A DNA stretch of 63,719 bases, counting the filler, from Catajapyx aquilonaris (lineage: Eukaryota), in NCBI GenBank assembly GCA_000934665.2. It is 2 parts of 2 records of this genome, joined end to end, with 100 filler letters (N's around TTAATTAATTAA, not from the genome) between each part and the next. Parts side by side here need not be neighbours in the genome. Positions count along the whole stretch, not along the records: positions 1 to 31,823 come from JYFJ02004486.1; 1 more part is not named here. One strand, given 5' to 3'. Position numbers and translations under genes: made by a program. Shown one piece after another: positions 1 through 63,719 of the stretch. The number at the start of each line of letters is the position of its first letter. Position 1 is the stretch's first letter. The notes below the pieces were generated by a model. The model saw nothing but the letters and a program-made list of their open reading frames with translations. It made no database searches and had not been told where the DNA came from.

Positions 1-1156
1 GGTAGGCTTTGTGGTTGTGTGGTACCTTCGCTTCAGGGTTGTCTGAGGTTGGTAGGAGCACTATGAGAGCGGGATGGTGGGGACCAAAATGAAAGTGCGT
101 TCTTCCTAGCTCCGGCCATCAAGCCAACTGTCATTTATTCCTCTGTAGCAGCCACGCTCACGCTACAATTCCAAAATTGCAGCCACACTATTGGTCAAAA
201 CAATCCCAGTTAGCGTTTACTCATTCCAGCAGCAGACCCTTTTTTTTCTTCTCTCAGCCGCCGACCAAAATGACCATTGCTCCCTTTCTCTGATTGCGCT
301 GCAGTATCAGAGCCTCTGTTACCAGCAACCTCCTCTCCTTGACAAGACTGGCTGCTTGTGCCCGGCAACTGTTCCCTTATTGCTTGTGTCTGCTCATCCA
401 CAATCCTCTCCGGTTTATCTTCCAGTTGGTCTTCAACATTGTCGTTGACATCTGCTCCTTGACCATCCGAATCTTCAGAAGTATTCAAGATCATGTTACG
501 CAATGTTTCGGAGATCCTTTTCATCTCCTTTTCCGTCAAAATGAATGATGTGGTTAATCTGCAAAGAAAAGGCAACTCAATTATGCTGTTCGTGTCTATC
601 AAGTCGTTATAGGCGTACTTGTGCACTGTTCCTTGATATTTGTAGCAGGATTGTAGACTGTCTGGCCTGCCTGGCAGATATAATAGCTGTCTGAAAAGTA
701 CAAGGTAATTTTGAGGTTTAACACCACTTACAGTATAATACAGGGACTCTCCAATACATAAGTTAGCCTGCAGTGCAAGATCTGAGTTGACAAATGTGTA
801 TGCCAAGTAGAATATGTGCATCCAACTGCCCTTAGCTAGCACAACAACTTCTCAGAGCTAGCTGATGGATGGGCATCATAAACACAATAAGACTGAGTTT
901 TCAGTATTGCAGAGGTTCACAGTTTTCTTGGACAAATTCACTCACCACGCAACTGCGGGAGAAGCTTTTCCTGCAGAGCTATGTTCAGGAGCTTCTGATT
1001 TTGCTCTTCCTTTTATTGCAGTTGTATGTGCAATGACTTATTCTCTTTCTTAAGATTTGCAACTTCCTCTTGCAGCAAAGTGATGCTGGTCACTGGTGGC
1101 AGCATCAGTTCAGTAGCATCTTCAAGTTGCTGCTGTTCTGCATCAGACCTCTTTCG
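1..1156 (-). repeat. Left arm of long inverted duplication (partner 12672-14730); probably extends beyond window start
   Basis: Reverse complement of 1-1156 aligns to 12672-12989 + 13900-14730 (e.g. ggtaggcttt at 1 = rc of aaagcctacc at 14721-14730). ORFs 210..842(-) and 14054..14596(+) encode near-identical peptides. Confidence 0.95.
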
Positions 1157-1376
1157 GGCAGCTGTGAAAGTGGCCCCAGGGAAGTGACCACCTTTAGGTT
1201 TCCCACTAATTGTAAGTTGCCCCTTAGGCCGGTTTCACACGAGCGTTTTCTGTGCGGTGCGGTCGCCGTCCGGTTATTTTCCGCAGAGTCTCAGCATAGG
1301 ACACACACGAGACCTTNCCCCCCCCCCCCCCAAAGCGCATCCTAGAATGCACTGGAATGTGTCGAACATAGCTGTG

Positions 1377-3049
1377 ATGGACCCGGACGCCGAAAGTTTC
1401 ATTTCGGAGGTGCAGAAGCGGCCAGGCCTATATGTTTCGACGTCGGAGTATTGCAACAGGACGACTAAGCAAGCACTATGGGAGGAGGTCTGTGGACAGC
1501 TCATCCCCAACTGGACCGACATGGACCAAAAAGAAAAGGACAAATCTGGTGAGCCAAACTGTTTATTTGTGACGTGCTGTAGGGGGGCACAAGGTTTGTG
1601 TCTAGGCAAAATGATGAAATCTGACATCACTACACAGGCGCGTACATAATATAACATAGTCTTTCACATGAAAGCGTACAAAAACAAACCAGCAGCTCCC
1701 ACGGATCGGGTCATAGACAACAACAAGAGAGCTGGAATTTAAACAGTCAGCAAACTATGTATGATGGGGGAAAAGTTAATTGTGCATGGGGGCAGGGCAA
1801 ATGCGAACCAAATTACCGGTTGATTTGGTCCATCTGCCATGAGACTTCACCGCGAGGAGAAAGGAAGTAGTCAGCAAAATAATCCCTCACATCCAGTCCA
1901 ACAGATTCTGGTCTTGTGCACCTACTCGGAATTGCATGCAATTCGAAAAATTGGTCTGCTGATAAAACTGGTTTGCTACTGCAAGCCAGTCGGCTTCCGT
2001 CTTGAATCCGATCACTGCATCAGCCATAACGTCCCAAATTGCATCACAGGTGTGTTCCACGATGCCAGATATCGTGGACACGCCCAGCAGGTAGTCGAAA
2101 TGCAGGTTATTCCAGTCGCCAGGAATCTGTAAAATGTTGTAGTTAGAGAGGTTTACGTCACGGATTAGTGTAGTTCATGTAAGACAGAATATTTCGGTAT
2201 TGCGTAACATTGCATGAAGCTGGTGCCACCTGCATGTTGTTGCTAATTATAACAATGTGATATTCTGTTTGCAGTGAGTCAAGCGCAGAAGCGCTGGAGG
2301 AATCTGAGGGACGCTTTCAAGAAAGCCCTTAGGCAAGAGACCAACATCCCCTCTGGAAGTGGTAGGAAGAACAAGAAGCAGTACGTTTATTTTAACCAGC
2401 TCTCCTTCCTTGAAAGCACCACGACATCGCGAAGGTATGTGGTATTGCCTCTCTCCTGATGTGCACAACTTTACCTATGCCATACTAACTTGCGTTGTGT
2501 GATTGTAGGACCTTGGGGTGCCCGCCTGCACTCGCTCAGGCTGACGTTACGATCACGGAAGGAGAGGATGTTACGGAGGAGGACGGTGATAGTGAAGGCG
2601 CTGCGGATGATGGGGATGACGACGTACATGGGAGCGATGGTGGTGCCCTTTCCCCTGATCAAGTACGAGCAAGCAGTACAGCTGGACCTGGCAGTGGCCG
2701 CCCAAAAGGCCGAAGACCGAAGAAGCAGAAAGTTACTACTTTTGAATCGAGGATGCTGCACCTTCTTCGGGAGAAGAATACTCCTGAACCCAGCGCAGAC
2801 AAATCCTTTCTGATGTCCCTTCTCCCAACCCTAGCAAGTCTCCCCGAAAATCAAAAATTTGCCGCAAGAAGAGCCCTCATGGACGCCCTGGAGAGATTCA
2901 CAATGAATCCACCTCCCGCATCCGCACCACCCCCATTACCATACCACAGCAATACTACCCATATATGTATGTACCCGACCGAACCCAACCAATACCCAAC
3001 CTATCACTATGCGATCCCTCCAGCCGATACACCTTCAGGCCCCCACTGA
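1377..3049 (+). CDS. Harbinger accessory MADF (Myb/SANT-like) + BESS-like protein, 3 exons (1377-1548, 2275-2434, 2509-3049), ~290 aa, frame intact
   Basis: FISEVQKRPGLY..KQALWEEV / AQKRWRNLRDAFKK..YVYFNQLSFL (MADF); DKSFLMSLLPTLASLP (BESS-like); GT-AG introns with compatible phases. Confidence 0.88.
1813..2128 (-). pseudogene. Harbinger transposase exon remnant (DDE core deleted) inside MADF intron 1
   Basis: Minus strand: acceptor then FLATG..HFDYLLGVSTISGIVEHTCDAIW..TNFSNC, then jumps to the C-terminus VRDYFADYFLSPRGEVSWQMDQINR*. Confidence 0.85.
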
Positions 3050-3117
3050 TATTTTGTTGATATTATTGTGCATCAGGGTAATAAAAAGCTGAGTAATAAT
3101 TATGTGGTAATCATATC

Positions 3118-3180
3118 ACTGCGAGCCTTTCTTCGGGGGGTACAGCTCGACGCATGTTGGTGTCTTGGAATGTGATAGAG
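3118..3180 (-). pseudogene. Harbinger transposase N-terminal exon remnant
   Basis: Minus strand reads SITFQDTNMRRAVPPEERLAV, the motif that precedes RFLATG in HARBI1-like transposases. Confidence 0.8.
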
Positions 3181-3755
3181 GGTCGCAATCGCACAGAAAA
3201 CGCTCGTGTGTAACCGGCCTTAAAATGCACAAAATAATGGCACAATATACACTACTTTGAAACACTGATTGCTATTTTTAAATTTGATAAATAAATGAGC
3301 GCGCATCAGGACGTTGCAAAAACCTTCATGGAAATTAGGTGTGACACATATATGGCCAGGCATAATGAAGCACCTGCAACTCAGGAAAGTAATGGTAGTT
3401 TTGAATTTACATACCAACTTGTTAGGCGGTGATTGCACAAAAACCTTATATTTTTTTAATGCTCATGCAAACGCTCTTGCACCGCTTCATATGGATGTAT
3501 ATAGGCCTATTACCCCTATGTAAATTATAAAGATGTTGAGTGAATGGAAAAATGGTATGTGATGGCATTTTAAAATTATTTCTCTCGGATTCAGCACCGG
3601 GCAACATATCGAAGTGGCACTTTTTGGAATTTTCAAACATTTTTTCCATTGCATCAGGCCTGTAATAGTGCTGTACATATTTAAAACACAGGCATTTCAT
3701 GCTTCACATGTACTGTACAACACACCCCTGGCCATAGAAATTCTGCTGGGAATTG

Positions 3756-3929
3756 GTGTGAGGACACGACGAAAAATCCGACCAGGAGCAACACACTTAC
3801 ATAGCGGCCCCGGAGCCGCCCCCAAACCACAGTTCGCCCTTGGTCACACTCGACACCATTGAAACGCATTGCAGTTGTGTGAGGACACGGCGGAAAATCC
3901 TACCTAGAGCAACGCACTTACATAGCGGC
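3756..3929. repeat. Two imperfect ~53-bp direct repeats, 121-bp spacing
   Basis: gtgtgaggacacg..aaaatcc..gagcaac.cacttacatagcggc at 3756-3808 and 3877-3929. Confidence 0.8.
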
Positions 3930-4389
3930 ACCTATATTTTGCCAAACATCGATGAATGATAAATGATAGAAATATTTATTTTTTTAAATGTCTGGTGGTA
4001 ATGGGAGAAAGTGTTCAATTTCCTGACATGTTTTCCTCGGAAATGTCAGGGGGGAGGGGGGGTTCCCCCTACATTTCCACAGGTCAAGTAGCTGCTACTT
4101 ATTGGCAAGTGCAAATGGCGACCTCTATTGATTTTTCAAACGTATTGATCACTATCTTGCATATTATAGCTGCTGAGTGCAGTAATTGGAATTTGTCCAC
4201 TTCAGATGGTTGTAAAAGCAATTTTTTAATTATACTTGCAAGAAGTTATGAGCTGTAGTGTTGCATTGCAGAGTAGGATATGAATAAGAAAGTGTGGAAA
4301 GTTACATATTGCAATCTAATTGACATTCTTTTTATAATGAACCTTCATGCATTCCAGAATCTCCCTCTAGCATACATGTGCACCATGAA

Positions 4390-4552
4390 GCTGGAGAAAA
4401 GCATGTGCCAATTTCACTGGGAGAAATTTTGGCTTTTGCCACAGGGGCTGAGGAGGAGCCACTGCTGGGGTTCGATCCACAACCCAGCCTCGTGATTGAG
4501 CCAAGAGCCTCGGAGAAAGACACAGCGGCCTTGCCTTTCGGAAATACCTGTC
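4390..4552 (+). pseudogene. HECT E3 ligase C-lobe fragment (G2E3-like)
   Basis: SLGEILAFATGAEEEPLLGFDPQPSL..LPFGNTC, including the catalytic-Cys NTC motif. Confidence 0.7.
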
Positions 4553-5948
4553 AGTCTGCACCAAAAAAGGAAACGGAAAGCGAGTCTGGGACAAGAATCA
4601 CGTCTGTTTCTATTGTGAAAAAAAAAGTGAAAATCTCTCGCCATATCATCTCAATGCATTCAGAGGAGCTTGATGTTGCAGCGGCAAAGGCAAAAAAAAA
4701 AAAGGAAGTAAAGCGCGAAAGAATGCTTTAGAAAAATTGACAAGATTGGGTGACTTTTACCACAACCAATCCGTGCTGACCTCTAACTCGGGCTCACTGA
4801 TACTTTTGCGAAGGCCTACCGAGGAGGGAACGCATAAATTTATGCAAAAGCATAAAGGATTTGGGGCCATGCCCATATTGCTTGGGATTTGTTACAAAAA
4901 CCGACTTGTGGCGCCATGGGAAAAGATGCCCCTTTAACACTAAGGGCAAGGAGGAGGATGATGATGGCGGAAAAAGGGGAGAAAAGAGCATTCAGATGCA
5001 GAGCCTGCTGCTCATGTTCCCCTTTACATCTGATGCCATGAGGCAGACGTTCGACAAAAGTATTCTGGCCACAATGAGGGATGATGGAATAACAAAAGTT
5101 GCCTGCAGGGACACGACTATTGTGTCCTTGGGATTCTTCTTATTTCAGAGATACGGGGAGAAGCAAAAGCAACTTATCTCTCAAACTATGCGGCAACTGG
5201 CACGCCTGCTCTCTGATTTACGTTCAAATGCAAGCATTGACAATGCCAAGAATAAAATTAATTCAAGTGACCGGCAAACGAGGGAGAACTGTGCCAATCC
5301 TGCTGACAGCAGAAGCCGCAGAAGCTGTCCAGTGGCTAATGAAGAGGAGGCAAGAAGTTGGGGGTGGCCAATCCTTTTGTATTTGCTCGAGTACATGGAA
5401 ATTCAATGCAATCACTTCGTGGCCACGATTGCCTAAAAGCAGGACTCGAACATCAGCTCCGATGAGGACAAAGGTGAGTGTTTCGTGCATTCCATAGTGA
5501 AGTGGATCATGCGATCTATTTCTTAGGTGAAAAGTTGCCCTTTGCTCGGTTTGACGCATTTTGTCCCACCTTTCAGGCAAAGGAAAACGGAGCAGAGCCC
5601 AACACAAAGTCTCTGGAAAGACACGTAAGCCCACTGGAATACTTTTACTGCCCACTGTTAAAATGTGTTTTGGCATAAAAGTTTCAGAAATCCAACAGGA
5701 TGAGTTAAATTTAAGAGTTATTCTTTACTTTGTTTCTTGCAGGTGTGAAAAGGCAAGGCTGGGATCCGAAAGAAAAAGCAAAAGTTTTGCACTTCTTCAA
5801 AATACCTATAAGAAAAGGGTGTGTACCCAGAAAAGAAGTATGTGAAAAATGCATCTCCACCCATTCCATTACTCGCACATGGAAAGACATTAAGAATTGT
5901 GTGCACAATGAAATAGACCGTAGAAAAGGGAAGAGAAATGGTATTTGA
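4553..5948 (+). pseudogene. Degenerate metazoan tyrosine-recombinase-like protein (PTHR33480-type), frameshifted and deleted
   Basis: HVCFYC..KISRHI..H, GDFYHN, PCPYCLGF..LWRH..C, ISQTMRQLARLL, GKRGRTVPILL, LRGHDCL, and C-terminal W..KEK..V..FF..VPRK..C..RTWKDIKNCVHN; recognised from memory of the family. Confidence 0.6.
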
Positions 5949-5963
5949 GCCATTAGTTAGTGG

Positions 5964-6099
5964 TAGAGAGTCTTAAAGGAGAGAGTCGCCAACCTGTTAT
6001 GTAAGGTCGTCTCTGATTCGTTTGAGTAATACATTACTCCAGCGAATCAGAGACGACCTTACATAACAAGTTGGCGACTCTCTCCTTTAAGACTCTCTA
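5964..6099. mobile_element. 136-bp palindromic MITE, hAT-like (TAG..CTA ends, 8-bp TSD)
   Basis: Nearly perfect foldback tagagagtcttaaagg..cctttaagactctcta; TSD gttagtgg at 5956-5963 and 6100-6107. Confidence 0.92.
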
Positions 6100-6856
6100 G
6101 TTAGTGGGCACTATTTCCATCAGTTATGCTGGTGCTCCTCCTGCCTTCCCCACGTTCTCATCTCCTCACCCCCCTCCCTTCCCACCCCCCCCCCTCCTGC
6201 ATACCGCTAGCTATCTGACTGAAGCTGCGATTGCATTTCATACAAATACTAATATTATTTATTCCCCTGGCTGCCAAGGCTCAATACGAAAGAGCCATAC
6301 AAGCCAGGCATTTCCCTGAACACCAACCAACCAACCAACCAACCCAACTTTCAAATCTGCGGGGAGCTCGTAGGAAGTAGGGAGCTCATTCTGCCACCAG
6401 CTAGCAGCAGCCAGCAGCAGCTTCACCCACGATTTTATTTTACATTTTAAAATGTCTTTTGCGGTACAATCTCTCATGGTGGAAGTCAATGATGGTACTA
6501 GTAGGCCTTGGCCCCACCAGGTTGTTGTCATGCCAGGCGATGGTTCGTGTCTGTTCCATTCCATTTCTTATTCCATCTATGGGAACACTGACTCCTCGCA
6601 GGAGGTCAGGTCAGCAATTGTCAAGTATGTGGCTGACAAAGTCTATACTTGCGATGAGCGTGGTATGACCTACTCCAGCCGAGAGACCTACACCCAAGCC
6701 ATGTCTTGCACGTCCACGTATGGCTCTGTTTCTGAGCTGATGGCGGCAGGTGATATCTTTCCCTTCACCTTTGAGGTGTATGAAAATTGTCAGCTGAGGG
6801 GGCGTTTTCAGGGAAGTACCGGATGTCCCGTGAAACGTTTGCGTTTTACAGGAAGT

Positions 6857-6857
<1 letters not shown>

Positions 6858-6916
<59 letters not shown>

Positions 6917-7011
6917 TTTATTCCCATTCACCCCTTAGGGTACTTGAGGGAAGACTTCCCTTGATACACGTTTACAATCACTCATTAATGCTGCCCTTAC
7001 TTACAAGATTA
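6858..7011 (-). mobile_element. 5'-truncated non-LTR retroelement 3' end with (ATT)n tail and 14-bp TSD
   Basis: TSD ttttacaggaagtt at 6844-6857 and 7012-7025; AATAAA then (ATT)n on the minus strand; removal restores the OTU frame RFTGSCLSGHYDVL. Confidence 0.88.
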
Positions 7012-8559
7012 TTTTACAGGAAGTTGCCTATCCGGTCATTATGATGTCTTGGTCCCTCTAAACGATCCCTCTACTGAACCAGTACATGGTGCTCATGGTT
7101 CTCCAAGTCAACCTAGTTTTACAAACAGTGTTTGCAATGACGACAGTGTCAAGAAAAGGGGTAGGCCACTTAAGAACAGAAGGGGCAGGCCTAAGACGTC
7201 ACGAGTTCACGTTCTCAACAACTCCAAGCAGCTTCAGCCCGTTATCGTCAAAAACGCCCAGAACAGCGCCGAGAGGCAGTAGCACGCTATACTGCTTCAC
7301 ACCCGGACGTTCACCGGCAGGCTGTGCGCAGGAAAAGGTCAAACAATAAACTACACTTTAAAGGTAATGTCGAAAGAATTGTCAGAAAGGCTTCAGAAAT
7401 AACAGGGGACCGGTTGGAAGCCGAAAAACTTATTAAGTGGGTTCTACACCGTAGACAGCTTACCTTAGGGAACCTCCGCAAAACAGTGGAGCGTTTGAAA
7501 GGAATACTTACTCTGGGGCTAGAGAGACTCAGCGTCTGCCCTACAGGCGCCAACATTACCGAGCGATATGAGGCATTACTGGGAAAATATGAACATCGGG
7601 ACAATCAGGAGTCATTTCATTGGGAACAGACCTACAAGGTGCATGAATCTAAAGACACACCTATTCAAATTGATGGGAGTGGTACAGCCATCTTTGTTGA
7701 TGTTCAAAAACATTACTAAGGTATGGTATGGTCTTGTCATTCTTTGTGTGCGCTAGATGAGCCTTCATTGTTGAGATTGAAGGACATTTTCCTCGAATTG
7801 GAGAGCAATACACCGGCACAACTTTTCTCGATGTCGACAGAAACGAAGCAACTACATGATCGCATTACCTTAGTCGCGGGAAATGGGCTTTGAGAGAATT
7901 GACAAAGGACAATTGTACGACGCTTGTACCTTATACAGAGCGAATGCGAGTCAGTCAGGTCATTGGATCAGGCCTTGGAAAATGGGGACGTCGAGAAGAT
8001 GAAAGACCTGGGGAAGCAGCCAAAAGAACCAAGTGCAGGTGTCTCTGTCGAAATGGAAGATGCGGGTGAAATGGATGACATCATCGATAAACACATTTCC
8101 GCATTTAAATTGTTCAGCAAAAAAAAGATCTCGACACACCCCGACTTGAATGCATTTCTTGCCATAAACTTTGTTCTTCTAGAGATGTTTCCACCATAGG
8201 ACGGCTGAGAAAATCCATATCCACGGATGTCTGGGATCGGCTTCTTCATTATCACCATTCAAATAATATTACTCAAGAGTCCTTTTATATGTCATTCCTG
8301 CCTTCACAAAATTCGAGCTAATGAACTGCCTCCTACTTGCGTACTCAACGACCTATATGTCGGAGAAGTCCCGTCGACAATAAGTCAGCTTAACGACTAT
8401 GAGAGGCTTTTGATTCAGCGTGCTAAAGCATTTCAATTCGTTACATCTATGGTTCCAGTAGCTAACAAACGCATACCTAATCTCCCATTGCCCCTGGCTG
8501 AAACGCTAAGAAAGCTACCCAAACCACAAGATCCCATAAAACGATTGTGTGTTTACAGC

Positions 8560-8778
8560 AAAGTAGGATCTCGACAGAGGACTTCCTGTAACAACGTAGC
8601 TGAAGTTGAACTGACTTAGTTAAATGATTCAGGCCCACTAACCATTAGCAAAGCGAAGAAAGAGGACCTTTTCAGACTTTGCAGGTCACGAACGATTCCC
8701 ACTACATACCACAGCTTTTATGAGAATCTTAAAGTAAGCCATGCAAGGGATGAAACAACCGATGACAGCGATGACTAA
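8560..8778 (+). pseudogene. C-terminal fragment of a Sola1-like transposase, sitting where the Helentron Rep domain was
   Basis: PLTISKAKKEDLFRLC..IPTTYHSFYENL..acidic tail, stop, AATAAA. Confidence 0.55.
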
Positions 8779-11774
8779 CGCTAGTGCAATAAATATCAAT
8801 TGATGAAAAAGATTATTTATTTATTCATTCCAACCCTCCTGTCCTTTGTACTACGCAGTGTAAGTACTCCAACAGTGTAACAACACAGATGTGGTGGTGG
8901 CGGTGAACTAAGGTAAGTGTATAAATCAATTAATTATTGTATCAATAAGACTTCATTTCAGGTACCGCTGAACTGGTAGTCTTTATAGCTGTGCCTGTCA
9001 TGCAAATCCGTCAAAAAAAAACGAACAATATCTACTATCCTTGTTGCCAAAAGCTATAATTAAGATCTGCAATATTTTCCAATTGCTCTCCTGGAAAAGT
9101 TGTAAAATTGAGTTGCCATAATTCACTCCCAAGGGGACGATTGTTACTAAGTACACGACAAAGAGTGAGAAAACGCACGCTATGGACACCTTCAATGACA
9201 TCAACTCGACTAAGTCTTTGAGAAGTCGGTTGTACAACATCGGCCTGCGGGTTTTGGGGAACAGAGAATGTGGGGCTCCGGAAGCCAGTGACACTCTCTT
9301 GGGCATCCCGTTACATGGCACCGATCCTCACACTACAATTAGGTGGCTGGATGTCATTCATCTGGGCTCTGGATTTGACCCTTCGGTTCCGGTGGATGTT
9401 ATGCTCGATCCCACCTCCACAGACATATACTATGAGTCCTGGATCGACAACCACTACCCCGCCAGGCCTAAGGATTTGGAACTTGTTAATCTGTACAATT
9501 TTATGAAGGATTACGATATCGTAACAACACGACCCGCTTCAACAACTGCCCAATTCTATGTTCTAGAAGACGGGGAAAAGTTTCTCAGGAAGAGGGACAG
9601 GCCATACCTCATAAACCACTACCATTACGATGTCGAACAAGTGCCAGAAAAGTACTTTTTCGCACTCCTTTTGATGTTCAAACCATGGCGGGACATCCAG
9701 GAACTCAAAATGGGGTTCCAAACTTACACGGAAGCATTTCATTCCGCCCTGGATCAATTAAGGGATGGCCTTCACTACGGAAACCTTCGCACAGAATTGT
9801 TCAACAATCTTCAGCTAGCTTTCGAAAAGGTGCAGGCCAAAGTGGCTGAGCTCAATGAAGTAGGTCAGGATAATGTGGAGGAAGGTGATGGTCCTGACAA
9901 TCCTATCCAGTTCGACCCCTTGGAAGCAGTCAGTGCCATGGAGGATTTACTTCGGATGGACTGTGCGGAACAACTCAAATCCTACGAGGATCTTCAGGGT
10001 CTCATACAAAATTTAAATGTTGACCAGAAAAGGGTCTTCGACATGGTCAGCAGAACAATGGAAAATTATACTACTCGCAATCTCATTTTGCGTTGCTTTG
10101 TTAGTGGCACTGGCGGCACAGGGAAGAGTTTCTTAATAAAAACTATCAAAGCTTGGGTCCAGCTGCATTTGAACAAAAAGGTGGCAGTGAGTGCACCCAC
10201 TGGCATCGCGGCGTACAATGTCAATGGTTTAACCATTCACAGATTGCTACAGTTGCCAGTCGAACACAAGCGCACGCCCACATATAAGTCTCTTTCTGAC
10301 GAAGTTCTCAAACTTCTCAGGTCTGACTTGAAAGATGTTGTCCTACTTATTATCGATGAGGTGTCCATGATTTCCAACGTCACGTTGGCCTACATCCATC
10401 TTCGACTGTCCGAAATCTTTGACACAAGTGACCACGAGGATGGGTGGTTCGGAAAAATTAACATTCTTGTCCTAGGGGATCTCTTGCAGTTACCCCCTGT
10501 CAGAGAAAATTCTCCTTTCGAATCCATGTCTGCTTCAGAGGTCAACAAGTTACTAGGATCGCTTAGTGTCCCAAATCTATGGAGGGAATTGTTCACCTAT
10601 GACGAGCTCACATGAGGCAGCAAAATGATTCCACTTTTGTCGACATTTTAAACAGAGTCAGAGTAGGCGTCACAACACAAACGGACCGTCAAGTTCTCTC
10701 CAAAAGATTGATTCCGCTGCATTCAGATTCCAACGAGGGCAGACTTCATGAAATCTGTCAATGCCTATCCAAACTACCACAGGACACTGTTTGCTTGCTG
10801 CCAACTCGAAACATGTGTGACCAGTTAAACAACGCCATGCTCAAAGCCATTCCTCGTCCCGAGATCAGACTTATAGCAACTGATACTGTCGATTGTCCGT
10901 GGTTCCTCTCGAAAAGAGCCCGGGAAGCCCTAAAATCACATCAGGAAGACTCTTCTATGACAGCTGGGTTAGAAGCAACCCTACTTATAAAGGAAGGAGT
11001 CAGGGTAATGCTGAAGAGGAACATTGATGTCAGTTTGGGTCTGGTTAATGGTTCCATAGGGACTGTAGTGCAAGTGAGATGGGATCCGGACGACATCAGG
11101 AAGACTAGAAGTCTAGCTATAAAATTTAATAATGGCCTAGTGCATGAACAAGGGAGAGTGACATCAAAATTCGAGGTCATCGATAGAGCCTATGTGTACA
11201 GGGAACAATTCCCAATTTGTGTGGGGTATGCCATTACCATACACAAGAGTCAAGGCATGAGTCTGACTAATGCACTAATCGATATTGGTTCCTCTGTCTT
11301 CTCGTGCGGTCAAGCCTACGTGGCTCTTTCCAGAGTTAAAAGTCTCAACGGAGTGCATCTCATCAATGCCTCCTTTACTAACATCAAGGCTCAAGAGTCA
11401 GCTATTCTGGAGTACGATAGATTGAGATCTGTTTACCGACCAGACTTATCCATACTCAAAAGAGCTAATAAGGCATCGACAGAAGTGGTTAAGGATCGCG
11501 AATGGGCTATGCGACCAGGTGTAGCAGATGTCCAATTCGCACAACCAGGACAGAAAAAAAAGAAGCGTACTATGAGAAAGCAGAAGAAAATCACACCTAA
11601 CCAGAGGAAAAGATAGAGTTTCACATACTTTCGTAATAACCTACACATTTTGCTCCAAGTTATTCATTACCTTATTTGGAATATTTAACGGACCATTGCT
11701 TCCACGCCCAACCGTAGGGGGCTCCCCGAGCTTTCTTATTATCCTACACCCCTGCCTACAAAAAGAGGTGAGAT

Positions 11775-12264
11775 CCCACCAAAAACCTTTCTGTAAAAAA
11801 AGGCCAAGTTCTCCTGACTGCTTGGCCGTAAAAAGTGGTGAGATCTGAAATACGGCCAAGTTCAACGTCGTAGTCAATTACTGGCATTCTCAACTTCTTC
11901 AACCTAAACCACTAACTTTATTTTTCCAGGTCGACCTTAGGTTTAATCATCAAAAAAATTTTATGTCATTTCTCCGGATGTCACTTGGCCATTGCTCATT
12001 CCGAGGTATTGTTGAATTCTACAACTCTTTCAAAGTTTTAAGAGCAATGGCTAAGTGACATCAGGAGAAATGGCATTAAATTTTTTCGATGATTAAACTT
12101 AAGGTCGACCTGGAAAAACAAAGTTAGTGGTTTAGGTTGAAGAAGTTGAGAATGCCAGTAATTGACTACGACGTTGAACTTGGCCGTATTTCAGATCTCA
12201 CCACTTTTTACGGCCAAGCAGTCAGGAGAACTTGGCCTTTTTTTACAGAAAGGTTTTTGGTGGG
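11775..12264. mobile_element. Foldback MITE with ~223-bp TIRs, CCCA..TGGG ends, AT flanks
   Basis: 11775-11997 is the near-perfect rc of 12042-12264, with a 44-bp spacer; AT on both sides (possible 2-bp TSD). Confidence 0.9.
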
Positions 12265-12671
12265 ATAACTGTATTCCTTTTGTCTACATTCAGCGAACGG
12301 CAGCAGCTAATAATGCATCAACGGCAACTGCTGCTTCATCCACTCCTGATGTGCAAGAGTTGTCTGCTGATAACCATCATCTACTTGCATCGCCATCACC
12401 TGAGGATGACACAGCTCCAGAAGTACGAACTGCTGGTAAACTATGTAAATAACTCTACATTTTCCATTTCGCTTGGTTAATTTGTGCTTTTGTAAGAAAA
12501 TAATGCATACCGTATATGATGACTGGACCCATAAGTGGCCACTCCTCATTTTATTTTACACAGCAGTATGTGCATTTCTATGCTGTCCTGTAGCACAAAA
12601 ATAATTAATTATTTGCCTTGTTGTGCTATCTTATTCAGGAACCTGTTAGCAGTGATGAATGTTCAGCAGTA

Positions 12672-14730
12672 CGAAAGAGGTCTGATGCAGAACAGCAGCA
12701 ACTTGAAGATGCTACTGAACTGATGCTGCCACCAGTGACCAGCATCACTTTGCTGCAAGAGGAAGTTGCAAAGAGAATAAGTCATTGCACATACAACTGC
12801 AATAAAAGGAAGAGCAAAATCAGAAGCTCCTGAACATAGCTCTGCAGGAAAAGCTTCTCCCGCAGTTGCGTGGTGAGTTTTCAGTATTACAGAGGTTCAC
12901 AGTTTTCTTGGACAAATTCAGTCTTATTGTGTTTATGATGCCCATCCATCAGCTAGCTCTGAAAAGTTGTTGTGCTAGCTAAGGGCAGTGTGGTTGCTGG
13001 TCTATGGGCAGGGAGGCTAAGAAGGCGCCGGTCTCCCACTTCTGCAGGTGGGGTCCCATCTGAGTTCAAATCCTGCTTCACACAAAGTTTGCTATGTGCG
13101 TGTACCTGTATATAGGGTTGCAGGGAGTTCTCTCTATAGCTACCATACTTGCATGGGTTTTCTATGCTGGGTTCTCCTGTTTCCTCCCACATGCAGAAAC
13201 TCATCATCATCAGCGGTGACAATAATGAATGAGTTGTAGCGTGATTAAGCAAATCTCCTAAAACAGCATAGTCATATATGGTATTAGATATGTATATAAG
13301 GGGGCTTACCCGGCATAGCCATCTACAGCCCCCGGCTCCATCAACATCTAATCACCGAATAGTGACAACATCATAAACAAACAAGAAGAGCCAAACAAAC
13401 CTGGATAAACCCGAAAACCGAAAACCCCCAAGGCGCGACCACAAAAGCAACCACCAAAACGCGCAGAGACGCATACAATTTAGAGCGAAACCCTTCACCA
13501 CCTCAGATTTAGAGAACCAAGAGAACCAAGAGACCAAGAGAACCAAACCCGAGAGAGGGGGACCAAGAGAACCAAACCAGTGCACATTAAAACTCCTCCG
13601 GCGACGGAGCTCGCCGTACGGTGACACACCATATTCATCCATTGATCCCCTGGAGCCAAGCATCAGCCGCCAAACAAAGAGAATTGAAGCTCCTCAGAAG
13701 AGATCCCATGAGCATCCTTGGAGAAGGGGGCCAGCCAGCACCGCTCCGCAATCAAGCACAGTATTATTATATATCTTGTGATGTCAATGAGCCCTCACAA
13801 GAGGATTATATTCCAAGCCAAGACAGCCAGCAAAATATGCGAGGAGTCTTGCTGAGGAAGTTTTGGGCCAGAAGGCCATCCTGGCAAGCAAGCTGAATGA
13901 GTTGGATGCACATATTCTACTTGGCATACACATTTGTCAACTCAGATCTTGCACTGCAGGCTAACTTACACAGTATAATACAGGGACTCTCCAATATATA
14001 TAAGTGGTGTTAAACCTCAAAAGTACCTTGTACTTTTCAGACAGCTATTATATATGCCAGGCAGGCCAGACAGTCTACAATCCTGCTACAAATATCAAAA
14101 TTCAGTGGTTAGACGGCAAAGGAACAGTGTACAAGTAGCCTACGCCTATAACGACTTGATAGACACGAACAGCATAATTGATGTGGTTAATCTGCAAAGA
14201 AAAGGCAACTCATTCATTTTGACGGAAAAGGAGATGAAAAGGATCTCCGAAGCATTGCGTAACATGATCTTGGATACTTCTGAAGATTCGGATGGTCAAG
14301 GAGCAGATGTCAACGACAATGTTGAAGACCAACTGGAAGATAAACCGGAGAGGATTGTGGATGAGCAGACACAAGCAATAAGGGAACAGTTGCCGGGCAC
14401 AAGCAGCCAGTCTTGTCAAGGAGAGGAGGTTGCTGGTAACAGAGGCTCTGATACTGCTGCAATGGTCATTTTGGCGGCTGAGAGAAGAAAAAAAGGGTCT
14501 GCTGGAATGAGTATTGGTCAAAACAATCCCAGTTTGCGTTTAGTGTGGCTGCAATTTTGGAATTGTAGCGTGGGCGTAGCTGCTAGAGAGGAATAAATGA
14601 CAGTTGGCTTGATGGCCGGAGCTAGGAAGAACTCACTTTCATTTTGGTCCCCACCATCCCGCTCTCATAGTGCTCCTACCAACCTCAGACAACCCTGAAG
14701 CGAAGGTACCACACAACCACAAAGCCTACC
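12672..14730 (+). repeat. Right arm of long inverted duplication; carries exon-like pieces of an unidentified gene and ~910 bp absent from the left arm
   Basis: See 1-1156. Splice-like signals at ~12639 (ttcag|), ~12873 (|gtgagt) and 14040 (ttttcag|). Confidence 0.93.
12995..13250 (+). mobile_element. tRNA-derived SINE (V-domain-like core)
   Basis: B-box-like gagttcaaatcc (~13062) followed by tgggttttct..gggttctcctgtttcctcccaca, a motif of V-type SINE cores. Confidence 0.6.
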
Positions 14731-14820
14731 CGAAACAACAACAAGCAACCTTTCCAAAAGAATTAGCCTAACCAGCCATTCAAACCCAACCCTGAAACAT
14801 ACCCCACCAAGAAATCCTGC

Positions 14821-15528
14821 GGATTCTGTGGTAAAGAGATGCATCCCCGCAAGAACTGTCCAGCAGTGCAGGCAACAACTGCTCCAAGCTGGGCCACTAC
14901 GCAGCAGTATGCAGGTCACGCAACGTGCACGAGACAGTCCAACAAGTGGGTGCAGCAGGTGGGGAAGAGGAGTCATACTTCTTGGGTGCGGTGGAGCGGA
15001 CATCTGGGGAAGAGTGCAACCCCAGTCCTCCATGGATGGTCGCAGTACAGGTCAACGGAAAGCCTCTCCGGTTCAAGATGGACACTGGAGCAGACGTAAC
15101 AGTAATTATTCCCGATTGCTGTGTTCCTGAGGGGGTGGAACTGCGAAGCTCCAACGAGTCACTGAGAGGCCCAGGCAATCCAGGTGGTTCCATGCAGCGG
15201 ATGGTTCATGGCAACAATGGGGATCAACAATCATGAGGCCAGCATCAAGGTATATGCGTCGCCAGCGGTGCAGGTTCCACTGTTGGGAAGACCAGCGCTG
15301 GAGCAGCTGGACATGGTGAGGAGGCTATGCGAGATAGGACGCAGCTACGCGGGAGACGTGTGGGCAGCATATCCTGATCTCCTGAAACCGCTGGGGACCT
15401 TCTCAGAAGCATACCACATCACATTGGAGAAAGGCGCAGAACCATATGCAGTCAGCGTGGCACGGAGGGTGCCCTACCCGATGTTCGAGGAAGTACAACG
15501 AGAACTGGAGCGGATGGTTCAGCTTGGA
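14821..15528 (+). pseudogene. Gypsy/Ty3 gag-pol fragment (zinc knuckles, aspartic protease, start of RT region)
   Basis: FCGKEMHPRKNC, NCSKLGHYAAVC, FKMDTGADVTVI, PLLGRPAL, ARRVPYP..VQRELERMVQLG. Confidence 0.9.
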
Positions 15529-15951
15529 AAGTGAGATGACTTGGCCGGACTTGGTTCACGGGCACGAGGAACAATACGAATTCAGTTCGCTGGAATTTGA
15601 TCAAGTTACTGTTCTCCCAATAAGCTGTACGACTTTCAAGTGTAATTAACCGCGATTGTAATCATGTGCGGTTCGAAGATGACATTTTGTAGTTCCTGTC
15701 ATACGAATCAGAGGTCAAAGTATATTTATAATTATTCTAATGAATCAAGGAACTGTATTTGTAATTTGAAGGTGAGTTGTTACGTTACTGCTCCACCATT
15801 GACAGTTAAAAGTAAATATTCCATTCGAATGTCACATTTTTGGATAATGGCTCTACCAATGAGTGTTAAAAGTTTACTTTCTATTGTATTAAACCACGCA
15901 TGGCATTGTTCCTCGTGCCCGTGAACCAAGTCCGGCCAAGTCATCTCACTT
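15529..15951. mobile_element. Non-autonomous TIR element, 47-bp perfect TIRs, no clear TSD
   Basis: aagtgagatgacttggccggacttggttcacgggcacgaggaacaat (15529-15575) = rc of 15905-15951. Confidence 0.88.
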
Positions 15952-16107
15952 AGCTTATAGCCTCGAAGAAAGGCTTGGCGTCCACCACGATCTCACGACT
16001 TTGTACGGCGGAGTGGACAAGGCTTGGCTCCCAGACACTATCTCACAGGTTTTTTCGGCGGAAGACTTGGCGCGTTTTTTACGAGTGCGTTTTTGAGGGG
16101 ATCTCAC

Positions 16108-17900
16108 CGTTATTATCTGGGATGAGTGTACCATGACTCACAAGGGAGGAGTGGAAGCTTTGAACAGGACGCTGCAGGACGTGCGAGATTCTGACCGGGT
16201 CATGGGAGGTGTCACTGTCGTCCTCTCTGGTGATTTCCGACAAACTCTACCTGTTATTCAGAGAGGCACCAGGGCTGATGAGGTGAAGGCCTCCATCAAA
16301 TACTCCTCCATATGGGGTCAAGTTCAAACACTTCCTCTTACCGTGAACATGCGGTTCACTTGAATGGGGACTCATCAGCCGCTGATTTCGCAAGTTTGCT
16401 CCTGGAAATCGGTAACGGCAGAGTGCCTGAAGACAATGGCGAAATTACAGTTACTGATGCTATGGGGCACGTTGTCCACTCCTTCGAAGAACTAATTTCC
16501 AACATCTATCCTGATTTATCCTCTCTCAGTCTTCACGGAGACTTCAAGGAACGACACTGCTGACTACATCAACCATTTTCTCCTACGCAAGTGTCCGGGT
16601 GAGGATAACCTCCACGTGTCAGTTGACAGTGTCGTCAATCCAGATGACGCTGTCAACTACCCGGTGGAATTCCTAAACTCTCTGAATCCACCAGGTCTAC
16701 CTCCCCACAAACTCTGTCTACGGCTGGGGTCACCAATCATGCTCCTACGAAATCTCGATCCCCCAAAACTGTGCAATGGCACGCGGCCGCAGGTGACTGG
16801 ATTGACACGATTTGTTGTACAAGCTGTGGTACTCACAGGTTGTGCCAAAGGGGAGCGCGTGATGATCCCGCGCATACCGCTCATCCCGAGTGACTACTCC
16901 TTCCAATTCAGACGCCTGCAGTTCCCTGTCAAACTCTGCTTTGCCATTACCATCAACAAGGCACAAGGGCAATCCCTCGGAGTGGCGGGGATTGATTTGA
17001 GGGAGCCATGTTTCTCACATGGCCTGTTTTACGTAGCGTGCTCCAGAGTCAGCTCTAGAAACAACCTCTACATTCTCACACCTACCACGAGTAAGACCCG
17101 AAACATTGTGTACAAAGAGACGCTCAGGTAATCAAGTCCTTTTTACGTTCACTTCCTTTTTCAAAATGTTTACGTGGCCTGTGTGTGTTCCCTCGCTGAC
17201 AGTGGTCGTGCTTTAGAAGGAAGATGTGATGTCTTTTTGGATTCTCTGGTCTGGTATTCGCTGGATTTTTTTTTGTTTGTACATGTGTAGATTTACCTGT
17301 GCAGAAATTGTTACAAAGGTATGGTGTCCTTTGCGTCTCAAATTTTTGACGTTGTCCTTTATTTTGCACACTGACTTTCTGATTTTTTCTCCCTGCAGTT
17401 TCAGCTGTAGAGAATCTTGATGTGTGTGTGTGTGATGTGTGGTTTTCGTTCGCTGTCATATGTTCAAACAGGCCTGTAAATTGTTTGAAATTTTGCACTT
17501 CCCCCAATTTTTTTATATCCCCCTCCCCCCTATGTATCTCCACCTTGCCGTGGTGGTGGGCTTGCGTTTCTCCAATGACCCCAAGAGCTATGCCGGCGGT
17601 AGCTTCGTCTACTGGCAGGGTCACCCATGCCGGACAGGTCTTTGGGATAGGAGACAGACTAAGAGAGATACCAGTCTTTCCTCTCTTCTTTTTTCCTCTT
17701 CGTTTCTCTCTCCAGCATCTGTCCCACCTTTTTGTATTCTGATAACCACATATCCATAGTTCCTTGGATATTTTTTACACCTTTCCAGTGCCTACATATG
17801 CAAGAGAATGAGCAGTTTTGCATTTAATATCGCATGAGAAGATTTTGGTACTTCTCCACGCCCCTTTTTTCCCCGTGCGAAGAACGGGTACCGCTGCTAG
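16108..17900 (+). mobile_element. Canonical Helitron 3' part: Pif1 helicase pseudogene (16108-17131) plus terminal hairpin and CTAG
   Basis: IIWDECTM, GDFRQTLPV, LCNGTR, QFPVKLCFAITINKAQGQS, FSHG..YVACSRV, TRNIVYKE; hairpin cccgt-gcgaaga-acggg (17872-17888) then CTAG|T at 17897-17901. Confidence 0.93.
17541..17672 (+). mobile_element. RTE-clade (BovB/Expander-like) LINE 5' UTR fragment
   Basis: caccttgccgtggtggtgggcttgcg..caatgacc..gagctatgcc..agggtcaccca..ggacaggtc..gac matches the recalled conserved RTE 5' leader. Confidence 0.7.
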
Positions 17901-18026
17901 TATATATTATATTGAATATATTTATAGGGAAATGTTGTGATGCTGGTGGTGTTGTTGTTATGAATGGTACTGGTAAAATATTGTTATTTAGAATATATTC
18001 CTAAAATAAACTGACCTGCCTTACAG

Positions 18027-18939
18027 AGCCTGACTGCCAACACCGCTGGAAGCAGCTGAGGGAAAAGTTTGTCCGGACAAAGAACCAGAAGCAGAAGCAA
18101 CCAAGTGGCAGCAGCAGCTACAGTACGCCAGTAGAATGGCCCCTGTATGCGACCATGGGCTTTTTGTCTGCGTTCATTACGCACAAGCGGTACGAACTGT
18201 TCAGTCCAACTCATTGAGAATATTGGTGCACGTGCTCCTAACATGTAGAGTTACAGTGTCATTTGCAGTATCAATTGCTGTACATTGATGCCTCAACTGC
18301 TAAATACAAATGAAGCACCCATTATGGAAACACCCCAACTCCAGGCGCAGAGCGTTGCAGTTGGGGTGTTTCCATAATGGGTGCTTCAAATATTATCACG
18401 CTAAGCTGTACATTGTTTTAATGGTCATGTTGTTGAATTGCAGGACAAAGACCACTCCTCTGTTAAAAGAATATGAAGAGACGATGACCTCTCTGCCGAC
18501 ACAAGAGAAGCAGAGCCCGGCTTTAGATGATGAAGAGATAGACACAATGAACTCAAGCCTCACACCTGGCCTGTCTCTCACATATAACGCATGGTATGGA
18601 GAGCCATCTTCACCCTCCGTCCCATCACCAACCCCACCTATCCCTAGCGAGACCCAGATTTCCCCCGTTCCCTCCCTGTCAAATACCCCAGTACCCACGT
18701 CGACACCTGGTAAAAACTTCAAAAGAAAGAGAAGTGTACAGGACAAAACTGATGATGCTTTGTTGGAGGCCCTGGCAGTCAACAAACAAAAGCTGAGTGT
18801 AAATAATGAACCACCAGATGTCATAAGGAGCTTTTTCCAGTTTGCCGATAGTCGCATGCGGTTGCTGGAAGAGGAGGACCAGCAGCAAGCCCAAAAAGAG
18901 ATCTTTGAGATTTTGTACCACTATCCAACAAAAAAATAA
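18027..18939 (+). pseudogene. Harbinger MADF gene, exons 2-3 (18027-18189, 18444-18939); exon 1 not upstream
   Basis: CQHRWKQLREKF..PSGS..WPLYATMGFL; C-terminal BESS-like SFFQFADSRMRLL..AQKEIFEIL; phase-compatible GT-AG intron. Confidence 0.8.
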
Positions 18940-19382
18940 AAGCCGGTAGCAGAATTTGTACATTTATTTCTTCAACAATACATCAAAATTCCATTAGTTC
19001 TTCCGCATAATTTTCCAATTTTAGATACCAATTCATAACATAACAGTTCATTATTTTATTAATCACCAGAAAAGGTCGGATAATCCGAGGAGCGACCAAA
19101 ACTTTGATGAAACACAGCCAAAATATGTAAAATCATGAAATAATGCACAGCATGAAGGTTTTCTAAGAACTAGTTCAGTATTTCACGTACACACTGCTGT
19201 TTAAAATTCAACTCAGGCAACACAAAACAAATGCTTAGTAGGCCTGTACTACAGTATTGAATGAGACAACAGATTGATTGCTTCAGCGGGATGGTCAGAT
19301 AAAACGAGGAGTCGGGTAATCGGGGTTCTACTGTACTTGTATTTAAATTTCCCATAATCTGTTTCAGAACATACACTACCGC

Positions 19383-19720
19383 TTACTTGTCATATTGCCA
19401 CGCGACTTGGCCCACAGGTGAGACACAATACCGAGCAATCTGGTTCCTCGCCTGCGCAGCGTTCCTGGTGTAATTGTTGCACCGGTTCACTGGGAGGTCC
19501 CTAAGTGCTTCAGCTTCCCCAACATGCTTGCGCCAGGCCCCCTGGCTGATCGTGCCATTTCTTTTTTCCATGTCTGCAAAGCCAGGTGGGCAGTACCAGT
19601 TGCCCGTGGCTCCTCCGCAAGTCCTCAAGAAGTTATGGAGGACAAGAGTTGCCAACACTACATTCTCTACCGGTAATGGCAGGGCCCGTCTGAACACACG
19701 CCACCTGGCTGCTAGTATGC
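19383..19720 (-). pseudogene. Harbinger transposase C-terminal fragment
   Basis: GILAARWRVF..VLATLVLHNFL..RNQIARYCVSPVGQVAWQ. Confidence 0.9.
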
Positions 19721-20559
19721 CTACACTAAACCCACCTCTCTCCGGGCCTACATCACTCCCAACAGCATTCACCCGAAGCACACTTACTACGGGGTAGTGG
19801 CCGGTTTGATGATCCGCATCATCCGGCGTTCCTCCACGGTCCCCACGGCCGTGGTGGCCTGTGTGGAAGGGTTATGCCACCTTGGGAGGAGGGGGTACCC
19901 CACCCCCCTCTTGAAGGATGGATGGGTCCTGTTCTTGACCAACCTACATGACCAGCGATCAACGGCCAACACCATGCTCCTGCAGGCCGATCCACCAGCA
20001 CCTCGGAAGGCCAACATTCCGCCGCCACTTATAGACAGATGGCTGTGGCAGCTGCCTCCCTGCTCGGACCGCCTCAGATTGACCAAGATCGTCCGACGAT
20101 GGGCTGAAGAAGCCCACCAGCTTGGCAGCAGATGGCCTCCAGTCGGAGTCGCTAACATCCCACGGCAAGGAAGGAACACGTCCAAGATTTTTATTCGTGC
20201 CTCCCACCCTGTCGCCCCAGGACCAAACCCGTAATAACCCCTACTCTCTGCAAAGCACTTTTTATGGGTCTGTCACACAGGCGTTCCGTGCGCTTCGTCG
20301 GCCCGCTCGCTTCGCGCGTATGGGTCACACAGGCGAGCGTTGCGCCCCGCTGCTGTGCCCTGGGGGCCTCATCGGTCGAGGAAATTGGGGGATTTTGGGG
20401 GTGACGCAGCGAAGCAGGACCCTCTAGCTGCGTTTTCCTCCAGAGGCACGTCGGGCGCCGATTGGTCGAGATCTCTTCCCACCCCAACCACCCCTCCACC
20501 TCACGACCCCCCTTTCCCTTCCAGCCCCCTTCCTGCCTGTTCCTTTGTCAAAGGAAAAG

Positions 20560-20710
20560 ATGGCTCCTACCATGGCTCCTAGGGACGAAGTATTCGTGAC
20601 TGTTGTGCAAAATACCCCAATTATTTGGGATATTAGGCTCCGGGAGTACCGGAACATCGATGTCAAGGAACGCCACTGGGAGAAGCTGGCCAAGGAATAC
20701 AGCATGACTG
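20560..20710 (+). pseudogene. Harbinger MADF exon 1
   Basis: VFVTVVQNTPIIWDIRLREYRNIDVKERHWEKLA followed by gtgagt donor. Confidence 0.82.
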
Positions 20711-21013
20711 GTGAGTATACTCGTAGTCTACTGCAGGAACACAACCTACGGGGCTACACCATTGCACATTGCACTCGCACTTTCGGACCGCTCCCAACCA
20801 TCCCTTCCTTGCCATTGAGTAGCATCTAGCAGCAGTACACTGCAAATCATGTGCTGGCTATGTGCTGACTCCGAGGCAGCACAAAAGTGCTTTTTTGTGC
20901 CGTCTGTTGTGCTGGCTATTGTGCTGACATGAGAGTCAGCACAGGAGACCTGCCCCTCCTCCGCCTCCCCCCACCTGCCCCAGGCCCTCCTCCGCCTCCC
21001 CCCACCTGAGTCT

Positions 21014-21304
21014 TCACCTCTCTGGTGGCTGAATAGAAGGCCGCCAGTTTGTCTCTCTCTTCTTAATAAGAGGAGCCACTTTCCTGAGGATGTCCTCAAA
21101 CTGCGAGGGTGTCATCCGAAAGTATGAGAAGTATCTCTCGTAGTCCTGCAGCTCCAACATGTCCCCTATCAGTAGGTGAAATTCACCCCTCTGCAATCGG
21201 GGCTCGTTAAGAGGCTTTACCCAGAATTGCCTCCTCCTCCTCTGCTTCCTCTTTCTTAGGTGTAAAAGTAGTAGGTAGAGGTACAGCTCTTCATCGTCTT
21301 CCAT
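21014..21304 (-). pseudogene. Harbinger transposase N-terminal fragment
   Basis: RRRRQFWVKP..RGEFHLL..YFSYFRMTPSQFEDIL..TNWRPSIQPPER. Confidence 0.9.
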
Positions 21305-21939
21305 GTCTATCGCCTCCCGCTAGACCTTGCAGGACAACGCGACACTGCAGATAGTGCTTCCTCCAAGATCAGTCTACCGACTGGGACCAAGAAATGCGGA
21401 ACGCTTTATTACCGCGGAACGTTCCTTGCCATTCCATTCAGACCAGTTCCCTTTATGATTCCTACCACCCCCTCTTGTGGGCTGCGCTCAACTGCGAGAG
21501 TCTGTCTGACAAGTTTGGGCACAGCGATCGCAGCGACATTTTTCGGGGCGAGCGAACGGAACGCCTTCCTTTTTCTGTACCTACCCAACCTAACCTAACC
21601 TACCTAGCCGGTAGTCCCCCTACCCTAACGTACCTAGCCCTACCCTCAAGAAACTAGCCCCTTCCGCACCAGTGCATATGGACTTAACATCAAAATTAAA
21701 GAAGACAGTAGTTGTCTCACCACATCCAAAACCAGGTCCCAAAAAAATAAACTCCAAACTTTTTTGGGGGGCCAATCCAACCTGCCGATTTTCTCCAAAC
21801 CCGGCCCAAACGACTCCTTATCGCTCAGATTAATTAATTAGCACTAATTGGCATTAATTAGTGCTAAATTTTTCCTCGCTCCGCTCGGCTTTCTCCAGCA
21901 TGTAAGCCACCCAAAAGCCATTACTCACTGGCCAAGAAT

Positions 21940-23895
21940 GGGAATCGAATGTACCTATCAGAATCACTTCATATCTCAAAGATGCACGGTTTATTTCTGC
22001 AGGAATACCAGATTAATGTGCCGTACAAGTTATACTACGACCTGTTCTACACAAAGTTCAATTTGTCATTTGGGGCTCCAAGAAGCGACACGTGCTCTAC
22101 GTGTGATTTACTAAATACCAAGAAGAAGGTGGCCACCATGTCAGCGGAGGACCGGTCAGCCTTGGAGTGTGAACACTCGCTTCATCTGAAGAAAGCAAAA
22201 GCATTCCACGAATTGAAACAGCAGGCCAAGGAGAAGGCAATGGCAAGTAATGGTGTGGTTTCCCGAGCTGAGCTGGAAGGAGGTCAAATGTAGTATACGA
22301 AGGGGCTGGAGTAAAAGGTCCACAGCAGTGCATGTTGATTTGGTTGCCTGGTTACATGACAAGTGGCAGTAGGTGATGTGTCAAAATGTAGACTGTCTGT
22401 GTGGTGTGGAGTGATGACTTGGCGGGGTGCACTGCCGTGCACCTTGATACAGCTTGATTTCTCCTATTAGAGAAAGCAGCGCAGCAGTGGGAATGGTTAT
22501 GTATGCATGTACTTGTATGCATGCGCAGTAGAAGAGTAACTCAAGTTGATCTATTGCTTTCAGATTCCTGGCCACTGGGTACTCTTATCAAACGATCAGT
22601 TCCTCATATAGGATGGGGAAATCTACCGTGAGCAGAATCATACGAGAAACCTGCCCTGTGATATTTAAAGAGCTGCAACCGCTCTACATGCCACAACAAA
22701 CTGCACGTCTGTGGAAATCAAACTCCGACGATTTCCAGCACATGTGGAACTTCCCCCACTGTGCTGGAGCTGTTGACGGGAAACATGTAGCCATAAGGGG
22801 TCGGGAGGGTTCTCAATTTTTTAATTATAAAGGGGGCCACAGCATTGTGCTGAAGGCCATAAGTGATGCGCAGTACAGGTTCTGTTATGCCGATGTTGGG
22901 GCCTATGGAAGGGAGAGTGATGGGGTAGTGTTCAGTTCTTGTGCCCTTGGAAGAACCTTTGAAGAAGATGGCTTCTTCCCACCACCCGATGCTCTCCCAG
23001 GCAGCAGGGTAGTGTTACCTTACGTCTTCGTCGGCGATGCTGCATTTGCGTTAAAAAACAATTTCATGAGGCCCTACCCCGGCGACAACCTGGACAATCC
23101 GGTGAAGAGGGTGTATAATTACCGCCTGTCAAAAGCCAGAAGATGAGTGGAAAATGCCTTCGGCATCTTAGCAGCAAGATGGCATGTATTGAAACGATCA
23201 TTACTATTGGCAGCAGATGTCATTGATGATGTGGTTTTGGCCACTCTAGTGCTGCACAATTTCCTCAGATCCTGTGGGTCAGCTGAACGCCGAAGGTATT
23301 GCCCGACTAATTTTGTTGATAGGGAGGATGTCAACGGGAATGTGGTGTTAGGAGACTGGAGGAGGGAAGTAACCAATGAGGGTATGTTTACTGAGCTTGA
23401 CAAAAATAGGAGTAACCACCCTGCTAGGGGGGTAAATTGCAAGTTCTTTTACAATAGTTAACAAACTGAAGAATAAATGTTTCATGTTCACAATGTTAAT
23501 TGTCTGGTATGTAAGGTAGCAGGCCAAGGAGAAGGCAATGACAAGTAATGGTGTGGTTGCCATGTCATTTGACTATATGCAAAATTTGCCCCTTCCGAAC
23601 ACAAACGCTGTCTTCTATGCGCGGCAGTTGTGGTACTTCCTCTTCGGGGTGCACAACATGGGAACCTACGAGGTTGTTATGTACGGGTATCACGAATGTC
23701 AAGGCAAGAGAGGCCAGTCAGATGTCACATCGCTGCTCTTCTTGTGGATCCGCAAGTATCTCGCGCCAGGCACACGCATACTGCATGTGTTCACGGACGG
23801 GTGTGCCGGCCAAAACAAGAACTTTGTGATGATCAAATTCTGGTACATTATTGTTCATGTGTTAAACCTGGTGGAAAAGGTTGTCCATCACTATG
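21940..23895 (+). pseudogene. Sola1-like DDD transposase fragment (21940-22260 and 23518-23895), split by an insertion
   Basis: YL..LHISKM..FNLSFGAPRSDTCSTCD..H; FDYMQNLPLP..FYARQLW..HNM; FTDGCAGQNKN. Confidence 0.7.
22564..23461 (+). pseudogene. Harbinger (HARBI1-like, DDE_Tnp_4) transposase fragment with premature stop
   Basis: FLATG, GAVDGKHV, FNYKG, DVGAYGRESD, VGDAAF, YNYRLSKARR*VENAFGILAARW. Confidence 0.93.
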
Positions 23896-24961
23896 CCATT
23901 CCGCAAACTGACTGGGAAGGAAATCGATAGGTTGACGGCATACTATGGCAATGCCATTAGGAACCATTCAGATTCAGTGCAGGATATGCGTAATGCCATA
24001 TGGGCAACATATTATCACCCACAGACTCAAAGCCTCAACATCACTCTTGCCCACCAGGGGAGGACAGCTGGTGTGACTGGCAACGCTCATATACAACCCT
24101 ACACTCATCGGCCAAAGTTTCCGGCAGAGGTTGTAGATGCTATTAAACCAGTTTGTGAAGACCTGACCAACACTAACCTGCTAGAAAGGTGGGTAGGCGC
24201 TTTCAACCAAAATAACAACGAAAGTTTTAATGCAACAATTTGGAAGGTGGCTCTAAAGACCTCGTTCAGCGGCACCACGACAGTCGGAATTGCTGCCTAC
24301 ATTGCTGCCGGTGTGTTTAATGAAAGGAGCAATACATACATGCCAGTCATGAAGAAGATGGGTGTGACACCAGGGCCTTCTTGTCAGACTGAGTGTCAGG
24401 AGAGGGATGTCAAGAGGGTCACCCAAGCAGAGGCACGAGCTCTGGTGTCCACCAAAGAAGGCAGGGCCACGTCCCTCTCCACCTCGCTCGTCCCATCCAA
24501 CCTTGTTCCTTCCTCGTAATGATATTGTATGCGTGTCCTTAATTGCGAATAAACCAGACCAGTATGGGACCCATCTTTTTCATTGTGCTAACCCTCGCTA
24601 CTCGCTGGGGTCACACTATTATTTCTTAGAAAAGAAAATATGAGATGTCTAGATTTAGGTTCAGCGCAGAGTCACACTTACAGAGAAGGGATATATGTAA
24701 CTTTTCATATATTACAGATTACCGTTAAAGAGTGCAGCCCGCCCACTATGGTCTCACAGCATGTTGCGCAGCCCTCAACGGCAACATTCACAATCCCCTT
24801 TGCGGGGCACAGAGATGTGTACTGTACATTTGTAAAAAGAAAGTAGTGTAAGTTTAGTGTAATACATGTGAGAAAACTTTGCATTTATTTTCTGGGAAAC
24901 TAAAAATTCCTAATGCACAAGTTACACCCAGAAAAACAAGGCTTCAGGGTTGCATTCCCCC
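23896..24961 (+). mobile_element. Kolobok-like (Kolobok-Hydra/KolobokP type) transposase C-terminal fragment and probable 3' end
   Basis: KLT..IDRL..YYGNAIR..MRNAIWATYYH, QNNNESFNATIW; ends ..cccc|TTAA at ~24961. Confidence 0.6.
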
Positions 24962-24974
24962 TTAACACTAGGTA

Positions 24975-25545
24975 TGAGGGAGTACAAGGCAGTGAGAAAG
25001 GCGAATGGTGAGCAAGAACAGAAAAGGCTGCTACTGCTGAATTTAAAGGAGCTTTAAGGAAGACCCAACCAAACCAGACGTGGGATTTTCCACATTTGAA
25101 TCCTTGAGACCGTCGTGGTGCATTTTAGCTGGCCCCAAAGGCACCCACTCTGTTTGTGTGTGCGTGTATCACCAGAACGCTTCCCGGAGAAATATGCTCA
25201 TCACAGGACGAATTAATGCAGAAGACGGTGTGCGAGACATGACATCGGAGAGCTGCATGATGAGATAATGCAGGAATTGTCCCGGTGCGCGACGGTTCAC
25301 AGCAGACCCAGCCATTCAAGAATTCATCATGGACTGCGAAGAGGAGGTGCAGTACAATCTGTGGGTTGCAACGGACAAAACCACTCTCCTGTCCATGTCC
25401 GACACATGTGATGATTTCATCGAGACACTTTCGGAAAAAGTGGTGCAACTGACCCGGCACCACTTCACTGCCAAGTCCCAAGCAGCCTACCACTACAACC
25501 GTCAGGAGAGGTGTCCCGGATTTTCCGGGAAACTTTCCCACTGCT
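24975..25545 (+). pseudogene. Sola2-like transposase fragment
   Basis: EQKRLLLLNLKEL, GFSTFESLRPSWC..HSVCVCVYHQN, C..C..CPG, LTRHHFTAKSQ. Confidence 0.6.
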
Positions 25546-26371
25546 AGATCGAGGTAGGCTAAGTGAGGAGTTGGTTTTTTTGATCGGATGACCCGTGAAC
25601 ATGTGGCCTCTGCGCCTCGCATCGCGGTGTTACGAATTGTACAAGCAGGAAACTAAATGAAAATCAGGATTAATATGAGGACCTCACTCGCACATGTTCC
25701 GTTGCTTACAGATTGAAAGAATTGCAAATCCAGGAAATCGGCCACAATGTATCGCTAGGGAGAGAGAGATGTTTACACTTGCCAAGCACGTAGCCATTAG
25801 GTTAGGAGAGAGCCAATGGTTGCCAAGGCCACACCAGGCACAGCCAATCGCAGCGACATAAGCTAGATGGAAGCATGCGCGGCTGAATGAGAGGGAGATC
25901 GGATAAACAGGTGACATAAAAGATGACAAATACGAATGTTGAGATTCTTAGTATAACTGTATTGTGTATACTTATTACAATTGAACAGACTCGGGTATAA
26001 AAAATTCTCAGTTATGACAGACTTATTGTCGTGGTCTGTGGAAGTCTGTTACATCCCGATTGTTGTGTTGCATTATTGTGAGGTTGTCACTGCGTATCCC
26101 AAGTATGCTTACCTTTGTTATGGTGAAATATTTCCTGGCTGAGTTTGGGAGGGTTTTGGCACTGGCCTTTGAAGGAGGGGACCTGCAGGGTGTCTTATTT
26201 TATTGCAAGGAGTGCCTGATTAGCCATCACAGGCCTCCAGGAAAGGAGGGCCACACAATTTGTTTCCATCCCTATTTTCAATGGACCGTGCATAGTGCAG
26301 ATGTTGGGAGCAGAAACTGGGCTAAAAAAAAACAACACTTGGTGCCCACCCTTCACGGGGTGAACATGTAG

Positions 26372-28870
26372 TTGGGTATAATACAGCAGTGCGTAAATAC
26401 CCCGTCTAGTAGTTACTTCTCCCCCTTCCCTTCGACCTTCCCGTGGATACAACAGTGGGAAGATGCGCAGGACTTCCTCATAAACCCCAACATCAACATC
26501 CCTTACACTGGGGATAAGCCCGCTATCCAGGCGCAGAATGAAGACTGTGACGAAGCCCTATTGGATGTGTTCTTCCGTCTTCTTCCTGTCGACGTGCTGG
26601 AGGGGATCGTGAAGCAGACGAATCTCTATGCCCTACAAACAAAAAAGCACTTAAAAGAAAGAAAGAACATGATCAAGTTGGAAGACGTAAATCTACCAGA
26701 GATGAAGGCCTATCTTGGTATCAGCATAGCAATTGCCCTCATAGGGAAGAGCAGCATCGAGGAGAACTGGTCAACTGACCCCAAGACCAGCACTCCCTGG
26801 TTCTCCCGGATAATGTCAAGGACACGATATAGGGATATTTCGAGTGCCTTGCACTGCAACGATAGCAGCACAGAACCGTCCCCAAAAGATCCTCTCCAGG
26901 ACAAACTGTACAAGGTGAGCTGCGCTTCTTACAAATAGTAGACCTGTGGTTAGCATGCTTGCATTATTGTGTGGCAGGTGTGATTGTATTACCCGCGCCT
27001 CCCCTGTAAAGTGGCGGTTGCTGGCCGCGCGGGGGGGGCCGCCTAGGGGGAGGCAAGGGGACTAAGGGGAGAAGGCCGAGGGACATAGAGGAGAGCAGAC
27101 GTGTATTGGTGAAGCTCCAAGAGTAATAAAGACAGGATTAGCAAAACGTGAGTGTTGACCCCTTTTGTCGCATGCAAGGTCCTGAAGAGGACCTAGGTGA
27201 CCTTGTCCCATTGTGAAAATTGCCTACCTTGCAATTGGAATCCAGCTTTGACTGAATCATCACTAATGGTTCGTTGTCTATGTATTGCAGATTCCCCCAC
27301 TAATCGATTGAGTACTGCGCAGTATTCCAGAGCAGTTTTCTCCCGGCAAGGAACTCTCCATCGACGAGATGATGTTGGGGACGAAGGCCAGGATTGGTAT
27401 GCTAAAATTGTAACAATGTTTAAATCATTAAAAAATATAACATTTGACTAAATTAACGTCTCTCAACTTGCAGGATTTATACAGTATATGCCTATGAAGC
27501 CTACAATAAGGGGAATCAAAATTTGGGTCCTGGCAGACTCAAATTCCGGCTATGTTCTGAACTTTCAGATATATACCGGTCAAGTTGAGCAGGGCGTGGT
27601 GGAACGAGGACTAGCACACAGAGTGGTGCGGGACCTGATGGTAGACTATGTCTCCAAAGGGCACAATCTGTACATGGACAACTTCTACACCAGCCCAAAG
27701 TAAGTCCACCTCCTTTCATTTTGCTGCTACCTGCATCATTGAGCATGCCATTTATAAATTTTTTTGCTTTGTTCCCAACAATAAAACAAATTACCTTTTG
27801 CAGGCTTGTACAAGAGCTGCTTGATGAGAACACTCCGGCATGTGGGACTGTGAAGGAAATTCGGGCGGGCATGCCGAAGTTTCCACCAGTCGAAGAAGGG
27901 GAGGTAATTTTCAAGCGGGCTGGGCACATGCTGCTTGGGAAATGGGGCGACAAGCAGGCCGTCCACTTCCTCACAACGATCCATGGGGCAGAAATGCAGG
28001 AGGTGGTACGGCGTCGCAGAAGATCGAAGGCCAGGAGAGCTCGTCGAGCCAAGTCACCCAGAGTACCAGCAGCATGTGCAGCAGTGCCAGCGGGGCAGGC
28101 TGCAGCAGCAGGTGGAGCCAGTGGCGCAATTGAGACTGTCTCGAAACCGGTGGCTGTCATTGAATACAACAAATACATGGGCGCTGTGGACCGGGTGGAT
28201 CATATGCTTAGCTACTATCCGCTGGAGCACCGTACAGTTAAATGGTGGAAGAACGGTGTTCTGGCGGTTAGTAGACATGTGCATCCACAATTTGTGGGTA
28301 ACCATGAGAATCAAGAAGCCCAAGACACCGTCCAAGGACGTGAGGAGGGCTCTGGTTTATGCTTTGGTGGAAGAGTGGGTAAGCATCAAGCCGCAGGCCT
28401 CCTCACGGTTGCCTTCCCTACCCGCAACTTCCCCTTCCCTACCCTCAACATCCGGAGAGCCACCGGTGAAGCGGCACAAGGTGGACTACAGGCCTGTAGT
28501 TCCTCTTGCAGGGCATTTTTATGCTGGAGCAGCTAAGAGGGGAAAATGCTTGCCTTGCAAGAGGAACTCGTCAAAGATGTGCTCCATCTGTGAAGTTCTT
28601 CTCTGCGATGAATGCTACACAAAGAAACAGAATCATCCTGTAAAAAGGAATTCTCTGCCCTCCACCCCGGAGAGCCACCTACGCAGAAGCACAGGGTTGA
28701 CTACAGGCCTGCAGTTCCCCTGGCAGGGCATTTTCATGCTGATGCCAAAAAGCGGGGGAAATGCCTCACATGCAAGACGCAGTCCAAAAGCCTATGTTCA
28801 ATATGTGAGGTCCTAATGTGCCAGAGCTGCTACAAGGACCCAAATCAACATCCTAACAAGCAGACTCCAT
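26372..28870 (+). pseudogene. Intron-containing piggyBac (PGBD4-like) transposase pseudogene with duplicated Cys-rich tail
   Basis: IVKQTNLYA, MSRTRY..LH, LSIDEMM, YMPMKP..GIKIW, LYMDNFYTS, ACGTV, YNKYMGAVDRVD..KWWK; introns near 26914-27290, 27396-27472 and 27700-27802. Confidence 0.92.
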
Positions 28871-29696
28871 ATTGTAAGTCTTGGCTATTATTGTCTTACT
28901 GACCATATCGTTCACAGAGTGTTTCTTTCACATTGCAGAGCTACCCTTCCCTGCTGACTGCACTATGGTGAGCCAGGAGGCGACCCCTATCCGGCCAGCA
29001 TCACCTCACGGACAGGCAACGCTTCGTCGGCCTAACCTTTCCCTTCCCTGCCTGAAGCCTTTCCCGCCAAAACGTCAAGGCCAGAATTGAGCCACTCCGT
29101 GCCTGCTCCCTTCAAGGTTTTCCTATAAAAGGAACACACAAAACCAGCAGCACTTCACTTGATCTGCAGACTCCATCCAGGCACACCCGACCTCTGAGCT
29201 CCGCAGCGCACAAGACAACCGCCGACCTCCAGTCTCCGCAGCGCATCGGACGACAGGTCCTTCTCAGGACCAATTTTACCAACGGCCCTTTTCAGGGCCA
29301 ACCAAGAGCTTCTGTAAAGGGTCACGATCACCAAAGCACTATCCATGCTCCTCCAGGCACGGTCTCTCTTGACCATTGCACCTGCTGTCCACAGCACCAG
29401 TAGTTTGCAGCAGCGTCCCCACAAGAAGTCTCGGCACCACTTCGCCACACAACAGTCACACCCCGCCTGCCAGTTGGCCACAGTGCACTAATATGCTAAG
29501 CAATCACTGCCCTCAGCTTGTTTACAACATCTCTCATAATGTTCCTGTAAGCCCACCCTCCACTATTGGTCAGAATGCTACAGAGATGGAAGTGCATGAA
29601 AATGAGGTTGTGACACACCCGAGGGAACCTGTTGATGATGTCCAGATTCTGAGAAGAAACTAATTACACATTATAAGCAGGGAGGTCGGAAGGAGA

Positions 29697-31060
29697 ATGC
29701 TGGCACTTTTTATCACTATTATCAGTGCGTGTAGAAAACAGCACGACACTCACAGGAAGCGCACTGAGGCACATCGTAAATCTGAAAGGAGAAGCCGCAA
29801 AGGTCGGGTGTGTGTGGATCAACCCTGCCCAGCTAAAATTAATGTACTTATGGATGGGGAGGGTTTAAGAGTGTTTTTTTATAGAAACCACAATCACACA
29901 AACAAGCCAGAGAACATGCAATACTTTCGACTCCCAAAAAGCATTAGGGCATTTGTAATTAGTAACAGTGAGGATGAAATGTCTCCTAAGCAAATTCTAA
30001 GACAACTTGTGAGTGTTGCTGGAGACTTGGACAACCGGGACGATTTTCAGTATACACAAAGACATTTCGTTTCACTTCCAGACATTAAGAGAATAATTGA
30101 AGAACATGAGCCCCCTGTTCCTAAAGTTCCAGATTCCCAATCAGTGGCCGCCATGGTGTTGGGGCATGCCAAGAGATACAAGAACAATCCATTTATATTA
30201 TACAAGACTCAAGGCGAAAACGTATGGATCGGTGATATAGGGCTCAATGCCTTACCTGGTAGCAGAAATTTATTTGCACTTGTTTTGCAAACAAAAGAAC
30301 AATTAGAACGCATGAAGGAGGGTGTTACGGATGTCTTATGCATAGATTCTACTCATGAAACCAATTCACATGGATTTTACTTGTACAACAGCATATTGTG
30401 CCAGATAAGTCTCATCGTGGTTATCCAGTGGCACACTTCATAACCAATTCTAAAGACCAACAATCACTGGAGTTCACGTTTAACAGCATAAAGGCCAGAT
30501 GCCCAGATATGAAAATAAATTGTCTGATGACGGATGATGAAAAGGCCATTTATAATGCTGTCAATCAGACATTTCACGTAACTAAGCATTTACTGTGCCA
30601 CTTCCACATTTTAAAAAACTGGAAAGATTCATTAATGACACATAGCGTTGCTAAAAGTGATCGCGATGAAATGCTGAAGGCTCAGCACCGTATTCTGTAC
30701 ATTTCCCGCGTTGACAAGTTTCAAGCTCAGCTGAAATTGTTTTTGGAGGAGCATGCTCATGGATGCCCTGGATTTGTGGATTACTTTACAGAATACTATG
30801 ATCGCAGACAAGCACTATGTGCCATGTGCTACAGACACTTTCATCATGGCGAAACTGACACAAATAATTATTGTGAATCATTCCATAGTAGGCTTCAGAA
30901 TGATTATTTTGAGAAAAAGGGAAATTGCAGGGTAGACAATCTAATATCAGTACTACGGGAAATTGAAAGGTACAACTATTTACTCTGGGTGAAAAAATTC
31001 CAGGTTTATAAAATTGAATTACCCTGCAATAGAAATGCGATTGAGACTCGTCACATCGGG
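29697..31060 (+). pseudogene. MULE/Mutator transposase pseudogene
   Basis: CPAKI..HNH, CIDSTH.TN, GYPVAHFI, MTDD, LLCHFH..W, TNNYCESFH; frameshift at ~30400. Confidence 0.9.
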
Positions 31061-31823
31061 TTGGTGCATGGGCAGGTGCATGTTGCTGACTTGCTGTGTT
31101 GCCCAAGTCGAATAAACTTGACCTGCGGAAGGGGCACATTTTTCACTCGTGTTAATTGCTGCTTTCTCCTCCTTACCCGCGTGTCTTACCTGGCATCCAT
31201 CCTGCCTGGTTGCTTCCGCAGTTGTCAGTGGTTGACACACGGACGATAAGAGAGCTTTTAGTCCGTGGTTCTCACCACCTGACAGCCAATTGCCACTGTT
31301 CATCATCTCTGGATTTGGCCGCCATTGCTGCCGAGAGGAGAGGGGAAGAGGAACATGGCTCTTCTATCCGGCCAATCACAGACGGGCGCTCCCCCGCGCC
31401 ACAGGAGAAGACGTGTGGCATGCCCCTTGTACTTCTGCATACCCTTGATGGAGTACCTAGGATACAGTGCTTTCCTATCTTTTTCGTCGGCGACCCCAAA
31501 AAACCGCCACTCAAAATTCGCGACCCTCCTGATGTGCACACTCCTGATGTGAGTTATTATTGCCACGTACTAGGCCTACCTATACCAGAAGAATGAAGAT
31601 AATATAATAAAACCAGGCGGTAAGGAGGAAATGGAGTTTGAGGAAATATTGCAAGTATTTCCTGAATTTATTAGTAAATTCAGCCCAAAATAACTTAAGA
31701 ATTGATACTGGACAAAAAAAAAAAACTTAGTCAGATATTAACGGGGTTATTCCAGACCATGTAGGTCCTTAAACCCCGGGCCCCACATAGGGCCTATATC
31801 ATCACTCTAAGTCCCTTTCATCG

Positions 31824-31923
31824 NNNNNNNNNNNNNNNNNNNNNNNNNNNNNNNNNNNNNNNNNNNNTTAATTAATTAANNNNNNNNNNNNNNNNNNNNN
31901 NNNNNNNNNNNNNNNNNNNNNNN
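31824..31923. other. Assembly gap with artificial TTAATTAATTAA linker
   Basis: N-run, six-frame-stop linker, N-run; 100 bp total. Confidence 0.9.
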
Positions 31924-34900
31924 CCTAGTGAAACCCCTGGGGCATATGTCGGGGCCTCCGTACGGATTTGCATAGCGAATAACAGGAGAGACAGACATAC
32001 GTCTAGAAATATGTATTAGATAGAATTTTTTTGATCCAGACTAAAAGGTCAGAGGAAAACAAAGAGCTGGCTACTTTTCAACAGTAAGTACGCAGAAACC
32101 GAAAATGATTAGAGCAATTTCGACGCCAAGATGGCGATCGTTTGCCTCGCTTTTCCTGCGGAATCTGCTGGAGTCATACATCAGCGCGCAATTAGTGCGC
32201 GCAATTTGCAATAAGGCTTCTCACCTTTACCCGCAGCCCTGTGCAATCTCTGGAGGAATTTTGGCCAATTGATGAGGAAGGGGCCTTGTTATTAATTACT
32301 GGCGTGCGAGAGACTCTCAAGGGGAGGGCCTCAAAGTAAAGCTTACCAAGTTAACGGAATCGCTCTTAGCTGCTGTACTTACTTTGCCTCGCTGGGGTTG
32401 AGCAAATATTGCTGCCAAAACTGACAGGAGCACAGCCACTAATTATTATTCACCTCCAAGTTTGTACTAAAAGCATGTTCGCTGTTTGTCACATGGTACA
32501 AAAATGGCAATATGACGAATACATATTACCAATAGTACGAAGTACTAATCATTTGAATTACTGACCATTCCGCGGGATGCAACTAATCTTATCGGCATCA
32601 GGGCTTCGCAGCTGATCGGTCAGCAATTGTCACAAAGTTAATCCTGCATGTCCTTGGTCAGATATGACGCTAATTAGCCTTCATAATTGGACCCCACAAA
32701 TATTTTCGTGGCTAACCAGGACCTGTCACGTTCCTTCCGCATGCAGATGACAAGAAAATGGTTGCTCCTGACACGTATATGCTCACGCGATGCTAACTTG
32801 TCACTCGGGTTTGCCTGACCCTCTCGTGGGAGTGCCACCCATGGGCTGCTTTTCTACTCGACGCGACACTTCACTTGCTCGGGAGAGACAATGGGATTTA
32901 ATGCGCTTAGAGGGTCAAACACTGCGTACTTGAATAATTGCAGGGAATTCAGCAGGGATGATTATTATTGGTGCCCAGCAAGTACAGTGCATGTCAAAAC
33001 CGTAAAAGAAAATGTCGCAAAGTTATGTGTGACGTGTCGCAACCATTTCACAACCCATTAGCGGTTCGGCCTCTAGGGACGACGATTTAAAAGACACGCA
33101 CTTGTGCGTGAGTTGCATTTACGACATGGATTTAAACTTACAGTTGTCGCTATCTCTGAAGTGGACCAGGTGTATTTAAAAGAGAGAGAAAAAAAACCGA
33201 TCTGAGACCAGATCGCAAGACGTCGCGTCGTAATCTTGACGTCTGACAGGTAGATAGTACGATTGTTTCTGACATATCTTTTCTACCTCCCACTCTTGAA
33301 GAGGAACAAAAGGATGCGACGTTTTGACATGTAATCCAAATCGTGTCTGTCCCTGGAGGCTCCCACTGCTCTAAGAAAGAAGAAAAAAAAATCATATTTG
33401 ATCCAACTTCTTTGCGTCAGAAAAATGCATGGTTACACAACTCTTCTGCATTCAACTTTACAAGTTTGGTCCAGGCTATTTGGCCTCTAGCTATGGTTCT
33501 CATTTGATGTCGACGCAAGAAATGGGAGGTCTCTTTGACTCCCTTGATTTTCCGTGGTGACGCAAATACTCCCTTCCGAGCCCTATTTCCTGTCGGTTAG
33601 CGAGACCCCGCGAATTATTCGCTCGAGTGCGAAAAAGTCAAACGTAAAAACCGAGGTCGAAAAAAGAGGGGCTATTTTTTTTTGCTTGAGGGGCAGGGGC
33701 AGGAGGGTATCGTCAAGTTGATCAATTCTAGACTCATTGACGTCTGTCCCCAGCGACATTTCAATCTTTTTCCGAGGATATTTATACACTTGCTCTTAAC
33801 CTTGCCAATATGTCACGCTTGGCTCGTAAAAACTGGCCTTCATCATGGAGACTATTCCCACAGCATATAAAAATGGTTATCGTGACAAATGGTTTTCACA
33901 TGAAGCCTGTTACGTAAACGGTTTTGAATAACGTGAGTCTATTTGAACTAGTTGCACTTTCTGACTTTACTTTAACAATACCAGTGTGGCCAACACTCTG
34001 GAGACAACCAGGTAAGGTGCATAAGCGTCGTCTGGTCCCAGCCTTTTGTTCGAAGCCACCTGAGTGCGAAGGGACTTGGGTCTGAATTTGACACGTTTTG
34101 CTAAGGGGCATTCATAATGCAATTAGAAGCTGGGAGGAAGGGGGGGGGGGTCTCCAAATTAGTAACGGCGGTGCGGGCCCCTCGAAGCACTTGATCCCCT
34201 CAAGCTGCCAATCCGATTTGCTGCCAGGGAGAGAGAGAGAGAATCTAGCTGGCGTTATATTATGTAAGTTTTCCCACGATTTCAAACCCTTTTGTGACCG
34301 ATTCCACACTTGTATCATCCTGTGTACTCAGATTCATGCCTGAGAGTTGTTGGAATTTCTCAGGGATTCTCCATCCCACCCTCTAGGAAAAGTAATTATT
34401 TGGGAATGTGATTTGTTTGCCTGGGTACTTTTCATGCTCAGAGGACTCACCCCCACGAAAAACGATTCGGCCTCTATGCACAAGAGTTTATCAGCACAGC
34501 CGCAACTTTCCTTCCCCCCCAACCAAACGGAAAACTTTTCTTCTCCCAGGCTCTTAGTGCAGTGAGGGGACGGAGAAAATTTTCTCAACTGCAAGCAAGC
34601 TAAATCACCTGTTCATGTGTAAAATCAAGCACGAAGGTATGCGACACGCTGGAGAGAGAGAGAGGAATAAAGAAAAACAGGGGGGGGGGGGGNTCTGCAG
34701 TTTTGGATTAGGCGAAACTTTCCAGGTTAAACATCCGATTTAACGCGATTTGCATTAGGAATAGCATGCTACATACAACCTGACACCACCTGATAAACCT
34801 GAAGTTGTTGTCCCCTCCTTTTTTTCTCTTCCAAAGAGGTTGTCCCAAATTGCAGTTTAAGAGGAGGGGGGGGGGGGGGAAGGAAAAAAAGGGAAGTGTC

Positions 34901-37900
34901 CTATCCCAACAAGTCGCATGTTGTTGCCTCCGGGGCGCCATGGGAGCATTCTTTTGCTAACCAAATTGACCTGATTTGCCTGAGTCTGTTTGTCTGCAAA
35001 GGCCATTGAGGACCCCTTCCCCTCCCAAGTCCTCGGTTAGCTTGCAGACTCAACCAGCCCCACCATTTTATGTCTTCTCTAGGGAACACGACAGATCGCC
35101 GCCCATAACTTTTGCCCTTCAACGACTTTTCTCTTTCCGTCAATATAGGGCGTGTTCCGATTCAAGGGACAGTTATTTCCGCAAAAAGCTCATTAATTTT
35201 AAGTAGTCGCTATTAGGCGGTGTTACAAATATTTGTTGCTATCTATCACGTTGTAACGATGCGTCCTAAATTGCATTTCTGATATTACGACGTGTAATTC
35301 ACATTCTGAGCCAAAATAATCCATAGTATATAAAAAAGGTACTTACTAAGTACACTTGATTGAACGTCATGTTTACATGGATGCAATTTTTTTGAGGTTA
35401 TTTATTCGTGAACCTAATGAATGCCATCGGATTAGCAAACCTTGGCCAATGCAGCTGTATTGATTTATACTTTGGGAGGGTTTTTGGGGGAGGGGGTGGC
35501 GCTATGGAGCCAGATGCTCCATCCTATACATATTTGAATACCGGAATTTTTTGAGCATGTATATAGCTAGCCCTGCTGGATGCAGGTCACACCGCATGTT
35601 GGGAGGGATTACAGGTAGATAGAGGATAGGGGGGGACACCAACTGCATTATGTGAGGATTACAACCGGGAAAATATTACCTAGAAAAATGTGTATGGACA
35701 TTTCATGGGGGTTTATGTGTTGTACTGGTATTGGCCCCGGGGCGAGAAAGACCCGGGGTTATTTTTTGGTATACCTCCAGGCCCTTTCCCTTCCTGACAC
35801 AGGAAAAAAAAAATCTGGTCAATTAATGTTCAGGCCTGGATGGAAATTCGTGTCATGTATAATCGTGCGTGTGGAAATCCAGCATTGGAGGGTTGATTCG
35901 CTGCAGTATGCAAGCAGCAAAGGCAGGAAGACTGTTTGTGCAGCGAACTTGCTCCGAAAAGACGTACCGTTTGCCTCCGGCATACCAATCAGGTACAGTG
36001 TCCTACAATGCAACCTACTGATTCAGCCGTATATCCCAACTAGTCATCCTCGAATTTTGCACCAATAATATTTCTGGACCACGTGCTCTAGAGTCTAGAG
36101 GATGGGTACCACACGTTTTCCTTGATGCAAGATGCCTGTACCCGTCAATTAGAGGATGAACTCTCCGTAGCCTTTTGAGTGGGAACAGGATGCATTTCCA
36201 TCGACTTAATTAAGAATCACTTAGACTTTTCCGAGTGTCAATTTAAGTCGTCAATCTCTCATTATGCACCCTTTTCCCCTCCCACTTTCCATATTCATTC
36301 CTTGCTACTTTTGAGACTGGTTTTGTGGGGACTGAAGGAAGGTACTACCTTCCAAGAGCTGCGAGAAAATGTGCGTGAAACTCTCCGAGGTCTAACTTTC
36401 CAAGGCTGTCCAAATACACCCGCAGTTGCCTACTGTAGATCCGAAGACTTTGTATGAGCAAAGTTTGCATAGCCTTCATTAAGCAGAGGAAACCTCCCAA
36501 ATTGAAGGAAAGATCCTTGGGCTACATCCTCTCTGCACAATTACTCTTGCATTGAACTGCCTCCAGCAGGATAAAAAAAAAGTTAATATTTAAACGCATT
36601 AGAAATCCATATCGCTCATCATTTAATGTTTCTCATGATTTCTCTTTTAATTTTGCGATAATTTGATGGACACTCAATGTCTAATTTTTGGGATAACTCT
36701 TTTGGGCTTCCATCAGCTATATAACGAGCAGGATCTGGTATATACTTGGTTGAACTGCTCTGTCAAGTTGTTCATCTTGACCTGGATCTTCTCTCGGTGG
36801 GTCGCTGTCAGAGACTCGAGCGACTTATTGGGACGCACCCTTCGCATCCGTGAGAACCACTTGAGAGCACCCAGATCTCTCTCTCTCTCTCCCTTCTCCC
36901 AAAATGGAGAATTTGCACTCGGGAGGCGTTAGTGTGGGAAGGAATAAGGCTTCTCCCTCAACCTCCGAATGGATCTCCACGGACTCGTAATAACTTCACC
37001 AGGCTCCGGTCTTCTTTATGGCCAGGTGCGTATCGGAGGAGATCAGGGCGAGAAAGAAAGAAAAAAAAATATGAAGTTCCCTCACGTACTATAAGGATTG
37101 GTCACCTACATCTTCATTATTTGTAGATTAGCACGTTTATCTAATTAGCAGCAGGTATGAGCAAAAAGATGGATGTTCAATATCCAACCATAGAAAATCA
37201 ATGTGTTCTATAGTCATTGCTTGTCAGAATGCTATAAAAAATTTGATGTCGTCATCAATATTTCCCATTCGTACACAAATGGTGATTCCATTGGTTGATA
37301 ATTATGTATTAATTAATTAAACACCCCAAATTGGAGGGCGAAATAGTTTTGCTTATGCCAGCGGTGATAAATCTTGGAAATTCTCTATATATTTTTCAGA
37401 GAAAGGTGGAATATTTCACAGGATGCTGTTCGATATCGTGCGGTGACGCAAGGCCTGAGGGCTTCAAATCGGGTTTGGAAATTCTGTATTGTTTTTCTAA
37501 TTCACCTACGGGCCTGAATCAATAGGCATTTCCCCCCACCCCCACCTCCCTCCCCCGTTTGCTATGATCGAGTTACTGGTATGCAGCTGGAATACATGCA
37601 ACATCATAATACGAGTCGCTTCTTGTCATACTCGCGTTTCCCTGTCTAACTGGTAACTCTAGTATAATGAGTTGATTAATTATTCAAGCTCCACTCAAAA
37701 AACTACAGGTGGAAAAAAAATGTAAGACCAATAATTCGGGCAGCTCGAAAGTCAATATGCTAAACGGATATGGATATGAACAGAATACAAAAATTGGTCC
37801 CGAGGGGGATGGAAGTCAACAATATGGGGGGGGGGGGCATACATAATGTATGACCCGAGCCTGTATTGACGCGCAATAAAAACGTCGCGTTGCTGTGAAG

Positions 37901-39480
37901 TGTGAATTGTATTTCACAAAACAACGTAAAGAGATTTGTAGATAACATGTGTTCGACATCCGGTTGGAGTGATGTACGCCACAAGTGTCTCATCCATTTT
38001 TTGAGGGGCGGGGAGGGAATGAGGGAGGGGGGGAGGGTTGTCACTGTATCTTTTTAATGGATGACGTGACAGTGTGGAGAGTGACGTCGGCATGGACGCG
38101 TGGAATGCCGGGCTAATTAATTAATGGTGGTGTAGGACAGAGTCTTGCTGAGTCCATCACTCACGAATCAATTAGCATATATCCGCTTGCACGGACAGGT
38201 GTATCATCGATTAGTTACTCCGCAGATTTTAAAGTCGTCAGACAGGTGTGGAGCTAAGCCTGATGAGCTTTAAATAACCTAACCTAACCTGACGTTATCC
38301 GGACAAAGTATCGTTAGGGCAAGCATTACATTACAAATATTTGATATTGTTTCAGCGTTTGAAGCCATAAATATTGCAAACAGCAGTCACACCCAGCCAA
38401 CTGCAGGTGCGTAACACTGACCAAAACAAGTTCTGGACTAAAATATTCAAACACTATAGCATGTCACATGTTGTTTTGTGTAGGACACAATAGTGTAAAC
38501 CAAACTGCCACTTTCATCACAGTTCAGGTATGGTACATTAGATAATATTTATACCTCAGCTGGTTGTTGACAGAAGGAGTTCACTTTATATAAGTTATAG
38601 AAAAGCTTGTCTGAAATTATTATATGAAACACCCTGTTTAGGAACTGAAGAGATAGCCGAAAAGCTTTTCTCTCCACAGTCTGAGCCGTTTTGTTCCTTA
38701 ATGTTTAACCCATTGGTTCCCGGAGAATCCGGAGCCTCCCATCTTTTTTGCGAATCCTCAAGTGTCGACAGGGGTTCGGAGCCAGCTGCGTCCAGCACTT
38801 GACTTGTGCCAACCAGACCCCGAAATCTAATTTTCCTGATTGGAATGGACCCTCGAAAATGTGCCCCAGCTTTAGTACGCACCGTCTTGGAAGGAATAAA
38901 ACCTCGTTTGAGCCTCCATCAAGCCAGACCCTTCAAACTCAAACACGAGATTCTATCCGGGAGAGAAGCCCAAAACCGGTCGTGTGCTGGGGGAGGGGGA
39001 AGGGGGGGGGAGGTGGGGGAAGGAGGAGAAAAGGGGGCCATAAGTTAGGCGCTAACTGTATCATTTGACATTTACGACCCGAGCAAGAAATCGAATTCAT
39101 GGGCCAGGCTCAAAATATTATCTGATCTGCGGGAGGAAAGGAAACTATTCGCACACCTTCCAAACGACTATCTCGATGCCGCTGGAGGGCCCTTTCTGAT
39201 GGACCCCGCGGACTTGTACTTACTTTTTTTTCGTTCCCTCCTTCCCTTTTGCTCCTTTTTTTATCGACTTGGTGCTATATATTTTATCTTACACCTATAG
39301 TTGGTGTTACTCGATAAAAGGATCTGTTGCTTGATCGGTTTCGGCTCGTGTCGCGATAATTTTTACTGCGGTTTGTTCCTAATAATAGTGTGGATAGCGA
39401 AAGAGTGAAACTTTATTTATCAATAACCCAGCAGGATTTCGCGAATATAATTTTGTTTAAATTTCATATATCCACATCTA

Positions 39481-40402
39481 GTCCGGGCCCTAAGCGCAAA
39501 AATCAGGCCTAACCTTGCATTTTGGGATAAGAATCGCCACTTGGCACATATGTTCCCTAGGCCTATAGGAGCAATTCCAGAGTTGCAGACAACTGATCGA
39601 CCCCTTAGGTCACGAGTTATGCGGTGTTGCCAAAATGGCCTGGGATGACCTGAGCGTTTTTAACGTCGCATTTTGTGATAAGAAGGTACCGCTTGGCACA
39701 TATGTTCCCTAGGTCTGTAGGAGTCGTTTGAGACATGGCGGCACTTGATCTGCTCCTTAGGTCAGGAGTTATGCGGTGTTGCCAACCTGGTTCTGGACCT
39801 AAGCGTTTTGAACCATTTTTAACTTTGCATTTTGGGATAAGAAGGTGCCACTTGGTACATATGTTTCTTAGGCCTATAAGAGCAATTTCAGAGTTGCAGG
39901 CAACTGATCGACCCCTTAGGTCACGAGTTCTGCGGTGTTGCCAACCTGATCAGGGAACTAAGCCTTTTAACTCGGCACTTTGTGATAAGAAGGTGCCACT
40001 TGGCAGACATGTTCCCTAGGTCTATAGGATCCATTTGAGAGATGGCGGCACGTAATCGGCTCCTTAGGTGAGGCGTTATGCGGTGTTGCCAACATGGTCC
40101 GGGACCTAATCATAACCGCATAACTCGTGACCTAAGGAGCCGATCAAGTGCCGCCATGTCTCAAACGACTCCTACAGACCTAGGGAACATATGTGCCAAG
40201 CGGTACCTTCTTATCACAAAATGCGACGTTAAAAACGCTCATGTCATCCCAGGCCATGTTGGCAACACCGCATAACTCGTGACCTAAGGGGCCGATTAGT
40301 TGCCTGCAACTCTGGAATTGCTCCTATAGGCCTAGGGAACATATGTGCCAAGTGGAACCTTCTTATCACAAAATGCAAGGTTAAGACGCTTAGGGCCCGG
40401 AC
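39481..40402. mobile_element. Foldback element built of ~150-bp tandem units (about 4 forward, 2 inverted), TA flanks
   Basis: Ends gtccgggccctaagcg / cgcttagggcccggac with TA on both sides; repeated core gataagaaggt.cc.cttggcacatatgttccctagg..ttaggtca.gagttatgcggtgttgccaa. Confidence 0.88.
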
Positions 40403-43400
40403 TAATCAGTTTTAGTAACAAAAATTTATACTATTCGGGCATTTTTTTAAAATATATTAACATGCCATTGGGAGTTTTTAAAAATTGCAGTTGTACATAT
40501 GATTTTAAAGTCCGGCTATCAGCAGTGGGGATATAAGTATTTCAACCAGTAATAATATTAGGCACAACATGGCTAGAAATTATCAAAATTTAAACAGATC
40601 TTCTGCTGGCATCGTGATTTTTTCTCCCTTCAAATACTGCCGCCTAAGAGATGATTGATTGGAGTACAATTTCGATCAAGAGATGGAACGTTGAGATAAG
40701 CGGGTTTGGTATAATTATATCAAAGTTTGTAAAAGGCCGATTTGGAAACAATTTGTCAGGTATAGGAACCAGGTAAAGGCTTGAATATTGATTGCAATTT
40801 TCCGATATCCGGAGAACTTGCAGGTATCTGAAGCTTGATCCATTCCGGAGCTATTAGCTCCGGTAGCATTATTTAAGCAGAAGCTAATCGCCGAATCCGG
40901 CCCGATATCGTCACATCACTTCAGACGTTTCTGCAGCATTCAAAGTCACGCGGAGGAAACTCAAGGGAGGGAAAGTAATTAGTGGGGGGGGGGAACTGCA
41001 AAAATTAATTGCAGGGAACAGTTAAACCTCGATTCAACCAAGCAGTTAACGCACCACCAAAAAATTATCCGGTACTACTCGAGATAATTTTAATCATTCT
41101 TTTTTACGCCCCGGAAAGTCTCCTGTGCATTACACAATAGCCAATATGAGGCCAGAACCGCTTTAAAGAATCGTTTCCCTTAAAAAGTGGGGCTGTAAAG
41201 TTTTGGCTAACATGGTTTGCGACCCGCGGCATAAAGCACAAGTTGTGTAGGCGGAAACCTCGTAAAAAGACCCTCCCTTTAAAAAAAAAAGGAGTGGTTG
41301 TAATTGCCAAGATGGCCGGCGGGACTCGAGGGGGGCATGAAAAGCCCATTTAAATATGGATGCGAGGAAATTATCTCCGCATAAGTCTAGCGGCTCAAGC
41401 AAGCAAAGCAGAGTCTCCCTCCATTCCTTTCCGGTGGGATTGCCTTAACTGTAATCAGGCTGTTGTGAAAAGCAGTGACTAAATAAACCCGCAGGCAATC
41501 CGGGCGTGACCCCGGACAGCCCCCCGGATTCTTCTCCGGCCACTAATCATCTTTATGATGGCGGAGGCCCTCCGGAGACGTGTCCGGATCTGCCTTTTCG
41601 CAGCCTCCAAAAAGCCCCGCTCTCTATACCCATAGCTGCTAGACTCAGCTGCTGCATTCCGTTGTCCTGAGAGAAGCCAATTTGAGGCCAGACTAGGACC
41701 ACCGGAGTGACGACCAGTTTTTTTTTTCTTCATCCCATACCACAGCAAAAGCCTCCTGAGGACAAACACTATGGCGCAATGCGGTCCAACTTTACTTACG
41801 GAAGAATGACTCAGGTCACGCCCACATGACAGACGGAATCAGTATATATGTTTCACCACAAAAATTTAAGATCATGTAAGCCTCCATGGTACTGTTTAAA
41901 TTTGATCAGCCTTGTACCTGGTTGAGCATGACTTTTAGGTCGAGTGTCATCCGCAAAAAGTGCTTCAAGTGCACCTGCATGCTCGACCTATCCGGCATTG
42001 AACAAAAGGTTCCTCCCCTTATTGGATTTCGATAGTGCCTCTGACCTTCTTCCTTCCTTCCTTCTCTCTGCTTCTGTTGGGAAAAGATCCCCGGCGACAC
42101 AAAAGGAGGACACGGACAAAAAAAAAAAGGAGGAAAGAAGAGGGGGCGGGATGTGTCAATAAACTTTGCATCAGGGACTCTTGCCGTCTTGCTCTACAAC
42201 AAACCATTTGTCCTGTTTTTTTTATCTCCATCACTGCCCAGGATTTGTCAACTGAGGCCATATCGACACCTGAAAAAAAAAAATCTGAAATTTTTGGGTG
42301 GCCCACACCCTGGATTTCACGACAGTGATGCAGCATACGCCATCTCATATGTCAAGTGAAAATAACGCTGCAAACATTGCGCATTGTGACCATAATTTGG
42401 CGAAAAACCGTACCCGGTATGACTATGCAGCATTTGAAAGTGGGTCCCGTCCCATTAATACGTAATGGCAACCATCAGTATGAAATCATCCCGATCGGAA
42501 ATGACACAGTTGATTAATTTGTGGCGCAATATCCGAGAATGACGGGCAATGGGAACAAACCCGTCAGGTCTCATTATTATTACCCATGGTTTCGGATGCA
42601 AGTTCGGTCAAAACCCGATTGGTATTACCTCATCTCGCACCCGCGGTGCTGTGTTGTCGCAGACCTCTTTTTTTAGGACCAACTTTTTTTTTTTTAACTT
42701 GGAAGAAGAAAAAAAAGGGCGTACCTGCTCGGAATGGTTTCGGTTCCGGCGCCAAGTTCTACTCACGTTCGCCGACAGATGCCAATCCAGCTTCCGGACG
42801 CCAAATGAGGATTATTGGCAGAAGAGTACGCAGTTGGGAAGACCAAACTGAATCCACTGCATGTACCGTCGTGAGCAAAATGTTTTTTTATATATATATT
42901 TTTGGTCAAGGTGTTTCGGAAGAGTCTTTTGGCTCACAGTCTCCAAACCCAAACACGTGTTACAATAGGGAGTTTTTTTTAATTATTGGCCCAGCTCTAC
43001 CCTAATTGGTTATACTACCAGCAAGCGTAGACAATGGCCCTTCTCGCTTCCAACAACAAAAAAAGTTGGGTTAAAATACGGGCTGTGGAGTTTATCAGGA
43101 GCCCAGGCACACATATACCCCTATAAAAATGGCGTCCCCAGTCAACACTATCACTTGAACCGGCGGCCCAATTTCGAATCAAACAAATTCCCTTTGTAAA
43201 TTCGAGCTTCCATGCAGCCTGATTACGAGCCCATCTCAAACCCGTATGCAAATAACCATCCGTTTGCCCCCCCCACCCCCTCTCTCTCTCGGTGAAACAT
43301 AATAGCCTCTCGTTACTCTTCCCCCCCCCCCTCCCTCTTTTTCCACTATATGAATGACAGTGACACGTGATAGTACCAGTCAGGCGTCGTCCCATGGAAA

Positions 43401-46400
43401 CCCTTGTCAGGACCATACCGCAATTTGCCTACCACANTCCCTCCATTTTTGCATCAGCTCAGGATTGACGCACGCCATGAATTATGAATGGCTTCTTTTT
43501 CTGTTGCGGGGATTCCCCGCGAGAATTAAACCCCCCCCCTCCCCTTCCCCCCATCCCCATCCCTCCACCCCCCTCCTAGCACCGTCACGTCTATTACGAG
43601 CGTTACCTGCCCAATTTTGTAAATCTAGGACTGACAGCCGGCTGTCCTGGGACTGTCCTCTCTTTTCCTTAACATCGCGCAAGTCCGATGCGGCGGCGGC
43701 GCCTCGTTGATCCTATAATGGCCCCCGGAAAATTAATCACAGCGCAAATATTTTGCCTTTGATTAATAAAGTATAAAAGCTGGTTAATTAGCGGTGGCTG
43801 GAATACGTATAGGCTTGGTAGCCAAAAAAAAAATTAATTGCCAGAGATGCATGATTGGCCGGTGTTCGATCGGTGAGAATTTATTAGGCATGGATATGTT
43901 TTGGACAACTGTCCATCTTTCCTGTCGTGATCAACTGATAAGCATCTAGGTCACTCCTGACCCGTACAACCGAGCAACTTTGTGCTGCCAGGACGCATTC
44001 AGGCTGACGAATGACATTTCATCCAGGAAGGGAAAACCAAATGAGTGGGGATAGACTAATCCGCAGACTCGGCTGTGCAAGGCCTGATGGCTTATTAAGC
44101 TTTAATTGGCCACTATCTTGGTTGAGGTGATGGACTCCCCCGGATCCTCTCATTTCGGGAGGCTGCTGGCTTGAAGGGGGGAGGGGGGGGGGAAAGGGAG
44201 GCTCCCACAGAGATGCTTTATAAAATTATGCATGCAGAAAGAGAGGAGGGGGAGGTGGCAGCCAGGCAAAGGCAAGGAGGGACAGAAAATGGCTTGAAAG
44301 TTTTATGAAGGCTCGACAGAGGTGCGTTACTCACAACTAGCTGTTTATATTCCGCCTTCCTCCGCCGCCGCCTCTTCGATCATTAGATCGCTGCATGTGG
44401 GAAGTTAATTGGCGGAATCAAGCTGGATTTGCTCGGATTTGGAGCCTACGGTGTTATGATGAAGATGATGAGGAAGGGGAAGTTGGCCCAAAGTCACACG
44501 GGATATATCTTCAAATGAGCGATATATCTGACCGCAGACAGAGAACCGGGTAGTTCTTCTGTCAAAAAAAAGTTTGACATCATTAAAGAATTTAAGGCCA
44601 GAACAGCAGCGTTTCCATGCGGAATGGCTTCCGACAAAAATACGACTTGATTACGTTACAGGAGGGCTGTCACACGTAGTCACCATCAGGGGCCCATTAG
44701 TGCATAAGTAACTTGAACTTCAAAGGACATTCAATAGCCCCCTCTTCTCTTCTGACTGGAATTAGCACACTGCGCAAAGCCAGCTCCAATGCTAGGGAAA
44801 CGACGACGCTCGTCGGTTATTTCCCAAAGTTAATGTCCCTTTACACCAAGTAGATTAAGACGCTTATTATGAGGGAACATATATATTTTATCATTAAAAC
44901 TGCATCTGGCGTTCAGAAATTTAGTCAACGATCAATCGATTTTTCAGATGCTTATTTACACATATTGCATGGCACCCAAATTATAGTATTTAAATTGGGA
45001 CATAGCGTAAAATAATTTGGCTTATTATCTACCCACGACAAACATGGCGCCGATCCTAATTATACGCAACTTTTAAATGGCCATCCTCTATACCGAATAT
45101 TGTTATTGGGCTATTAAAATATATTGTGGCATATTCAGCAATACAAATTAACGCTGCCAAAGTTTAATACTGCATGGCACGCGCCATAATTTATTACATA
45201 CATTTCCGCTTTGATGGGTACAGTATAGCGACATAATATTGTAATAACATGACAAGCCAGGGGGGAGTCATGGCATGTACGAAGACCGCAGAATTTTGAA
45301 ATAACTTAGTGCACCATAATCAATTTCCATGCGAGAGGGTTTTGCTCATGGCGGCGAAAACAAAAGCTTGCGGCTCCGGATTTCAACAAAATGATTTCCT
45401 TTTTGGCTTCCCCCGAAACCCAAAGCTTTTCCTTGAAGAAAATTGCTGCTCCTGACAGCTCCGTAATATTAAGTTGCGGCTGTTTGTTAACGGAAGAAGA
45501 AAAAACATCACTAATGAACCTCCCCTTTTCCTTGATGCTTATGATATTCGAAACTGTGTGTATAGAATGTACAGGAATCGGAAAAGACGTCGTCATATTG
45601 TGCATGGGGAAATTCTCGGGCATAGACTTACATGAATCATGATGTTAATCTAGCTTGCCAGATTACCAGATGAATATTCATAGGCCTTGCGACGGGGGCA
45701 GTAACTTCAAAAGCAGGGGAAGGTCTGACAAGCATCAATTCGCAACAAGCACGATTCGCTCCACATACATTTTTTTTCAGACGAGAAACAGACCTTTCGA
45801 CTTTTTTACAAAAAATTGTTAGAAATTTTTGATCCTCCAGGCCGCAAGTCACGAACCGGAGATACGTTTTGACGCCGATGAGCTTTCCAGCCCCAAAGGA
45901 CGCGCCTCGGAGATATCCTGCTGGAAATTTAAACATCGACTACATAATGAATTCAACCGGATTAACAATTCATCGACACCGAGGAAGGGGAGGTGCTTCT
46001 TGCCTCATAATAAATGATTGCCCCCCCCCCNCCCTCTCAACCAACGGCGCAAGACTGAACCTTTTGCACATCCGAGCAGATGACTCCAGGCTACACTTGC
46101 GGGCTGCCAATGCAAATTGGCGCACTTAACCAACTTTTAATCATAATCGTATTTCGCGCGTCAGTAGCTAATGTCGTCTTTGCCATGTTGCAAACTTTGT
46201 TCCTCTCACCGACCGTAACTTCACGACACGCAAGCAACTTTGACGAAACTGTGTCTCCTCATCCATTTTGATTTAATGCGGCTCTGATTACACGCACCAG
46301 ACAGTTGTCCCCTCGCCTGGAGTAATTACTAAGTAACGCCTTTTGCCTATTCTACAGGGACACGAGGGGGGGGAACAAGCCGGAGCTGAATCATATATTT

Positions 46401-49400
46401 CATAATGTGGGTCTGAATTATGCTAAGCCGGGGGGTGATGGTGAAGCAGGGTTTGCGAGAGAGAAAAAAATATTCATAATTAAAAAAATTAACGTCGAAA
46501 GAGCATACCAGCGGAACAGCCCATTTACCGTGAAATTTTTCTGGCAGAAAAATTCCGTCACGCGTGCCAACCCCCCATAAAATGTTTGCAATTCCTTCAT
46601 CAACCCCGGTGTGCTAAACAGGGTTGTTTACGTGCGCGTTTAAAAAAATGGCTTTAATTTTGCGTGGAGTGTAGTGTTGTTTCGCCACTTTTGCACCTGA
46701 GTCCGGCTGTGTTATATGTTTCTCTTTCAAGATGAATTCTCCCATAAGTGGGGACCAGAGCTCGTGTCACTTTCATGTTCATTCCGGCAGACATACAGAC
46801 CTTTAGGGTCTCACGTCAAATTACTCCGTACATTGCGTGGGCATGACAGAAGCGACAACTTCCAGTCGACATTTTTAGAGGGGGGGCAGAAGGGGGGGAA
46901 TTGCAGTGTAACATCATTAGCAGAAAAATGAGTAACAAGTTTTTAAAAAATGTCAACTTTTCGCAACGACGGGGTCAAAAATGATGCAACGTTTTTTTTT
47001 AAGATTGAAATGAGGGCAAGCATTACATAGTTTTTACCCCCCCCCCCTATTTGCATGAATAAGGGAGTATGTCACATCAAGAGCTCATTCATTTTGCTAT
47101 AATAATTCAGTTGACTCAAGCTCGCAAAATCTAGAATAAAATTACAAAGTAGCAACTGATTAATAAGCGCGCAAGAAAATTCCAAAAATGAAACAGGCAG
47201 CCCAAGATCAAAATTAAACTTTGACCACGCTTTAAATATTTTTTTTGTAATTTTTTTTTTACCTCGACCACCAGAGGTATGGCGTAAAATTAGAGCGGAA
47301 TCTGAACAGACTGATTGGACTGAATCTTTTCATCCACTAAAATTTTTTCTGGCCGCCACCGGCTGTAACCACGCTTCCTAGATATTGCCCGGGACTAAAC
47401 CTAGCTAAAAACCCCTATTTAATTAAATCCCATCATCTTGCTCCGCTATCTGCAGGCTTCCAAACTCATTCCTCCCACTCCAGCCCCCCTCTTCTCACAT
47501 ATGAACACTGTACCCACAGTAATTATTGATAAATTGGGGACTCTGATTATCACTAAAGGCCATTAATAATTTGTGATACCATTGTTTTGAAAGAAGCATC
47601 CATATATTGACAATTTGCAAAATGTTTGTCTCTGAAAATTACCAGTTCTGTTGCCAAGTGGGTCAATGCCTTAGTATTTTAAAAACATGCATTCGACCCA
47701 ATATTTTGACTTCATTTCTTTTTTGATTGCTCCTAAAAAGAAAATGTTTGATATGAAGCGACTTTGATGCCAATATATTTTTTTTCTAGCTGTTACGGAC
47801 GGTTGAAGCATCATTGTACTCCATAATAACAGTGGGATAATTAGACAGTGCTGCGTTAATCTTACAAAAGGCCTCATTGGCTTGACGCAATTACAGCGAC
47901 AAATGTAACGTTTCAGCGAATTGTTCGCGCTATAATATTTTTACACCAGCAGAGTCGGAGACTGTTTGAGTTGATGAGAATCCATGCTCGAATCGTAATT
48001 TCTCTCCGGGACTTGCTCTCTTTATAAGGGAAGCGAAAACTCGTGACGCACGTTTCGCATCTGCGTTGTGTCACCTAGCGACGCTTGATTAATGATGTCT
48101 GAGTAAAGCCGTGCAGATTATAAATCAGGTTACCGACGGTACTTTTTTATTATCGAAGAACACAAAAGGACAGGAGAGGAAAACTGAGCTTAAAATTTCG
48201 AGGACGTTGCCCAGGCGCCATCTGCATGTTCAGGATTATCTTTAACAGTAGTTTAATTAATAGCTTAATTAACAAGATTATAGATCTATACAACCTATAC
48301 TTCTGTAGCATTTCAATGTGTGAATTTAAGCTTTATCACATCATGTTCATTAGTTCTACATTGCGGTATCGTATGTATTATAACGCTTAACACGAGGTGA
48401 CTTCAGCAACATTATTTAACACACTGAAAAGTAATTTTAAATTTTCTCTCATAATTTGTTAGTCTGTATAGGGCCTAGAGTTGTACTGAAGAGGGAAGGG
48501 CGTACACTATAGTTATGTTGAACTTTTGCTTATTATATGCGCTAGTACCGCACAGTGTTACAAGTATATGCACTGCTTTAAAAAAGGCGTGTACTCCTGG
48601 GAACAAAAAAAAACTGTTGGTTTTTGCAAGTACTCGAATAGCTCCGGGGGCAAATTAATTATGGACCATTAAATAATGTTTACATTCCATAGAGAACTTT
48701 TAACGTGCTTGAAAGGGCAGTAGCAATATGAATTTTTCACTCCTAACAAACGAAATTTTTTTACAACTCCCAGGTGTTGTTTGTTATATTTTTAGCTGCA
48801 TGCTAAACAACAGTAGCAATAACTAACAACAAGAGTTATTAGCTCTTGCTAACAAGTGTTCTTGGTGTGTAATATAAGTTTACATGTTGTTGTCATTTTT
48901 TGGTAGTAATTATTGACACGTAGCTGATATATCAAGTCGTGTCACAATTTTTCTGTCGGTGCATCGTGCCAAACTCTATGATAAATACTGTGCGGCGAGA
49001 TAAATATCGAGCCAGGCGCCTTGCATCTGGGGTCGCAGATAGACAATGTTGGACCAGGTTCAAGCCTGCCGACATCTGTTTCCAAGGCGACTGATCGTCG
49101 CTTCGAAGCTCCAGAAAACAGCTTCCGAAAAGTTAGTGTTATGTAAATCACGGCCTATGATTCACTCCATTCCCCCAAGCACAGCAGGCAATGCGTTTTC
49201 AAAACGAAACGTCTGTCGCTGTCAATATTTATCTCCCACCCTTTTGAAAACCACCCTGCAACACAAATCCTGGTGAATCCCTAGTTTAATTTACTTCAAA
49301 ACCTCCCAGAAAAGCATGAAATGTGCTCCTGACAAGCGCTTAATAACATCAAAAGGCTCGCGCGTGTGTTTTTTTATGATCACAAGAGATGCTTCAGTGC

Positions 49401-52400
49401 TCTGCGTCTATTGAAGTATTAATGCGTTGAATTGATGCACTGTTAGCGCCTCTTGCCAAATTCTGTAATTTTCAACACATTGTCGGGAAATTTACCTATA
49501 AGCTCGGGAGGGTTAAAAATTTCATAACTGGCCCCCCAAATTTTTTTTGGCCCTTATGTTTGATTAATAACGCAATGTTTTGGAAGTAGCGACTGGAGCA
49601 TCGTAACTCGGAAAATCAAATTACGCGTGCGCGTGTGGAATGCACGCGTGCATACCCAACTTGGTAATTACTAGTCGAGGGTCCAGAACGTACGAGTAGG
49701 ACCCCCCCAAATCAAGTTAGAAAACCCGTTTTTTTTTTGTTTTCTGGGGATGCCGAATTGTGGATTTTGTCCCGCCTTTGATCCGCGTCTCCCGTATGGA
49801 AATCACGTCCCCCTTTTCCGGGTTTTCCAAAAAAAACAAAAACCCGGGGGCCACTCCAATTCCCCCCTCCGGTTGCATACCCTTCTTATAATTGCAGCCC
49901 TCGAGCCCTTTGACATGAAACAACAATGTGTTGTGTGCATAATATGCATGAATGCCCGCAAACTTTTTTTTTCCGGGAGAGGATCGATGTTTGGTTAGGT
50001 TGAGAGAGAGAGACGTTGCGATGTTTGTGGCACGCAGCAGAAGGAACGAACATTCTTCAATATTATATACAGAATGCCTCGCTCATTACAACAAAACTCG
50101 TGCCAAATTAAGGCGGCGGGGAAAACTTTGGCTGCGAAAAATGTCCATTACGACAAAAGGGGAAGGAAAAACCCGTTTAATGCCGGCAACTTCTCAAGGA
50201 TAATTTACAACCAGGCATTAGAATCTGTTATTAAGCAATTTATCACGCGAGGGATATTGCAGAAAGCAGTGCGTAAATAAGATTTTGCGCGCATCTCTCC
50301 CCACTCCCGGAAGTTCTCCTATTTTTTTATAAAAAACCCCCCGGTCTATAAATAAAACCGGCTGCAATCCCAAATTAAAATTCGACCATACACTAGGACA
50401 GTCATCGAATAGTCAATATTTAGACACATGTGCACGGCGTGTATGATCCTGGAACTGGGTAGACCCGTGCAGAGCGAATGGCCTTTGAACTAGTGGGTAA
50501 TTTTTCTGCCATTAAATTTACTTTTCGCCTTTCCCCCCCCCTCCCCCATTTTCCCCCCTCTCCACTCTCCCCACGGGGGGGGGGGGGGGGGGNGCAGCCC
50601 TTGGAAGCCGCGCTTTTTTATTCCGAAGCTTGATATTAATGGGCGCCCTCCCCGTTTGTCAATATTCCGCGTCCGCACATTTAGGACCCCCCAAATGAGG
50701 GGGGCCTAGTTCACGGACCTTCAAGGTGACAAATGCCCAGAGGACGTGCTGTTCCTACGAACCGATCAGTCCGATTCGCAACGTTTCCTTTCCTGTTTTA
50801 ATAATATTCCAAACTCAATTTGCTGCAAATTTTCTGACACGATGTAGGCTGCTGTTTATAAAAATTGCATATTTATCACAGAATACCCATGGCGCATAAA
50901 AATTCATTGCGTGGACAGCGCATGAATATAAAACATCTAGCAGCTAATTTTTCTGTGCGTTACAGTGATTTAAATCCTCATGTAATGTCACAAATTCGAG
51001 CTCGCCCTTTGCACGTTTCCTGCACAAAACAAAATTAAATTCGGCGAGGTCATATAATGCCAAATGTCACCACGGATATCGCCTGACCCAGCCCAAAACG
51101 ACATTATTAATAATAACTATACAATTACCTGGCTTTATTCGCCGGCTGGCCATTTGTGCCTCCCTCGAAACGGCTCATTCATCGCCACTAGCTACGCCGT
51201 GCAATTGCCCAGCGAAATTGTTTCATTATCCGAACTCGTCATGAGATATAACCGCCGACTGACTTTTTCCCCCCCTCACTTATTTTACTCCCTGGAAATG
51301 CTGGCAAAAATTTCTTATCTCGACCTCGGATCGACATGTGAGGGCATTTGTGCTGGTGCTTAGTCGGCCATTACCTATCCTAGACCTGTCAGAAACCTAT
51401 AGTGCGGGGGGTACCTCAGTTGCTACACAACCAGACCATAAAAGGCGTGGGAATTGGCCTTTCGTGCCGGCTCCTTTTCCGCTTTCAATTATTCAAGATC
51501 TTGTTAAGAAGACGTCGAATGGCAGCAGACACACTTCCATTTTTTACCTTACATAGAAAGTAAGCCACCCGATTTCAATTCACGAGGTCTTGCCAAGAAA
51601 AGCCTCAAAAAAAATTTCCTCGTGAGAATCGAGGCGACCTAGGTTTTTCTGGCTAGGTGATTGGTCGGACGGAGTCTTCGGAGGCAACATGGCTGCCGTT
51701 ATGAATCAGCACACGTAGGTTGTGGGTAATAATAATTATTATTATTATTATCCACAACCTACTGAAAACTTACTCTCTGAATCACTTTATTTGTTTTATT
51801 TTATTTTATTATTTTATTTATATTTATATTATAATTTAGCGTTCCTTATAGTATTTATAAATCTCCCCCCCCCCCATCTCCACGTGATGATACAGATATT
51901 TTCGGGGATAAATGTGGGTCATATATTACGCAAATCGTTGTCATTGAGGAAGGGTCTTTCAGCTTGGGGGAAATATAGGAAATGTGTCACACACTATATA
52001 AAGAGATGTTTCATGTGATGCAATAAAATGTTCAGAAAAGAGAGGCTAAACCCACGAATTTAATTACTTCAATTACTTTTCCAGCCTCGCAAATTGGGAC
52101 AACTCTGTGTAATCATCCTGTATGAAGATGTCACTGGGATTATTTCCCCAATATTTTCTTCATATTAGTAACAGAATAATCGCAGTCAGCATTATCACCA
52201 GCAGGAACCACTCTACTTCCTATTCGACGCACCCGAGCTTTCATCGGTTGCTCATCCTTGAACTTAGAAGCATTGCACGTGCAGTACCTATATGTACGCG
52301 GTTGCTGTTGTACGTATTTCAAGGAACCGTACACAACCTACGAGAAGTTTGAAGTTTAGTGACTGGTTCTTCATAACTGATCTGTCTCCGTGTTGCCGTG

Positions 52401-53818
52401 GACCACATTTGAACTTGGGAGTCGACTGGATTCGTGTGATGAGTATCACCCCTTTGATTCGTATTAACCAATGTTAATTACCTGGTATTATTATTGCATT
52501 ATTTCGCCGTGATTGATGACATGTGATTGTGGTCCTTTTCATTATTTCCCCCATTTATTGATCATCTTGATTAAGTCATCTTTGGATTAATTTGTTGGAT
52601 TAATTTGATTACTGTAGTTTTCTTGTGCTATTGCTCAACCTTTTGCTAAGCATACCATGGTGCCTTCTTTTGGGACATTATTTTGTACTAATTCCTGCAT
52701 ATTGCATATTTGAAAATTAAATTGGTGTGCTTTCGAGTTTCGAGTTGGATTACATTGAGCCGATTGCCATTCCCGTTACCTCCTTGCCGGACCCAAGTTG
52801 CATCGGCCCTATTTGCATGCACCAACCTCGTCAGCCTTATCACCAGCATAATTTTCTTTATTGCATTTTTATTATTTTGAAGGCATATCAAACCTCAATA
52901 TTATTTTGAATGAGACCATTGTTAATGTCTATATGGTATGACATCATTACCCATTCTCAAGTACGAACAAATTGTACAAGGTGTAAATCAAACTAAGCAT
53001 TATAAGAGCCAACTTTGCATAACTCCTACATTTTCTTCCACTGCAGCTCTCTGCTATGCCCTTCTTGGCATGTTTTCTATGACTTATTGACAGTGAATCT
53101 GCTATGTGCGATGCTCCAGTATTTTTTACTCCGCGTACATGTCGATGGTGAGCCAAAAACGCTTTTGTTCTTTTTCTAATCCCCCCCCCTCCCTCTCTCT
53201 TCCCCCAGCCCCTCTAAAAAACCAGGTTCCAAGTTTCCCATCCACGCTTCCAGGTTAAATATTCATCAAAAGATTTTAAGCTGCACGTGCAACCTTTCCT
53301 CTCCTCCATGTTTGGAGTTTGCCAGACCGAAATTCACAGTTCTTGCACTACGACTAGCAAACTCGGTGTTTGATGATTGGGCTCGGTGATCAAAAGCGAG
53401 GGGAGTCCTATTAGCAGAGATTCCGCCCACTGCGTTAATTAGCTCATTCATTATTAAACTTCCCATGATTTCTAGATCTCCGAGCATTGTTGCGGATTAT
53501 TGTTTTTTTTAAGCGTGCTTATAGCTGGATGGGTGTGTACGGTATATAAAAAAAAATCGAATCCGATTTGCATTTTCCGGTTAGGCCATTTCTTTTGGCG
53601 TTTTACAAGACATGTTGGTCTGCAGCCATTATTGGGTTTGCCATCATGTAGCACGGAAACCCATTTCCTCCGGTTCCTGTGGAAAACGCCGACTGTGCCT
53701 CATAAAAAGAAGAAAAGCGCTCCTCTCCTTGAGGATTGTGCCAGTCGCCGTAATTATGTTACGCACGTGCGCTACGCTCTTTCAAAAAAACGAGGGCCAT
53801 AAGCTGTTCCCCCCCCCC

Positions 53819-53917
53819 NNNNNNNNNNNNNNNNNNNNNNNNNNNNNNNNNNNNNNNNNNNNNNNNNNNNNNNNNNNNNNNNNNNNNNNNNNNNNNNNNN
53901 NNNNNNNNNNNNNNNNN
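53819..53917. other. Assembly gap
   Basis: ~100-bp N-run. Confidence 0.97.
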
Positions 53918-56900
53918 TTTTAAGTGGTTCCCCCCCCCCCCCTGGAAACAAATGCCCAAACCAATTGAGTTGGCCACGTGTCCGCTCCCTAACAAAGGAT
54001 CCGGGGCGTAATAATCAGACTACTTGCACGTGTCTCTCTCCAGCACACCCTGATATATATTTTTGACGGCCCTCGAGCAGAACCCTTTGAAACCCGACCA
54101 TATAAAAGAGAGAGAGCGCTCCGAAAGAAATGAATAGCAACTTGTGGGAAATTTTTTAGTCTCCCACCCACCATTCTCCTACCCTCTCCCCCGCCACAAA
54201 TGCCCCCACTTGGTTCCCCGCACTTGTGCATATATGTATTTCCACTCCGGGAGCTTATACACGGGGCTTTTTATCAGGACCCAAAGCGGACGTGACTCCA
54301 TTGTGGCAGCCACTTTACAGCCGAAATCGGATGAGTTCAGAATATGTAATCCGGGGGAGAGGGTTGGGGGTGGAGGGGGGGGGGGGCTGAAGTTACGGGC
54401 AAGGGATAGGATAATGCAGCGGACACGTCATGTGCTCGAAATAAGTACAGAGTGTATTAAAACACTCAACTGAGCAGCTTTCAGAGAGTACCACAGAGGG
54501 GCTTTAGGCGATCTGGCGTGAAACTCCACCAAATTCCGACAACCGGAGGCAATGATGTGGGAATACAAACTCTCGCAGTTTGAGGATAGATCTTTTTTTT
54601 CCCCCACTATTGACAGATTGAGCTTATAGTCAGGAACTGAGAGACATAACTGTGCGAAAAACTGAGTCCTACTTTATCATCTAAGCTGGTCAGGTTTGCC
54701 TCATACATATTCTTGTAGGCTATCACAACGTATAGCATTATAGGCCTGTTCATTTGCAGAATATTATTCATCAAATAAATTTTTGTCACTCCGTCGTCAA
54801 AGTATGATGAAAAGCACTCGACACATCAACTCCAGAAGGTCTTCAAAGGTATATGCTTAACCTTTTGTGGTCTGATTTTCTCTTTAGAAAAGGACGAGGG
54901 AGGAACGTAGAGTGCATAGTATTTGAATATTTATAACATACCTTATTTATCATTCACATCTGGAGTGTGAGTTGTTTAGTTGCATCCTTTTTAATCACCT
55001 AACCTGCTTATTTTTAAATACTTTCCAACAGCTAATTTTAGAGCCTATTGTTAGTATAGAAGCCTCTGGATATGGACGTATTCGTTCAAGGTCGGAAATT
55101 CTGCATTTTGCTTTGTTGCTAAGGGTGAGTGAACTTCGAATACGTCTACATCATATGAATTATTTGTATAAACGTCTGTAAAATATTTACTCTTGGCTGC
55201 ATGGTATAGTGCACGCCACATGCGTCCAATATGTTGAAGTTTTTTTTGTTGCAAATAATGCATATTCGAGGGGAAGAAAAGGTGCTCTGGTTAATTGCCT
55301 AAATTTTAAAATACCAATTGAATTTTTAAATGTGCGGTTCGTCTCCGGCACAATGCACCCTTAAGTATTATGTAACATTAACAGGGTTTTGGGCTGATGA
55401 ATCGAGTGACGTCACAGACTTAAGCTCTGATTGAAGGAGACATTTTTGCATGATGAGCCGCCAACAATCATTACTGACAAAGTAACATACGCACGCCATG
55501 AATGCGGCCAATTACTTGATCCCGGGTGATGCCTTCCGTGCACTTATTTGCATTTGAAATTAAAGAATAATTAATTTTAAATTGCTAGTTTTCCATAATT
55601 GAATCAGCAGCCGAATAACCGCGTCACAAAACTCATTAAACGGAGCGCCTACTGTAGCAAATTGCGCCTACGTCAGTGTAATGAACGCAATAACTTCTCA
55701 TTAACCTTTTCTGACGCCCAGACAGAAAAGAATTCATTCCAGTCAATACATGAACGACACCGGTATATTATTACCCTGTTGCTCGACATGCTCGCATTCT
55801 CCAACTAGTTTCCACCAAAATAACTTTGAAGCTTTATGCTCCCCCCAGAGCAACAAAAAAACTGCCTCCACATACCGCTTCCTTGACTCCACAAAAAAAG
55901 AGTCACAAAGCAAATAAACATGCTATTAATCACTCAAACTCTGTTTTTCCTTCTACTACGCTGCACGGTATAGCATTTTAGGCCCGGAAGGTGAGCAGAC
56001 ATGACACTCAATTAAATAGGGAAAAAATGGCCCAGACTGACACACCCTACCTGAACATTTTGGAAAGGAAAGGCTCAAAAAAGTAGGTCGCTTTTGCTTC
56101 ATTATATCTCTTCAAATAAGAATTAACAGCCCAACAATTACTTGACAACAAAGGCTTATCCTATAATCCAAAACATGCAGAAAAAAACTGTATCGAGTAT
56201 TTCGTAATGAATTGAAGTACAGCAAACAAGTCCAGGATGGAACTTTGCATATTGAATTAATTTCAATAAAGTCGAGTAATGCAATCAAGCGCCCCCCCCC
56301 CTCTCTTTTTTCCTGGGGGTAAAAAGGACCGGGATGCTAATTGGAAAGGCCTCCTTCATGAAGCGCACCACATAAGACGTGCCTTGGAGAAAATATTGAA
56401 GTTACTAATGAAGTCGGTTACGCCTGTAAATTGCCCTCTTCAAGTCCGCTCTCCTTGTAATATGAGCAGCCCGCCCCAAGGAAACTTCATTACTACAGAT
56501 TCGAATAGCTGTTATTTTTGATCACGAAAAAGGTGACCCATCTTTGGCTAGTTCATCCTCCCCCTGTGTTTATAGCTTCATTCCACGACTCTCTGGATAA
56601 TTTTGAGTCCGACCAAATGGTTTGAATTGGCACTTGGCATGGCCCGTGTGTAGGGTTTGTCCGCCTTCGTGTCATGCCCGACCATTACGAGCCACTGCTT
56701 CAAAATTTATCGAGGTTGTCTCGTGCCATTAGCTCACTGCTTGGAACTGTGTGGCCATGATAACCATCTCAACCTATAGTAACAGAAACTAGGAAAAAAA
56801 AGCATTTAAGGGGCGGGAATCTCACGCACATTTTTCAAGTGCACTCAGGATGAAATTGTGCCGACATCCAGTGGCTAATATTTTATCCCAGAAACATATG

Positions 56901-59900
56901 TAAAAATTGTAATTGTTGACCGGTTGCTGCCAGGGAACAATTTCTTCTTGGGCCCAACTTTTTTTTCCAGTCCTCTCCTTTCAGAGGCAGGGGGGATAAG
57001 TGTGGCTTTTGGTTTTAGATATAGTACAGAGAGAAAAAAAGGAGGGTCTGCCGAATCAGCAGCCCCCCTGGTATTGACAAGCAGGGGGCTCTTGTGGGCC
57101 TTCGGACGAGTGCTTTATACGCTGACAAGCCCCTTCACCCACTGCGATTACCTCCCGATTGTTCGGCGTCAAGTTGCAGCCGCTCTTCCATTAATTTGTC
57201 ATGAACGCTCTCCCGCTGAGCAAACACGTGCCAGACCTGACGTACGGCTCGGAAGAAATCCAAGTAATCATGACTAGAAAACTAACTGACAGGGGGATTG
57301 GACCTACCCGAAAACGGCCCTGTTTTTGCAAATTCAAACAATCAAGATCGCAAAAAAAAGAGTGGAATCAAATCAAACTTTCACTATCAATATAATGTGA
57401 CATGCTATGCGATTAGTGTGCGGTGGGAACTGAACTAATTTCTGCCAAACATTTTCTGCGGTTATGCCTGGCAGAGAGAGAGAGAAAAAAAAGGCGGAAA
57501 TCAAACAGTTTATCAGAATTAGATAATTCGGTTTTGTTGAGGTTCGGCCTGCAATCAGTAACGCGAATGTCCAACAAACGGGAGCAGATTATGTTGTATT
57601 ATTTTCGCTGCACGTACAACCGCGAATAAAATAATTATCGCTTATCAACAAACGGTCGGGGCAGCCCTGCAGGTAGCCTTGCCAAATAATTTACGGTTAA
57701 TTGCGTTAACAAATGCAGGGGGGGCTCAGTAGGCTCATGCTGCATGCACAAGTGCGTAAAAGCTGCATAAATATTTTAATAATAAACTGCGCTGACCCAC
57801 ATGCAAATCTACGCGAGTCGCAGCCTTTTATACTAAAAGGGGGGGAATCTAAAAATGCAAATCGAAAGCAGCACAGGGCAATAACACATCGGCTCCAAAG
57901 TCACCCGAGAATTATATTGCAATCAGGTCCAATTGCATCCCGGTACAGCCATTAAAAGCAGCTCTGTGAGCACATAACGAGCCCTGATTGACTTATTGCG
58001 ATCAAGGTACTAATTGGAATTTCAAACCATAAGCCACGCTGTAGGTCACGGATCGTTACAATGTCGTTATGAAGCATCATCAGGGTTGGCTCACATATTG
58101 CCTTATATACAAAAGCTGGACTGAGCAGTGCTGGAAATGTACAGGGTGTGCACAGTGCTTGAACAGCTTTTTTCCTGAATTTCTTAATTTTTTTAATAAA
58201 TGTGGAACACCCTATATATTTTGGGGTCAGACCAAATTTGTTAGTGTTTATCTCCAGACTACATGTGGCAACATGTTGTGTCCCGCTTTTTTTTATCAGG
58301 TAGGCCTGATGGTATAGTGCTGCCAGGATACATTTTCCCCCTCCTGGGCCATAACCTGGTTTACTACGTCCTAAAATAACAGGTGGGGATGGACTGATTC
58401 GGCTCATATGGTCCAGACCATTAATTCCTAAGGAGCTGGCTGCCGGCCCCTGGCAGTAAAGCTCTAGGGGTAAAGAGTAGCTCCGGAAACTTATCTGGCC
58501 ACACTGAGTCCCCCAAGGGATCCTACCCGTGGGATTATCACCCCTTACACAGTTCCTCCTCCTCCTCCCTTCCCTCGATCCCCTTATAGAAGTCGTTCTG
58601 CCACTAATATCCGGATAATGCGATTATGGAAGAAGGTTGGGGAAAAAAAAGACCGAGCTGCAAAGACCTTTCTTCAGGTGAACAAGTTTGCTCTAACTAA
58701 CGCTCAGCTAACATAAACTCTGCCAGTGCGTGATAAAATTAATTTGACAACGGATTTAACTCTGGCTGCACTCTCTGTTGCAAACATATCACAATTCTCG
58801 ACCTATATATTCCTTGTAATATGATGCACCAGTCTATCTATAGTCGCATTACCTGAAGGATCGCTTGACATATCCGGTGTCACAAATGTAGTGTTAAGAC
58901 CAGCATCCAGTACCGGCTGCCAAAAAACCCCTAGGCCTAAACCTAATCTAGGGTGTACAAGTACAAGGGGTATAGATCAGTGCTGCCTCTGCAAAGCTGC
59001 AAATATACAAGTTGCGGCGGCGCAAGCCAGGTGGCAATCCAATTAGCCCGAGGCCAGGGCAACCCAAAAGCTGCGTTGAGGGACCCACGGTCGGAACCTC
59101 ACATTCTGCAAAATTAACCCTGCGTATCCTCACAAAAACACGGGTGGGCTAATACAAACACCATCGGATGGAGGGGGGACGCACCAAACAACTATAGGGG
59201 GAGATATTTTCTGCAACATCGATTGGCCTAACTTTGTGTCCCCCTCCAGTGTCAGTGGAATGAATCCCAGATAAATGGTTATGCGAATAAAGAGAATTGA
59301 TTTTGCAAACTTGTATACACACACTGCGCGCTTTTCATGTGCTTAGGATTTATACCCAGTTTAAACAGCAAAAGAGAGGGAATAAAAATTGGTGGCTTGT
59401 GTGCATATCGGCATGTTTTTTTTAAAAAAAGCTGGATTGAAGAGCGTCACATGCAATGTAGCAGGGCTAACCGGATTACTTCCTCTTCTGCAAATCGCAC
59501 ACGGTTTATTTTCCTTTTCGGCTCCATGCACAACGACTATTATTACGGGGCAAGTGTGCCATAGGAGAGAAGATAAAGCCCATTAGGCGGCCCGCAAAGA
59601 CAGCTAATTATCAGCGCAATGGCCATTGGGCAACAATCAATGTGGGATTGTTGCTAACGAGATGTCCCGGTGGCGTCACTTTCTGCAAACAAACAAACAA
59701 AAAAAAACTCTGGGGAGAAAATGTATAGAATGTCTTTCGGTCGGTTGATCTCAGATGGTTCTGTGGACTCGTCCGTGCAAAAAAGGAAATGGTTTCTTTG
59801 CAGCCAAATTACCTCCATTGCATGAAACGTCGCAGATGGCATGCAGGTCGTTTGTCAAGCAAAATATGATGAGGCTTTGGTCCAACAACTCCCTCTCTCT

Positions 59901-62900
59901 CTCGTGATTTTTTTTTTTGTTCCCTCCCTGGTTGTAGCAGAAAATTTGTGCGCCATTGAGTCAAAAATCATAACGCACAAATCCAATAAAAAAGCAGGGA
60001 AGGTATCTTCTGCACGAACTCCTCTCGTCTCATACATTTTGATAGGAATAGTTTCACTTTTCCATCCTGTGCATATATAATATCAAAATACTCTGAAACG
60101 TTGTCCAGATAATGATGTCAAATTGATTAATACGTGCAACTTAATGTAAGATACGTCTAGTATTTTTTTTCAACTCTTGGTTGCTCTATAGTAAACAATC
60201 TTGAACTTATGGACTTTGGCAGTGCAGTCGAGTGCATCACTCTGTAAAATAAACTTCTTTGTCCTTATACTAGTCCCAGGTAAACTTCTCAGACCTATCG
60301 TTTTGCCCTGGATTTGTAAGTGTCGCTTCAGGAACAATTTAAAACCCGCATTTAAGGACCTTCTACCCCTCAAAGTGAAAGGACAAGAAATTGGCTTTCA
60401 GGTCTCACCAAAGATCATTTGGAGACTCTCCTTATCTCTTTGCCAAAGGTTGATCTTTGCGGCATTCATCTTCCAGGCAGTATAATTGGAAAAGGCCCGG
60501 GTCCGGTCCCTTTCCTCCCCCCCCCCCTCCCAAACTTTAGCTCTGGGAGTCAAAATCACCAATGTAACTAAAATCGCCAATCAATAAACCTCCATCCACT
60601 TGGGAGATTTCTCAGCCTTGTTATTTGACTGCACCAGACCTGTGCAATTAGGTACGAATTTAATGCCTTTTCCCCACCACTTAACTCCCGTTTATAAATG
60701 GACTCGACGGCTGTAAAAACCTGTCCTGAACTTGCAACTTAAAAATATTTCTGAATAATTTGTATGGTGATAATAGTGAACACTGTTCTATTGAAAAGCA
60801 GCAGTGAATTTTTTCCATTTTTGTAACACCCTGTGAGAAATGGCTTCCCTCGAAAAAATTAGGGTTAGGTCAAGAGTTGCAAACGGCTAATCCCGTCTCT
60901 TAATGCAATTCAAACTTGGGTTGGTGAGCTTTAACTTTTTCCAGCGTCTTGGGATTTCGGGTAGAAAGACTTACGAGCCCGAGGTCTGTCTTTGGGGAGG
61001 TCCCGAGCCCTGCATTTTGCTGCTTTGAGGCTCCTGATGCAATTACGCTCTTTCCGGGAGTACTTATAAGGGAAAAAGCCTAAGAAAACACACCTGTACC
61101 GAAAATCCGACCCGAATCTTTTTAATTGGCCAAAAGCCCATTTTCCAGACCCACATTTTTCACCTCCGCCTGCTGCTTATTCCCTTCTTTTTCATGTTTT
61201 TCCCCGCATCCTCCTACCGCAATTTCTTCGCTGTGACAATTGGCCTACCTTTTTTTTCCGTGGGGGGAAATTACAACTCATAATTCATTTCCGTTTGTGA
61301 AGTCGCAGACAGAGCAGCTACTCAATAGCCCGAGAGGAACGGGGTAGAGAGAGAGAGAAAAAAATGGAGGGGCCTAGGCACATATCTCGTGTTGGCGACT
61401 GCGGGATAACTTTTCATTTGTCTTTGTCTCCTTGCCCTAGCCGTCTAATTCTTCTTGCATAAAGTCTACAATATTTTTTCTACACTTTTAGCACAAGTTT
61501 TGCTCTCATTTTTTTTTAAAGGGAAGAAAGAATTCTAATCACGCTGCGGTTTTGATTGATATGGAATCTGCTGCTGTTCGGTGTTGACGCCTGAGGCAGT
61601 AATAATATTATCTTGCCAAACGAGCGTAGTTTTCTTGGATTGTACAAATAAGCATTGAAGCAGCCTCCTTTTGAAACAATCTAGGCATATGCAAAGTTCG
61701 TGTAATAGAAAAAATAAGGTCGATTGAGATAGGATAATGAAGCGAGCTATTGCCGGAAGCTTCTGCTGATTTGCATATAAATTTCTTGATTGAATGTTAA
61801 TATTCCGCTAAGGCAACTGGTATAATTAGGCTCCACTGTATTAGTCTAGTTCCACAGCGTTACAAACATCTGTTAGTTACTACTGTAGCACATTATTTAG
61901 GATTCTGCAAAAAAAAATCGAGGAAACACCTTTTATTTAAGTGGTCTGCTTGCAGTAATATACTTAGGGGAACGGCTGGTCTGATTATTTGCGAAATTAA
62001 TTTTTAAAGAGTCCCTACAGTTTGTGAATTTGACATTACAGAGAGTTGAGCCTGCAACTTACCGCATGCCTTCAGGCCTCGGAATAATGCTACATTTCCA
62101 TACTGCCGCACATTGCAGCGGTTACTGAATAACTTGCAAGATACATAGCATGCCCACATCAAACATGGGCTGCACACACACAGTGGAAAGGTGACGTTAG
62201 TTCAAGGTCACAGTACTGTACAGTATGCTTTTTTTTAAAAAAAAATAGCCTAGAATCCGGTCTCTAGAGCGCAATTTGGCGAGCTCCAAAAACCCATTTC
62301 GCGATTACTCCAAAATGCCTGTGCACACGCCTGAGCAGACTTTGCAAGTTTCCTCCCAGCAATTTGGGTGACCTCAAAACCGCAAGGACAGCTTATGCCA
62401 GCAAACCAGATGAGCCTCGTGGGGGTAGGCTACATTCGAGTTGACATTTTGTGTGTGTGTGTGTGTGTCTCTCGCCGTTTCTTCTTGCATCCCCTTAAGC
62501 AGATTTATTCCTTGACCAGCGCAAAACAACCTCGCATGAATTCGGAAACAGGTTTAAGCGCGTAAGGACCCCGTCACGTGCCTGTGTCCGTATGTGTCGC
62601 CCCGGAATCCGGAGAAGGGGGATCCGGGATTTGTAAACCATTACTTTGATGAATCCCTGGCCCCAGGTCCCTTGCCAGCTACAAATTTTGGGTCCGCAGT
62701 GCGAAATCTTATTTCCATGGCTGTCAAAGAAAATCTCTCCCCGGAGTGACGGTAGCCTCCGGGTATACGGAGGTTTTGAAAATGAAAATAAAGTGCCGAT
62801 GGATGGCGCCACCTACTCACTCCGGGAGCCAGACCCCACGTTGCCTTTTATTCCGGTTATCTCTGAAACCTATATCCCTGGCGCGACTTTCCCACCCCTA

Positions 62901-63719
62901 GTGACATACGCTGAAATTTTCAGATATTACATTAAGGAACCGGAGGAATCGCGCCTTCCGCCCCCCCTCTTCGTCTGGGCCTAACCGTTCTTTGAATTTA
63001 AATTGCCTGCCTTCCACATTCCCCTGGATGTGCGTATTCATGAGCTTCCTTCTCTCTTACGGTTCTTCACGTTTTCTGGAGGACCCCCCCTTTTTTTCTT
63101 CTTCTTCTTCTTCAAGATGCTGCTTGGCTGGGAGACGCGGGATATCTTGATTATGGTACGTGACGTAAATTGCATCGGGACAAGTCGGCCCTTGTAATTC
63201 AAGCCCATTATCATTTTCTTGTTGAGCCAAATGTGATGGTCCTTTACTGGAATCAAAAAAATGCTTTCTTGTGATTCTCAAAAAAAATTGACCTGCAGCC
63301 CAAATCAGTACAAAAGCCGATCTATCAATTCCAATTTTCTGCGCCTGAAGGTCAGGTTCTAGAAATCTTGTTAATTAGTGGAGAAGGCGTGCTCGTGATT
63401 TTAATTGATGTTCACGTGTTGGCTGTAGTTACTGCTAATCCGCATCTCACCTTGTATATTCCCCACCTATCAACGCACGTTTGCCCCCGCCGCTCTGAAA
63501 ACTGTAACAATTATCCGGAATGCGTGACTGAACGAGACGTGTCTCGCATCTTGATACGACACACACGAAGCCAATATTTTTGTGAAACTATCGATAAAAT
63601 GTCAGTCAGATCAAAACCCATCAGTTGTGATACATTGTGATTGAGCCAGAGTAGCCATTTAGAATTATTAAACATGCCTAACATTAAACTCCAAAATATA
63701 ATTAAGGCAGAACAAAATT

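What the first reader, a model, noticed from the sequence alone, without database searches (positions are those of the whole stretch)
191..14540. Four 27-41 bp micro-inversions separate two otherwise near-identical copies
Seen: the arms 1-1156 and 12672-14730 are reverse complements, yet four internal blocks read the SAME way on the + strand in both. They are 191-217 = 14514-14540 (TA..TA flanks), 549-576 = 14182-14209 (TGA..TCA), 731-758 ~ 13969-14000 (ACTTA..TAAGT) and 897-937 = 12877-12917 (TGA..TCA). That is four inversions in ~750 bp, between copies differing by only scattered substitutions. Established: micro-inversions are normally far rarer than substitutions and are explained by template switching at short inverted repeats. 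Inference: a highly active, size-restricted inversion process (repair or template switching, possibly TE-targeted) acts here. This is my best candidate for an undescribed system.
Basis: partly seen in the sequence, partly recalled or inferred. Interest (0 to 1): 0.9.

Follow-up and report, generated by a model that had tools for sequence, protein, structure and literature searches.

The report
Clustered micro-inversions in duplicated retroelement DNA
Two inverted copies of a dead retroelement fragment in an arthropod genome really do differ by four tiny, precisely flipped 27-41 base segments within 750 bases, a density far above anything reported, which most likely records a local burst of DNA-copying strand switches and not a dedicated inversion system.

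Summary
Arm A (1-1156) and arm B (12672-14730, reverse complement) match at 980 of 991 aligned collinear bases. Four blocks (27, 28, 28/32 and 41 bp) are flipped in place, and 121 of 124 aligned block bases match. The blocks abut inverted microhomologies of 2, 3, 5 and 3 bp (chance about 1.5e-8). They have no hairpin potential.

Independent contigs from four runs of one sample end exactly at a block edge (14541) in 4 of 4 runs. That is expected only if both orientations exist in the reads.

I found a fifth micro-inversion (9356-9400) in the Helitron between the arms. Protein homologues show it is derived in this copy.

The arms are a gag-side fragment of an LTR retroelement, cut at the same internal point in both copies. 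This points to an inverted segmental duplication.

Best reading (about 0.5): microhomology-mediated strand switching during one or a few error-prone repair or replication episodes at this locus.

A genome-wide or TE-targeted hyperactive process is not shown, but it is not excluded. Polarity of the four events could not be determined.

The parts
1..1156 (-). Arm A: copy of a retroelement gag-side fragment. It runs off the left edge of the window. Homology to arm B ends sharply at 1156.
12672..14730 (+). Arm B: the second copy, in the sense orientation of the retroelement. A CCHC knuckle, an aspartyl protease and what I read by eye as the start of RT follow from 14767 on the + strand.
191..217 (.). 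Micro-inversion block 1 in arm A (27 bp, TA/TA flanks)
14514..14540 (.). Block 1 in arm B. The read contig ends exactly at 14541 in 4 of 4 runs.
549..576 (.). Block 2 in arm A (28 bp, TGA/TCA flanks, 28 of 28 identical)
14182..14209 (.). Block 2 in arm B
731..758 (.). Block 3 in arm A (28 bp, ACTTA/TAAGT flanks)
13969..14000 (.). Block 3 in arm B (32 bp, with ragged TA/TG dinucleotide ends)
897..937 (.). Block 4 in arm A (41 bp, TGA/TCA flanks, followed by a TCAC tandem duplication)
12877..12917 (.). Block 4 in arm B. The X2 contig ends at 12878.
9356..9400 (.). Fifth micro-inversion (45 bp), in the Helitron copy between the arms. The conserved residues NIHRNRRVKS... are encoded only on the minus strand here. 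Family contigs have the other orientation.
12990..13902 (.). 913-bp insertion of a multi-copy repeat, present in arm B only. The ends are approximate.

Best explanation
The arms are an inverted segmental duplication of an already 5'-truncated LTR-retroelement gag region, lying in a nest of dead transposons.

The four flipped blocks are genuine in-place micro-inversions. In each, a growing DNA strand left its template at a 2-5 bp inverted microhomology, copied 27-41 bases of the opposite strand, and returned at the matching microhomology. This is an inter-strand template switch, or equivalently a microhomology-mediated invasion during break repair.

Four independent events at normal rates are impossible. 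The cluster therefore most likely comes from one or a few episodes of low-processivity, error-prone synthesis confined to this locus. Candidates are the break-induced or fork-restart replication that made the inverted duplicate, or a later repair tract. A standing inversion machinery is not needed.

Shown: the inversions, their microhomologies, the absence of hairpins, and support from reads for at least one junction. Inferred: the strand-switch mechanism, the single-episode origin and the link to the duplication event.
For: - Precise length-preserving flips in 3 of 4 blocks, with 121 of 124 aligned block bases identical.
- Inverted microhomology of 2, 3, 5 and 3 bp directly abuts all four blocks. 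The chance value is (1/4)^13 = 1.5e-8.
- Sizes of 27-45 bp match the known short-range classes: 17-33 nt definite micro-inversions (PMC8755829) and U-turn events defined as under 50 bp (PMC4417113, passages).
- The mutation spectrum is abnormal as a whole: 4 inversions plus 9 indels against 14 substitutions. This fits a slippage- and switch-prone polymerase episode.
- Homology ends abruptly at 1156/12672, inside the element, with unrelated flanks. Depth is about 1-2 copies. Both points argue for a DNA-level duplication of a truncated copy, not two transposition events.
- All four inversions lie within about 220-965 bp of that breakpoint.
- A fifth, derived micro-inversion lies in the same 14.7-kb locus. 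The other repeat pairs in the window show none.
- The contig end at 14541 in 4 of 4 runs shows both junction types are present in the reads.
Against: - Polarity is unknown. No third copy exists at 90% likeness or better (depth), and the arm ORF has no protein homologue. So it is not shown that the derived states sit on one copy or arose together.
- Some indels look like ordinary slippage on both copies: a TAGGC duplication and the 913-bp insertion in B, and a TCAC duplication in A. Not all differences come from one episode.
- The Helitron inversion has no flanking inverted repeat (only 1 base of overlap). It may have a different origin, and could hint at a wider process.
- The left continuation of arm A is outside the window, so clustering near the breakpoint cannot be tested.
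- The read data come from one sample, probably the assembly's own source.
Confidence: 0.5

Rival explanations
1. A persistently elevated short-range strand-switch rate, either genome-wide in this arthropod or specific to transposon-rich, late-replicating heterochromatin. Micro-inversions would accumulate independently at a rate near that of substitutions.
For: - Five micro-inversions occur in 14.7 kb, in two unrelated elements: the retroelement arms and the Helitron.
- The Helitron copy differs from its family contig by only about 1% yet carries one inversion (records 6 and 30).
- The window is a nest of dead Harbinger, Helitron, piggyBac, MULE and LTR fragments.
Against: - About 4.8 kb of Helitron and 0.9 kb of Harbinger were compared with read contigs. 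Only one strand-changing joint appeared there, against four in 1.1 kb of the arms.
- The other repeat pairs of the window show none.
- A word search of this scan's notes on the same genome (604 windows at the time) returned no other micro-inversion note. This is weak evidence, because notes need both copies in one window.
- A rate near the substitution rate should have been noticed in arthropod mutation studies (my own knowledge, not searched).
Confidence: 0.22
2. Assembly or consensus artefact: the blocks are flipped only in the assembled sequence.
For: - The assembly is an older short-read type draft with single N and 44/99-N gaps.
- The window's own orientation of the Helitron block, and of arm blocks 2-4, was not directly seen in read contigs because the tables were truncated.
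- One X4 contig joins A-type block 2 to B-type downstream sequence.
Against: - A separate assembler (Logan contigs, k=31) breaks to the base at the edge of block 1 (14541) in 4 of 4 runs. The contig record itself ends there. This needs two different continuations in the reads.
- No contradicting strand-change joints were reported inside the arms, apart from the mosaic X4 contig.
- Flank repeats of 2-5 bp are far below any assembler k-mer, so graph ambiguity cannot flip the blocks.
Confidence: 0.1
3. The differences arose during reverse transcription. Reverse transcriptase jumped onto displaced or nascent DNA strands in the replication cycles that separate two retrotransposed copies.
For: - The arms lie directly upstream of a gag zinc knuckle, a protease and what I read by eye as the start of RT on the same strand.
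- Reverse transcriptases switch templates often (general knowledge).
Against: - Both copies end at the same internal point with no LTR or element terminus there. This argues for DNA-level duplication of a truncated fragment.
- The Helitron event cannot be explained this way.
- I know of no report of frequent precise in-place inversions from reverse transcription (recalled, not searched specifically).
Confidence: 0.07
4. Programmed invertible segments flipped by a site-specific recombinase, or hairpin-loop flip-flop as in organelle genomes.
For: Short inverted repeats flank the blocks.
Against: - The flank repeats differ from block to block and are only 2-5 bp.
- Segments of 27-41 bp are too short to loop for synapsis (argument in PMC8755829).
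- No hairpin potential: z-scores from -0.55 to +1.53 for 9 of 9 folded stretches.
- No recombinase gene was seen among the ORFs scanned.
Confidence: 0.01

Closest known systems
Definite micro-inversions between human and chimpanzee (Potapova, Kondrashov, Mirkin 2022, PMC8755829; abstract, Results and Discussion read)
   Same: Precise in-place reverse-complement replacement of tens of bases, mostly 'born pure'. Inverted repeats abut the boundaries. A template-switch or microhomology-mediated BIR model applies.
   Different: - There, 59 events occur in a whole genome comparison, about 1e5 times rarer than substitutions, and no clustering was noted in the sections I read. Here, 4 occur in 750 bp against 14 substitutions.
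- Here the flank repeats (2-5 bp) sit at or below the short end of their range (3-75 nt).
- The blocks here reach 41-45 bp, against 17-33 there.
Short-range template switch events, four-point model (Loytynoja and Goldman 2017, PMC5453318, listing only; Walker et al. 2021, PMC7954356, passages read)
   Same: Local strand switch within a fork that yields an inverted copy. The inversion-only case needs microhomology at both switch points.
   Different: In great apes the median copied stretch is 12 nt, and only 5.5% of events leave the length unchanged. Here all events are long, and 3 of 4 preserve length.
U-turn-like short-range inversions under replication stress in organelles (Zampini et al. 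2015, PMC4417113, passages read)
   Same: Strand reversal over less than 50 bp at short inverted microhomologies, linked to stalled forks.
   Different: Those are single U-turn junctions in rare molecules of organelle DNA. They are not fixed, completed in-place inversions in a nuclear genome.
Error-prone replicative rearrangement (FoSTeS/MMBIR, break-induced replication) that makes inverted duplications with extra small mutations near the breakpoints (named from my own knowledge; related papers seen only as listings)
   Same: An inverted duplicate, microhomology use, several template switches in one event, and mutations concentrated near a breakpoint.
   Different: Reported complexities are mostly templated insertions and long-range switches. 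A string of four exact in-place flips separated by 140-330 bp of faithful copying did not turn up in my searches.

Membership tests
In-place micro-inversion (template switch / MMBIR type) | A segment of one copy equals the reverse complement of the same-length segment at the homologous place in the other copy | tested here: met
   26/27, 28/28, 27/28 (plus 4 gap columns) and 40/41 identical
In-place micro-inversion (template switch / MMBIR type) | Inverted repeats directly abut both boundaries | tested here: met
   2, 3, 5 and 3 bp for the four arm blocks, chance 1.5e-8. Not met for the Helitron block, which has only a 1-base overlap.
In-place micro-inversion (template switch / MMBIR type) | Rare, isolated events about 1e5 times rarer than substitutions | tested here: not met
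   4 events against 14 substitutions in about 1.1 kb, compared with PMC8755829
Hairpin-loop flip-flop inversion (organelle type) | The block is the loop of a stable stem formed by the flanks | tested here: not met
   DNA folds of 9 block-plus-flank stretches gave z-scores from -0.55 to +1.53 and no flank stem
Recombinase-driven invertible switch | A conserved recombination-site pair, a recombinase gene nearby, and both orientations present at one locus | tested here: not met
   The flanks differ between blocks. No recombinase appeared among the scanned ORFs. No within-locus orientation mix was reported (truncated tables).
Single complex replicative event (MMBIR / BIR-like burst) | All derived states lie on one copy and arose together next to a rearrangement breakpoint | not testable with these tools
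   No outgroup is available: 0 protein homologues, about 2 copies by depth, no genome held. Breakpoint proximity is seen, but the arm is cut by the window edge.
LTR retroelement (identity of the arms) | gag with a CCHC knuckle, followed by aspartyl protease and RT on the same strand | tested here: inconclusive
   The knuckle motif was read in ORF 14767-15099. Protease Pfam hits had E-values of 4e-5 to 3e-4, and only RVP passed its cut-off. The RT start was read by eye. No LTRs lie in the window. The arm ORF itself has no family.

The most novel reading that the evidence does not exclude
In this arthropod, a short-range strand-switch pathway is far more active than usual in transposon graveyards or at long inverted repeats. 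One candidate is a microhomology-primed restart of stalled forks, with a reach of about 30-45 bases set by the single-stranded DNA exposed at the fork or D-loop. Precise micro-inversions would then accumulate at nearly the substitution rate and become a major, overlooked way in which repeat DNA diverges.
Probability: 0.15. Interest if true: 0.8.

Novelty: new variant of a known kind. Interest (0 to 1): 0.5.

Why it matters
Precise micro-inversions are thought to be about 100,000 times rarer than point substitutions. A verified string of four (five in the locus) beside a duplication breakpoint would be a natural record of repeated strand switching in a single repair or replication tract.

It would show that such tracts can flip short segments without losing a base. 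It would also give a size estimate (about 30-45 bases) for the reach of the switch.

If the excess instead proved general for repeat-rich DNA in this lineage, alignment-based divergence and age estimates of transposons would be biased there. It would also point to an unusual fork-restart or end-joining biology.

Tried and rejected
- **Own genome:** not held, so no genome-wide count was possible.
- **RNA:** no RNA holder was listed among the sequencing runs.
- **Outgroup for polarity:**
  - Arm ORF 210-851(-) gave 0 hits in the word-indexed protein search.
  - It gave 0 of 1.84 billion representatives and no Pfam family.
  - An exact 38-base arm pattern gave 0 matches in metagenome contigs.
  - Earlier scan notes hold no look-alike stretch.
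- **Second test case outside the locus:** the piggyBac ORF search for longer homologues gave no hit at E <= 1e-8.
- **Templated origin of the small indels:** the longest nearby matches were only 6-8 bases. The 36-base and 20-base contig-only stretches in the Helitron are plain indels or variants, not hidden inversions.
- **Further homology or hidden inversions beyond the arm boundary:** none found.
- **Hairpin-loop model:** rejected.
- **tRNA-like head in the 913-bp insertion:** ARAGORN found none.
- **Ordinary rates with gene conversion erasing substitutions:** rejected on arithmetic. At 2e-13 per base per generation (PMC8755829), four events in 1.1 kb would need billions of generations.
- **Haplotype copies falsely joined as an inverted repeat:** unlikely. 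Arm-side contigs have about 1 to 1.5 times single-copy depth, not half.
- **Polarity hints from junction raggedness:** block 4 fits B as the derived copy through a return jump onto the second TCAC unit. These hints are too weak to use.
Full report
**Observation**

Self-comparison of the window shows that 1-827 and 818-1156 match 14730-13900 and 12997-12672 in reverse complement. A word-based, inversion-aware scan finds four places where the two arms instead read alike on the same strand.
- A191-217 = B14514-14540
- A549-576 = B14182-14209
- A731-758 ~ B13969-14000
- A897-937 = B12877-12917

Inside the blocks, 121 of 124 aligned bases match. In the collinear parts, 980 of 991 do.

The flanks next to the blocks are inverted microhomologies of 2, 3, 5 and 3 bases. 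With random breakpoints this has a probability of (1/4)^13, about 1.5e-8.

There are nine gap events:
- 1, 3, 4, 4, 10 and 19 bases extra in A;
- 5, 22 and 913 bases extra in B.

Structural changes (13) are therefore about as many as substitutions (14).

**Is it real DNA?**

No genome is held for this window. Four DNA runs of one sample hold the stretch. They are kept as contigs built by a different assembler. I laid them on 1-15000.

- A 1570-base contig has its physical end at 14541 in 4 of 4 runs. That is the first base outside block 1.
- If the two arms were collinear there, the shared path would continue to the next difference at 14535. An end at 14541 therefore needs two different continuations in the reads, as an inversion predicts.
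- A contig end at 12878 in one run fits the edge of block 4, but also fits the neighbouring 4-base indel.
- One contig of X4 carries block 2 in the A orientation, but then continues in B-type sequence. I read this as a mosaic made by bubble popping.
- Block 3 could not be seen, because the tables were cut.
- Depth of arm-side contigs is about 1 to 1.5 times that of single-copy contigs. The arms are therefore two true copies, not collapsed haplotypes or a large family.

The sample is probably the assembly's own source. This check rules out an assembler artefact for block 1 only, and is otherwise partial.

**What the arms are**

On the + strand, arm B is followed by an ORF with a CCHC knuckle, an aspartyl protease and what I read by eye as the start of RT. 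Pfam matched only the protease: E-values were 4e-5 to 3e-4, and only RVP reached its cut-off. The arms are therefore the gag side of an LTR-type retroelement.

An ORF of 213 codons (A) or 205 codons (B) runs through blocks 2 and 3. It has no Pfam family, no hit in the word-indexed database and none among 1.84 billion representatives.

Homology stops abruptly at 1156/12672, with unrelated DNA beyond and no element terminus. Two copies cut at the same internal point argue for an inverted segmental duplication of a truncated fragment, and against two retrotranspositions.

Between the arms lie a Harbinger-like element (MADF, BESS) and a Helitron (OTU, PIF1). Beyond them lie more Helitron, Harbinger, piggyBac and MULE remains. 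Earlier notes of this scan call the genome an arthropod. The Helitron's best protein matches are lepidopteran.

**A fifth micro-inversion**

One search reported strand-changing joints at 9355/9356 and 9400/9401 in all four runs, in contigs at five to ten times single-copy depth. The Helitron family at large therefore carries this 45-base block in the opposite orientation.

- Homologous proteins read ...LDVNIHRNRRVKSKSEM... at this place.
- The window encodes NIHRNRRVKSRAQM only on the minus strand, at 9409-9329 (tblastn E = 0.001).
- The copy in this locus therefore carries the derived state.
- This block has no flanking inverted repeat.
- The window's own orientation here was not seen in read contigs.

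**Mechanism**

The blocks are not loops of hairpins. Nine folded block-plus-flank stretches give z-scores from -0.55 to +1.53. The small indels are not copies of nearby sequence.

Site-specific recombination is excluded for three reasons:
- the flanks are tiny and differ from block to block;
- the segments are too short to loop for synapsis (argument in PMC8755829);
- no recombinase was found among the scanned ORFs.

What fits is the known inter-strand template switch, or its break-repair variant. The growing 3' end pairs through the left microhomology with the right microhomology on the other strand, copies back across the block, and returns.

Known benchmarks:
- 59 definite micro-inversions of 17-33 nt between human and chimpanzee, about 1e5 times rarer than substitutions, with flank repeats of 3-75 nt (PMC8755829).
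- 4017 short template-switch events across great apes, with a median copied length of 12 and 5.5% length-neutral (PMC7954356).
- U-turn junctions defined as under 50 bp and linked to replication stress (PMC4417113).

Against these rates, four independent events in 1.1 kb are not credible, even if gene conversion had erased substitutions.

The cluster needs a clustered cause. I favour one or a few episodes of low-processivity, switch-prone synthesis at this locus. The most economical candidate is the replicative event that made the inverted duplicate, because all four blocks lie within 1 kb of its breakpoint. This link is inference.

A persistently raised rate in repeat-rich DNA, or in this species, remains possible. 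The Helitron event speaks a little for it. On the other side:
- In the 15 kb laid, the only other strand-changing joints were the Helitron one and the mosaic X4 contig at block 2.
- The other repeat pairs of the window show none.
- A word search of the scan's notes on this genome found no similar case.

**What stays open**

The polarity of the four events could not be set, because no third copy or homologue exists in the reachable data. The continuation of arm A lies outside the window. My literature searches brought up no report of several exact in-place micro-inversions within one kilobase. I did not read supplements.

**Verdict**

The interpretation as an undescribed, TE-targeted inversion system is not supported. 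It is best filed as an exceptional cluster of a known mutation type, and is worth a genome-wide follow-up.

Noticed in passing
window 9356-9400: A 45-bp in-place inversion in the Helitron copy, relative to its multi-copy family and to protein homologues. It has no flanking inverted repeat. A GGATGT direct repeat sits at both block ends.
   Followed up: yes
window 15529-15575 and 15905-15951: A perfect 47-bp inverted repeat about 330 bp apart, exactly where the retroelement pol reading frame stops. It looks like a small foldback or MITE insertion.
   Followed up: no
window 11001-12500: Summed contig depth of 3,000-30,000, against 20-35 for single-copy DNA. This is a very high-copy repeat directly beside arm B.
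   Followed up: no
window 12990-13902: A 913-bp insertion present only in arm B, at roughly 20 times single-copy depth. ARAGORN finds no tRNA-like part.
   Followed up: partly
window 39478-40394: A complex array of roughly 150-300-bp units in both direct and inverted orientation (70-96% identity).
   Followed up: no
window 6849-6929: A long run of Asn codons inside the OTU-protease ORF of the Helitron. Read contigs appear cut there.
   Followed up: no
window 616-655 vs 14100-14145: The 5-bp and 22-bp extras in arm B add up to 27 bp. The 1-, 3-, 4- and 19-bp extras in arm A (218-300) also add up to 27 bp. The long arm ORF therefore stays open in both copies. This could be coincidence or past selection on an unrecognised gag ORF.
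   Followed up: no
window 8481 and 10609: The Helitron copy lacks 36 bp and 7 bp that are present in the family contigs of all four runs.
   Followed up: partly
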